Positions 1 to 61,147 are shown, counted from the whole stretch's first letter. The stretch: 61,147 nt of DNA, filler included, from Porpidia crustulata (GCA_964255105.1; 3 parts of 3 records of this genome joined end to end with filler, not necessarily neighbours in it), one strand, 5' to 3'. Numbers and translations are program-made. Notes: generated by a model not told the origin, from the sequence alone.

Positions 1-381
1 ATGGTATGGCCAAACGCCATGTACTAACAACATTTCGCCCGGATACCGTAGTACGGTAGAGTACATCTCCAAAGAAACGGTGGGGCCCACCTTGGATGTC
101 GGTCTAGAACTCGATGGGCACGAAGGTTCTCACATTCTGCATGCACGGCACGGGGTAAACTACCTTACTCGATGCGGTAAATTATCGCGTTAAGTACAAC
201 AGCTAACGACACTTGTGTATCAAACAGAGGGGCGCAATTCAAGGCATTGTCGCTCGGTATCTATCTCTTGTACATCATTCGTCACTCACTGATCAATTGT
301 CAACGTCGACAACTTTCACCCCTAAGAGAAATCCAGTGTTCTTACAGATTCCCCCATATTCAATACCATTTAGGAACGAAG

Positions 382-987
382 ATGAGGCCTATGATCGCAC
401 TCCTATCGCTATTTCTATCATCGCTTGTCGCCTCTTCAAGTTTCTTTGGCGCCGAGCAGAGAGTTCTTGATGACGACCTTTCAGTCCCTGGCGATAATCC
501 TCTTGAGTACTGTCAGGCCGATACCTCCAAGGATATCTTGGTCATTAAACATGTTAACCTGAGCCCAAATCCTCCTGAAAAGTTGGTGCAAGGCCATCTT
601 TGAACACCGCGCCAGTCTGCTAACGATCCCCCAGGGGCAAAACACTTTCCATCGAAGCCAAAGGGAATTTTACCGAAGAGGTCGTCACAGGATCTTATGT
701 CAACTTACGTGTGAAATATGGCCTCATCACTTTGATCAACTCGAAGCAGAATCTTTGTGAGCAGATGAAGAATGTCGACGAGGAATGCCCTCTCAAGGGC
801 GAGAAGATCATCACGAAGGACGTAGAGCTACCGAAGGAAATACCCAAGGTACACCGTTCTTGCTGCTTGCTCTCCCGGGTTTGGGACTAATAGATATTTA
901 CAGGGGAAGTACACTGTCCTTGCCGATGTTTACAACGCCGATGATGCGAAGGTTATTTGTCTCGAAGCTACTGTTCATTTCTCATAG
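382..987 (+). CDS. NPC2: Phosphatidylglycerol/phosphatidylinositol transfer protein (ML domain, NPC2-like), 3 exons
   Basis: Signal peptide MRPMIALLSLFLSSLVASS, then VPGDNPLEYC...VNLSPNPPEK|GKTLSIEAKG...VKYGLITLIN...LCEQMKNVDEECPLKG...DVELPKEIPK|GKYTVLADVY. GT-AG introns at ~582-634 and ~849-903; TAG at 985-987. Confidence 0.9.
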
Positions 988-1365
988 TGGTTGCAAGTTG
1001 TTGGGTTTTCGTTTGACTGGCAGTAAATATGGCCGCTCAGACTAATGGCAAATTGGTACGATCGAGCAGGCAACACTTTTTTCAAGGAACAGATCAGAGT
1101 AATGGGATTTCGTTGTGGCCTTTACAAGGTGGTTTCTCAGTGAACCTATGAATAAGAAGAACCTGCTAGGTTCGCGCATGGCAACACTCTAGTATATGCC
1201 CCGAACATATTTCAAGCGGGCACAGATTCTACATAACTTTGTTCCGCGAACGATGGTCTCGGAGTATGCATGTGACACTGTACATCTAAGATTTTGAGTT
1301 GACATTCGAGGAAGCATCACTCATAAACATTCTTGAGAGGTTGTTCTGTCCTTTTCCCTCCATTT

Positions 1366-1908
1366 TCATTCTCCAAATAATCTTCTTACCCTCTTCAATA
1401 CGCTGTCCTTCTCCGGATCATAAGGATGGTCCTTACTCGGTATTTCTAGGACCGCAGGAAACGCATTTGTGTATGTGTCTACTCGGTCCCTGATCTTTTC
1501 AGCGATCTATATTGTCTGATTAGATCTAGAGTTGTCATCGGACTACCGAAGCGGCGTGAACTCACATGTTGGTTGATGAGCAAGATTGCTATATCCTTGC
1601 GCTTCTGTGTAAACCTATCGAAAGCCTCGGCGATGGTAGAGGTTTCCGTCTTGGCGTCCACAACGAGGAAATTCTTCTGTGCATCTGGGGGTTGGGTGAC
1701 ATGCTAGATGCGATCAATTATCATAATCCACGGAGCTACCAAGCGTAACATACCCCAATGCCAGCCAGTAGTAGGCCCGTCACCGAGTCCTAGATCCGAT
1801 TTTCCTGTGAGCCTTTGCTGGCAACAATTCAGTAGATCAAGTACAGACCTCATCGCCAACGACTGCAAGAAAATGCCGATCTTTGTACGCAGAGGTGGGT
1901 GCGGCCAT
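1366..1908 (-). CDS. VMA7: V-type H+-ATPase subunit F, multi-exon
   Basis: Spliced translation [48 protein letters not shown]...[15 protein letters not shown]...[31 protein letters not shown] carries the hallmark subunit F motifs. Confidence 0.95.
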
Positions 1909-2186
1909 TACAGGAGTAAATGCGATTGTTTGGCAAGTGCTGGTGTGCTACGAGTAGACAGCAGAGGATGACGCCCCGCCGCATAAAGCTCAATTATATA
2001 TCCTTGTTCAGCCTTACCCGCCCTCGGCCAGCGTTTTATTATTTATTGTTTGTGAACGCATCACACACACTGACACTCACGAACATCAACATTTTCGAGA
2101 TTGCCGAGCCCGACAATGGAGGATCTGTGGATGCAATTATATTACAAAATGGCTGCATGAGCTGGACCGTCCAGACAAACATCAGC

Positions 2187-3553
2187 ATGCCTCGACTTAT
2201 TCGCCGTAGACCACTATTAGAGCGTGTACAGGCGTACCTTAATCCCTTGGACTTCCTACTTTGGCTGTCTGAAGAACTTGATTCCAGTGATTGGGATCAT
2301 TGGCAACAGGAATGGGCTACCACTGTTGGAGTCGCGCTTAACGTGATATTTTTGGCCGCAAGAGCAAACAGTGGACCTAGCGAGAGGATAACCGGGGGCG
2401 ATGTCTTTGGTGAAGGAGGGTCGCATACTGCATGGTTGGCTTGGCTGGTACGCCCCCTCGGCATTTCAACGGAACAATACTCGAGACTTATGCGCTGCAG
2501 GCAGCTTTTATCGTCCACTTCCTGTCACTCCTATCCTTCATGAACGCTGCGTACACTTTCTATCGCCAACGACATTATAGGCTGTTTGAAACCTCGGTAG
2601 ATGCTATTCCCAGTACACCCTCGGCTCGCCGCGTCCGAGTAGATTCGTCGCCTCTCTCATCGTCACCACTCCGGTTTCTCTCCAGCATGCTTGCCGACGA
2701 CAGCGCAGATTCGCGGTCACGTCCAGACGCCACCAGAGACGTTTGGGAGCTCGCGGTATGGGACCCCACGACTCTCTCTCTCAGAATGTTCTGTTTATTC
2801 AGTCCCGGCCACATTCTAGTGTACAGGCTTTTCCTACCAACCGCCATCTCAGATTCTCGGCCCAGTACTACGGTAGTAACGACCTTATTCTTAGCAGGTC
2901 TACTATCTGCGCAGCTTATGATGCTCCAGAAGAGCTTCTCACAGCAATCCAAAGACACTTCAGTAATTCATAAGGAAGTACTGAACGAGTACGATACCAA
3001 GTTTGTCCACCCACGGACGCAACCACACATGCGGGATGTTGGTACCCAACATAGGAGTACAGGGACTTCAACTTGGGAAGCCGACGGTAATTCAGTCGAC
3101 ACGTACAGGCCCACGATTATTTTGAAGAAAAGCTTTCAGACTCACCCCAATCCAAACTACGTCAAGCACTTAGACCCCAGGGGCTATTTTCAACACGGTA
3201 CGCCACCTTCTCCGGCAACGTCGACGAGCATGGCTCCGCCTTTACGAACCCCAGCTCACCTGCGCGACGTATCTTCACCAATAAGACCACGAACTGCATT
3301 ACGTCAGCCGCAGTTCAAGCCTCCAAGTGGTGATGGAGGGAGCCTTGGTGTCTACTCGCATGCCAATTCCCCACTTCGACAATCTGCGTCAACTAATTTC
3401 TCTGACACGCATCGTCAGCAGGAAAGAAGTGTAAGCCCTATCAAGAGAGAAGGAAGTCCACTCAAAAGGACCAGTGTGCCTGGTGATGCTAATGGGATGC
3501 GTTGGGCGTATTCGCAGGGTACGCCGGCTCGGAGGGAAAGCGGACGGTTCTAA
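2187..3553 (+). CDS. Nuclear rim protein Nur1/Mug154-like (DUF2418), 2 exons
   Basis: MPRLIRRRPLLERVQAYLNPLDFLLWLSEE; intron 2448-2500; RHYRLFE...PSTPSARRVRV, VWELAVWDP, LFSPGH, QQSKDTSVIHKEVLNEYDTKFVHPR. Confidence 0.8.
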
Positions 3554-5294
3554 GCACGGTTTGGACGTGCATTGAAGCTTTCGATGTTACTAAAGTCGGG
3601 GTAACTCCCCAATAACTTCGACGATGGGCTGTCAAACACATGTGGCGCTAATCCACTCATGCCGAGCGAAGACCAATGGCCTTATCGGAGACGTTCAGTA
3701 GCTACTACGAACCATGCCGCTTCTGGCATGTATCTCGCTGGAGGGTCGAAGAATCAATAGTAGATTTGAGTAAGGATTCCACTAGTCCAGATAGCAATGC
3801 ATAAGGCAAATGCTCTCGTATATATGATGATCCTGCCCCCTTTCCACTTTGACATTTTCTCTTCGTATGTGATTGTACGCCAGAGCTTAAGAGATTCCCC
3901 ACCACCCAGATTTATGGTTTTTGGATTTTTCCAGTCAGCTCTATCGCACACCAGCAACAGCAATTACATGCCTTTCGACCTTCCCCATCATCTATACCAC
4001 ATCACACGAAAGTCATCCATCCACGTCTCGGAAGTATCAGTAATCCAGATGAATATACCTACTTTTACACCATCATGCGGCTATTTCGACGATCGAAGGA
4101 GGGCGGCAGCGCAGTCAGCGACAAAGTACCGTTCATCGATGTGGCTAAAAAGACACCACAATCGGACAACGGATTACTCTTCGGTGGCACCAATTCGAAT
4201 ATCTTCTTGGACGGGGTGACAGAACTTCCACCAACGCCACTGTTACCAAAGCCAGAAATTCTTTCCCGCTGGCTGTCGAAGAAGAAGACCCGAGCAGCGC
4301 CAGTACCATCAGCTGCAATGGAATGTCCCCATTCAATTCATCCATGTTTCAACGCCTTCGGGACCAATATAAGCTTACCACTTGGGATGCGGGTCCCACG
4401 GCGGGGATCCGCTGCCAGAATCGACCCGAATACCTCGAGCCCACGCAAATCGAGAGCGTACGCTTCGTCGTTCTGCCACCACCAGCCCCCAAGATGAGAA
4501 GATTGCCAGGCGGAAATGGACCGATTGAAAGTTGTCGCTTTCTTGCAGCGCTCCATCTGGCCCGCGGTCGTCTGGACCTTCCCGTTCGCGGTTCGATGCC
4601 CGGGCTTCGCCGCATTTCCAGGTGGTAGTAGAGATTTTCTGGCCACGGGTTGAGCGTCCCATGCCTGCCAAAGTCCCACGGTCAGCAGAAAATATTAGCT
4701 ACTTGGAAAATCTAGCAGCTAAAAGGACGCCAACGTACTCACCGGTCCATGAGAAGCCGGAGAAGATCAACGTGAGCCACGCCCTACCGGTTCCATTATT
4801 TACGCCGCCCACGGGGCATATCTTTGCTGCATGTCTCAATTCGAAGAAGAAAAGCCAACGTACGCAATTCGAATTCATCAAGGTAGCGACCGAATCGCAT
4901 CCATGCCCAGCCAAAGTAGTGACTGAGTCTTGGAACACTCCGATTCAACCCGCTTCCGACAGAATAAGATCGTTCCAGTCAATCCAGGCGGTATTAATGT
5001 GAGCTATCCACCATATCCTATTGACATGCAGCTAATTCCTCCTTTCTTACCTGGAAGGTTTTCCAAGATCCACAGTTTACTCGAAGCGACTTCATGGGTG
5101 CTAAAAAGATGACCTAGTCAACAATCGCGTATTTTGTGCTCGTACGGGTTACTTTTTGGGGCGATCAAAAAGTTTTTTTGCTTTGTGCTTAAGGGATTTA
5201 ACTGGTCACTTGGGATTGTTTCGCTGGTCATAGTATTGGGTATTGTAGGCGAATATTGTATAGCAGGTCAATGACATTGGATCATTCCGCTAAA

Positions 5295-6549
5295 TCACGC
5301 TGCTCTAGTTTCTGCGAATTCGATGAATTGTCCTTGCAGATTTTGCTTCCATATGTGCAATATGCCACTATCACCAGTTGATGCAAAAGCATTACCTAAC
5401 GAAACATTAAGACGTGCGTTTAGAAATTCCAAAGGTTCTTACCTTCGTGCATCCACTCGACCTTCCACACTGGTACACAATCATCGTGGTAAAGTGCCGC
5501 CACTTCTTTCCACTCATGCTTGATATTCGCCACACCACCATGGTTGCGTGCAGCAGCACGCAAGACACCTGCTAAACCTGCACCAATTCCGGACGGTGCC
5601 TTCTGAGCAGTTATAGAGGAAAGGTCAGAGCCGTGATCGGGCAGAGAAGGAGCGACTGAAGTCGTCCGTGAAGAAGTTATGGGGTTCGTGGGCGTAGTAA
5701 CCTCGAACACTCGCACACATCCGTCATCACAAGCAGCAGCAATGAGGTCATAAGGTCTAATGCAGCCTGGTGCCCAAGACACATCGTTGATGAGAGGGCT
5801 GTCAGTCGCTATTTCGATCATCTCGTGGAATTGATAATTACCCTCTTCAATTTTTAGTGCGCGGTAGATCTTGATGAAACTCATGGCAGAAACCGCAAGT
5901 GAGAGAGCTTTCGGGTCTACACCAGCCATAAGAGCGGTATAACATGGCCGCTCAGAACGGTGCAACGAAAGCCTAAACCTAGGTTCAGTACCTCGTGAGT
6001 GCTGACCGTAGGGATAAATTTGATCCAGTTCTTTCCATGCGGTCAAGGACTCGGGCTCGGAGGGCTCCAGAAGGCTGAGTAGTCCATCGTGTGTTACCAG
6101 GACGAGCCACGCCTCATGCTTGACAGTCTTGAAGTCAAAGGAAACATATGCAACATAATTATTGGGTGACTGAGAGAATATGCATCTGAATCGACGGCCA
6201 CTTTTGGGAACCTGCGATGGGTCTTCTCGCCAGAGCTTAAATTTGTTGTCGCCGCCAATAGTACCGAATACTTGGCCCAAGGAAGGTCCAATCCATTTAA
6301 CCTTCAAATCAATACTCAGTATGTAAGACTGGCCTAAGACTTTTAATGACTTGCATCCAGGATCTCGCCATCGTGTCCTCGCCATTGATCCACCAATGTC
6401 CATGAGTTGTCTTGCTCAATATTGTAGATGCGAATTTTATGGTCAGCACTAGAGATCGCTATACGAGTACCCGAAGGATTGAAAGCAGCGGCGAGCACAA
6501 CATCAGCAGCTCCATGATCGAAGTTTCTAAACCCGCCAACACTTTCCAT
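5295..6549 (-). CDS. SEH1: WD40 nucleoporin/SEA complex subunit Seh1, 3 exons
   Basis: FDHGAADVVLAAAFNPSGTRIAISSADHKIRIY...WRGHDGEILD|VKWIGPSLGQVFGTIGGDNKFKLWRED...INDVSWAPGCIRPYDLIAAACDDG...PVWKVEWMHEG|NAFASTGDSGILHIWKQNLQGQF. First intron is GC-AG (6302-6354). Confidence 0.85.
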
Positions 6550-6921
6550 TTTCAAGAGTAGCTGTGATAAGTACAGAACTGGGGCTGCAGAATTATTACA
6601 GTGAGGTAAACATGGCGGTAAGCATCACGTAGGTAGCGTTCTCCACAGCCTTCGACGCAGGTTATTGCAATTTCAATAGCAATTCATCATTGAAAGAAGT
6701 CGTCCACTTGAAGATGGATAATCTAAGAACCCGGAACGATTTGAAGGAGGTTGAGCACAGTGGTCAAGAGGAATAATATCATGTGATTGCTCTGCCGGTC
6801 TGCCCCACGTTGCGGCTATCGCGGCTGTATCGGCTGGATCGGGCAATGGTGGCTCGACTGTCGAATTTTGCAAGTCAGGAAATAATCATCTGGTTTCATC
6901 ATGCTCTGGCATTGACTTTTC

Positions 6922-8417
6922 ATGAGCACATCTCTCAGTCGAGCTGAGGCTCTAAGCCTCTTTACACTTTCTACCGCTTGTCTTGGCGTCATAGCCAATA
7001 CATTCCATGGTGACGGCGAGCCACTTGTCGCTTCTTTGGCCTTCAGTGGCATAGCGTTCGCATCTACGTACTGCATGATTCGATGGCTCGGGAATGTGTT
7101 CATGAAGGCGGGGCTCAAAGGAGCCGACATGTCAAAAAGTAAGAAAGTCGAAATGTAAGTTCGTATTAAGGATCATCATCAAAGGGCAAGTCGCGCTGAA
7201 CTGATGTCCCCTCAGTCCGGAAACAATGGGCGCCGTCTGCGCTATTGTATATCTTCTTGCTATCATTTTCTTTATCCCATTCCCCTTTTATAAGGATATC
7301 GTTGCCGCGACGTCTACGGGATGGAACAAAGATAGCGATGTTGAGCTTCACCAAGTCGGAAATGGGAGAATTCTACATAGATTTCCTCATAGCAAGGTAA
7401 GCAAGGTTTGACATCTAGTGTCATCCACTAACTGTTCAAAAGCTGGCTTCGTATCTGTCTGCCATATTGTCCCTGCAGTCTGTTGTCCTACTCGGCATTG
7501 CTGACGACTTGTTTGACATTCGTTGGCGCCACAAATTCTTTATTCCAGCATTCGCGTCTATTCCAATGCTCATAGTATATTTTGTGGACTATGGAGTCAC
7601 CACAGTAGTTGTGCCAGTACAGCTTGAATCATATCTGGGCAATTTAATCGACCTTGGCTGGCTCTATTATGTTTATATGGCCGCGATTGCTATTTTCTGT
7701 CCGAACAGTATAAACATTCTGGCCGGTATCAATGGTATCGAAGTCTCGCAATCCATCATCGTCGGGGCCCTTTTATTGATCAACGACATTCTATCGCTGT
7801 ACGTTTTGCCAAACTCCCCAAACCCACACCCAGCAACGGACCCGCATCTTTTCTCGATCTATCTCTTACTCCCATTTATTGGTGTTTCAACGGCTCTCTG
7901 GTGGCACAATTGGTATCCGGCCAAGGTCTTTGTTGGTGATACCTACTGCTACTTCGCCGGGATGGTCTTCGCAATAGTCGGTATTCTTGGACATTTCAGT
8001 AAAACACTGCTTTTACTTTTCATTCCACAGATAATCAACTTTACCTATTCTGCACCGCAGCTTTTTCGAGTTATCCCATGCCCGAGGCATCGACTACCAC
8101 GTTTCAACGCCCGGACTGGACTTTTGGAACCTTCGGTGACTCAGTGGCAGTACCCCCCGTCATGGCCCGTGGCTAAAGCATTGAAGCTACTTGCCAGTTT
8201 GCCATTGCCATTGATTAGAATAGAACAGAACAGCAATGCAGACATAATAGAATCTACGAACCTTACCATTCTAAATCTTTGGCTCGTTTGGTTCGGACCA
8301 ATGAGGGAGGATCGGCTTGCCATTGGGATACTGATAATGCAATCTGTATGCGGATTAATGGGCTTATTTGTGCGGCATGAAATGGCATTATGGGTTTTCA
8401 GACAGGATAACAGGTAA
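6922..8417 (+). CDS. ALG7: UDP-GlcNAc:dolichyl-phosphate GlcNAc-1-phosphotransferase (DPAGT1/GPT), 3 exons
   Basis: GLKGADMSK...PETMGAV, LLGIADDLFDIRWRHK, FCPNSINILAGINGIEVSQ, NWYPAKVFVGDTYCYFAG, PCPRHRLPR. Confidence 0.95.
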
Positions 8418-8589
8418 TAAGATAGGCCTCAAACGTTGACTACTGTAGTTCAATACCGTCCATTTATGTGTGAAATCAGGCTCATTATTCGAACTACGTT
8501 CTCGCAGGCAATATAATATAGAAGTTAGGGTGTCACGGTGTGTAGGGCCTCGAAGCGGCTCCGTCAGACCACCAGAAGTCAGGGCACTA

Positions 8590-8626
8590 ATGACTAATTA
8601 GCCGAGGCAGACATCCCCGATACCGG
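8590..8626 (+). promoter_or_regulatory. Putative Gcn4/CpcA-like site (ATGACTAAT, 8590-8598) and Leu3/LeuB site (CCGATACCGG, 8617-8626) upstream of LEU1
   Basis: CCG-N4-CGG matches the Leu3/LeuB zinc-cluster consensus. TGACTAA is a one-mismatch Gcn4 site. Both lie 160-200 bp upstream of a leucine biosynthesis ATG. Confidence 0.55.
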
Positions 8627-8784
8627 AACAGCGAAGTCCGTGTTGAAGATTATCTATATCTTCACTCGCCTCAAGCAAATTTGGACTAAATTAATCTGAA
8701 CTTTGTAGGGCGTCTAGTAGTAGCATCGACACGGTATCATCCTTGATTTCACTTGTAACTTCAAAACGCTTTGCCTCATTCTCG

Positions 8785-11262
8785 ATGCCATCTGCCAACC
8801 GAAAGCCAAGTACATTGTACGACAAAGTGTTCCAGGACCATATTGTGGACGAGCGTGATGATGGGACCATTCTACTTTATATCGGTAAGCGCTGATGCGC
8901 TGCGAATATGTGTTGCGGTTTTACTAATTTCAACTAGATAGACATTTAGTACATGAGGTCACCTCACCTGTGAGTCTAAAGAGCGCCTTGCGAGCAGGTA
9001 AACAGGGACTCACGCTTGTGTCAGCAAGCTTTTGAAGGCCTCCGAAATGCAGGGCGAAAGGTTAGGAGACCTGACTGTACCCTGGCTACCACCGACCATG
9101 TAAGCAGCCCCATGGAGTCCATTTGCTGGGCTGTGGCTCATTTGCGATAGAACGTTCCTACAACGCCCCGAAAGCAATTCAAGAATGTAGGACAGTTTGT
9201 TGAAGAATCTGACTCACGGATTCAATGCCTTACGCTCGAAGAAAATGTCAAAGAATTCAATCTTACATATTTTGGGCTTGGGGACAAACGCCAGGGTATT
9301 GTACATATCATCGGACCCGAGCAGGGCTTTACCCTTCCTGGAACCACGGTCGTTTGTGGCGATAGCCACACCTCAACTCATGGCGCCTTCGGCGCCCTTG
9401 CATTTGGTATCGGAACGAGCGAAGTAGAGCACGTCTTAGCCACACAAACTCTGATAACAAGGCGAAGTAGAAATATGAGAATCCAGGTCGACGGACCACT
9501 ACCAATAGGTGTTAGCAGCAAAGATATAATTCTACATATTATAGGTGTCATCGGTACTGCAGGCGGAACTGGGGCCGTTATTGAGTATTGCGGTTCCGCT
9601 ATCAGAGGCTTAAGCATGGAAGCAAGAATGTCTGTCTGCAACATGTCAATCGAAGCTGGAGCTCGAGCAGGAATGATCGCCCCTGATGAGATAACATTCA
9701 AGTATCTAGAGGGACGACCACTAGCTCCAAATTACGATAGCCTGGAATGGAAGAAAGCTATAGAACACTGGTCAGGCCTTAAGTCTGACGAGGGAGCTTC
9801 ATATGATGAGGAAGTGTTCATAAACGCCGAGGAAATTGTTCCCATTGTTTCTTGGGGTACGTCGCCTCAGGACGTTGTCCCCATCACTGGTGTTGTCCCA
9901 AATCCAGACGACTTTCCTACAGCGGCGAAGAAAGAAAGCGCAAGGCAAGCCCTTGCATACATGGGTCTGGAACCCGGTACTCGTATGGTGGACATCGTGC
10001 TCGATAAGATCTTCATCGGATCCTGTACCAACGCCCGGATCGAGGATCTTCGAGCAGCTGCACAAATTGTCAACGGTAAGAAAATCGCACCAAATCTGAA
10101 GAGGGCAATGATCGTCCCAGGCTCCGGGTTAGTCAAAAGCCAAGCCGAATCGGAAGGCCTCGATGAGATATTTACAGATGCTGGTTTCGAATGGCGTGAA
10201 GCTGGCTGTTCCATGTGTCTGGGTATGAATCCCGATATCCTGTCGCCCAAGGAGCGATGCGCGAGTACTTCGAATAGGAATTTCGAAGGCCGACAAGGTG
10301 CAGGTGGGAGAACACATCTAATGTCACCTGTCATGGCTGCTGCTGCTGCAATTGTTGGCAAGCTAGCAGATGTGCGGAAATTGGTCAACCAGAAGGTCAT
10401 ACCAGTAAAGGCACCTGCTAGATTAGATGTCAATCCTGAGATTTCCGACATTGACACAGATGATGATATCGAGCGTCTACTCGACTTACCTGGAGACGGC
10501 GATACTCAAGTTAACGCCAGCGCGCACAGAACGTCGGCTGGATTGCCCAAATTCCAAACCTTGAAGGGCATAGCAGCGCCCATGAATCGGTCAAACATTG
10601 ATACTGATGCGATCATTCCTAAGCAGTTCTTGAAAACGATTAAGCGTACTGGCCTTGGCTCGGCGCTGTTCCACGCTCTTCGCTACCGTGACGATGGCAG
10701 TGAGAAACCAGACTTTGTCCTAAATCGAGAACCATATCGACAATCAAAGATTTTAGTAGTGACAGGCCCCAATTTTGGCTGCGGTAGCTCACGCGAGCAC
10801 GCCCCGTGGGCCCTTCTCAATTTTGGCATAAAATGTATCATTGCACCTTCTTATGCCGAAATCTTCTTCAACAACACCTTCAAGAATGGCATGCTGCCTC
10901 TTGTGATTTCGGATCCGCCGACGCTCCACAAGATTGCTGAAGAGGCTGATGCAGGGCATGAAATAGAGGTCGATCTCGTGAATCAGCGAGTCAACGACGC
11001 GTCAGGAAACATGTTAGCGAACTTTAAGGTTGAGGAGTTTCGAAAGCATTGTTTGGTCAACGGCCTTGATGACATTGGGCTGACAATGGAGATGGAAGGC
11101 AAGATCAAGAAGTTCGAGATCAAAAGGACTGTGGATATGCCATGGTTGGACGGTAGTGGCTACTTGAAAAGGGGGAAAGGCGACGGCGCAGTTAAGATAG
11201 ACGCTATCCCCGTACCAAAGACCAATCGGGGCGAACGAATTGATGAACCGTTGGAATGGTAA
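8785..11262 (+). CDS. LEU1: 3-isopropylmalate dehydratase (fused large and small subunit), 4 exons
   Basis: [109 protein letters not shown]. Confidence 0.98.
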
Positions 11263-13071
11263 AGTCCCGGGCTTTGGCAACTACAATAACAAATAAACAC
11301 AATAGATGTTTGCAATTCAGCTTGCCGATATCTCGGAGGGGGAATAGCAATATTTCTCATGACTGGAGCTTCCTCCGAACGGTACTTGATTTTAGAGTGA
11401 ATATCAATCACTGAACAAGATCATTGAAATCTATCCACTCTAGATGGTCTTATTGAGATTTGTGAAGCACATGCGGACATCAACAATCGCTGAGCAGATT
11501 CTGCTGTCACTCCTCATGCAAAGAATATCGTGCTAGCAATGGTTCTTTGTGCGTTTCTTTTTTTGGAGTTTTGGGATCATCGATGGATGGTAGCCGGTAG
11601 CAGATAAGCGACTACACTATTACCAGGTAAAGTAGGCGTTGTACGAAGGACTACCTCCAATTTCACTGCGTGGGTTTCCCAGCTGAAGGAGTCTGTCTCA
11701 TTAGTGGAAAGGTCAACCAGCCGAAAACAGAAAGATGTCTGGTGGCAGTGACTCGATACGAAAGTTGTGGTCTTCTCGAGATTTGGGCCTTACAGCCGCC
11801 GGGCATATGAAGAGTCAAATACCCAAAAATTGACCTTGATTTCGTCCATTTTCTACACCTCGGTTCCATAAAAAGTAAGGGTAGCACTAGGTTAATATTA
11901 AAATTGACGCTCTGTATACATCCGGCTTCTTGGTGGAATCGCCGTCTAGTTACAGCACTACCTCGACGACTATTCTATGTTCTCAGAGCTCTTCGCGATG
12001 AGCCTAAATCTGTCATTGCCATCTCATCTTCGAAGACTGAACTACTTTATATTCGGTGGCGTACTTCCTATTAGTGCGTCGCAAGAGCGATGCTTGAAAC
12101 TTGCGATGAATCTTCGGAAATCAAAATGCTCGGCAGCTGGAGTACAAACGAAATCGAAGTCGAGTTTTGGGGCGCCTTTTTGCGTTCCGCTTGGGCCATG
12201 CCCCCAAATGCAGGATCTGAGTGTTTGGAAGCTTCAGGGGAGACCGAGTTTTTGGTGGGACGCTTAGTGCTCTATCGCCTCGGGCAAACCGGCATCCTTA
12301 CCATTTTCATCTACGTTAACGTGAGGGATTGCATTTGCTGCGGCGGATGTATTGTGATACAAGCGCTGGCATGTCGAAATGCGCATTAGGCGACGCTCGC
12401 CAGAATCTTGCGATTTCCTGCGACAATATCCGCATCCTCTCCGTGATTCTCGTGGTGAACGACAAATTGTTGATTAGCTGAATACATTCAAAGTGTCAAT
12501 AATCTAGGGTTTGGTCGCTTAACCTCTGCTGAACTAGGCATTACCCTTCCACCCAGATGGCATTTTCGCAGCTCTCGAAACGTCATTGCTGCACCGATCG
12601 TGAATTTTTCTGGTCAAATTACTACTACCGGCGGTTAGGTTCCTTCAGCACGGTTAAGCTCAACACCAGTATTTATTCGCCAATACGCCAGGATTCTATG
12701 CAGCGGGTGTACCCCAGAAATCCCCCAGACGAGCTCTGACCTCTACATCCCTTAGAGAAGTAGTATGATCGAGCAGCCAAGATACTTCGGCTTCAAGACG
12801 GTGATATATCAGGACGCTTGAGCGGGTGAAAGAAACGTTTCTTCCCTACGTTTGCATCGTATTTCCATTTCTGATCGGCAAACATCTTCCGCAGGCAGGC
12901 GAATTATATATACTTCCCTGGACTTCTTTTTACGTTATGGATTTCTATTCCTCTGTCATTACGGACTACCTTTCGGGAAATTCAGCTCTAGGCTCAGCCA
13001 GTCCTGATCTCTCTGCCTCCCCTCCACGTGCCGCCAGCTCACGATCTTCTGAGGAGATCCTCCACCTCAGC

Positions 13072-14211
13072 ATGGACCGATTTGCGACCGCAATGGACCA
13101 AGAGAAAGCTCTCCCTGGACTACGACATGAACCATTCAATCCAATATTCCCGTCATTGCAGAACGTATCACAAGAGTCCGAACGTCCCAACTTTCTTGAA
13201 AACCATCCATATCCGCTTGGGAGAGACGTTCCCAGTGACGAAGCGTTGAGGAAGATACGAACTGCCAACTCCATCACCATCAGTCCAGGTAAGGCCGCTG
13301 AAACGATTACTCGGCGTACATAATATGTCAGTTAACAGAGGTGGCCAGAGTTATTCGAGAAAATCTATCTGAGTCCACAGAATGCGGTTAAGGGCGACCT
13401 TCGATCAACGTTTGGCAATCCTACCCCGTTGGCCCTGCTTGGCTATCTCCTTAGTCTAAGCCCGCTCTCTTGCGAGTTAATGGGTTGGAGAGGAGCGGGA
13501 GGAGCTGGTATAGCTACGACTGGTGCTTATTATTTCATCGTAAGTTTGATTGTGCCGGTCCATGGCAGCAAACATTGGCTAACGTGGTTTCCGTTCCTAG
13601 GGAGGCGTTCTAATGTTACTCGGTGGTATCTTAGAATTCTTCCTTGGAAATACCTTCTCTTTCGTCGTCTTCTGCTCTTTCGGCGGCTTCTGGCTCACCC
13701 TCGGAAGCACCTTAACCCCAGCCTTCAATGCCTATGGCGCATACGCGCCGCCCGACCCGTCCACGACTACTGCTGGCATTGATAGCGCAGGGTTTCACGC
13801 TAGCTACGGCTTCTTCCTCCTCTTCATGGGCCTCCTCTGCTTCATGTACCTCATCTGCGCAATGCGGACCAACATTGTTTTTGTAACCATCTTTCTTGGT
13901 CTATTTTTGACTTTTGTTGTTCTGACGGGCTCTTACTGGCAACTTGCTCTAGGCCATCATCAAACGGCAGCAAGGCTGCAAATAGTATGTCCTCGCTACG
14001 ATAATAATTTAATGCTCGGCAGCTAATATGATCTTTCTGTAAGGCCGCAGGGGCGTTTGGATTCATGGCCTGCATGGCTGGATGGTGGATTTTTTTCGCG
14101 CAGATGCTCGCCTCAGTCGACTTCCCAATCCAAATCCCAGTTGGGGATATCAGCCATATCATCAAAGGCGGGAGCACAAGAATCCAGGAAAGGGAACAAT
14201 TCCGAGCTTAG
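13072..14211 (+). CDS. GPR1/FUN34/YaaH (ATO/AlcS-like) membrane transporter, 4 exons; start codon uncertain
   Basis: TANSITISP|ELFEKIYLSP...FGNPTPLALLGY, GILEFFLGNTFSFVVFCSFGGFWL, ICAMRTNIVF, ASVDFPIQIPVGDISH. Confidence 0.85.
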
Positions 14212-15292
14212 GCGCTTCTTCACAATCTTGGAAAGACTGTAGCTACAAAGTCGGTCATATTTGGAACACGAGCGAGGGTATATTATGCATCAAGGCAGGG
14301 CCAGAATTTAGAGATATTGGGAAAGCGTGTGACTCGGCCTGGCAAAGGGCGAAATTGGTAATTTGGCGGGTATGGGTGTAAAAGCATGAACTTGTATCAT
14401 GGACTCCGTGATTGCATAGGCTTAACCATAAGAGACCTATCGAAGAGCGCTGTTAAAAATACCACCACCGGCATCTGTCTTGAAATGTTTCACTCTCTGT
14501 CTTGGGTAAGCAACCTTCAACTTCGACAACGGCCTACTCCCTTGTAGATGCACTTTTCTTAGCAAGCCATATACACCGTGGCTACACACATCTATGCCAA
14601 TAAGCATGCCTTCAAGCGATTTTCAGAAATCGTTCGAACGTATCGTCCTCGGGGGCCAGGTCCAGAAGCCCAGATTCCGGGATTTCAATTTATGAGCTGC
14701 TTGAGATGAAACGGCGCTTGTTACCTACCTCGCTGTAGTGCCAGAGCAGCGATTCGTAGCTCTGGCCATCGGCGGCTATCGAGATTTGGCCTGTAACAGT
14801 GCCCATCGGGAGACAAACCACCTATATCTTTGCTAGTGATCCTTTACTCGTGTAAGGAAAAGACGGGATGCTGGTTTGTTCTTGCACCCATGCGTATCGA
14901 GATAAGGCTTAGCTTACAATAGTCGACAGCGTATTGATTTTGAATGTCGAAATAGCGTAGAATTAATATGGTATGTAGAGCTGACGTTGATCAACTCTTC
15001 TGTAACAACTTAAAAATCTCTTAATTAATCCAGCGGAAATCCAGCGGTGACGCTCTCGATTGTGGAGTGAATGGTGATACTCGAATAGACGATATCTTCA
15101 AGGTCCTGTTAAGGGCCATAATATCCCATAATTTTAGTAGGCAAGCGACGTCATCCTTTGAGCACCAGCGCTATGCATTCCGCCTCCCCTCCCGCACAGA
15201 CGCCCAGTCCATCTATGAAATCAACTTGTCATGATTACTAGCAAATATGTATACGATCTTTGTGGGCTAACAGATAGACTGTAGCAGTGTTC

Positions 15293-18200
15293 TCACTTCC
15301 ACGCATTGAGACCAGCCCAGGGATCGTCGTGAGCTTGCTGAGAAATGCCACCGCTGTGAGTTGGTGCTTGGTGATAGGCATAACCACCAGTTCCTGCCGG
15401 ATATGGAACGCCTGGACTTCTGTGATCCATCTGAGCGCTCGGTGGTGGCCCAGGCGGTGGTGGAGGAGGTACGTAGCCTTGCGGAAGATATTGACCTGAC
15501 TGAGCATACTGGAGATGATTTTGGGGCACAGATGCTGGAAAGTAGACTCCTTGATTTGGTGGCGGCGGGACGGGCGTTTGGTGGGGATATGCCATCGGAT
15601 TATAGAGATCACCATGCGCTGGTCCGCCGAGATTTTGACGCGATTCCTGTGCTTCAAGCCCTGGGTTGCCATTAGACGCTGAAGTATGTTGTGGATAGCC
15701 TTGGAAGATAATCGTGTCAGGAGTATGGGAGGCAGGAGGAGGATTGCCACTGCTCCGCGCCCCTTTCGAGTTGTATGGGGGTGATGCTGATGTGGATGTT
15801 GTAATGTAAGGATCATTTAGTTGCGACGATTTTGGTAGGGGCATTGGACGTGATATCGAATGCTTCGTAGGTGATGTTGATGATGATGGATCCATGGACA
15901 TACGCTCCATGAGCTCCCGGAGCCTGTCTCGTTCTTTGTCTGCTTGACCTCCTGCATTGCTCGATCTGTCGCGCTCGATTTGACCCAACAGCTGCGCCCC
16001 TTCCGATCTTCGGTTGCTCACAAATGTCTCCACGTTCTGCTCAAGGCTATCGACTGTGTCTTTCATCTCTGAATAGAAGCTTTGCGCTCTTGTAAGTCCA
16101 GCAATCTGATCATTGAACGCCTGAAAGACTTTTTTGTACTTAGTTAGCACTATGTTTCGCTGCCGCGTAAAACTTTCGTACTTGGCCTGCTCCGCCCGGA
16201 CTCTCCTGTCTTGGAGTAAGTCGCCATAGAATTTGGTCAACTCCTTCATGATGGCAGTCTGCTTATGAGTCGCTTGCAACAACCGATTTTGATGCGGCCT
16301 GAACTTTTCGAGCTCGACTTGGAAAAGTTGATTCTCCTGATTTGTAATTGATTTCTTGTTGAGGATGAGAACACTTGATATGTCGTCGTTGTGAACCTAT
16401 ATGTCATGCGGTAAGCCAATGGTGAAGTCAAATGTGAGCTATGATCTGACCTTCTCCTTGAGATCTTTCAAGACCTGCATCCTATCACGCTTGACCAGGT
16501 GCAGCCTCTTCAACAGGTCTTCCACTCTGGCAATTTGGTCTGTAACACTGATACCGCCCTCGCCGTAGTCTTCATCCAACAGATTCCCTTCGTTGCTTGC
16601 GGACATAGGGCTGCTGACACCATTCCTGGCCCGGCCGCGATTTGCGCCTGATTTCAGCATAGCTTGCCGGTACAACACGTCGGCTTCGTCTGTTTCACCA
16701 GCAGAACGCATTTCGTCGAAGTCTGACTCGTATTGTCGAGAAGTACCGAAAAGCCGAGCATCACTACTGCTAGCTTCGTCGATTGCGGCACGATAACTCT
16801 TGATGTCGGTCCGAAGCGTGGAGGTCAACCTCGAGCTCGGTTGCTGCGTCCAATCTCCACCATACTTAGATCGCATCTTTTCACACACGCTTTCCTCCAT
16901 ATCTAGCTGCTTACTACAAATATCCAGGACGCTTAGTATACTAGCTTTGTCGGCCTGCAGATGTTCGAAAGCTCTTCCGAAATGTTCATGCCCTGCGAGA
17001 TCTTCGCACCAAGTCCGGAATTCTTCGTCGACGACCGTCTCTTGATCCATGCCACCCTTCAAAACTTCTAGACTCTCTGGCAGTTTCAGGTAGTCCAGAC
17101 TTGCCGCCATCTCCCCATCAGCGGCTTCTACATTCTCCGACTCTGCTCGAACCAACTTGGCCTTTTCCTCATCATATAAACTTGCAGACTCGGTAACGGA
17201 CATAGGGACAATTTTTTGGAAAATATCAGGCCCGATAATCCTTTGGATATCTTGGCCCTGGTAGAGCTCACTTACCGGAATTGCTTTCGCGGCTGGTAAT
17301 TTTGGAATTACACTCATCGTGGCTTCAGCAGGGATGATCTGGTGATAGATAAAATCGTTGTCTTTGTTGAATGAAACAAGCTTCTCCTGAACATTAGCAA
17401 GATGTCTTTTGGTGGTCTCACTTAAGCTAGATCCTGTTTCTAGGCTGAGATTTGAGTTTGGCGAGACCGAGGAAGGAAAAGCATTCGCTATCCGGGCTGC
17501 GTCCCTCCCTTCAACCTCAGCGATCTGCAGTCTTGCGATTGCGGTTCCATGGGAATTGGCATCATCATCGGCCAGTGCTTGGTAGTACTGGGCCACAGAA
17601 GAAATATAATTGGCTTTGACCTGGACAACGAGTAGCCACAGCTTGTCAAAAATGTTTTTGGCGACGTTCTCTTGCACGCCCTCTGAAGCTTGAGCATAGA
17701 GATAAGCTGCTTGACTTGCAAGCTTAGCAAGTAAGCCAACTTTCTTCCCATCGGCAACCTGCTTTTCCAGAAACACTTCCTGGCCCTGAGCGAGCATTAT
17801 AGCAATCAGGGTCTTGACCGTATCTCGACTCAGATCCGTTGATGGAGCGTGCAGGAAATTCTCGTTGATGTAGGTAAACATACCAGCGGCAGCTTGAAAT
17901 GAATGGTAAGCTGTCTTTAGCCCTGTGTCGTCAAAGCGATTTTGATGAGCAGCATGACATGAAAGTACAGCAGAAATGTTGAAGATGATAGAGGCTTTCT
18001 CATAGGCAAGAGAGTACTGTGATGTAGGCTTGTGGGTGAAGGCATCGAACCTGAGCATGAACCGTTGTTAGCTTGTGTAAGAAGACCTGGTGTCTCAACA
18101 CTGGTACAGCGTACCATGTGAAGGATACTTTAATGTGATTTTCGTCAACTGGAAACCTTAGATCCAACAGCTCCAGCTGTCCATAATATCTATACAGCAG

Positions 18201-18392
18201 ATCTCGGCCAGCTGCGCTATCCTGGCCCGCTCCTCGCATGTCCTGTCGCAACCTGTTGAGGGTATTGCACTCCTCAGCATATATTTCAGGATCATCACCA
18301 TATGTCTGCCGGATATAACCCTTCAAAGGCGAAATCCAGTCAATCTCATTGGTCTGCTTGAGCGGACTTGAAATCATCGGCGGTTGCAACAT
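15293..18392 (-). CDS. BRO1: Vacuolar protein-sorting protein Bro1 (BRO1 domain, V domain, Pro-rich tail), 3 exons
   Basis: MISSPLKQTNEIDW...LNRLRQDMRGAG...LLYRYYGQLELLDLRFPV...FTW|FDAFT...SLAYEKASIIFN, KDNDFIYHQ, PMSVTESASLYDEEKAKL, C-terminal PPPPPPGPPP. Confidence 0.93.
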
Positions 18393-19270
18393 GCTGGTTT
18401 CTATTTTGCGGACACCTTGGGTCACCGCAGCCCGCTCCTTGGCCCTGATAGTTTAATTCTAGAACGGCGCCGATGTAGTTGTAGTCGGATCTTAGTAGCC
18501 GATGTATAGATCGCTGTGCTCGTAAGCTGTTCCACGGGCAAAAAGCTCGACGGAGCCCAAGCTATTTGGTGTAGTAGAATCTGCAGTCATAATGAGAGTG
18601 CCATCACTTTTCGGGTGATACTGTGACTTGATGACGGCTTTCGCAATCCACCTATTACATGCATTTCAGAGCCTGTGAGCACAACCACGTGACATAGAGC
18701 GCTTAAAATACCAGGGGACTATACCCCCTATTTATTACTCGCTCACTCACTCACCCTATCTGCATTCTCACGGCCTTCTGGTAAAGACTTTTGCCTACTA
18801 TGCTGCCCACGTCAGACAGATATCAAGCTCGTTGTTTCATCCAATGCCTTGCAAAGAGCTTCAAGTTTGAATACAGCGGACACTCATTTATCCACCTAAA
18901 TTTCCGTGGCTACTGAGAGTGCCACCGCCAATCGGTGACGCAGGCGGACACATTGCAAGGCCTCAACCGATGTACCAATTATGCTACGGTAGGCTACTAC
19001 TACATTTCGCCTTAGTACCTAGGTAGTCTTTCCTTGACTTCACCTAATCGCTGCGCTTTGGCCGAATATAGTGGTTTTGCTGCTGCGATTGGATGGAACC
19101 CAATCGCATTGGATCTCGGCTTGAGCTGAGCTGAGATGAGAGTGTCTTCCATATTGTACATCCGTTGTTATAGTACCATGTGATGAAGCGGATTATATGT
19201 ACATCTGAGCTCCATCCCGACAGTCATCACGACGCATGACTGTTCCTATAGGATCTCCGTTGAGTATTCA

Positions 19271-20393
19271 TTACCCAGATCCCGTTCCCTTTCTCGCGTC
19301 CTCGTCTCCACTCTTGTCTTCCACCTTCGTACCTGCATCGGAAGTTTCCGGTGGAAGATTATCGTGCTGGTGGGTGAGTTTATGCCATGCGGTTTTGAGG
19401 AAGCTTTCGTTCCTATGAGAATTGTCAGGTTGCTTCGGGGCGTCATTTCCGCTACCACCTGGAAGCTCGCTAGTTTCGGAAGAGCTGTCAGCTAATGAGC
19501 ACCCAAGAAACTCTCCCAGTAGCTCAGCCATACCTAGACTTCCCAACATTCATGACCCGCTTAGCTGTTTTGTCCCCCATTTCATCTGCCAGCATTTCTA
19601 GTATTGTTCGCTGATTCGCACTGAGGTACTTCGGCATAGCAACCTTATATTCAACACGTAGATCTCCAGACGCACTCCTTCGGTTACCCAGCTTTGGCAT
19701 TCCCATACCGCTTAGGTTTATAATGTCGCCAGTGCCGGTCCCGGTGGCAACCTTAAGCTTGGCTTCTCCATCTAGGGTCGGAATTTTAACTTCTCCGCCC
19801 AGGACTGCGGTCGTCAGTGGAATCAAAGCGGTGTACAGCACATCTGCACCAGATCGGCCAAATTTGGTGTCCGGAGCTACCCTGATAAAGACGTAGAGGT
19901 CTCCTCGGGACGATCGCGCGTTTGGATTTGCGGCTGTGCCAGTGGGCGGTGCATCTCCCTCGCCGGAGACCCGGAGGCGCATACCATCTTCCACCCCCCC
20001 TGGTATGTCGATAGTAACAGTCTTGCGCTCTCTAATGACTCCATTTCCGCTGCAGGTCCGACATTCCCCCCCTCGTGGGACTACCACACCTTGTCCGCCA
20101 CAGTTATCGCAGGTGCTAGCCATTTGGAACCCAGCTTGGACGAATTGAATCCTTGTGCCTGTACCGCCGCACTTATTGCAAGTTGACCGTGACTGCCCTT
20201 TCTTCAAGCCGCTTCCAGAGCAAGTCTTGCATGGTGCGAGTGGTGTAATGTAGATATCTTTGCTTGTGCCCTTCGCGGCATCCATAAATGATATATTCGT
20301 CTGCACTTCGATATTCTGGCCAACCAGGACTTCCTCCTGGAATGGTGACTGGCGCGAACCTCTGCCCCTCCTTCACCCGCCCGGAAATGCCCC
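19271..20393 (-). CDS. MDJ1: Type I DnaJ co-chaperone, mitochondrial Mdj1-like; 5' part lost at the contig end
   Basis: Four CxxCxGxG repeats ([32 protein letters not shown]), [25 protein letters not shown], and a fungal Mdj1-like tail ([14 protein letters not shown]...[12 protein letters not shown]). The J domain is not in the window. Confidence 0.85.
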
Positions 20394-20493
20394 NNNNNNN
20401 NNNNNNNNNNNNNNNNNNNNNNNNNNNNNNNNNNNNNTTAATTAATTAANNNNNNNNNNNNNNNNNNNNNNNNNNNNNNNNNNNNNNNNNNNN
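20394..20493. other. Artificial contig-joining spacer (44 N + TTAATTAATTAA + 44 N)
   Basis: Exactly 100 nt containing a six-frame stop linker; an identical structure occurs at 40801-40900. Confidence 0.97.
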
Positions 20494-22249
20494 GGGTATG
20501 GTTGAGGGAGTTGAATTGCGCAATGGGAGATGGATGATGGGTTAGTTTGTGAAATGAACCAATTGACAGGGAAGAGCGCAGATAACGAGGAGAGGAAGAA
20601 AGGTACCGGACAACCAAACTCGGCATCCATGAAGCTTTTTCTGTGTAGCAATGAGACACAGAAGGAAGATATCGGGTCAAAACAACGGCTCGGGAAAATT
20701 TCCTCGTTACAGCTCAACGCGGTAGCTTGATTGACTTTTCATTGCTACCTACACCCCGAATTTTACGAAACTCGAACCTGATACCATAGATAAAACGAGC
20801 TCTATCGCTATCCAGCACAAAAACATCAAAATCAAAACGCCACACCGATTAGCTCACCAAACGCCCGAGCTTCGCAGCCGTCCGCGCCCGTTTGGCATTG
20901 ATTGACGTTCGGAAGCACCCGGGGGAATCGGGACTCGAGAATGACATCGGGCTAAGCGACTGATTGTAAATAATGCAGGAGGCTGGCGGATGATGGCATG
21001 GCGGTTGAACCGTGGTTCTGGTAGTGTATGGCGGAGACAGGGGGATTTAAGCGCGTTGTTTATCTAGATATATGCCTGCGAAGCGTACATGATAAGAAAC
21101 TTTTCCGTTTTGGGGCATGTAAACGGAACCATGTAAACGTGGGCGCGTTTATTTTTGGCTTGAATGGGAGTTATTTGAAGGCAAGGAGCGAGCGTGGGAG
21201 ATCGGCTGATGATGGGGAGGGCGATGTGATAGAGCTGGGGTTTGTGAAGCTCTTTCTTGTTTATTTTTTTTTTTTTCAACTTTAGAACTATCTACCGCCA
21301 CGAAGCATGACTTTGGCAGTCGTAACCGGCAGCTGAGCTCAATCCCAACATTTTCCTCATATCATGCTCTTTCTGCGCAAGTAATTCTTTTCCAGTACGT
21401 TGCGGCAGCGCCACACCGTTCGCAGCTTGGATTGCGCGGGCCCTTCGTTGCGCAGATACCCCTTTCTGGTTTAGTCAGGTACTCCTGCGAGGGCGTTTAC
21501 CGCTATACGATATCGTTCCGGATATTTGGTGCCTGCTGAGCATGTTTGTAAACAAATTAATAAATCGCGCGGAGTCGATAGTTTGGTAACCTACCGATTC
21601 CCAGCCTCCCCCTTTCCGAAATCTTCCGCATTTTCGAGGGGGGGATGGGTATATAATAGTATGCGATCCCTCTACTTTTTTTCTTCTGTGTCCCTCGGGG
21701 CACTCGCAACAAACACACCCACCTTATCCAGCTAAGTATTCCATCCTCCCTTTCCCTTTCTCAATTGCTCACAGCTTCCAGCTTAACTAACATAGTCTTC
21801 AACCAATTGCTCCAACCCGCTAAGTCTCTCTATGCTTCCCTTCCATACTAATCACTAACAGCTTGTAGATTCTTCCCCAGTAATTTGCGCTGTAGTCCCT
21901 AATAGTAAACTGTATTTTGCTCCTTATGGGCAGTGATCAATTAACTACTCAACTCTTTTATCAAACCTTTGCCAAGTGACTTCACTCTCGCTGTCCTCCC
22001 AGTGACACTTCTACTCTTCTAATGTTTTGAACCTCCCACTCACATCTATCCACAGCCTTTAACATTAGTCTTCTGCTTTCGACCTTCTAACAACCTTCTA
22101 ACTTACTTACTATCTTCCAACTGCTCTTCTTCTTGGCAGTCAAACATTCTCAACCTCACCTATTCATACTCACCTCATCGGCCTTACTTCATCGGCCTTA
22201 CCTCCTCAACCTCACCTATCACTGCTGGGAACATGGTAATTCTGGGATA

Positions 22250-23350
22250 TGAGTAAGTCACCTTTTCTCCAATCTTCTGAGCCTCGAACATCTCACTAAC
22301 ACTTTTTGAGACTTCTGGGATATTTAGATAGGCATCTGGTATGGTGCAACCTACACAATCATACAACAACAAAAAGAACCACAGACACCGGTTCAAAACA
22401 ACCATCCAAAAAAACACCAAAACAACACAAAGAGAAAGGAAATAAAGAAATAAGGGAACAAGAGAACAAGGGAACAAGGGAACAAGGGAACAAGGGGGAA
22501 ATGGAACTGGGAACTGGAAAAGGAATGGGAAAGGGAACTAGAAAGGCAAAGGGAACTAGAAAGGGAAAGGGAACAAGAATGGGAAATGGGAACTGGGAAA
22601 TGGGAACTGGAAAGGGAAATAGGAGCTGGAAAGGGAAATAGAAACGGAAAGGGAAAGGATCATTGGCATACTGGCTTGGGAACTCGGACTTTAGACATAG
22701 AGATGGAAATGGGAAACTGGAAACTGGAAACTGGAAGCTGGAACATCGGACACCTGGAGAGCACAAGTAAGTCACCGCCTCCTTCCTAACCAACTAACTC
22801 CACATCCACTAACAACCTCCCCAACCTTTGGGTTTTTTTAGATAGATACTCGGCATCGTGCAACAAAAAAAAAACACACGGCCACCGATAATTCAACAAG
22901 ACTGTCAAATAAAATATACAAACCATAACAAAAAAAAAGAGAAAAAAGAATCAAAGACACAGATTCACGATACAACTACCAAATAAAAGGTATGCAAAAG
23001 AACATAACAATAACATAGATAGAATAGATAGATAGAGCCATGGGCTACTGGCTTAGGATACTTGGGCTTTGGGAACTTAGACATCGAGACGGAGCTTCTT
23101 GGATAATTAGAACATAGGTAAGTCCTTGCATCCTTCTAACCAATCTCACAACACCACTGACATACCTCTTCAGCTTTTTAGATATTTAGATAGCCACCGC
23201 ACATTGTGCACCACACCGCCATCAAGGCAGTCAAAGACACCAGACACAATCACCACCCAAAAAAAGAAAAGGAATCAAAGACACAGATTCCAAAATAAAA
23301 GGAAAAGAAGGATAGAGTCACAGACACAGACTTGGGAAGGAAATGGTATG
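22250..23350 (+). repeat. Three degenerate ~350-510 bp modules with an embedded GGGAAC-type purine microsatellite
   Basis: GTAAGTC recurs at 22253, 22767 and 23118, each followed by a CTRAC-like motif, TTTAGATAG and A-rich blocks. GAATCAAAGACACAGATTC occurs in modules 2 and 3. A GGGAAC/GGGAAA tract spans ~22450-22660. Confidence 0.6.
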
Positions 23351-23456
23351 CACAACGAGAATGCATAGGAACTCACAAGGGAGTTGTAGATAGATGGGCT
23401 GGTCATTGGTTTGGGGCTTTGGTAACGGGCTTGGGTTATGAGCTTGGGTTTGGTTC

Positions 23457-23665
23457 TTGGCTAGCTGTGGCCTTTACAGCGGTGGTGGATCTCTTTGGTG
23501 GTGGATACTCGAGATGTTTGGAATTTGGGTATTGGGGCTTGGACTTTGGCTAGCTGTGGCCTACACAGCGGTGGAGGATTTCTTTGGTGGAGGATACTTG
23601 AAATGCGGGTGTTGGAATTTGGACCTTGGCTAGCTGTGGCCTATACAGCGATGATGGATCTCCTC
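23457..23665 (+). repeat. Tandem repeat, three copies with ~80-89 bp period
   Basis: TTGGCTAGCTGTGGCCT starts at 23457, 23546 and 23626, each followed by ACAGCG and GGAT; copies 1 and 2 also share CTTTGGTGGNGGATACT. Confidence 0.8.
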
Positions 23666-24947
23666 TTGCTACAGTCTTATGGCCGGATAGTTGGGATATT
23701 TCTGTTTTTCGATTTGGTTGTTGGGCGATTTTTATATGGGGTGAGTTGTACGATAATGGTGGACTTATTCTATGGGCGAAGGTCAGCGATGGTGGGCTTT
23801 AGGATGTTCGTAGCTTGGGCTTGATGGCCTCCTATGTTCTGTACAGCAGATCCCTAGATTAGAGCATTCTTGAGAGTAGGTAGTATATAGGTGCAAATAA
23901 AATCCAAGACCGCTTTGCACAATTATGAAATAGCCTACAAGTAATACGCAAAGGAGTCAAAAGGTCATTTGAGGACTGGGGAAAATGTGAAAATCTCTCT
24001 TACACAACACCAGCCAACCTTGAAAGATGTCAATTATACATATTAGGAGATTGGTTTAAGTAAAATGGGAGACTCAAATAACTAGGGATTTGAAGTTCTG
24101 CACCCTGGAAACCCTTATTCCTACCGGGTATACCTACACTTTCACCCTGAGGTTATTGATCATGATAGGTAGATTAAGAGAGGTTGATGCGGAGCAAAAG
24201 CATTATTAAGGACCTCAAGGTCAGGATCATAGCTCACAAATCAAATCAGTATTACCACATGTGGTAGAAAGAGACATTTAATACCTTCTTGTGAACAGCT
24301 GGCATAACATCAGTGGAATGTATCACACATAGCCGTATGACACACTATGAGGAAGCCGGTCCGTAGCGTCCCACACCAGCATGCAAGAGCATGATTTGGT
24401 GAAGGATCACAGAGATTCTCTTTATAAGTCACTATGTGTAAAATCTTGGACGGATCTGTGTCCCTGGGAGTGGAGACCCTAAAGTGGTACGAAGATCTCC
24501 GTTTATCGCCTTGTGACTAGTAAGTGGAGAGTGTCTGCGAGTCTTTACTGGCGCCGGTGTTTTTCGTGTAGATTTGCAAATACCTTGGACAGTGTTTGGA
24601 GGTGCTCATGGTTAGATTACCAGTTTTTTTCTGGTATAGCCGCAGCTATGAGCGATACATTTCCAGGTGATGCGCCGACACTCGTTGGATGATTGGTATT
24701 CTGTTCCAATGGTTCGAGAATTTCGGGTTTCTAATCAGGCGTGCCTGTCGATATTGTTTCGGTTTGATAGATGCAATATCATAAGAGCAAGGAGCTCTAA
24801 CTGGTCTGGCTTATTGGTTTCATTTGCATGTATGGAGACTCGGACGGGCGCCTGGAGTTAAAGCAATTTCCCAGTCCTAGGCTTTGACCCTGCCGAGCAG
24901 GAGCTTCACGAGGTCTTGACAGTCGTAGAAAGATATAGACGTTTGGT

Positions 24948-26343
24948 TCAGATTTTTGTCTTATGACGCACTTCCTGGGCGGACTTCGATGCTTCAGCTT
25001 TCTCGTCGGCAATGAGAGACTCAATATCTCTATCTTTCAGCCAAGCCCGTACACTTTCCATTACCTCATCAAGACTATCGCCACCCTCGAGAATGTTGTC
25101 TAAGTGATGCAGCGTGATTCCGCTTCGATGATCAGTGACACGTTGTTGATTCCAATTATAAGTCCTAATCTTGTCGCCGCGGGCCATTGTTGATGTGCCA
25201 ATGACACTGAGTCTTACAGCCGCCTTTTGCTCTTCTCTTTCATCACGCCTTGCCTGTGCGATCCTCGCTCGTAAGATTTGCCATGCTTTGGCACGATTTC
25301 TTTGTTGGGATCTTGAGTCTTGCGTTGCGACGACAGTGTTGGTCGGAATATGCGTGAGCCGAACCGCAGAATCTGTTGTGTTTACATGCTGACCCCCTGC
25401 ACCTCTCGCACGATAAACATCTGTTCTTACGTCTTTTGGGTTGACATAGTAATCACTATCGGGACTTTCGAAATTACTGACCCCTAGCTCGTCACCCCCT
25501 TCAGGAATGTTGGGTAATACGACGATCGACACAGCGCTGGTGTGGGTTCTGCCCTGCTTCTCTGTACTGGGTACTCTCTGTACTCTATGTACACCTGCCT
25601 CACACCTAAGCAACCCGTATGTTCCTTCACCTTCAATCTCTAGAACAGCTTCTTGGATCTCGGTCTCCGAGGCAGTGCCAGCCGTTGCTTCGTCAAGCTT
25701 GATGATTTTTGCATGGATCCTATGTCGCTTGCAGAAAGCCTGATACATACGCAGTAGATCGCCAGCAAAAAGCCCAGCCTCAGATCCACCAGCTCCGGGG
25801 CGTATTTCAAGTAGGCATGAGAGATGTGCAAACGGGTCCACTGGTACTAAACTTGCTTGAAGACGATTCGCAATAGAATTTAGGCTGCCTGAGGTACTTC
25901 CCAGCTCGTCTTCAGCTAGTGAGCGTAATTCCGCGTCGGTGGAAGGGTCCCGTAGCAGCTTTTGGAGCTCCGAAAGTGACTATGATAATAAGTCAAGGCG
26001 TCTAGTAGCTTGATAAGGAGTTGAACTGACGTCGCTAGCCGAGTTCCATTCCTTTAATGCTTTTGCGGCAGGAGAAAGTTCCCCCACCTTTTTCGCTATT
26101 TGTGCTTCGTATCCAATTGCAAGCTGATGTGATAGCTGGTCGTGCTCAACGGCGAATGATTTGGCTCGCCTTAGTAAAGCTGGGGGGATGATGGGGAGTG
26201 GTGCAGCTGCTACTCAAATATATCAGCTCGACCTCATACTGTTGGAGCAGCGGGCGGATTTAACCAGTGCTTTGATACCGAGCAATCTTGCAGGATACAC
26301 TGAGTCTATGGAACTTCGTACATGCGCACCACGTCCTAATCAT
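24948..26343 (-). CDS. MRF1: Mitochondrial peptide chain release factor 1, 3 exons
   Basis: LEIRPGAGGSEAGLFA, EAGVHRVQRVPSTE (PxT motif), RTHTSAV, GAGGQHVNTTDSAVRLTH (GGQ), IRTYNWNQQRVTDHR; basic N-terminal presequence. Confidence 0.93.
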
Positions 26344-26842
26344 GCTAAGTATATACAATCGAATTTGGTTCAAAAAGCATAGGTCGGCAGTTTTCTGCAT
26401 CTGCGGCCGCTCTACCGAAATTGTAATCTATTTCGGACCCTGCATTAGCGTGCTATACCGGCATTAAGATCGTAACCCCGTGTGCCCTGTGTGCCGTCAA
26501 TGTGGGCTACTTCAACAACTTTAGATATCACGCAAGTTCTCCGTGATACCTCAGTGATTTTCAGTAGACTGAAGCACTTGCCCTTAGTATCTTCAACGCG
26601 CGCAGACTGCTCGCGCTCACAAGGTCCCCGGTACTGTCTGTTTTCTGACGGCCGGACTCTCCAATCTGTCTAGGCATGACGTATGAAAATTTGATCAACC
26701 CCACCAGAACCTGCCAACTATCCTCCCTCGTCTATGTCCCTCTCGTCCGTATCTTGTAAAATATCCGAGCATATAAATAAGCAGTCGTACTTGAGCCAAT
26801 TATCAAATATCTAGCATTTGTGTACAAAATAGCTTAACCATC

Positions 26843-28726
26843 ATGCCGCTCAATGCTAGAGCTATCTTTCCCTCCTTAGATCCCGAATTCGTCACTTTTG
26901 CGAGTCGCAGGAGCGTTGTTCACAGTATCAATGGTATAGTCGCATGTACACAGCCACTTGCGGCACAAGCGGGTCAAAGAATTCTTCGGTCTGGTGGAAA
27001 TGCTGCTGATGCAGCGGTTGCTGTTGCAGCAGCACTGAATATGACAGAGCCATCCTCCACCGGTATTGGGGGAGATATATTCTGCCTCTTCTACAAGGCA
27101 GAAACAAAGAAGGTCCATGCCTTGAATGGATCTGGTCGAACGTCTCATAACACTACATTAGTAGGAACCAGGTCTGATCTTGGGCTCAAAGATGGAGAGC
27201 CTGGTGTTATACCCATGTCAAGTATACACTCAGTAACTACACCAGGTGCGGCAGCTGGATGGGTGGATACTGTAGAGAAGTTCGGTAGTGGAAAGCTTTC
27301 ACTGGAGCAGATCTTAACACCAGCCATTGAGCTTGGGGAAGAAGGCTTTCCCGTTTCGGAGTTGGCCTCAACATTCGTTAAGAGTCCCGATGAGTTTGAT
27401 TATGCACTGATGACTGATGATAGATAGTGGAAAGCTAGCGAGGAGCTCATACGTGGTGCATCGCCTAATTTTGGAGAGATGCTAAAGTCAGACAGCTCAG
27501 CAAAAGATGGTAAAAGAGCTCCTGAACCGGGAGAAATATTTAAGAATCCCACTCTCGCCAACACCTTCAGACTCTTAGCAAAGCAGGGCAAGAAAGGCTT
27601 TTATGAAGGTCAAGTAGCGGAAGCCTTGATTGAAGTAGTCAAGGACCTTGGAGGCCGGTTGGACATGCATGATCTGAAGAGTCATTGCGAGTTTGGTGAT
27701 GAAGAGGTGGAGGCCATCAAACTTCGGTTTAATGGCCAAAACATCGGAAAATTCCGAAGCAAAGAAGTCAACGAGAAACCTGGTCAAAGTACTTTGGAAG
27801 AGGGTGTGGATGTCTGGGAACACCCTCCCAATGGCCAAGGCATTGTTGCATTAATGGCCCTAGGGATACTGGAGGAATTGGAGAAAACAGGCAAACTGAG
27901 AACCTTTGAGGAGAATGAACATAACTGTGCAGAGTATCTGCATGCAGTCATCGAGGCACTTCGCATTGCGTTCGCAGATGCCAGTTGGTATGTGGCGGAT
28001 CCGCATGTCGTCAAAGTCCCTACCAAGGAGATGATCTCACGGTCCTATCTTGCTGAGCGTGCCAAAATCTTTGACCCCAAGAGAGCCTGCGGTGTTCTCG
28101 ACCACGGTTCACCAGCCCACAATCATTGTGATACGGTCTACTTTGCAGTAACCGATAAACACGGGAATGGAATGTCTTTCATCAACAGCAACTATGGCGG
28201 ATTTGGAACTTGTGTTATACCCAAAGGCTGTGGCTTTACCTTGCAAAACCGTGGCGCCAACTTCTCGCTCCAGGAGGGCCATCCAAACGTGATCGCTCCG
28301 AAGAAGAGGCCTTACCACACCATCATTCCCGCCATGATTACCAATTCAAGCGATCAGAGCCTACACTCGGTGTACGGTGTAATGGGTGGCTTCATGCAGC
28401 CACAAGGCCACGTCCAAGTCCTCCTTAACATGTTGACTTTCAAGTACAACCCACAAGCCGCTTTGGACGCGCCCAGAATATGCCTCGGTGCTGGTACCCC
28501 AGAGATGGGCAAAGTTCTCGACCGTACCGTATATCTAGAAGAAGGTATCAGCGAAGCGGTAGCGAGTGACCTGAAGGAATTGGGGCACGAGGTGGAGATT
28601 GTCACAGGTTTCAAACGAGGACTCTTCGGCCGGGGCCAAGTAATTAGATGTCACATGGAGGACGGGAAACATATCTACAGCGGTGGTAGTGATCCCCGAG
28701 GTGACGGGGCTGCATTACCTGCGTGA
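26843..28726 (+). CDS. Gamma-glutamyltranspeptidase family (T3, Ntn hydrolase), no evident signal anchor, 2 exons
   Basis: GGNAADAAVAVAAAL, EPSSTGIGGD, PPNGQG, autocleavage site CD|TVYF, SNYGGFG, LQNRG, KRPYHTIIP, GVMGGFMQPQGH, SDPRGDG; intron ~27377-27427. Confidence 0.93.
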
Positions 28727-29450
28727 GTGTATTGCTTCGTCCCATTTGGAAAATACCAAGAAAGCCCTGCGTTAGAGACTGGACGGATTCTAGATTATGT
28801 ATAGGCAATATAGCATTAACTGATGACCCCAAACATCTGCCACACATACAACTGGTGCTAAGAATCATTTCCAAATGTAGATATTAAACTTTCCAAACCA
28901 TCCATCAATCTTGGTGCCGAGTATTCGCGGAGGTTTCTTGCCCCCTTTATTGTACCTTGATCGTATCCTAATCATTTCGTTGCTGCGAGCAGAAACCCCA
29001 AAATCACATCTTCAGATTAGATACAGTCAACATCACACGCTAGAAAACCGTTCAAAGTCGCAGAATCGGGTATTTCATATATTGACATATCTGAACATTG
29101 AGTTTGATATAAATTCCAGCATCGGATTACGAAGATGTATCTGCAGATTTGCACATCAGATCGTAATCGCACTGCTGCGAGCCCTCAATTCTGGCAGGCT
29201 GATGACACTGCCTCAAGCATGGACGTCAACTGCCATTGAGCCTTTGTGAGCCTCCATCATCGCTGTGCAATTCCGACTCCTTGCGACTTAATAGCAAGAT
29301 CGTTGTCATGCGTGATTTACGAGACAAATTTACAGAAGCGGGCTGTAGCGGCTTCCCCATCCGCCGTGATAAACGCAGACCCTTCTATCTCGACCGTTGT
29401 CGTTCCCGGGCTTATCAATCTGGCGCGAGGCGAAAATTCTCTGCACCACC

Positions 29451-31106
29451 AAGGGCGTTGAAGAAAGGGCTCGGGTGTGCGGCCACAAAGTTGCGACACC
29501 GCCCATCACGCCGGCTTCATCGAGACTTTCGCGCGGCGAGAGGCACAGACGAGAGCCACGAAGCAGTCTCAGCGCCTCAACGCAGATGGATATGCCGTGC
29601 TTCGTCAGTAGGTCGGCCAGGTGCACTTTATCGTATTAGACTATGCCGATTGCACTAAGGTCAACATCACGGGTATCCTGGAGAAATGACAGCTGTAATG
29701 TTGCTTCAACACTGGAATGCTCGGCGACTGTGAACCGGGTGCCTGAAAAGCGGCAATGACAAACATCGACTGAAAGGCCCCGATGGAAAAGATTTGACTG
29801 GGGAACGCTTATGAAAAAGGTCGACCGTACCGTGTCAATGAGCTTCCTCTACTGCATCTGCGACAATTACAGGATCAAATCCTGGGGAACGTCGTGGGAA
29901 TGCTTCTGTCAGTCTAAACAATTGTACGCAAGTCGAGTTCCACTGGCAGAACGCCTATCTCGACGAGCCAACCGAGGACGCACTCATCGGCATGCTCACA
30001 AACATCAACGTCATGCGGGACCCGCATGCCACCAAGGACATAGTGGCCCACGAGATATGGGGCAGCCTAGAGCCGGACCCGCAGATCGTCGCGCTGGAAC
30101 AAGAGTGCGAGCAGCCCAAGGCTGGCAGGTTTAAGTATCGAGACACTGAGAGCGCTGAGCAGATCATGATGCTCGGGAAGCAGATCCGAGCAATAAGGGC
30201 GCAGCGGATGAAGAACAACCGGCGACAACACCGAGAGTACTACTTCATCAACCGACCCACTTGAGATATTGAGCAGCAGGACAGTAGCAGTGACGACGAA
30301 AAGTACGAGGATCCGGAGCACGAGTTCAACGAGCTTGAGATCGACCAAGACATTCCCGAGCGTGCGGATCTCGGAAGGCTGCTCCGTCGGCAACCGGAGA
30401 ACATGAGCTTCGACGAGCTGTAAGAACGCCGCGTTTAGGGAGGAGAATGCATAGTGGCCCTTTTAATCAAGCAGGAGATAGTCAGACGCGGCGTCATTAC
30501 ACAGAGGGAGTCCAAAGAAAGGACGTTGAAGGTTAAGGCCCCCCAATCGACCCGGAGTCCCAGCATTGACATATCCACCATTCCCGCCGCTAGTATCATG
30601 GCCCCATCCAAGACTCGTTCCCCTGCCGCATGTAAGAGAGATAGCGTCCCTGGTACATCGGCGACAAGTGGCTCTCGTACAAGGAGCGAACGTTCTAGTA
30701 CTGTCGCACGACGGTTAGGAACGACCATTTCGACAGCCAGCATTTGCAGCACTCGGACTAACTGCCTGCCCAGGCCCAGCTGGCCTGCCAGCATCCTAAA
30801 TGCAGGAAGATAGGTTGCAAGTTTGGGAGCATGGATGAGTATAGGAATCACACGCATAGGATGCACTATGTCAGGCTCCGGCCCGCTGAACAAGTCGCGT
30901 CCAGGGTACGAAAGACATCTAGAGCTGCTGGCAAGAAGATGGAGGAGCTCAGCCAAATTGTGTGGCAGGTTGAGTCGCTTGTGCCTGATGACAGCCCATG
31001 GGAAGGGATGGAGAAGATGAAGACGTGGCAAGAGCACCAGCATCGGGTCTCTTGGCAGGCGAACGGGAACATGTTCGCTAGAAACATGATGTCTTGGGAA
31101 GGGTAA
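29451..31106 (+). pseudogene. DUF3435 ('FluG domain'-annotated) tyrosine-recombinase-like Starship captain pseudogene with internal deletion
   Basis: Collinear fragments: HHAGFIETFARREAQ...DYADCTKVNITGILEK*; YRIKSWGTSWECFCQSKQLYAS; QNAYLDEPTEDALIGMLTNINVMRDPHATKD...PDPQIVALEQ...HREYYFINRPT*DIEQQ...IPERADL; IGDKWLSYKERTF*YCR...NDHFDSQH...CQHPKC...YRNHTHRMH. Many stops and frameshifts. Confidence 0.75.
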
Positions 31107-31781
31107 GGAGACACGATGATACCTTGGCAAGCGTAGGATACTTCCTCGCCCAGTATCTCAGAGTTAGAAATGAGCGTCTGGACCGGACACGAGCAGTCCG
31201 CGATATCTGCAGCTGCGTAGATACTCTTGATGTCAATCTTGGCTGAACAAAGTATAGCTATCTGCACATGATACATGTCTTCTGAATCCTGTGTCTGGTG
31301 TCTTGATGGGACTTGATTCTGAAAAGTTGTGATCAAGCACCAAGATCTACCCTGAATCCTGAATCCTGAATTCTTGCGTCGTCATCATCGCCTCTCTACA
31401 TGGCTCGCATCATCAGCCCTACAGCGAACAAGGGACAGCTGAAGAACGGAGTAGTCGGAGGAGTGATCCAGATGCCAATTGTGAAATGTGTAAGCTCATT
31501 TTTTGCCGTTGTGATCCGAAGCCGGTGGTGGGTAGCAGAATAAGTCATCCACCCACACAGATAGACACAGACACAAACACCCACACAGCCTTGTGTAGAT
31601 AACCAAATGAGTACAGCGATGAACGGTCGTGTCATTCCACAGAGACCAAGGAAGGTCACCAGTTCGCAACACTTACAGATGGATCTCCAGCTCAAGCATG
31701 ATAATGTGGCACTGTTCAACGAGCAGTATCTTTTCCTAGCAAGATTGTGATATTACTAATCAAGCTATAGTTGATACCAAC

Positions 31782-33461
31782 TCATGTTATCCCCTTGGCC
31801 ATAGCCAGCAATCTTCTTGATTTGCGCTGAACATGAGATGTTGGCTGCCGAGCTGGGGCGCGCAATCTCTGGCTCGGGCCTTTGCTTCCGGTCTGAGGTG
31901 CTGGGCTGGTGTTTTTCTGTTCGTCAACCAACCGGCGACCTCGACGAGACTGCTGCTCGACCGTCCGGCATGTCGTCGTTGCCAAACTGATAGATGTCGT
32001 GGCTTTGCTGGGGCTTTTCGGCCTCCCTCGAGCTGATTGTTGAGCTATGCCTCCAGAAGTGTCCCCTCGCCTCGCTCTTTTAGACCGACGTTCAACTGGA
32101 ATGTCCTTATCCTCGACTCGTCTTCTTTTCTTGCTCAATCCCGCCGTGATTTGGTCATTTGTCGCAGCTGTACGTTTCTGCGTGTCCTCAGTCTCGATCG
32201 ATTGCACTTGTTCTAGAACCCATTGCGTCAGGATGTTTTGGCGGCCAGCGGCCTCCTCCGCTCGTCGGTAAGGCCCAGCCTCCCGGATAAATTCACTGAT
32301 CTTCTGTCGTAGGTCCTCCGATTCAGCTTTTGTTGTAGCCAGCTGCTGCTCAAAACTAAGAGCGTCCAGGGAGCTGCCATTCGAGCAAGATCATGGCACC
32401 CTTCCCAGCGCAGAAGGTTGCAGCGAATCGAGACGCTGAAGATTATCCCAGGCATCGCGGTATCGTGATTCCAAGGCCTTCATCGAAGCGGCATGTCGAT
32501 CTGCCTGCCAGTACTCGAAGTTGAGATACTCAATCCATGTTGTCCAGTCTCCTTATTGGCGTGGATTGTCTTCTAGTTGAAATGGCCGAGTGAAGTTGTG
32601 CAATGCAAGGCGTCTCTTGACCGCCTCTTTATACGCTGGAAATCCTGCACTGCTGGGGACCTCGCGGAGCTTCGGTTTCATCGTCCACTGTCGTCTGAGT
32701 GTCTGTTCGAATGTGGAATGAGATACCATCGCCTGTGACTCCGACAGCGTATATCTACGCTTCTTCGCCTCAAAAAAGGCATGAAACCCGTCAGCTTCAG
32801 CCGCAGTGCTCCGATTATCAATCTGCCATTTGCGAAACTCCCACCACCGATCCACTTGTCTCGAGAAAACTATCGGCATTCCACCATCTCGGTTCCTGGA
32901 CTCTGGATCATCGAGCCACGGTAGGAATTTTTCATAGCTTCGCTTAGGCTCCCTCGAAGCTTGCGAAAGAACCTCGATTAACACCACGGGCCTGCCGCCG
33001 TTCTGAACGAGCTCTTTATAGCATGCCGACTCAATGTCTTCGCTCTCAGACGGCGGAGTGCACGTGGGGGACTGAGACCATCCTGGAGGCCGCTGGAGGG
33101 ATAGAACTTCTGAGGAGCCGTCCTGCCCGCCAGCTACGCTGTCCAATCGTTCAAGGAGTCTGCTGATATCAACAGAACAAGACTTATTTGCACTCTCAAC
33201 TTGTCGCGCTGCGGCTCCGCCAAGGAGCGAAAAGTTAGCGACAGTACAAAATAAAGACTAACAGACGTCTCATTACTTCAGTCTTTCCACAAGCTCATCT
33301 CGCTGGTGCCTCACCAGCATTTCCAAGCCGGAGGCACTTGAAATATCGAATCCGCCCTCATCGCGGGCGCTGTGCTCCATATACTGAACGAGCAGCACCT
33401 CATCGATGGTGAGGAGTTCCTCAGCAGTGAAGACAGGCGCCTCATCCTCATTGACGGGCAT
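31782..33461 (-). pseudogene. Decayed accessory gene of a fungal hypothetical family (often labelled 'ankyrin 2,3/unc44'; no ankyrin repeats visible)
   Basis: YKELVQNGGRP, FSRQVDRWWEFRKWQIDNR, GFPAYKEAVKRRLALHNFTRPFQLEDNPRQ*GDWTTWIEYLNFEYW; in-frame TAA at 32553-32555 and further disruptions downstream. Confidence 0.6.
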
Positions 33462-33550
33462 GGGCTGTATTGCGTGTGAACTCACCAGGAAAGGTTTGTG
33501 TTGTTCGGTGGTTTGATGCAACGCCAAAACTTAGTTGTAGGGTTCGCCTC

Positions 33551-33853
33551 CACGCGGGTGAAGAAAAAAACGAGACCGAGCAATGCGGCCCCCCCCGGGG
33601 AACCCCACCAAATCTGTTAGCAAATTCCACAATCATCATAATTCCACAGTCAATTCCACAATGCCACCATGCCTAAAGCAATTCATAATAAACACCTAGA
33701 TATGCCTTGAAGGATCAAAGTGCAGAGAGCCATTGAATTCCTCTGCGCAAAGGTTTAAACGTTAAAAATGAAGATGTTTTTCAATATTTTCAAATTCCTA
33801 GGTCTCCCGGGGGGCGCCGCATTGCTCGGTCTCGTTTTTTTTCCACCCGCGTG
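33551..33853 (+). mobile_element. Non-autonomous DNA transposon (303 bp) with ~53-bp TIRs and a Tc1/IS630-like transposase N-terminal remnant
   Basis: TIR CACGCGGGTG...AAAAAAACGAGACCGAGCAATGCGGC(C/G)CCCCCCGGG at both ends. Internal ATG at 33669 reads MPKAIHNKHLDMP*RIKVQRAIEFLCAK/GLNVKNEDVFQYFQIPR. Flanks are GCCTC and CCCTC. Confidence 0.85.
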
Positions 33854-33888
33854 CCCTCGTAGCTCTGTCTAGGATCAGCTTACTTGTA

Positions 33889-33968
33889 CACACCCCTAGT
33901 TCGGCCACATAACTAGGGCTACAGTCACGTGATCGACTTGAAGCATGTATGGCCGAACTAGGGGTGTG
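33889..33968. mobile_element. Tiny TA-flanked MITE (80 bp), Tc1/mariner-type
   Basis: TA|CACACCCCTAGTTCGGCCA ... TGGCCGAACTAGGGGTGTG|TA; perfect 19-bp TIR. Confidence 0.75.
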
Positions 33969-34204
33969 TACGGGACCGTTCTTGGTTAAGCGAAAACCTG
34001 CAGCGGAGGTAATCGACTCAGTTTACAATGACTAAATGATGCTATATCTGGAGCGACCTACCTTCGCAGAATGGAGAAATGAGAGTTTATTCATGGAACG
34101 GTTTGACCGATAGTTGCTCATTTATTCGACAACTTGCTTCAGGCTACTTGTATATGACTATGTACAGGGTACTAGAATATGTACAATCCCCCCCGCCCTC
34201 TTTA

Positions 34205-36331
34205 CTAAATCGGCATTCCAGACTCGAGGCCAAGAGTGTTACCAGCTGTGGCTTGGTTCACATCGAGCATAAAGGATGGGAGCGCCAGATGGATGGGGCT
34301 GGAATCGTTCAGCTTTGCCCTCTTCCGCGCTGGGCTGAGTGACTGCCCAGTCTGCCCTGATTCATTGTTCTTCAAAACCCCAGTCCCTTGGTTCTCGTCG
34401 TCGACCAGAGCGCCGCCGAGAAAGTGGCGGATGCGCGTAGAAAGATCCAAGCCTTCGAGTCTAGCGCCATCCTGGTGAACTTCGGTTTCGATTATGGGTG
34501 CTGCGCCCTCGTGACTTGGAGACCCAGTCTGTCTGTTGTCCCATAGCTCGCCGTTCACGATGGTCGCGACGGAACGATTGGCAGTCTCCTCGACAGTCCG
34601 CGGCTGCTGAGTCTCGGGCGTGGGAGCAAATGAACGCCTTGACGTCTCGTCGTCGTAGTCGGTCGAATTGAGGATAGATTCTATCAAGGAAGAGCCACGA
34701 TAGCTAAGCTCCCCGATCAGTGAATCAACCGAATCTGATACAACTGATCGGACTGGTGCCTGCCGCTGAGACAGTCTGCCAAATAACTGTAGCGCCTCGT
34801 TGTAGCAGTAAGATGCTGGTCGCCGGTTCTGCGGCTCTATGTGGAGCATGGTGTCCAGAAAAAACGGGATGAGCTCGTTGTGTCGCTTCGGCTGATCCTT
34901 GAAATACTGCAATACCGCCTTGTTCCACACCGTAGTGCTCTTCGCATACGAATCAAGGTATTGTGGGAGACCGCATGCCCTTTCACCGAAGACCAGAGCG
35001 AGAGACCAGATGTCGACGCCTACGGTATAGCGTGCAGCATCTTGAGAACCTACTTTGGCGTATATTTCCGGCGCCGCGTACTTCAACGTGCCGCAAAATG
35101 TTTTCAGGTAGCTTGCGTGTTTGGCTAAGCCAAAGTCCGCAAACTTAACGCGGACGGACCTGTCGGGCGAAAGGAAACACAGAATTTTTTCAGGCTTGAT
35201 GTCACGGTGTACAATCGGTGGCTGGTGTGTATGCATATCCGTCAGGGCGGAGAGCAACTGACAGATATATTGTACCTCATCGAGTGTCGATGCGGCCGGG
35301 TGGCTGTCGAGAGAGCCTCCATTGGCGTACTCAAAGGACAACTGAGGCCAGGGAGTAAACTTGGCACCCAGAAACGTCACGATATGCTCCTAGATTCCGC
35401 AGCTGTTAGCACGAGTACTGAAGTCATGTAGTATCGTCCGCCCCGGCTCCATACTGACATATTGTATGCATGACATGATATCAGCTTCCTTTCTCCACTG
35501 CTCGATGGTGTGGCAACCCTGTCCCCTGAAATTCTTCAAGGGCTCCTTGAGTGCGTATTGTTCTCCAGTAGTAACATTGAAGACGTACGTCACAACACCA
35601 TAGTTCCCCTGGCCTAGTTTCTTCTTCCAGAGAATTGGGCCGGAAGGCTTCGAAGATGGGGTGCTTATCCCGGTCGGTGTAGGGAGCTCTGTTTCTGGAA
35701 GGCTCCGGACCTTAAGAAGTGCAAATAGATCTGTCGTGTCCGCTGTCCCCTGTCGAAACTTGGTTACATTGTCGATGTATTGCTGTGAATCGATGTTTTG
35801 AGGAGGCCCGACGAGTCTGAACTGAAGATCTCCGACAAATTCGAGTATTGGCGTCTTATCCTTAAGGAAGTCGTGACCACCAACGATCCAGTCAACCTTG
35901 TATCCACGCTCTGCCACCTCTCTGTCGTAGGTAACTCTAGTTCCGCACAGGGAGCCCAAGTCTCTGACGACCAAGCGATTCTTCTTGTTAAACGTCAGAG
36001 CCGCGTGGTACCGACTGATACCCGGCCTTTTAGGCAAGATGATGTCGGCATCTGGGGCCCATCCGATCACGACACCGTAACTAGTCTTGGCTCCATCGCT
36101 GAATTTCAGTCCAATGCAGGGGCTGTCTTCCAGGCCATCGTGCTCTTCTGGCTGTTCGGTAGCTTCCCGGGCGTCATGGCTACGCGTATCGCTGGTTTGG
36201 AGCACGAACTCGTGGCGTTGAGGCGGTATGCACCTTGAACTCTTCTGTGGCATGAAGACCGCAAATAATGCGTCAGCCTGGCCTCGGCATTCGTTTGCGT
36301 ACAAGTAGGCATAGACATCTGGGTCTGCCAT
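34205..36331 (-). CDS. FHA-domain Ser/Thr protein kinase-like protein, 2 exons, with catalytic-loop Asn replaced by Lys
   Basis: FHA-like VIGWAPDADIIL...GISRYH...VRDLGSLCGTRV; kinase LGQGNYGVV, ALKE, HRDIKPEK, DFG, FCGTLKYAAPE, DIWSL; GT-AG intron 35390-35458 joins the two ORFs in frame. Confidence 0.85.
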
Positions 36332-37220
36332 CTCGAGTAGATATATGCAGGTGTTGATGAAGGCAATGAGAAAATGAGACAGGTGAGAGAGACGGAGCGA
36401 ATATCAACCCCAGGTACGGGCACACACTTCCATCCATCTAAATCATCCCCAGACAGCGAATCACTGACTATTATGAGCAGGTATGCAATCCTGAAGACGT
36501 CAGGGGGCTGGGCGCCACTGCATCCGACCTAAGCAGGCTCCAGCCTCATGCAGTGCGTGAGGGAGGATCGCACACTATAAGCACTGCATCTTTCATCGAT
36601 AATTCAGGATAAGGTCCTAGCATTCTATTGCTTCATGGTTCTGATGTAGGAGCCTGACCAAAAAGCTTTATGTTTGGACAAAGATAGTAGCCTTGAGAGC
36701 TCAACTTTTGGATCCTTCAGGGAGAGGCACCTTGGCCGATTCGGGTTTCTTGTTGGCTGAAGATTCCTGGAAGGGTTGCGCTTAGAAGATACAGTTGGCT
36801 GAGAGATAATGCATGTTCCTGAATCCTTGTTTCAAATGCTCCAATAGAATACATCATGTGATGCTACACTACGCAGCTGTCTGACTCGATCATGGTGGGC
36901 TTAGCCGCTCGACAAGCACTTCCAACAATAGAAGCAGCGGTTGTTGGCCAGTAAAGGGTGATCAACTCACGTTGACCTTTCTCTTCCCCTCCCCGTCCCT
37001 TTCCCGTACCTGGTTCCTCGACCATCGCGCAAGCGTCAGTCGAGATGCGCGCATCCTTGTAGTCGTAGACTTTACGTTGCCACGTTGCCACGTCGCCAAC
37101 ACTGCATCGTATCAACTCCACGTTCATGATGCGATAGTCTGAGAACTGCGCGAGGACTTCACGAGCTGCAATCCAGAGCAGCCGAACACTATCGTTTATC
37201 AGTGTGTTTGAAGAGGGCCA

Positions 37221-37310
37221 CTCAGGCTAGTTTTTAATCTTCGGACACAGAAGTGAGGTTTCAGGCCTAAAATCAATTTTTTGTGTCCAAAGATTAAAAA
37301 TTGGCCTGAG
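37221..37310. mobile_element. Degenerate ~90-bp MITE with ~32-bp imperfect TIRs
   Basis: Left end CTCAGGCTAGTTTTTAATCTTCGGACACAGAA versus reverse complement of right end CTCAGGCCAATTTTTAATCTTTGGACACAAAA; flanks CA and TA. Confidence 0.65.
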
Positions 37311-37787
37311 TAAATCTTGGGAGTGTCAAGTCCCTACACTAGTCCGTCTCACAGTACCTAATTTGATAGTAAACTATCGTGCTTGCCACTTCGAAAGGGG
37401 GACGTTTCGTGAGCAGTGAGATCATTGCTATCTGAGTACTCCTAGTCACCCCTCAACCGGTCATCGCACCTAGGGTTAGGGCTCAGTATACTCCTTAGCG
37501 TACGGTGACCGATTGAGGGGCAATCAAGCTGTGCTCGAAGTGTGCGCGCCTAATTAATCCCTGCTGCGACCTGGCATCTTTCAATCGCGCTTCACGTCTC
37601 CCTACGAGCCCAATTAGGTAGCCACTTTATATACGCTTGCCCAACGGTATGGCAGCAAATTTTAAACAAACTACCATATGTACCATATGACACAAATCTT
37701 CGTACTCCACTGAAGAATGGGCATTTGCTCCTAAAACTCTCAGGTTTATCAACGCTCTTACCTGGAAGCCCCTCCGTTGCTGCAACC

Positions 37788-39123
37788 ATGTCCGAAACCC
37801 TCCACAACGCTCCCATAGTCCTTGATAATGGTAGTGGGACCATAAGAGCTGGCTTTGCGGGAGAAGACTTGCCGAAATGCTACTTCCCTTCATTCGTTGG
37901 AAGGCCTAAGCATCTACGGGTTTTAGCTGGAGCTTTAGAAGGAGATGTCTTTATAGGACAGAAGGCTCAAGATATAAGAGGACTATTAAAGATACGATAC
38001 CCACTGGAACACGGTATAGTCACGGATTGGGATGATATGGAAAGAATTTGGCAATTTGTGTATACCGAGGAGCTAAAAACTCTAAGTGAAGAGGTATGAT
38101 TGGATGGTCGAAAATCTTCAGCGTGAAATCTTGCGTTCCATTATTGAGTTTAACTAACGGATATTCGCTGATCTGACAGCATCCAGTGCTGCTCACCGAA
38201 CCTCCCCTGAACCCACGTACCAACCGAGATACCGCGGCTCAGATGCTCTTCGAGACGTTTAACGTACCTGCTCTATATACCTCAATTCAAGCCGTCCTCT
38301 CTCTATATGCTTCAGGGCGGACGACTGGAGTGGTCATGGATGCCGGCGATGGGGTATCACATGCCGTTCCGGTCTATGAAGGGTTTGCAATGTCGAATAG
38401 TATTCGAAGAATAGATGTTGCTGGTAGAGATGTCACAGAACATATGCAATTGTTATTCAGGAAAAGCGGATATGTGTTTCACACAAGTGCGGAGAAGGAA
38501 GTAGTGAGAATGATCAAAGAGAAGACCGGATTTGTGGCAGCGGATTTCAAAAAAGAAGAGAGAGAATGGAGCCGAGTTGGGGCGTCATTAGATGGAAAGG
38601 TGGTGGAATATACTCTACCTGATGGCAAGAAAATGAAGGTACTTTTGTATTGTGTTCCCTATGTTGGTATGTGCTGAAACTATGCAGATTGGGCCGGAAA
38701 GGTATCGAGCGCCTGAAATATTGTTTGATCCGGAAATCATAGGGTTGGAGTATCCCGGAGTTCACCAGATGGTGGTTGATGCCATCAATCGAGCCGACAT
38801 GGATCTTCGGAAGTCACTCTTTGGCAACATTGTGCTTTCAGGTGGATCGACATTGTGCAAAGGCTTCGGCGACAGACTATTACACGAGGTACAACGACTG
38901 GCTGTCAAAGACATGCGAATCAAGATATTTGCACCTCCAGAAAGGAAATATAGCACATGGATTGGCGGCAGTATTCTCGCAGGTCTCAGTACATTTCGAA
39001 AGGTTTGTCAATATGCAAAGTTCCAACCAACGCCACAATGCTGATGATCGTTCATGGCAGATGTGGGTAAACATTGACGACTGGCATGAGAACCCTGATA
39101 TCATACATACCAAGTTCGCATAA
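37788..39123 (+). CDS. ARP1: Actin-related protein 1 (centractin, dynactin filament), 4 exons
   Basis: [87 protein letters not shown]. Confidence 0.95.
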
Positions 39124-40800
39124 ATCCCGGGCGTGACCAAATAGAGTCCTGATCTACTTTCCTGGATCTGGATGTTTCGTTTGCAGGGACTCATTCTCCC
39201 ACTGTCTACCAGCGGGTGGTAGTAACATGGTTCCGGGGTTGATCACTGTGCAAAATGAAAGGATATACCCGTTCTAGCGTCGAATTCGTCTGTTCTAGCG
39301 CTCACGATCTCACGATGTATGCCCTGAAAGATTGATCTGCTCGGCCTAGACCGCCTATACTGGCAACGTGGCCGAGAACGAGCGCTCTCCAATGATGGTA
39401 CCTGACAGATGAAAACGCGGGGAAGGCACTAAGCATGGGTTGGGATGATCCCCAGGGTCCCTAAGGTCTAGGGTAAGTTCAGGATGTCGAACCAGGTAGG
39501 ACAGAGTCGGTGATTCCGAATAGCAGATCTCTCAACGTCTATGGGAGTTCTCAGCCAGACCACAAGAGAGTTTCCTCATGATCTACAATCTTGAGAACAC
39601 CAACACGACAAGTTTGAGAGAAGCAGTACGACAGTATTGAAAACAACAGTATGACCATGCTTTATGGGACACGACGTTTGCGCATTGTACTCCGACGCTT
39701 TTCTAGATGCTCTCTTTGATCACATCATCCAGTTACTTCATCACGTTCCATTTCGGGCACGGTCGTTCACTTCTGGAATTCCTATTACCCCCAGAAAACC
39801 GGCAGCGAGTTGTTATTACCCCCAGGAAACAGACCTGTAGCTCACTATTACCCCCATGAAACTGCTCCTCCGAGCCCGACGTTAGGTTTGCACCCAAGCA
39901 CAGCGCCAATTCCAACTTTGGTCCGAGACCTGTGATGCAGCCTAGCCATCTGACTGGATCTCGCTTAATTCTTGTTACGTTTTGGCGGGGTCAGCGGAGA
40001 CCACCTGACCGATAAAGTGGCAAGTCATTTTGTGTCCGTCATAGACTGACTTCGCCTCATCTCCTTCATCTGCGTAGAATCTTCTAGTTTTGCTTGGTAC
40101 ATCCCTGCGAATGCTGATTAAGATACTTTCCGCGGCATGCTGCTTTATCTTCAGCCCTATTCTTCTTGGATCTCCACCACTCCGCTTGCCGTTAACTGCA
40201 AGGCGCGTGCCGTTAACTGGAAAGCGCGCTCGTCAGACTTCACCGCGATGGCGAAACTACGAGGTGCTGGTGACTGAAAACTCTTCATGCACTTTCAGTT
40301 AACGGCATAGTAAACAAGTAATCACAGAGTGAGAACATGATTTCATTTACTAATTTGAGTCAGAAGGGCGGTCCCTTTCACCGTCCTCCAGAGGTATATA
40401 GCAGGAGCCTGCTGCTTCTTCATTCATAATTATCAGAAAAACAAACATTTCCTCTCATAAATCTACCATATTTTTATCTACTTTCTACCAATCGATAACA
40501 AACTATTTCACCTACCATCTCTCCACATCACCGCAGCAGAACCCAACTCAACCATCACACCACCCTCCCACACCACCACCAACCACCAACCATGCCCTTC
40601 TCCCTCCACATCACCGAATGGTCCTCGGCGCAATCTATGGATCTGGATTCTCGCAATTGTAGCTGCCGTACTCATTCTTGGCACCGTCGCTGTTTTCGCT
40701 TTCATTCGCTCAGGGACAAGCTCATCGTCTCAAACGAGCACTCAAGCGACAGCTACTGCCTCCAGCACAACCCCCACCGCTCCCTCGGATACGCCCACAA

Positions 40801-40900
40801 NNNNNNNNNNNNNNNNNNNNNNNNNNNNNNNNNNNNNNNNNNNNTTAATTAATTAANNNNNNNNNNNNNNNNNNNNNNNNNNNNNNNNNNNNNNNNNNNN
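40801..40900. other. Artificial contig-joining spacer (44 N + TTAATTAATTAA + 44 N)
   Basis: Same 100-nt structure as 20394-20493. Confidence 0.97.
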
Positions 40901-41385
40901 TTGAAAGGGTGGTGTACGGGTAGGGTAGGGTGGTGTATCGTTATTGTGACCCTTATTTATACCTTTTATTCCCGTACTGCAATATTACCTGCTTGACGAA
41001 AATTACCGGTAGGTACTTCTCTGTAAATACCAACCTACGATAATTACATTACCTACCTACCACGCACTACGGTAGCTCTAGGTAAAGTATGTCGCGTGGA
41101 TATGTTCATATCACGTGAAAGCGTATCCATTGATCACAAGCTACCCCATAGATTGCTCGGTCAGGCTTTCACTTGCACATATCAACAACCTTGAATTGAT
41201 TCTTCTTTCTTCAGATAGTCGATATAAGTCGTGTTCAGAATTATACGGTCGAAATTAGAAGATTTGTATTTTTCTGTCAGCCTCTGATTGTTTGCAATAG
41301 AGTACGTGGACGTTCAAGCGCGTCGACCACCCCGCGGACACAGTGGGGTTCGCAGGCACTGGTCGCAACGGTACCTCACCACCCC

Positions 41386-42943
41386 ATGATGGCCTTCTGT
41401 ACCGCCAAACCCTCTATTGGTAAGTAAATCTCTGACGCGATAGAGTATCAGCGCTTATGATGCAGTCGACAGCTGACCATGTGCTAGGGCAAGAGCTTGA
41501 TGCTACTGCGCATCTATCCGAAATTCCACTCGCCAATTCCCAAGAATCTTCCTTCAATGACTCCGTACCGAGTCAGTCTTCGCCTCCGCGACCTATGTCC
41601 AGCATTCAATACCAACTCTCCCGCGGTAATTATTCAGCACGGCAGATAACTCCTTCCACTTCATCATCGGATCCATCCAGCCAAGGGCGCAGTGCAGAAA
41701 GACTGAAAGAAAACTTGAGCGCCGAGGATGATGTACCAGATTATTCTAGACCAGAGTTACAAGATGGACAAAATGAAAGGCCTCAAAATTTCTACACCAG
41801 TGGTTCGGATGGCGAACACATACATTCACAAAAGCGTATGGCAGATGGGCAAGTCAAACACGCAAGTTCTAGTTTGCCCATGAGCCCAGTAGAGGTTGGT
41901 CGGCCACACGGACGCTCGGATGGTGGTAGCGTTACATCTAAAAGTAGCCAGATGGGTGAGGTATGTTCTCCTCTGTTTACGTATTCTACAACAGCCAAAA
42001 GCTTATTTTTGTGCGCGACTAGCTGTCCAATCATCTCAAGACACGTCTTTCCTACGCCATGGTCAAGGTCCAGAATGGCTGGCAGACCCGTAGCATTGAT
42101 GAGCTCGAAAGCATGACTTCACAGCAAGCTTCACCTGTTTCGCCTATCACAGATTTACGGCGGCCATATGACTCCCCGAAGACTGATCTTGTGAACATGC
42201 GGTTTGATAGGACAGGATTTGCTCAGTCCTCCGAGCGAACAACTGCGACCCCCGAGATCATGCAAGCGTCACCGCAGTTGCAAGACCATACCTCGAGGCT
42301 TGACTATGCTTACTCACGGGGCAACGACATGGCTTCCCCAAAGCTTTGCCATTCCGATCGCACTTATGAGTCGTTCTGGCGCGAACATTCTGCAAGTAAT
42401 ACTTCGAAATTTCTACACACTGAGAACTCGACGGAAGGGCCATCGCTCGCACCGCCAGCCGACATACAGCCTCGCAATGCCCGGCGATCAGAGGCATCCG
42501 TAACGCTGCCGCTCGGTCTTCAAATGACTCCAGCTCAGAGCTTTTCCTCGTCGGGATCAGCCCCATTGGCCATGCCTGCAACGCCTCCACAAAGACGCGC
42601 TGCGAAACCAAGGACCCCAAGTCAGAATGCTGCCATGGAGCAGGACGCAGTAGAGACCTTGCTTTTCATGTCGAGTCCCGGGAATCCCGGCTACCATCCC
42701 CCAGCCCAGGTACCTGCGAGAATACTGCGTAATCAATTATCGGCTGTGCAGAGGACCCCTGGTTTGGCAAGTCGGCCAGGCCTCAGTCTAGCAAGCGACG
42801 ATCAGCTACGGCTCAATAGACCTACGTCAGACCACCTAGACTCAAGAAGACTTGCCAATGATGCGGACATCGACAAGCTTCTCGATGAAATGCCTGATGG
42901 GGACAGCAGTAGTGATGAAGATGACCTCAATAATGCACGATAG
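41386..42943 (+). CDS. Whi5/Nrm1-like G1/S transcriptional repressor (GTB motif), 3 exons
   Basis: Spliced LSNHLKTRLSYAMVKVQNGWQTRSIDELE motif, TYESFWREH, MEQDAVETLLFMSSP and many SP/TP sites; introns ~41420-41487 and ~41961-42022. Confidence 0.75.
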
Positions 42944-44206
42944 GGACGGCACCACAACTGATCCTACTAATCTGGCTGCTCTGGCTTGATGCGTTCTTTA
43001 CTTGCGACCTTGAATATATTTTGTAATCTGCATGTAATGATACCCTAACGTCATATGCATGTATGTGGAGTTGGCTGTTTTTCTTTGGGACAAAGTATAT
43101 ACCTGTATGAAAGTTTGCATCTACGGAAGGTTTCTATCCTTTCTCGTCCGAAACTGTCGATGTTGAATATCGTCTGGATGCTTCTAGTGTCTCACAATCC
43201 TGATGCTCACCTCCTCACTACACACATGATGATTGATCATTCTGAGCTAAGCCGTCCTTGCTACTGGTTTGCTTTCTGGAAGATCTCCCAGGACAACGGT
43301 TGACGCGTCTTATCTATCCCACATCTTCAAACGGCCATCGTCTCAAAGGTCATGCGGCATATCACACATGAACCGATGCCCTTTATCTCCGCTTCGTGAT
43401 CCGCCATTCACCGCCATGCCGTTTTATCTTTCGATGATCATTCTTACCAATATAGCTGATGGCTGTCGAACTTCGGTTGCAAGGTGCATTTTCAAGGAGG
43501 GGTTTCCTAGCGTTAAGGTATCCATATATCATGCATGAAGACTGGATTAGAACCGCATCGGCTTGTCTATCACTGTCATCCTCGGCGATCCCGAGAAGAC
43601 AAAAATCAAACCCCTTTACCAAAACTCGCCCAATTATGTATTATTAGTTCAAACAGCGAATTCTGTCCCTTAGTACCAATCATTGCTCTCTGCATCTTTT
43701 CAGGATTTCCCTTAGTCTCTATACCTATGTTACCGTCTCAAAACTGGATGCTTAGGAGTAGCTGATCCCGACGCGACTGGAGGTCTCCTGCCTCGGGATT
43801 TGGTTTCTTTGTAGTGGTGAATTTGCGGGTTTCGTTTCCTCATTAGAAGCTGAAGAGCGTTGAGGGTTGAGAGCAAAGTGTTGTGTATGTTGTTGATATG
43901 TTCGTTCGAAATTGAAATCGCACGACCGTCCTTGATAGTTGAAAGCATCTAATGATGCCTGCTTATACCGCTCTCTGAATCCGTAGCATGCTGCTGAATC
44001 TACACCCTTTGCGCACGCTCTTCTTGTTTTCTGAACTGTGCCTTCGCAGCTATTTACGTATTTCAAAGTCGTGGATGCATTCTTCATTCATCCAATGACG
44101 ACTATCACTACATGTTAATGCTACAAGCATATAGATGGTGAAGCAAAATATAGACATGATCAGGGCCCCTTCCCAAAAAGCTACCATCTACCTTTCTATC
44201 CTCTAC

Positions 44207-45698
44207 TCACAGCCGCGATATAATTGCCCCCGCGTACTCGTGCGTTTTGGCCTTGCCGCCCAGGTCGCCTGTTAGGTACTGTTTGATTTGTTAGTAACAG
44301 TTGGTTGCCCTTGAATGACAGGATAGTAAGTATGCCTACCTTTCCCTCGGCCAAAGTATCAAAGATGGCCTTCTGGATTTTATCCGCATGCTCAGTCAAA
44401 CCCATGTGCTGCAACATCATGATACTACTCAATAGCAGCGCCGTCGGGTTCGCCAACCCCTTCCCCGCGATATCTGGAGCAGATCCATGGACGGCTTCGA
44501 AAATCGAACACTCGTCCCCAATGTTCCCCGAAGGTGTGAGACCGAGGCCGCCAATTAGGCCTGCACACATGTCGGAAAGAATGTCGCCGTAAAGGTTGGG
44601 CATGACGAGAACTTTGTCGTTGTAGGGGATTGGGTCGGTGACTATTTTCAGGCAGGTATTGTCGAGGAGTTCAGCGTCAAAATCTATCTTAGGGTAGTCT
44701 TTGCTGATTTCGCGGGCAATATTGAGGAAAAGGCCGTCGCTCATTTTCATGATTGTGGCTTTGTGCACTGCTCGCACCTTCGTCCGGCCGACGTCTTCGG
44801 CGTACTGGAATGCGAACCTCAAAACGCGCTCCGAGGCGGCGCGAGTGATGAGTTTGATACTTTGCACAACGCCGTCTATAACGACATGCTCAATACCAGA
44901 GTATTCTCCCTCGGTATTCTCACGGATCAAGACGGTGTCGACGTTATCATAAGGCGTTTTGTACCCGGCAATGGATTTACAGGGGCGGACATTGGCGAAA
45001 AGGTTGAAGGTGCGGCGGAGGGTGAGGTTGAGCGAGACATGGCCTTTGCCGATTGGTGTCTAAGACGTAGTTAGCTACAAGCCTCGACCGATACCAGATA
45101 ATCCTTACAGCCAATGGTCCTTTTAGAGCAACAAAGTTTTTCTTGACACTGTCAATGGCTTTTCCAGGTATTGCCGTCCTTCCGTCTTTAAGAATCGGGG
45201 TGACGTCGACCGGCTCCCATTCAATTGGGGCCTTGAAAGCATCATTAGAAGTCCATTCAGCTGGGGTGTTCTGTACCCACTTTGGCTGCTGCAAATATAT
45301 CCTTGACGGACTGTGATATTTCTGGACCAATACCATCCCCCTCGATGAGCGTGACCATGTATTTGCCCTTTATCGCAAGTTACTATCAGCCCGTTGCCCA
45401 TCTATACGGCTCATGCAATATTTTCAAGGAAGATCGAAGCCATTGGGGAATATATTCAAGGTATACCTTACATTTGGGCCTTGTTGTCCCTTGAATTTCG
45501 CTACTTTTTCACCGTACGGTACAGAGTAAAATCGCGAATGAGTCTAGGATACAGGCGATTATCAGCTAATCCATTACCTTGAAATTTCCCTTCTTCTGAT
45601 GGGCTTACCTGCATCAACCCAGGAACCCATCTTTGCGGCGCGGAAGCTCTTCGCAAGCAAGGCTCCGCCAAAGCACTAAAAGAGCGACGTGCCAACAT
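44207..45698 (-). CDS. IDH2: Mitochondrial NAD-dependent isocitrate dehydrogenase catalytic subunit, multi-exon
   Basis: [95 protein letters not shown]. Confidence 0.95.
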
Positions 45699-46108
45699 GT
45701 TACAACGCATTCCCTCACATCAATTCCTACAAATGCTTGAGAATTGATACGGGCAACACGAGGACACGTTATCGTGGCTTTAGGTTGGTGATTGTTTTCG
45801 TAAAAGAAGCAATTAAACCTTAAACGAATTGCAGCCGAGGAAGTACGTCAAAAGGTTGCGGCTCTTAGAAGTTGTGCACAAATTATGTGCTAGATACATA
45901 TGTACTCTGGACGTGCATAAACCTTAAACTAGGACCATGCGAGGCTCATTAGAGCCCTATTTCTGGTTCATATCATTGACTTGGGACTCTAGGTAATAAA
46001 CTTTGAGTCACTCGCTGCCATGATAAAGACACCAATGCATACAAGGCCAAACGCAGAATCGTATGCTGTCCTCGACTAAAGTATCTATCCGTTTGCAACT
46101 CCCAGACT

Positions 46109-49100
46109 ATGGCAGATATCCTCAATCGCTACAACATCACAACTCCATTCCCTACCGAGTGGCCCGCAGAGAAGGACGAGAGTGATGATTCAGACGATGG
46201 GCTACCTCCAAAGGGGGTGGCAATGTCACTCCTGCGCCGATCCAGGTCGAGGTATTCTGCTTTGGAGCGCAGTGGCAGCGATCGACGCACTCTAGTACCT
46301 GGATCCGAGAAAACTGGCGATGGGCTGGAGAATTTGGTACAAAAGGATGAAGCAGATCCATTGGGTGGCGCAGATAGCGTTGTGAGAGCTTTGAGACTCA
46401 AGGGCATGCCAGTAGACGATGATCAACGTCTGCGCAATCGCTTTCTCCTGTCATCCTCTACGTTTTCGCCAAACTTGTACCTATCTCAGGTTCACTCGGA
46501 TGCCTCCACCCAAGATCTGCTGCAAGGTCTTGAGCATCTCTCTCGCTCGATCGATCAAAAGTCCGCGTCGCTAAAAGTCCTTGTGGAGAACAACTTTGAA
46601 CGTTTTGTCCGCGCAAAAACTACTATCGACAATGTATATGCAGAAATGCGAAATCAAGGAGCGGAGGTTCAACCGCCGAAAACCCATTCCCGGGTCACAA
46701 GCAGAAGCAGTACCCACTTCAGGAACACAAGCGGCCAGGGACATACGATCCACACAAAAGGAATCAACAAACCGCTGCCAAGCGATAAAAAGAAAAATGC
46801 TCTACTCAAAGAGAGTGAGTATGGGGTACAGGGTATCAAAGCACCACTAATCGAAGTTGCGGTCAAGGTAGAAGAAATCTGGGGACCGGCTCTTGGAGGT
46901 CGAGAGCGAGAGGGGAACCTCAAGCTCGTCATGAATTCACTAGAAAGAAGCCATGTCATGTTCGAAGCAGCTGCGGCAATATCTGATCGCATTAAACGCA
47001 AGGACTATGAGAGTTTAGTGGAAGCGTATGCTCGAGCTCAGAAATATGTCGATGAAGCTCGCATCTTAGCCGAGAATGCTACCTTCGCTCAGATACCACT
47101 TGCAGAGCCTTACATCCATCAAATCGTTATCACAGCCCGTATATGGTCAGGAGTGGAAGACGAGATTGGCAGTTTCAAGCGAGACATATGGCGGAAACTG
47201 ACGAATGCGCAGACATCACCAACGGTGCCAGTTGGCCGAAGTCAAAATGAAGAGTATTTGGCTTTGATAAGTATCCTCTTAGAATTGGGAGTCGAAGAAA
47301 ATCCTATTTGGGTATGGCTCCTTAGCAGATATGACCACCTCAAAAACAAGATCGGTACCACTTTCGAACGGTCACGAGTTGAGATTGAAGTACTACGTAG
47401 ACGACTTGCCAATGTGGAACAACCAACAACGCAGGCCGCTGCTGTCTACCTCAAAAGTGCTGCGAGTCAAGGTAACGATAAGTCACAACAACAATTAGAC
47501 AGCCTTGCAGTACTAGAGCTTTGGGAACTGATTTACAGTTCTGTCGGTACCCTGCTATCTCTGCAGGGTGGACTACTTGGAGAAGTCATAGAGTTCTGGG
47601 ACAAGGCCAAAACTTTCATAGAGGGAAAGGTTCAGAAGACACTACCCATAGGTATTGATGGTTGCAGCCGACAGCATCACCGTTTGTCCACCGACGGAGT
47701 AAGAGATTTACAACAAGGCGCTTTTGAGCTAATTGACATGCTGCGCGAAGACGTATTTGCCTTATTTGCAGATCCTCCGATTGAGGATATCTCCATGTTG
47801 TATTCTCCATTACCGCCATTGACGCCGAATACCCCAACTCTGCGTTCACCCTTTCCCCACCAAGATAGTCGATTCAAGTTTGATGCAAATAACCCACTCC
47901 CGCCGTCCCCTAGGCGCGGAGAGGCCTGGGAAGAATTCGCGTTCTGGCCACCTTACGCAAATTCTGTCAGTGGTGTATATTATCTTGAGAAGCTCCTGAA
48001 TTTGCTTGGTGTAGCGGCCAGCGAGGTTGCTGGTATACAACCAATAGCTTCTGGCGCCGCCATTACAGAGAAAATGAAGTTCTTAGTCGCCGGCGCCCGT
48101 GAGCGGGCCACACGAGCAGTATGTGCGGCTTGGAACAGAGATGCGGAAATTTTCAAAGTTTTGGAAGACTGGACCCGTCCTACTGAGATGCGTAATGTGA
48201 CAAGGATGCCTTCTTATCTGACTGCGTTTGAGGAGTTCGTTCTGGCAGGCATGCAAAAGATATTGTACATACCCGGAGCAGCTGCTACCAGATCTGGTTC
48301 TGTGGGCATTCTCTCACCTCCACCCGAAAAGCTTCTGCAGATGGTCAGGAGTCAGTTCGTCACATCCCTGTACAAGGCTTTATCTGGCATGGTTGAAAAT
48401 GCCGAAAAATCGAGCAAGGCCAGTGACCAGGGCTGGACGGATGAAAAAGCCATTGCGCGTGCTTCAGTTACAAGTCTATCATTGGAGGACGCAAATGGTG
48501 CCTTGGCGGATCCTCGCAATCGAGTAAGTCAAGATTTTATTGCCCTACGAAGATGAGGGACTAACCCCATTATAGAATGTGCGCATGTTACTTACGTTGA
48601 GCAATCTTAAATCTCTCCAAATCGACGTGGTACCTCAGCTCATCGCTCAATTCGAGACGAACTTTTCCGTCAAGCTCACCGACGAGACGAAGACTATCCA
48701 TGATGTCCTTAGCCAGATTGATTCACGGCTCTTCCGATCCTATACTCAGCCTACCGTCGAGCAGCTTTCATCGATAGTCCGGGCAGGCATATCATCTCCG
48801 ACTTGGGTACCCAGCACCAACCGCCCAACAGAAGTTCGGCCGTACGTCTACGAGGCACTTCTGTCATTAGTCTACGTGCACACCGAAGTCTCGACAACCG
48901 CTGCCCCTCTCACAACGCAAATTCTTTCCCATCTTCTTGAACAGATGTCCATAGGTTTCCTCGAAGCTTTCAAGACACGGCCACGATACTCACTTGCAGC
49001 ACTTATGCAGGCGACCCTTGACGTCGAATTCGTGGCGCAAACGATGACCCAATATACCACCGAACAAGCGGGTAAGATTCAGGGTCAGATCTATCTGGAG

Positions 49101-49241
49101 CTAGATCGAGGAGCGGACAAGGATGCCAGTAGTCGGCTGCAGAATGAGTTGCCGGAGATGAGGGCGACATTGAAGAAGTTGAGGGAGGGAACGCGGAGCG
49201 AATTCGCTTGTTTCAAGAAGCAGAGAGGGGAGAGGAAGTAG
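46109..49241 (+). CDS. SEC5: Exocyst complex component Sec5, at least 2 exons
   Basis: FLLSSSTFSPNLYLSQVH, SIDQKSASLKVLVENNFERFVRAKTTID, WPPYANSVSG, RMLLTLSNL, LMQATLDVEF, TRSEFACFK; intron ~48524-48575. Confidence 0.93.
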
Positions 49242-51018
49242 GGAGTCAGGTTGATAGGTGTATGGCGAGTGATCGAGAAGATAGGACAGGCTCATCGGAT
49301 ACTCGAAAAATGTAATGCACATCTCTGCGCGATGAATTCTGCAATAGTAGTAGGCGTGGTATACATGATTTGACTCCTTCCCAGCCCTAATTTCACCACG
49401 ATTGTGCCGCACATATTCACTGTCACATCGACAACTACATCTCTCCCCGATGACACAGTTATTGCGAAAAGAATCAAGAGAAATCGAAGATCCTTACACC
49501 CTCCCTCTAATATACCACCCCCACGATCACATACACCAGAACTATCTGATATTAATATCCCGCATCTCCCAACGTCATTCCAAGTAAAGCTAGGTGTCAG
49601 ATATAGTGGTGTACTGAGAGCCAAGGCTGTCCATTTGCGGCGCGTGCCCATCTAGCCCGTTGGCATTTTGAGCCACCCACCCCTCCGCCACAAACGATGG
49701 TTGTTGGACAGCTGAAGATCTACAGTGCTACATGGCAGTAACTGTTGACGACACTATTAGCTGTCAGTGGTGTGCTTACGATGCATTCCTTTTCCGTTGG
49801 GTACTAGTGAGCAGCGTGGGTTACGGAGATGAATACTCAACCTGGTGAAGGATTGCACAGTAGGAACAGTTGAAAACGATATAGAAGCTCATTTTCTAGG
49901 TAGCTGTCTATTAGTAATCCACCTCTTGGCCATCCATCTGCTTATCCTGCAAGATCAGTATGTCGGAATCCAGCATTTTGGATCTATGTTCGCTTCGCCG
50001 TACATCTACATATTACCAACACGAGTGAAGGTGGCTGTCCTGACGTTGATTGGAAGAGCATGCCTTAGACTCATAGGTAGCCATAATGTCCGCATCATAC
50101 TGGGTCGTTGGATCAAGGTGTGCTACTTTCCGTATCTCTGGGGTACATGAATCTGCCGTTACACGACAGTAGGTAGACTCGACGGTATCGTTCCGTGACA
50201 GGCATGCGGAATATCAGCCTTGGCTTTGATGACATTTATACATGCAGGTCGAAGAGGTTCAGTAAGACATCCGGCGCATAAACTGTGGGCCTTGTCTGCA
50301 GCAACAATGGGAGGTGGTGCCTGCATGCTTCAGATGCCGCCTTAACCATGGTTCATGGAAGCAACGGAAGTATCATAGGTAGTCACAAGCGCTGGACAAT
50401 GACAATCGGGGCAAAACACTCTTGACAACAACAATAATCTGATTGACCGCAAGGCACTTGATCACTTGTCATCAATAATCTGCTTCGACAAGTCGAGATG
50501 ATGCGGCAGCGGCACGACGCTTACACACGGAACATATGAAGGTGGTCTCATTTGGCGAGGCAGACGCATTCAAGTCTCGGAGGTTATGCCGTTTGTTCAT
50601 GCTTCATGCTTCATTTTCGGTGATGGTCTCAGGATGCACCACGACTACATGCAGGTTAGGTTCAGATCAGGGCTGCTTATGTTGATCTAATTATTACTTA
50701 TGGTGTTTCTGCGATCATAATTTCCGATATACACGAACAACACAACAGAAGACACGATTTATTACGTATCACATAAGGTAAGAAATATATATCGGCATTT
50801 TAATAAAAAATAATGATACGCCGTATCGGTAACATTATCCTCACTTGGACTTCAAGATCCAGACCATCGCTGATATGTGGTCTGTGGGGAGGGTTTACAT
50901 GTTCTGCCGGCGACTATCTAAAGTTGATGGTGCACTCCACGGGAAAAAACTCAGGGTCAGTCGAAGCATGAAAGTCAGCGGGAGTGAGACAGGGGCCAAA
51001 ATCGTTACGGTTTCATGG

Positions 51019-51274
51019 CACGCGGGTGCATAAAAAAGCCGCGCACCCAAATTTTGCCAACCAAATTTACTACTGAATTTCAGGAGTATCATGAAATCAA
51101 AGAATCATTATCAACATCACGAAACCCCTACAATGCCAAAGCTCAAAGGGCTATGAGAATGAGAAATGTATTAGACGGCGAGAACAAAAAAACGGACTTT
51201 TAGAACAATAAACCTCTTTGAAGCGAATTTGGTGGGCAAAATTTGGGTGCGCGGCTTTTTTATGCACCCGCGTG
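51019..51274 (+). mobile_element. Non-autonomous DNA transposon (256 bp) with 49-bp TIRs, a perfect 5-bp TSD (CATGG) and fused transposase N- and C-terminal remnants
   Basis: CATGG|CACGCGGGTGCATAAAAAAGCCGCGCACCCAAATTTTGCC(A/C)ACCAAATT ... |CATGG, one TIR mismatch. Internal ATG at 51091 reads MKSKNHYQHHETPT/AKAQRAM, then RMRNVLDGENKKTDF* (TAG 51201-51203). Confidence 0.9.
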
Positions 51275-52075
51275 CATGGGTTAAGAAAATATCATTACAG
51301 TATGATTATCTGACTAATCTAAGCTTATATCGATATACTAGGATTTCATCCAATCATAAAATGGCATGGTTAGGGTACGTTGTGGTGGTGCGCGGGACTG
51401 ATCACTGTCACACCTCTTGGCTGCATCTGCTCTAGCGATAGTCGTGCCTCGTGCCCGCTTCGATACGCTTACAGTGCGTTCCGATAGTGCAAAAACGCTT
51501 GTGCGTGCATTCTACCAATAACAATCTTCCGGCACTGGTCTAAAGGGTGGAGAAAAGTTCCATTTGAGGCTCTACGCCAGACGACGTTAAAAAGCCCCAA
51601 TATCTTGTCAGTTGAGTGCACATCAGCGTATCGAGAATATCGTCTGGTCAGTCGTCATGGATCTGGTGGAGGAGATAGCCCCCTTTATGGTTCGTATCAA
51701 GTAAGAATGGCCATGCCCTAAGACACGTAGCTCACGGGCCCTGGAAGCTAGACCTGCACGGGAGGTCTGATGGACGAATCACACGCGGCAATATCGGCGG
51801 TTTCCTGGTACCTGAAAGCTTCTAGATAGCACCACCCCTTTTCGACATCCCTGCCATACAAAATGCTTACAATCTTATGGTGCGCATCCGTCCCCTGGCC
51901 CAACCAACCTACCCTTTGGTCCCTCCCGATGTCTTACTTCAAATCTCCCCCACAAACCCTCTACCCGCAAATCTTTTTCTTTTTGTCCCTTTGGTCCTGG
52001 TGATTGGGAATCTTACCGGAGTATCTCAACCTACAATCAAGCTTCGAGGATTTCCAGATTCCCAATCGCTTCATC

Positions 52076-53507
52076 ATGTCAATCCTCTTCTATCGCCGTC
52101 CCGATTATGTCGCCAAGGTCCCTGGACCAATGAATCTGACCCAATGTCAGGTCTATGTGGAAAGAACCCAGAAGCATAGGAGAGCAATCCCGCCGGAACT
52201 GTCGTTTGAGAATGTGATTCAAAACAGAGCGTTGCCGGTAAGACCTCATGGATGAGCCAAGTGTTTACCCGAGGAATCGTTCTGACAATCGCAGCCATGT
52301 GCTCTACAAGATTTCATGGACTATTTAGTCTATGTGTCTCACGATGCGGAGAATCTTCAGTTCTATCTCTGGCTTCAGGACTACACCAAAAGATTCTACG
52401 CTTCCCCACGGTCTGAGCAGGCTCTGTCGCCGCCGTGGTATCAGGTGGAAGCACCTCAACCACTCGGCAATCCATCGGACGCTCCTCCTCGAACATCAGA
52501 TAAGAAGCAGCCACATGTGTCGGAGTATGACGTTAATTTTGATAATATCGAGCAACCAATGTCACCAATTCTATCTCCACATTTCGACAAGCAATCTTTG
52601 ATGTCCGGTCCCGGCTCGAACAAGAGCGTTGCAGATTCCGTTGAGGATGCTAACCACCAGATGGGACTGAAATGGCAATCATGTAAGTCTTATTCCCATA
52701 ATCCTAGTGCCTGAAACTAACTAGTAAGTCACCGTTCAACCTTTTCGATCAGAGATCAACCGCGTGATTTCGCACTACCTGGCTCCCAACTCACCTCGGG
52801 AACTCAATCTATCCCACAGAAATCGCGCAGCGGTCCTCCACGCACTCCAACACACCACCCACCCTTCTGCCTTCTCGCTAGTCAAAGATATGGTCGAGGC
52901 AACGCTCCGCGGTCAATCGCACCCGAACTTCATCCGCTGGTCCATCTGCAACGGCAACAAACCTCGTGTCCTTTTCGTCGTCAACTCCGGTATCGCCCAC
53001 GTCATCCTCGCAGTCATCCTTGCGATATTCCTCATCATGTCACACAAATCCCGGTGGTGGCGTCTCTTCGTGTTCCCCCTCTTCTTCGTCGGTTTCGACA
53101 TCGCCGTCGCTGCGTACAAAGGCCTCTGCGTCATCATCCACACGACCCACAACCGAGCGCTTCGGCCATGGGAACAATTTAGCGATGGCGCTTCCGTGAC
53201 GAGTCTCGCCGACGACGAAGCTACCTTATCCACCGACGACGTGTACAGCATGACGCATCGGTCCAAACGCGGCATCTCCCTCGACACTTTCGGCACATCC
53301 AACAGCTACGGGCACGAAATTTGGGTCGAGAAGTACAAGACGAAATCGCTGTTCAAAAAGATTTTCGCACGGCAGGTCTGGATCCAAGACGAGACCATTC
53401 GGCTGTTGCAGGACCGGATCGTGATGCAGAGCCACGCCTGGTCGCTGCTGATGACGGTGCCTCTGACGGCCCTGGTTGTCGCTCTACCGCAAGGAAATGT
53501 GATCTGA
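52076..53507 (+). CDS. RGS-domain protein with C-terminal transmembrane segments, 3 exons
   Basis: IPPELSFENVI...P|PCALQDFMDYLVYVSHDAENLQFYLW, YLAPNSPRELNLS, HTTHPSAF, SHPNFIRWSICNGN, then hydrophobic helices. Confidence 0.8.
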
Positions 53508-55559
53508 CACGATATGATAGATACGATATACAGGGTGCCGCGCACCTTGGTACATTTAGGGACAGTGAATATATGGGGCATAGAGGTTAACCGGGAGGAT
53601 TTTTATGAAAAGCTTTTTCACGTCTTGTTCGGTTCTACTTCTTTTCAATGTACATAGTAGGGTAACTTTGGGTCCCGGTGCGATACCGGGCAGGCTCATG
53701 TCACATATTGGTATATTACATATTCGTTGCGGATGTTGTTAAAGACCACAGATAAGCTCTTGTCGACTTTGAACATTCTCTTGATTCAAAATCACTGTTT
53801 CTGTTATTCTTGGTTTCCAATTCAGGGGCGAAACTTGCTCACAAGGACGTGTTAAAGCCCCCAGGAACAAACTAACTATATAGACACCGACGGCCAACAT
53901 CCCACCGCGTGCGGGATATCTCAGATGTTTGACTAATTGGAGACCGTGTTCTGGAAATTTCTTTCAACCCAGATACAATTCTTTCCGGAAAGCCCCAGAT
54001 ATCGTACGCAACTTCGCGGCAATCAACGAGATCCTTCTTAACGGGATCAGCTGACCTGGCGGGAGGGGGGTTTGAGCGTCGGTATCGGTCATCGACGATA
54101 TTTGTGCGAGCGAGAGCTGTGCCGAATATCTCCTCTCAATTAGACTTCCAAGGATTCAAACCCGGATTCCCTACGCCATTGATTCCAAATAACCTGACAA
54201 CCCGTGGACGTTCCGCTGTGATGCGCTCGATAACCCGGTTCTGGGTATGGATTTTACTGGAAGATAGATGCGGGCAGTTAGGGTTCGTGATACAGTAGTG
54301 TTTCGTATGTACGGTGGATGATGATGTCGTTGGAATCGATGAGGTTTTATCTCGGGGCTGGGACGAGCTGGGGTTCTGAGTTGATATTAATTGTCTGGGT
54401 ACCGATCGATCGATCGATAGATAGCTTCGTCGATATCTGGAGGGCTTTTTGCGTGATTGTGTAGGGGGATTTAAGAGGAGTGTGTTGTTTATTGTCGGGG
54501 TCTTTTGATGGACGTGATTGACGGGGCACAAGGTCAGTGATTGTTGGGAATCTGCTGGGTTGATACTGTTTGTGGTAAGGTGCGGGATATAGTCGTTGAC
54601 GAGAATAACGATATTCTATCGAAGTATCTTAATGCATTAGGGTGCTGTAGATTTGGGTAGGGAGGTTATAAAAGTAGTTAGTCATTTACTCTACTCTATC
54701 ACATATGCACCTTGTTTCTTAGAGTATGCAATCCTTCTTCCTTATCCATATACACGCCTCCTTTTAATTCAATTTGGTTCAATCCATTCCATTCCAATCC
54801 AATTCAACTACGCCACCTCAATCACATCACATCCCTTCAGAAATCAAGAACTTTTTGACAAATTTCAATCTCGATATAAGGTTTTTAGGGTTTATATGGG
54901 TTTTTGTGTTGTTGGGAGTGTGCTTTGGGGGTTTGATAATTGGGTTTGGCGATTAGGTGTAGGGATGGGGATGTGTGTTGTGAGGGGATTTGGGGGATTT
55001 GAGGGAGTTTTTGCTTAGGGCGGTTGAGTGGGTGGGTGTATGGAGTTTGGGTCTTGACATTCCAGGTTTTGGTATCCTTCAATGCTCCGATTTTTGCCTT
55101 TTTGCAGCGGCTTTGCGGTTTTTACTAGAGTCTTTCAGGACCATCTTCAAAAAGGTTACAGTCAAGCCCACCCCTCAATTCCACCTTCCGATCACCTCCC
55201 CAGGGAGATCCATGCTCCATGCTCTATGCTCTATGCTCTGTGTTTCCCCTCTCAATGCGAAAGACTCATGGGCATTCCTTGCACTTGTGTCTCCTGTTCT
55301 GAATTTTCGGAGATGCCCACTGAAGGGCGTGGCTACTTTAACAGACTCGATGTAGCCTGCAAAGAGAAGCTAAGCTGGACAGGCTTGGACTCAGCTGCAG
55401 CTCTACGGTGTCTTGTGGTTGTTGGGATTGAGCAGTAGTCAGGCCTACTACCTAGATCTCAGCCCCAGAATAAAGATATCAGCCCAGATAGTTCAAGTTG
55501 GTCGCGATAGCCCTCAATAAGTGTGAGTTATGGTCCTAACCATCTACATTTGTTGTTGT

Positions 55560-57998
55560 TCAGCCAGCTCTTGCAGCGATGTCTTTGCATATGCTAAGAT
55601 CCGCATTCGCAGCATTTACTTCCACCTCCAGTATCTCCGAATTAACAAGGACATTTGTGGGATTGAGCACTTGATTGTTGACGTAGTCTTTGAATTGATT
55701 GAAGACCATGACGGGATCGATCCTTGCATCATCAAGCTCTGTGATGCATCTCTCATGCCGTGATTCGAAGATTTCCCATGCCGTATAACCGCTATCGTCT
55801 CTCGCATCCACATCCAGCTGGCCAAGTTGGGCCGTTGAGAGTAATGCAAGCGTCGCAAGATCGCCAAACCTTGCTGCGTAGTGGAGAATTGACGCATTGC
55901 GAGAATCCAGAACGTCGGTCCGCGCGCCACTATCGAGTAAGATGGAAATTACTTCATGGCTATTCCAATAGATCGCGCACAACAACGTTGTCCTATCAGC
56001 CACGGCGTCGACGCATTCCGTGTGGGCGCCATAGGACAGTAAAAGCTTGGCGTGTTCTGGAAAATTCATGCGCGTTGCAAAATGAAGAGGTGTTCTACCC
56101 TTTGAATCTCGAGCGTCAACGATTGCCCTGAGAAAATCTGGTCCCTCTTTATCTTCCTCGTCTGCATTGCTCCTATTCCAATCAGAAGCCTGGTGTTTGG
56201 ATTCGTCCATGGCAGCTTGAAGAATCAATGCGATTGAATCAGCGGTACCACTACCTGCACAGTAATGGAGTGGTGTTTGCTGCCTGTAGTCCCCAAGGCA
56301 TGGAGATGCTCCATAGTCCAACAATATTCTAACTGTCTCAGTGTCAGGGCGAGAGGCTGCCCAACAGAGGGGGGTTTTGCCAAGCGAGTCTTTCGTGTTT
56401 AGCTCCGATGTGGTTGTATCAAGATAAGATACAAGATCGAGCGTGCTGAGGCCGAGAACAATGCGGTGTAAAGGGGTGAAGTTGCGTTTCGCAAGACTCT
56501 CTGTGTCTGAAAAAGATAGCCCGGCCGATGACTGTAGAAGCTCCAACTCAGCGCTACCAGGCATCTGAAGGAGGTAGTTCCAGACAACATCATGCGCAGA
56601 ACTATTTGAACTATCAGCATTGTTTGATTCAACTTATTTTCTGGGAAACCGCTCACAGCATGTTGTGATCTTCGAGTCGAGGATCAGCACCCTGTGACAG
56701 AAGAAAGGCGACCATCGTCGGTTGCGTGGCCGTGACCGCAAACTGCAGGACTAAGTGTAAGCGAACAAATTATTCAGCGTTCGAGGAAACTTACATGCAG
56801 GGCTGATCGGCCTTCGTCAAGACTAATGTCAAAAGGCGACGCTAAGCGCTGCTCGAATAGTCTCTGCATACCCTGGATATTGCCATGCTGAGCAAGCATG
56901 AAAATATTCGACTTTGAGGATATACTCCTGGGTGTCCGTAATGAGATGGTATGGCCACTCATCGGACTCCAGCTGAGTTGAACTGCCATCATCCGATGCA
57001 AGAACCACGAAGGAAAGTAGAATTGGGTCTTGAGAACATTATCACTAACATTGTCACAAGATCTCCGATTACAGGCTTTGCATGATTGGGACGCTGTATG
57101 ATTGTATTGGATGGAAAGGGTTCCAACTGCGGATCCAAGCCATTGTGGGGTCTTGAGTGCTCTGGTGGTATGGCAGTTGCAGCTACAGGACCTAATAAGG
57201 GGTACACGGGGTTCTCCAATGTTCTTTAAGCCGGATCCTTCATGTGTGATCAAAGGTGTTCTTGCTTGCGACGTTTGCAAATGCTGCAGATCTTCATCAT
57301 TTTGTGGTGGCGATGGATGTAGTTGGAGAGCGTCAAATCGTTGTGCAATGTTAGCTTCCATGCTTTGAAACGAGTCTAATAGATGCTGATTACTCAGTGT
57401 CGCATGCTGCAGGCTGAGGCTAAGACGGGGTATTTCCATCCTGAGATTATATCAGTCCGGCACGATGTCGACTCACGGGGAACTTGGCTCACACAGAGAC
57501 TGCAGTCATGGCCACAAATGCTGTACCTATTTTCTGCCTGCAATCTGACAAAGTGCTAACCATTTCACGAATCTTGCTCTCCTTTCGAAGCCATACGTGC
57601 CACCGCACGTCCATCTTTCTTGTTTCATCATCGAAACTATAAGGATCTTTAAGCAAGTGATGTCGGATGAGATCCTGTAGCTGCTGTATGACATCTTTGA
57701 TCCTACTAAACATGCGAAATAGACTGGATGTTAAATGGTTATCCTGAGTTTCTGAGCCAATTGCTGCTTGCTCGGCTACTTGTAGTAGAGTGTTGATCTC
57801 GGAAACCTGAAGAAAACGACTTAAATAAGATGAAAAGCACCTAAGGTACATTGCTGGATGACTTACCTCGTGAGAAATCTGTAGAACCAAAGCAGGGGCA
57901 TTTTCCAACGCTCTGATTCGCTGAAGGCCTTGGTATGTAATCCTGACAACGGATCCTAGAGCTATAATGCTGGCCGTCATAGACAGTGGGTCGGCCAT
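55560..57998 (-). CDS. Protein with a fungal HeLo-like/SesA-type N-terminal domain, Cys-rich linker and ankyrin repeats; ~5 exons
   Basis: MADPLSMTASIIAL N-terminus typical of fungal STAND N-terminal helical domains; CSCNCH...CNRRSC; ankyrin motifs EGRSALH, FTPLH, GKTPLCWAA, QTPLHYCA, GRTPLHFA, ASILHYAA. Confidence 0.75.
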
Positions 57999-58816
57999 AA
58001 TATATCAAGATCGTCTGTGACTACTTCCACAGTATTACGAGACAGAGATACTTTCTTGTTGTCGAAGTCAAAACAAGGGGTGAAAAGAGCAGAGATCAAT
58101 CGAGTAAGAAACGAAGAAAAGAAGACGACAATTACAACATTTGAAGGAAACGAGATACGAAATGTCTGAGCCTGATCGCCTTGCGCAAGCCCTGTAACAT
58201 AATTATCAATATCTTCGGGGGAGCCGGGCTCCTGCATGATATGAGCATCAAGTCTCCGCGGTTCGTAAACGCATATCCCCATGACTTGAACAGCTCCTAC
58301 ATTGGGTTTCAAGTCAAACGTTGCACGACTTAGAGCCAATAGAAGATCCTTCTCTCCCCGAACAGCGGCAAAGTATCGTCCGCGAACCTGCACAAGACAG
58401 TCGCTGGCTTTGACTGTTACCTCAGCCTTGCGTATGTTGGCGCCGAGGTATTGCTCAGCGTGGTTGACCGTGAACGATACGCCTCACACAAGAGTCGAAA
58501 TATTCGAGACCTTTCACCGGCTCCCAACCACATAATGTGTTCCAATTTTAAGCTGGCTCAAGCTGGTAGCGCTTGCCAATTTGAAACGTTCTTGTGGTCG
58601 TACAGACCCTCATCAGACTAAGGAAAGAAACAAAGTATGAAATTAGCGCCGAACATGTGAGTGGTTTTGGCGCCTATTCATATTCGCGAATCCAGCTCAA
58701 CGCTCATATAATCAGGCTACAATGCCTACTATATTTCCCTTATCTTTTCTTTTAAGCCTGTTACAACGTCGACTCCGTCACCGAGAATTTGTACCGCCTT
58801 GACGAACAACGTCGAC

Positions 58817-59791
58817 ATGAAGAGCTATTTAGACCTTGTCAACGACTGCGACCAGTCAGTATGAAATCTTGGAAGTGCTACCTGAGCTGATTAAATTCCG
58901 AATAGATTTCCACCAAATCGAGATACCTCGTTTCTCTACAAGTTTCTTATCAATGGCTATGACGAATGCTGTTTTGGATACATGCTTGAAAGCATCGTCA
59001 ACACTTTCTCGTGGCCTGAATGCTGGGAGATTAATGGCAAACAGAAAACCGTCAAGCTTCTTGGCATGAACCTCGATGAGCGGAATCTCCAGATGAACAA
59101 TACGTTGGTCGCAGAAAGGGAGAAGTGCTCATTCAAGGTGCTTGCCGGCTGGGCCGACGAAGTATTTTCGGTTTACGGACCAGATAAGAGGCTCGTCCTC
59201 AGCATCGAGCGAGCTGCGGCGCCCCTTTTCGGTATTGTCACCTACGGCGTTCAGCTGCTTGCATATCAAGAAGATCCTAGTGATGGAGCTTTGAGTATAT
59301 GGATAGCTCGCAGAGCTCGGACGAAAAGATCATATCCTTCGATGTTTGATAGCACGGTTGGAGGCAGTTTACCGACGGGAGAGACGCCTTTTGAATGCTT
59401 GGTGCGTGAGTCGGGCGAAGAGGCATCATTTTCAGAGGAGCTTGTTCGGTCCAATGCAAAGGCTTGTGGAACGGTAAACTATGTTTGTCGCACCGACGAG
59501 CGATCTAGGGGGGAACTAGGACTATTCACTCCCGAGGTACAATTCACGTACGAAATGAAGCTTCCAAAAGAAGTTATACCTACGCCGGGTGATAACGAGG
59601 CCGAAGAAATCAGACTTCTTTCAATTGAGCAGCTGAGGACTGCGTTAGGAAATGGAGAGTTCACTCCCGCAAACGGCTGTGTTGTCCTTGACTTTTTCAT
59701 TCGCCGTGGACTTATGACCTATGAGCAGGAGAAAGATTATATCGAGATTGCATCGCGACTTCACCGAAGCCTTGCGTTTCCGAGCGCATGA
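58817..59791 (+). CDS. Nudix hydrolase (thiamine pyrophosphokinase-related, YJR142W-like), 2 exons
   Basis: MKSYLDLVNDCD|FP, IERAAAPLFGIVTYGVQL, WIARRARTKRSYPSMFDSTVGG, Nudix box GETPFECLVRESGEEASF, LDFFIRRG. Confidence 0.85.
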
Positions 59792-61029
59792 CCAGTTTAT
59801 CAAATTCTCGACACAGTTTCTATCATTTTACGAGTGAATTTTAGCTTTCTAGCACTGGGGAGAATCTTACCAATGGTTGAGGTGCAAACCCTATACCCTT
59901 CCAGTGCAACGACTTGTAAGCCAACGAGGGCGGTCCAATTCAACAAGACCACCCATATCTGGATAAAGTTTCTGGTCAGTTTAGGCGTCTAGGAGTCAGA
60001 TTGGAGCTTTCAAGGATCTTCCTAACATAACCTATCTTATATCTGTCCAGATTGGGCATAGGACATCTTTTGATTCTTATTTCGAAGGGTGGTCTAGCCT
60101 TATCATTCCCTTTGGAGTGTGAAACAATCAGTCCGAGCCAAGAGAAGGAATCTATCTTCGAGCCGCAGCCACCAGGTCTTCCGGAACACCTTACACCGTG
60201 GTCTCTCTCACAAGTTCGGACAGTCAAACGTCTCACAATCTAGGAATGATGCAGGTGTAGTTCCAAATAACATCATAACGAATACTGGGCAGAGAGACGT
60301 TGAGAATTGCCAATATAGACTTCATTCCGCGTTGTCGCCATCTGCCCATCGGGTCTTACCTGTAAGGCATGATGACTAGGTTTTATTTCCCACGTTATGC
60401 ACCCTCGGTGAGACAATTTTTCCATCGCAAAGACTCGGTCTTTCAATCTCAGCCTGTGGCTCGGATAAAAGATACCCCATCACATCTTCCTCCTATTCGA
60501 TACATGTCTAAGCGATTCAGTAGATGTTTTAAATCATTAGACTCGAAAACTTTGTGTCGCCTCCACCCATCTCCGTATTTGAGCTGCCAACCAAACGACC
60601 CGCATCATTTCACAATATTAGCAGTGAAATTCACAGGAAAGTCGCAAGGATCCTTTATATCCGGATCTCGGTCTCATCTTCTCGTTATAACGTCAGCATC
60701 AACATTAACCGGCGTTTTCGATTACAACGGTCCACTTTCATCGTCCCCGCTTGAAAGCCTACTCGCTTGATCGTGGTCTCATCGTTTTCCCGTCTCTCTC
60801 TTCAGTCCCTGTTTCATCCCTTGACAACAATACCCCAGAATCTTCCTCAGATGGCAGTTCGGGCTGAGAAGGTTTTATAGAGCTGTTCAATCTCGGCATT
60901 CTACTATCCACGAGAGGGGTCATCTGACTGTGAATAAGACATTAACAAACGTTCCACCGTCCCCGTCGGTTGCTCTCCGGCAAGCCACACGCCCTGCTAC
61001 ACTTCCATGATTTACCATTACTCGCTTAA

Positions 61030-61147
61030 CGCTCATGCCTCATCTTCTTCGTTTTCATCTTCTCTCGTTTCATCTTCTCTCGTTTCATCTCCTACCCTTC
61101 CATCTCCTACTCTTCCATCCTCTCCCCTTCCATCTCCTCCCCCATCC
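61030..61147 (+). repeat. Pyrimidine-rich low-complexity/short tandem repeat at the contig end
   Basis: TTTCATCTTCTCTCG occurs twice, followed by CCATCTCC-type units. Confidence 0.7.

Follow-up and report, generated by a model that had tools for sequence, protein, structure and literature searches.

Between a gamma-glutamyltranspeptidase (GGT) gene and an ARP1-like actin-family gene, the window (the whole 61,147-nucleotide stretch of Porpidia crustulata DNA analyzed here) carries an accessory island of about 8.5 kb, most probably the unremarkable, eroded remains of a transposon rather than a novel mobile element of miniature size. The island contains a pseudogene of a captain, the DUF3435 tyrosine recombinase of Starship elements, followed by a two-gene cassette of an intact FHA kinase gene and a partner gene. 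The reading that we favor, at about even confidence, is that the block is the remnant of a Starship-type insertion, old and no longer mobile, to which the cassette would have belonged as cargo. The block is considered immobile because it has no recombinase, no recognizable ends and only a single copy.

An accessory island between two housekeeping genes

Analysis of the flanks agreed with the gap of about 9 kb between housekeeping genes reported in the preliminary description. The GGT ORFs matched Pfam PF01019 (E = 1.4e-34 and 1.6e-89), the exon ORFs of the ARP1-like gene matched PF00022 (E = 4.8e-26, 1.3e-39 and 5e-39), and a Pfam scan of the rest of the window around the block revealed ordinary housekeeping genes. 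Since about 9 kb separates the GGT stop from the ARP1 start, the block, which extends from about 28.9 to 37.2 kb, can be at most 8.6 kb long (Table 1).

Table 1. Features of the GGT-ARP1 interval and its flanks, in window coordinates.
Feature	Position	Strand	Details
GGT gene, left flank	26795..28726	+	Two ORFs in one frame with a stop-containing intron between them
Left border zone	28727..29497	.	GGT 3' region and possible element 5' end; no located boundary
Captain (DUF3435 tyrosine recombinase) pseudogene, whole	29498-31133	+	From tblastn with full-length relatives; three frames
Captain, N-terminal part	29498..29939	+	5 in-frame stops; one frameshift near 29790
Captain, deletion junction	29929..29939	+	tblastn HSPs of the two parts meet or overlap
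Captain, C-terminal part	29932..31133	+	8 in-frame stops; frameshift near 30600
Partner gene, pseudogene	33461-31782	-	In-frame stops: TAA, 32553-32555; TGA, 32391-32393
MITE-like element, 303 bp	33551..33853	.	TIRs of about 55 nt (I1, I5); in the spacer between kinase stop and partner start
Hairpin element, 86 bp	33886..33971	.	Perfect 22-nt arms (I3)
FHA and Ser/Thr kinase gene, intact	36331-34205	-	Exon 1, 36331-35459; intron, 35458-35390; exon 2, 35389-34205 including stop; about 685 aa
Right border zone	36332..37219	.	Kinase promoter region and sequence of uncertain origin; no located boundary
Palindromic MITE-like element, 92 bp	37220..37311	.	Inverted repeat I2
ARP1-like actin-family gene, right flank	37788..39044	+	Three exon ORFs

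Composition varied among the genes of the block. GC3 was 0.66-0.72 in the captain, 0.57-0.61 in the kinase and 0.52 in the partner, and ranged from 0.38 to 0.61 in the neighboring genes with a single outlier at 0.72. At 80% identity or more, the block was single-copy in run X1, the sole run listed as containing it and probably the source sample; no RNA run was listed with it. Runs X2 and X3, both distant, yielded at 80% identity only short GGT and ARP1 coding pieces, on separate contigs, so that no empty site could be aligned. In the left border zone, one Logan contig of run X1 stops at 28878 and the next starts at 28854.

We found no structural signature of an element's ends. No direct or inverted match of at least 10 nt connected the two border zones, a search sensitive only from that length, and direct repeats of 4-6 bp are unrecognizable without an empty site. 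No repeat family brackets the block, no terminal inverted repeats were found, and neither 5S rDNA nor a tRNA was present as a target site. Scanned ORFs of both border zones had no Pfam match, and none of 46 ORFs gave evidence of gene remnants in the spacers at E ≤ 0.01 in Pfam. Among the block ORFs, Pfam detected none of the auxiliary genes DUF3723, PLP, NLR and FRE, which are typical of Starships but not obligatory.

A captain pseudogene with a large internal deletion

A captain-like pseudogene on the plus strand had been proposed, and three lines of evidence bear this out. First, Pfam PF11917 (DUF3435) was matched by the ORF at 29842-30264 with E = 5.7e-5; the score of 22.7 bits falls short of the profile's gathering score of 25.8, and only positions 239-354 of 418 are covered. 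Second, an exhaustive phmmer search of 1.84 billion representatives with this ORF gave 89 matches at E ≤ 1e-3 (38 at E ≤ 1e-10), and PF11917 was above the cut-off in all 16 of the relatives tested; a word-based protein search ('longer' lengths), unlike phmmer, returned no match. Third, tblastn with full-length relatives was colinear along the relic. In the N-terminal part, residues 27-122 of P0034 aligned to 29498-29785 (49% identity) and residues 116-164 to 29793-29939 (73%), and in the C-terminal part identity was 51% to P0016 over 223 aa, 63% to P0017 over 199 aa and 80% to P0018 over 65 aa. Residues 30-177 and 502-951 of P0225 covered the N- and C-terminal parts, respectively.

What had been called a captain remnant proved to consist of N- and C-terminal parts between which about 275-324 codons have been deleted, equivalent to residues 165-439 of P0034 or 178-501 of P0225. 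In relatives the deleted part comprises PF11917 positions 1 to about 238, and with it the catalytic core is gone. For example, PF11917 positions 15-416 correspond to residues 189-629 of P0030, of which the window has counterparts only to residues 62-134 and 456-765. In addition to this deletion, the gene has 13 in-frame stops and two frameshifts in total; an intact captain with catalytic residues was not found, and the DUF3435 captain is present only as a pseudogene. These matches identify the relic as a pseudogene of a Starship-type DUF3435 recombinase. It is the first gene past GGT and the leftmost of the block, and it points inward, toward the cassette. RIP was also considered as a source of the captain stops and rejected because the indices in the relic are normal (TpA/ApT 0.62; (CpA+TpG)/(ApC+GpT) 1.29).

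Comparison with known captains points to the Phoenix recombinases (family 1). Segment by segment, the relic is 44-73% identical to P0034, which belongs to one 90% cluster with ODN97795.1 (P0237) from Cryptococcus depauperatus. The suggested comparison with starfish captains was informative, as this near relative is listed as 'tyr', fam01 in supplement tables S3/S4, family 1 being Phoenix in Table 1 (PMC11162782). Other close captain relatives cluster with Xanthoria and Icmadophila proteins, and captain relatives are mostly from lichen fungi. The captain is described here as a putatively Phoenix-like, dead recombinase with a deleted catalytic region, the family being assigned only via a proxy relative.

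An intact FHA kinase gene and a decaying partner gene

The two accessory genes described earlier on the minus strand were both recovered. The first encodes a kinase with matches to the Pfam FHA (E = 6.6e-8) and Pkinase (E = 1e-23) families and is 49% identical to a 643-aa Trichoderma FHA kinase over 627 residues. Stops are confined to its intron, with none in either exon. Its best solved relatives are Rad53, CaMK1, DCLK1 and Chk2, but nothing that we saw pointed to a role in checkpoints.

The second gene, previously reported under an 'unc44' label, is indeed present, but as a pseudogene with two in-frame stops, not as a functional gene. An intron follows its first exon at about 33275-33215 (approximate boundaries). 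The 14 partner relatives found include best matches of 73%, 64% and 67% identity, and tblastn with P0001 and P0004 was colinear across both stops, the TAA aligning with a Q that directly precedes T-W-x-E-Y-L, a motif almost invariant across the family. The family, to which some records wrongly attach the name 'Ankyrin 2,3/unc44', lacks a Pfam entry and matches nothing in the PDB by sequence at E ≤ 1, and its Atlas matches were to Ascomycota clusters only. An AlphaFold2 model of the partner is all-helical with a mean pLDDT of 46.7. The titles and abstracts of papers retrieved for the 'unc44' label in fungi held nothing relevant.

Decay differs sharply among the three genes. The captain has 13 stops in 542 codons, the partner 2 in 491 and the kinase 0 in 685. 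At the captain rate, a Poisson model predicts 11.8 stops in the partner (P(≤2) about 6e-4) and 16.4 in the kinase (P(0) about 7e-8).

Three inverted-repeat elements lie in or beside the block. The nested MITEs reported previously are real as elements but not nested, the 303-bp and 86-bp elements being adjacent and 32 bp apart. Neither has a further copy in the window, and X1 depth was slightly raised in the bin at 33384-33907 that includes the area of the 303-bp element (13.7 versus 9.84). The 92-bp element is multi-copy in the source genome, with an X1 depth of 46.8 against about 10 and matches on at least five other X1 contigs.

The cassette in other fungi and its apparent absence beside GGT in relatives

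The kinase gene is followed by the partner gene on the same strand in the window and at two other loci, L002 and L004, where order, orientation and kinase intron position are the same as in the window. No DUF3435 match lies within 8-10 kb on either side of the cassette at these two loci, no Starship auxiliary families surround it, and the right border zone of the block shows no similarity to either locus outside the two cassette genes. The cassette is probably also present on contigs of 16,855 bp (P0001/P0105) and 6,724 bp (P0009/P0117), where co-residence is deduced from contigs of equal size.

The three-gene module of captain, partner and kinase, whose recurrence had been suggested as a check, was not found elsewhere. 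Captain relatives and close cassette relatives shared a contig in none of the 16 clusters looked up, from the 89 matches, and the only contig shared by a captain and a kinase relative (131,850 bp; P0016 with P0155) holds a kinase that is only a 34%-identical paralogue. Because the pair recurs without a nearby DUF3435 gene, the supposed three-gene module is better described as a two-gene cassette plus a relic.

Named relatives of the kinase and partner are patchily distributed, occurring in Dothideomycetes and Hypocreales with identities of 31-49%, and the cassette genes have no relative above 73% identity while GGT relatives reach 87-89%. The GGT protein (P0248) belongs to a 90% cluster of 26 members; among the 15 members covered, 14 listed relatives were 87-89% identical, and five of these are on contigs of 78-855 kb. 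These five long contigs share their size with no contig of the 120 kinase and 14 partner relatives listed, and absence was judged by such coincidence of contig size, not by alignment; size matching itself rests on the finding that all four proteins from the middle piece of the window give the same figure, 20307. The cassette thus appears, on this indirect evidence, to be missing beside GGT in relatives with 87-89% identical GGT, and is therefore unlikely to be an old resident of the locus.

Origin of the block

We propose that a Starship-type element with a Phoenix-like captain inserted beside GGT, the captain reading inward, and that the co-directional genes for the FHA kinase and the helical partner to its right would have been that element's cargo. 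The larger part of the element may later have been deleted, with the kinase presumably retained by selection. The partner, with its two stops, would have died much later than the captain, and the pair of MITE-like elements inserted into its promoter region perhaps aided its loss. The position of the captain, first after GGT and pointing at the cassette, fits the Starship architecture of a captain at the 5' end with cargo after it (PMC11162782). Several observations argue against this reading: the partner's GC3 is host-like, unlike that of the captain; the very unequal decay of captain and cassette also fits separate arrivals; no boundaries were found and no empty site was aligned; the cassette occurs at L002 and L004 with no DUF3435 gene close by; the captain clusters looked up shared no contig with a close cassette relative; the block is without the typical auxiliary genes; and the apparent absence in relatives depends on coincidence of contig size.

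The strongest competing explanation, which we consider somewhat doubtful, is that a Starship of which only the captain relic survives, or a solo DUF3435 copy, landed by a cassette that was never its cargo and that would have been there beforehand or have arrived by another route. The cassette is a self-contained conserved unit at L002 and L004 and probably on the two further contigs, the captain and partner differ in GC3, and captain decay far exceeds cassette decay; moreover, for the majority of predicted Starship recombinases no element has been defined, and pseudogenes may be numerous among them (PMC11162782). Separate histories require, however, that a short intergenic interval was hit twice independently, or once with the cassette retained there in a lineage-specific way. 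The orientation of the captain toward the cassette is instead what a single element predicts, and the long GGT contigs of relatives show no cassette.

It is improbable, in our judgment, that the kinase and partner are vertical residents, ancestral at this locus and lost in the sampled relatives, with the DUF3435 fragment as unrelated transposon debris. The partner's host-like GC3, the intact kinase with an intron position common to the L004 homologue, and the heavy captain decay, which implies an old locus, are consistent with such residence, but the patchy, distant named relatives, the ceiling of 73% identity despite GGT relatives at 87-89%, and the five long GGT contigs with no listed kinase or partner relative argue against it.

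A compact mini-Starship of about 7-8 kb moving as captain, partner and kinase is very improbable, for which the arrangement alone speaks (captain first and reading inward, two genes after it), given that the block of at most 8.6 kb lies outside the 15,020-511,117 bp range of starfish Starships, of which the smallest is 15,020 bp (PMC11162782), that a 17.9-kb candidate with tyrR alone was judged a false positive (PMC13486527), and that the module was found nowhere else, the block is single-copy in X1, no ends were found, and the captain is dead. Of the earlier description of a compact or collapsed element, the eroded relic stands, whereas the compact element, for which neither ends nor a second copy were found, is unlikely.

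Implications

Viewed as the relic of a Starship-type insertion, the block is ordinary because decay is frequent among Starship recombinase genes and eroded Starships in which one useful gene persists have already been described. It nevertheless offers a clean case of extreme element erosion, reduced to 8.5 kb with no RIP and with its passenger kinase intact. The FHA kinase and its partner constitute a recurrent uncharacterized two-gene unit in Ascomycota, whose patchy distribution may or may not reflect Starship carriage. A more ambitious scenario, which we regard as unlikely, is that a Phoenix-type Starship brought the conserved cassette of FHA kinase and helical, basic-tailed partner into an ascomycete housekeeping interval, that the cassette is a functional unit moving between distant fungal classes as cargo, and that the kinase was domesticated after its vehicle and partner died. 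Our literature search found nothing on an FHA kinase as Starship cargo.

Comparison with known systems

In domain architecture, an N-terminal FHA domain with a Ser/Thr kinase domain, the kinase of the block resembles the Rad53/Chk2-type FHA kinases of the CAMK group. It differs from them in being a diverged accessory paralogue whose PDB matches reach E = 4e-14 at best, in its long conserved C-terminal tail and in its tight linkage to an uncharacterized helical partner gene.

The closest parallels to the block as a whole are derelict Starships such as Tangerine in Xanthoria calcicola, Horizon with ToxA, and Wallaby with its pseudogenized captain. In contrast to these, the block has no RIP signature, large repeat-rich tracts, defined ends or aligned empty site, only about 8.5 kb remains, and the link between captain and passenger is deduced. 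Among these parallels, Tangerine and the ToxA-bearing Horizon are described as degraded elements in which a cargo gene has survived (PMC13486527). As in derelict Starships, the captain of the block has been killed by many premature stops, mobility is lost, and an intact passenger gene survives beside decayed sequence (PMC11162782, PMC13486527).

The GGT–ARP1 interval

The window is fungal, with Sec5 look-alikes mainly from Ascomycota, and outside the accessory block its genes are housekeeping or otherwise ordinary, comprising aconitase, BRO1/ALIX, DnaJ, mitochondrial RF1, gamma-glutamyltranspeptidase (GGT) and an ARP1-like actin-family gene, along with Whi5, isocitrate dehydrogenase, Sec5, RGS, ankyrin and NUDIX genes. 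Of the three pieces (20,393, 20,307 and 20,247 bp), the middle one carries the block together with GGT and ARP1. Each spacer consists of 44 N, 12 letters and 44 N; the pieces are recorded as separate contigs, and linkage across them is not to be assumed. The distance from the GGT stop to the ARP1 start bears out the gap of about 9 kb between housekeeping genes that had been proposed. The block is single-copy in X1 by this measure: depth over 29.2–37.0 kb in X1, the sequencing run that is probably the source sample, was 9.84, like that of the flanks (10.8 and 9.56), and no other contig matched it at 80% identity or more.

Comparison of relatives suggested, indirectly, that in the nearest relatives sampled the FHA kinase and its partner gene, here called the cassette, do not adjoin GGT. 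The GGT ORF belongs to a 90% cluster of 26 proteins; the 14 relatives listed are 87–89% identical to it, and five of these are on contigs of 78–855 kb. The kinase is 5.5 kb from GGT and so should have appeared on the same contigs if it lay beside GGT there, yet none of the five contig sizes recurred among the contigs of the at least 120 kinase relatives or 14 partner relatives listed (identity ceilings among relatives listed, 67% and 73%, respectively). This evidence covers 15 of the 26 cluster members, with the longest contig given for each protein and the GGT copies assumed orthologous. Among runs with likeness to GGT and ARP1, only X1 carries the sequence, two others being too distant for an empty site to be aligned. 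The block is an accessory island that seems to have no counterpart in the nearest relatives.

No direct or inverted repeat of at least 10 nt was shared between border zones 28727–29450 and 36340–37400 (shuffled mean 1.06), no repeat family was found bracketing the block, and neither 5S rDNA nor tRNA was found at the locus. Logan contigs of X1 end or begin about 130–150 bp past the GGT stop, where no repeat was detectable in the window and the 25-mer at 28863–28887 is unique; this break could be a graph branch at the left island edge, or nothing. The captain relic had a GC3 of 0.66–0.72, the kinase one of 0.57–0.61 and the partner one of 0.52; values in the neighbours spanned 0.38–0.61, one outlier reaching 0.72.

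Features of the GGT–ARP1 interval and the flanking spacers (P0225 is a 964-aa captain relative from Xanthoria calcicola)
Feature	Position	Strand	Details
N spacer, left	20394-20493
N spacer, right	40801-40900
GGT stop	28726
Contig break in X1	28854-28878
Captain relic	29498-31133	+
P0225 residues 30-125	29501-29788	+	frame 2
P0225 residues 118-177	29766-29939	+	frame 3
P0225 residues 178-501			missing from window
P0225 residues 502-720	29932-30585	+	frame 1
P0225 residues 738-951	30612-31133	+	frame 3
Captain ORF	29842-30264	+
CA-rich tract	31540-31590		cacccacacagatagacacagacacaaacaccc...
Partner gene	33461-31782	-
Partner stop, TGA	32391-32393	-
Partner stop, TAA	32553-32555	-
MITE-like element	33551-33853		303 bp, arms ~55 nt
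Perfect hairpin	33886-33971		86 bp
Kinase gene	36331-34205	-
Kinase exon 2	35389-34205	-
Kinase intron	35458-35390	-	69 nt; GT start, AG end, CTAAC branch-site motif
Kinase exon 1	36331-35459	-
Palindrome, MITE-like	37220-37311		92 bp; many copies in the genome of origin (depth 46.8; matches on five or more further contigs)
Short multi-copy stretch	near 37448-37483		second such stretch; loose ends in several contigs
ARP1 start	~37788

A Phoenix-like captain relic

The captain ORF matched Pfam DUF3435 (PF11917) with an E value of 5.7e-5 and 22.7 bits, the gathering score being 25.8 and the match therefore below it, and covered only profile positions 239–354 of 418. A word-based protein search with this ORF found no relatives; exhaustive phmmer over 1.84 billion representatives gave 89 matches at E<=1e-3, 38 of them at E<=1e-10, and all 16 tested scored above the PF11917 cut-off. 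The plus-strand captain-like pseudogene with DUF3435 likeness in the preliminary description is thus upheld.

Mapping by tblastn with full-length relatives resolved the relic into four colinear pieces. The stretch lost between them corresponds to approximately the first 238 profile positions as matched in relatives; in the relative P0030, for example, profile positions 15–416 fall at residues 189–629, and the window has a counterpart for residues 62–134 and 456–765 only. By eye, the relatives' conserved RRGAAN...MRHD...AYIN stretch, which would hold catalytic residues, lies directly ahead of the start of the window's C-terminal part. With 13 in-frame stops in 542 aligned codons, the captain gene is thoroughly dead. 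The relic lacks a RIP signature, its TpA/ApT (0.62) and (CpA+TpG)/(ApC+GpT) (1.29) ratios being near those of the rest of the window. The relic end and the partner end are separated by 0.65 kb, which includes a CA-rich, microsatellite-like tract.

Segment by segment, the relic is 44–73% identical to P0034, a 744-aa protein of Cryptococcus depauperatus that shares a 90% cluster with ODN97795.1. The starfish supplement, in its tables S3 and S4, gives ODN97795.1 as a 'tyr' gene of fam01, and Table 1 of that paper equates family number 1 with Phoenix (PMC11162782). Other near relatives were P0016 (51% identity), clustering with Xanthoria aureola and X. calcicola proteins, P0018 (80% over 65 aa), clustering with an Icmadophila ericetorum protein, and P0017 (63% over 199 aa), from a record labelled Marasmius fiardii. 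The relic is a genuine Starship-type, Phoenix-like captain pseudogene, the Phoenix assignment being by proxy through the cluster of P0034.

Among the full-length proteins most similar to the relic, itself from an ascomycete, are DUF3435 proteins recorded in two basidiomycetes (P0034 and ODN97795.1, also P0237, from C. depauperatus, and P0017), which could reflect cross-phylum transfer or contamination. Starship recombinases are said to be scarce in basidiomycetes (PMC11162782).

The kinase–partner cassette

The two minus-strand accessory genes described previously are both present, the kinase intact and the partner a pseudogene, a state the preliminary description did not mention. Pfam assigns the kinase product both an FHA and a kinase domain, with HRD, DFG and APE motifs recognizable by eye. 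Its identity to a 643-aa Trichoderma FHA kinase is 49% across 627 residues of that protein, and the nearest solved structures are Rad53, CaMK1, DCLK1 and Chk2. The partner belongs to an uncharacterised Ascomycota family; it matched no Pfam family and no PDB sequence, and its AlphaFold2 model is all-helical, of low confidence, with a disordered basic tail. Some family records are labelled 'ankyrin 2,3/unc44', but Pfam detected no ankyrin domain. By tblastn the partner is colinear with its relative P0001 through both in-frame stops (67% over 459 positions), the TAA falling opposite Q directly ahead of the family's almost invariant motif.

The MITEs thought to be nested lie side by side, both in the 747-bp spacer from the kinase stop to the partner start. 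Subtracting them leaves about 360 bp, versus roughly 420–560 bp in L004, one of two metagenome loci (L002 and L004) that carry a kinase homologue followed by a partner homologue on one strand, with the kinase intron at the same position as in the window.

Likeness of L002 and L004 to the window ends at the two cassette genes. Co-residence elsewhere was judged from equal recorded contig size, a fair proxy in this collection (four of four proteins checked from the middle piece give 20307). By this measure the closest partner and kinase relatives among those listed, P0001 (73%) and P0105 (67%), share a single 16,855-bp Logan contig, and P0009 and P0117 share one of 6,724 bp. Within 8–10 kb either side of the L002 and L004 cassettes we found neither DUF3435 (tblastn with four captains, E 1e-5) nor Starship auxiliary families, and none of the 16 captain-relative clusters checked, from the 89 matches, had a contig size in common with any close relative of the cassette. 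What recurs is therefore a gene pair and not the three-gene module once envisaged.

Apart from the kinase's two exon ORFs, only one of 33 ORFs of at least 100 aa around the L004 cassette had a Pfam match (a DUF6594 gene, 13685–14356, minus strand), suggesting that this cassette also sits in an accessory, gene-poor region. P0016 and a kinase paralogue, P0155 (34% to the island kinase), have the same recorded size (131,850 bp) and are therefore probably on one 132-kb contig, which hints, weakly, that broadly similar kinases move together with P0016's captain clade.

Inferred order of decay

At the captain's rate of in-frame stops, 11.8 would be expected in the 491 partner codons, which contain two (Poisson P(<=2) ~6e-4), and 16.4 in the 685 kinase codons, which contain none (P ~7e-8). 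This contrast indicates that the captain was dead long before the partner. At the partner's rate, a kinase without stops is unremarkable (P ~0.06). On these counts the kinase either has been maintained by selection or came in later.

Origin of the block

Our best reading, which we hold with about even confidence, is that the block is a collapsed derelict, the captain relic having the position and orientation expected of an element's first gene. This retains the captain pseudogene from the earlier proposal of a mini-Starship of about 7 kb or a collapsed element, and gives up the compact element; the 'cargo' is a cassette that stands by itself and also occurs elsewhere with no captain. A serious rival, tentative in our judgement, is that relic and cassette have separate histories: the cassette's captain-free recurrence and the very different decay of captain and cassette fit such histories, and the first-gene placement of the relic fits a collapsed derelict. 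That the block was designed as a mini-Starship, as its compact captain-plus-cargo layout might suggest, is very improbable, since the minimum described Starship size is 15,020 bp (PMC11162782) and a 17.9-kb tyrR-only candidate was judged a false positive (PMC13486527).

Most features that define a Starship (intact captain, ends, empty site, size and mobility) are either lacking in the block or only uncertainly attributable to it. Degraded Starships keeping a single useful gene have already been published (PMC13486527), and the collapsed derelict proposed here therefore offers no more novelty than a further case.
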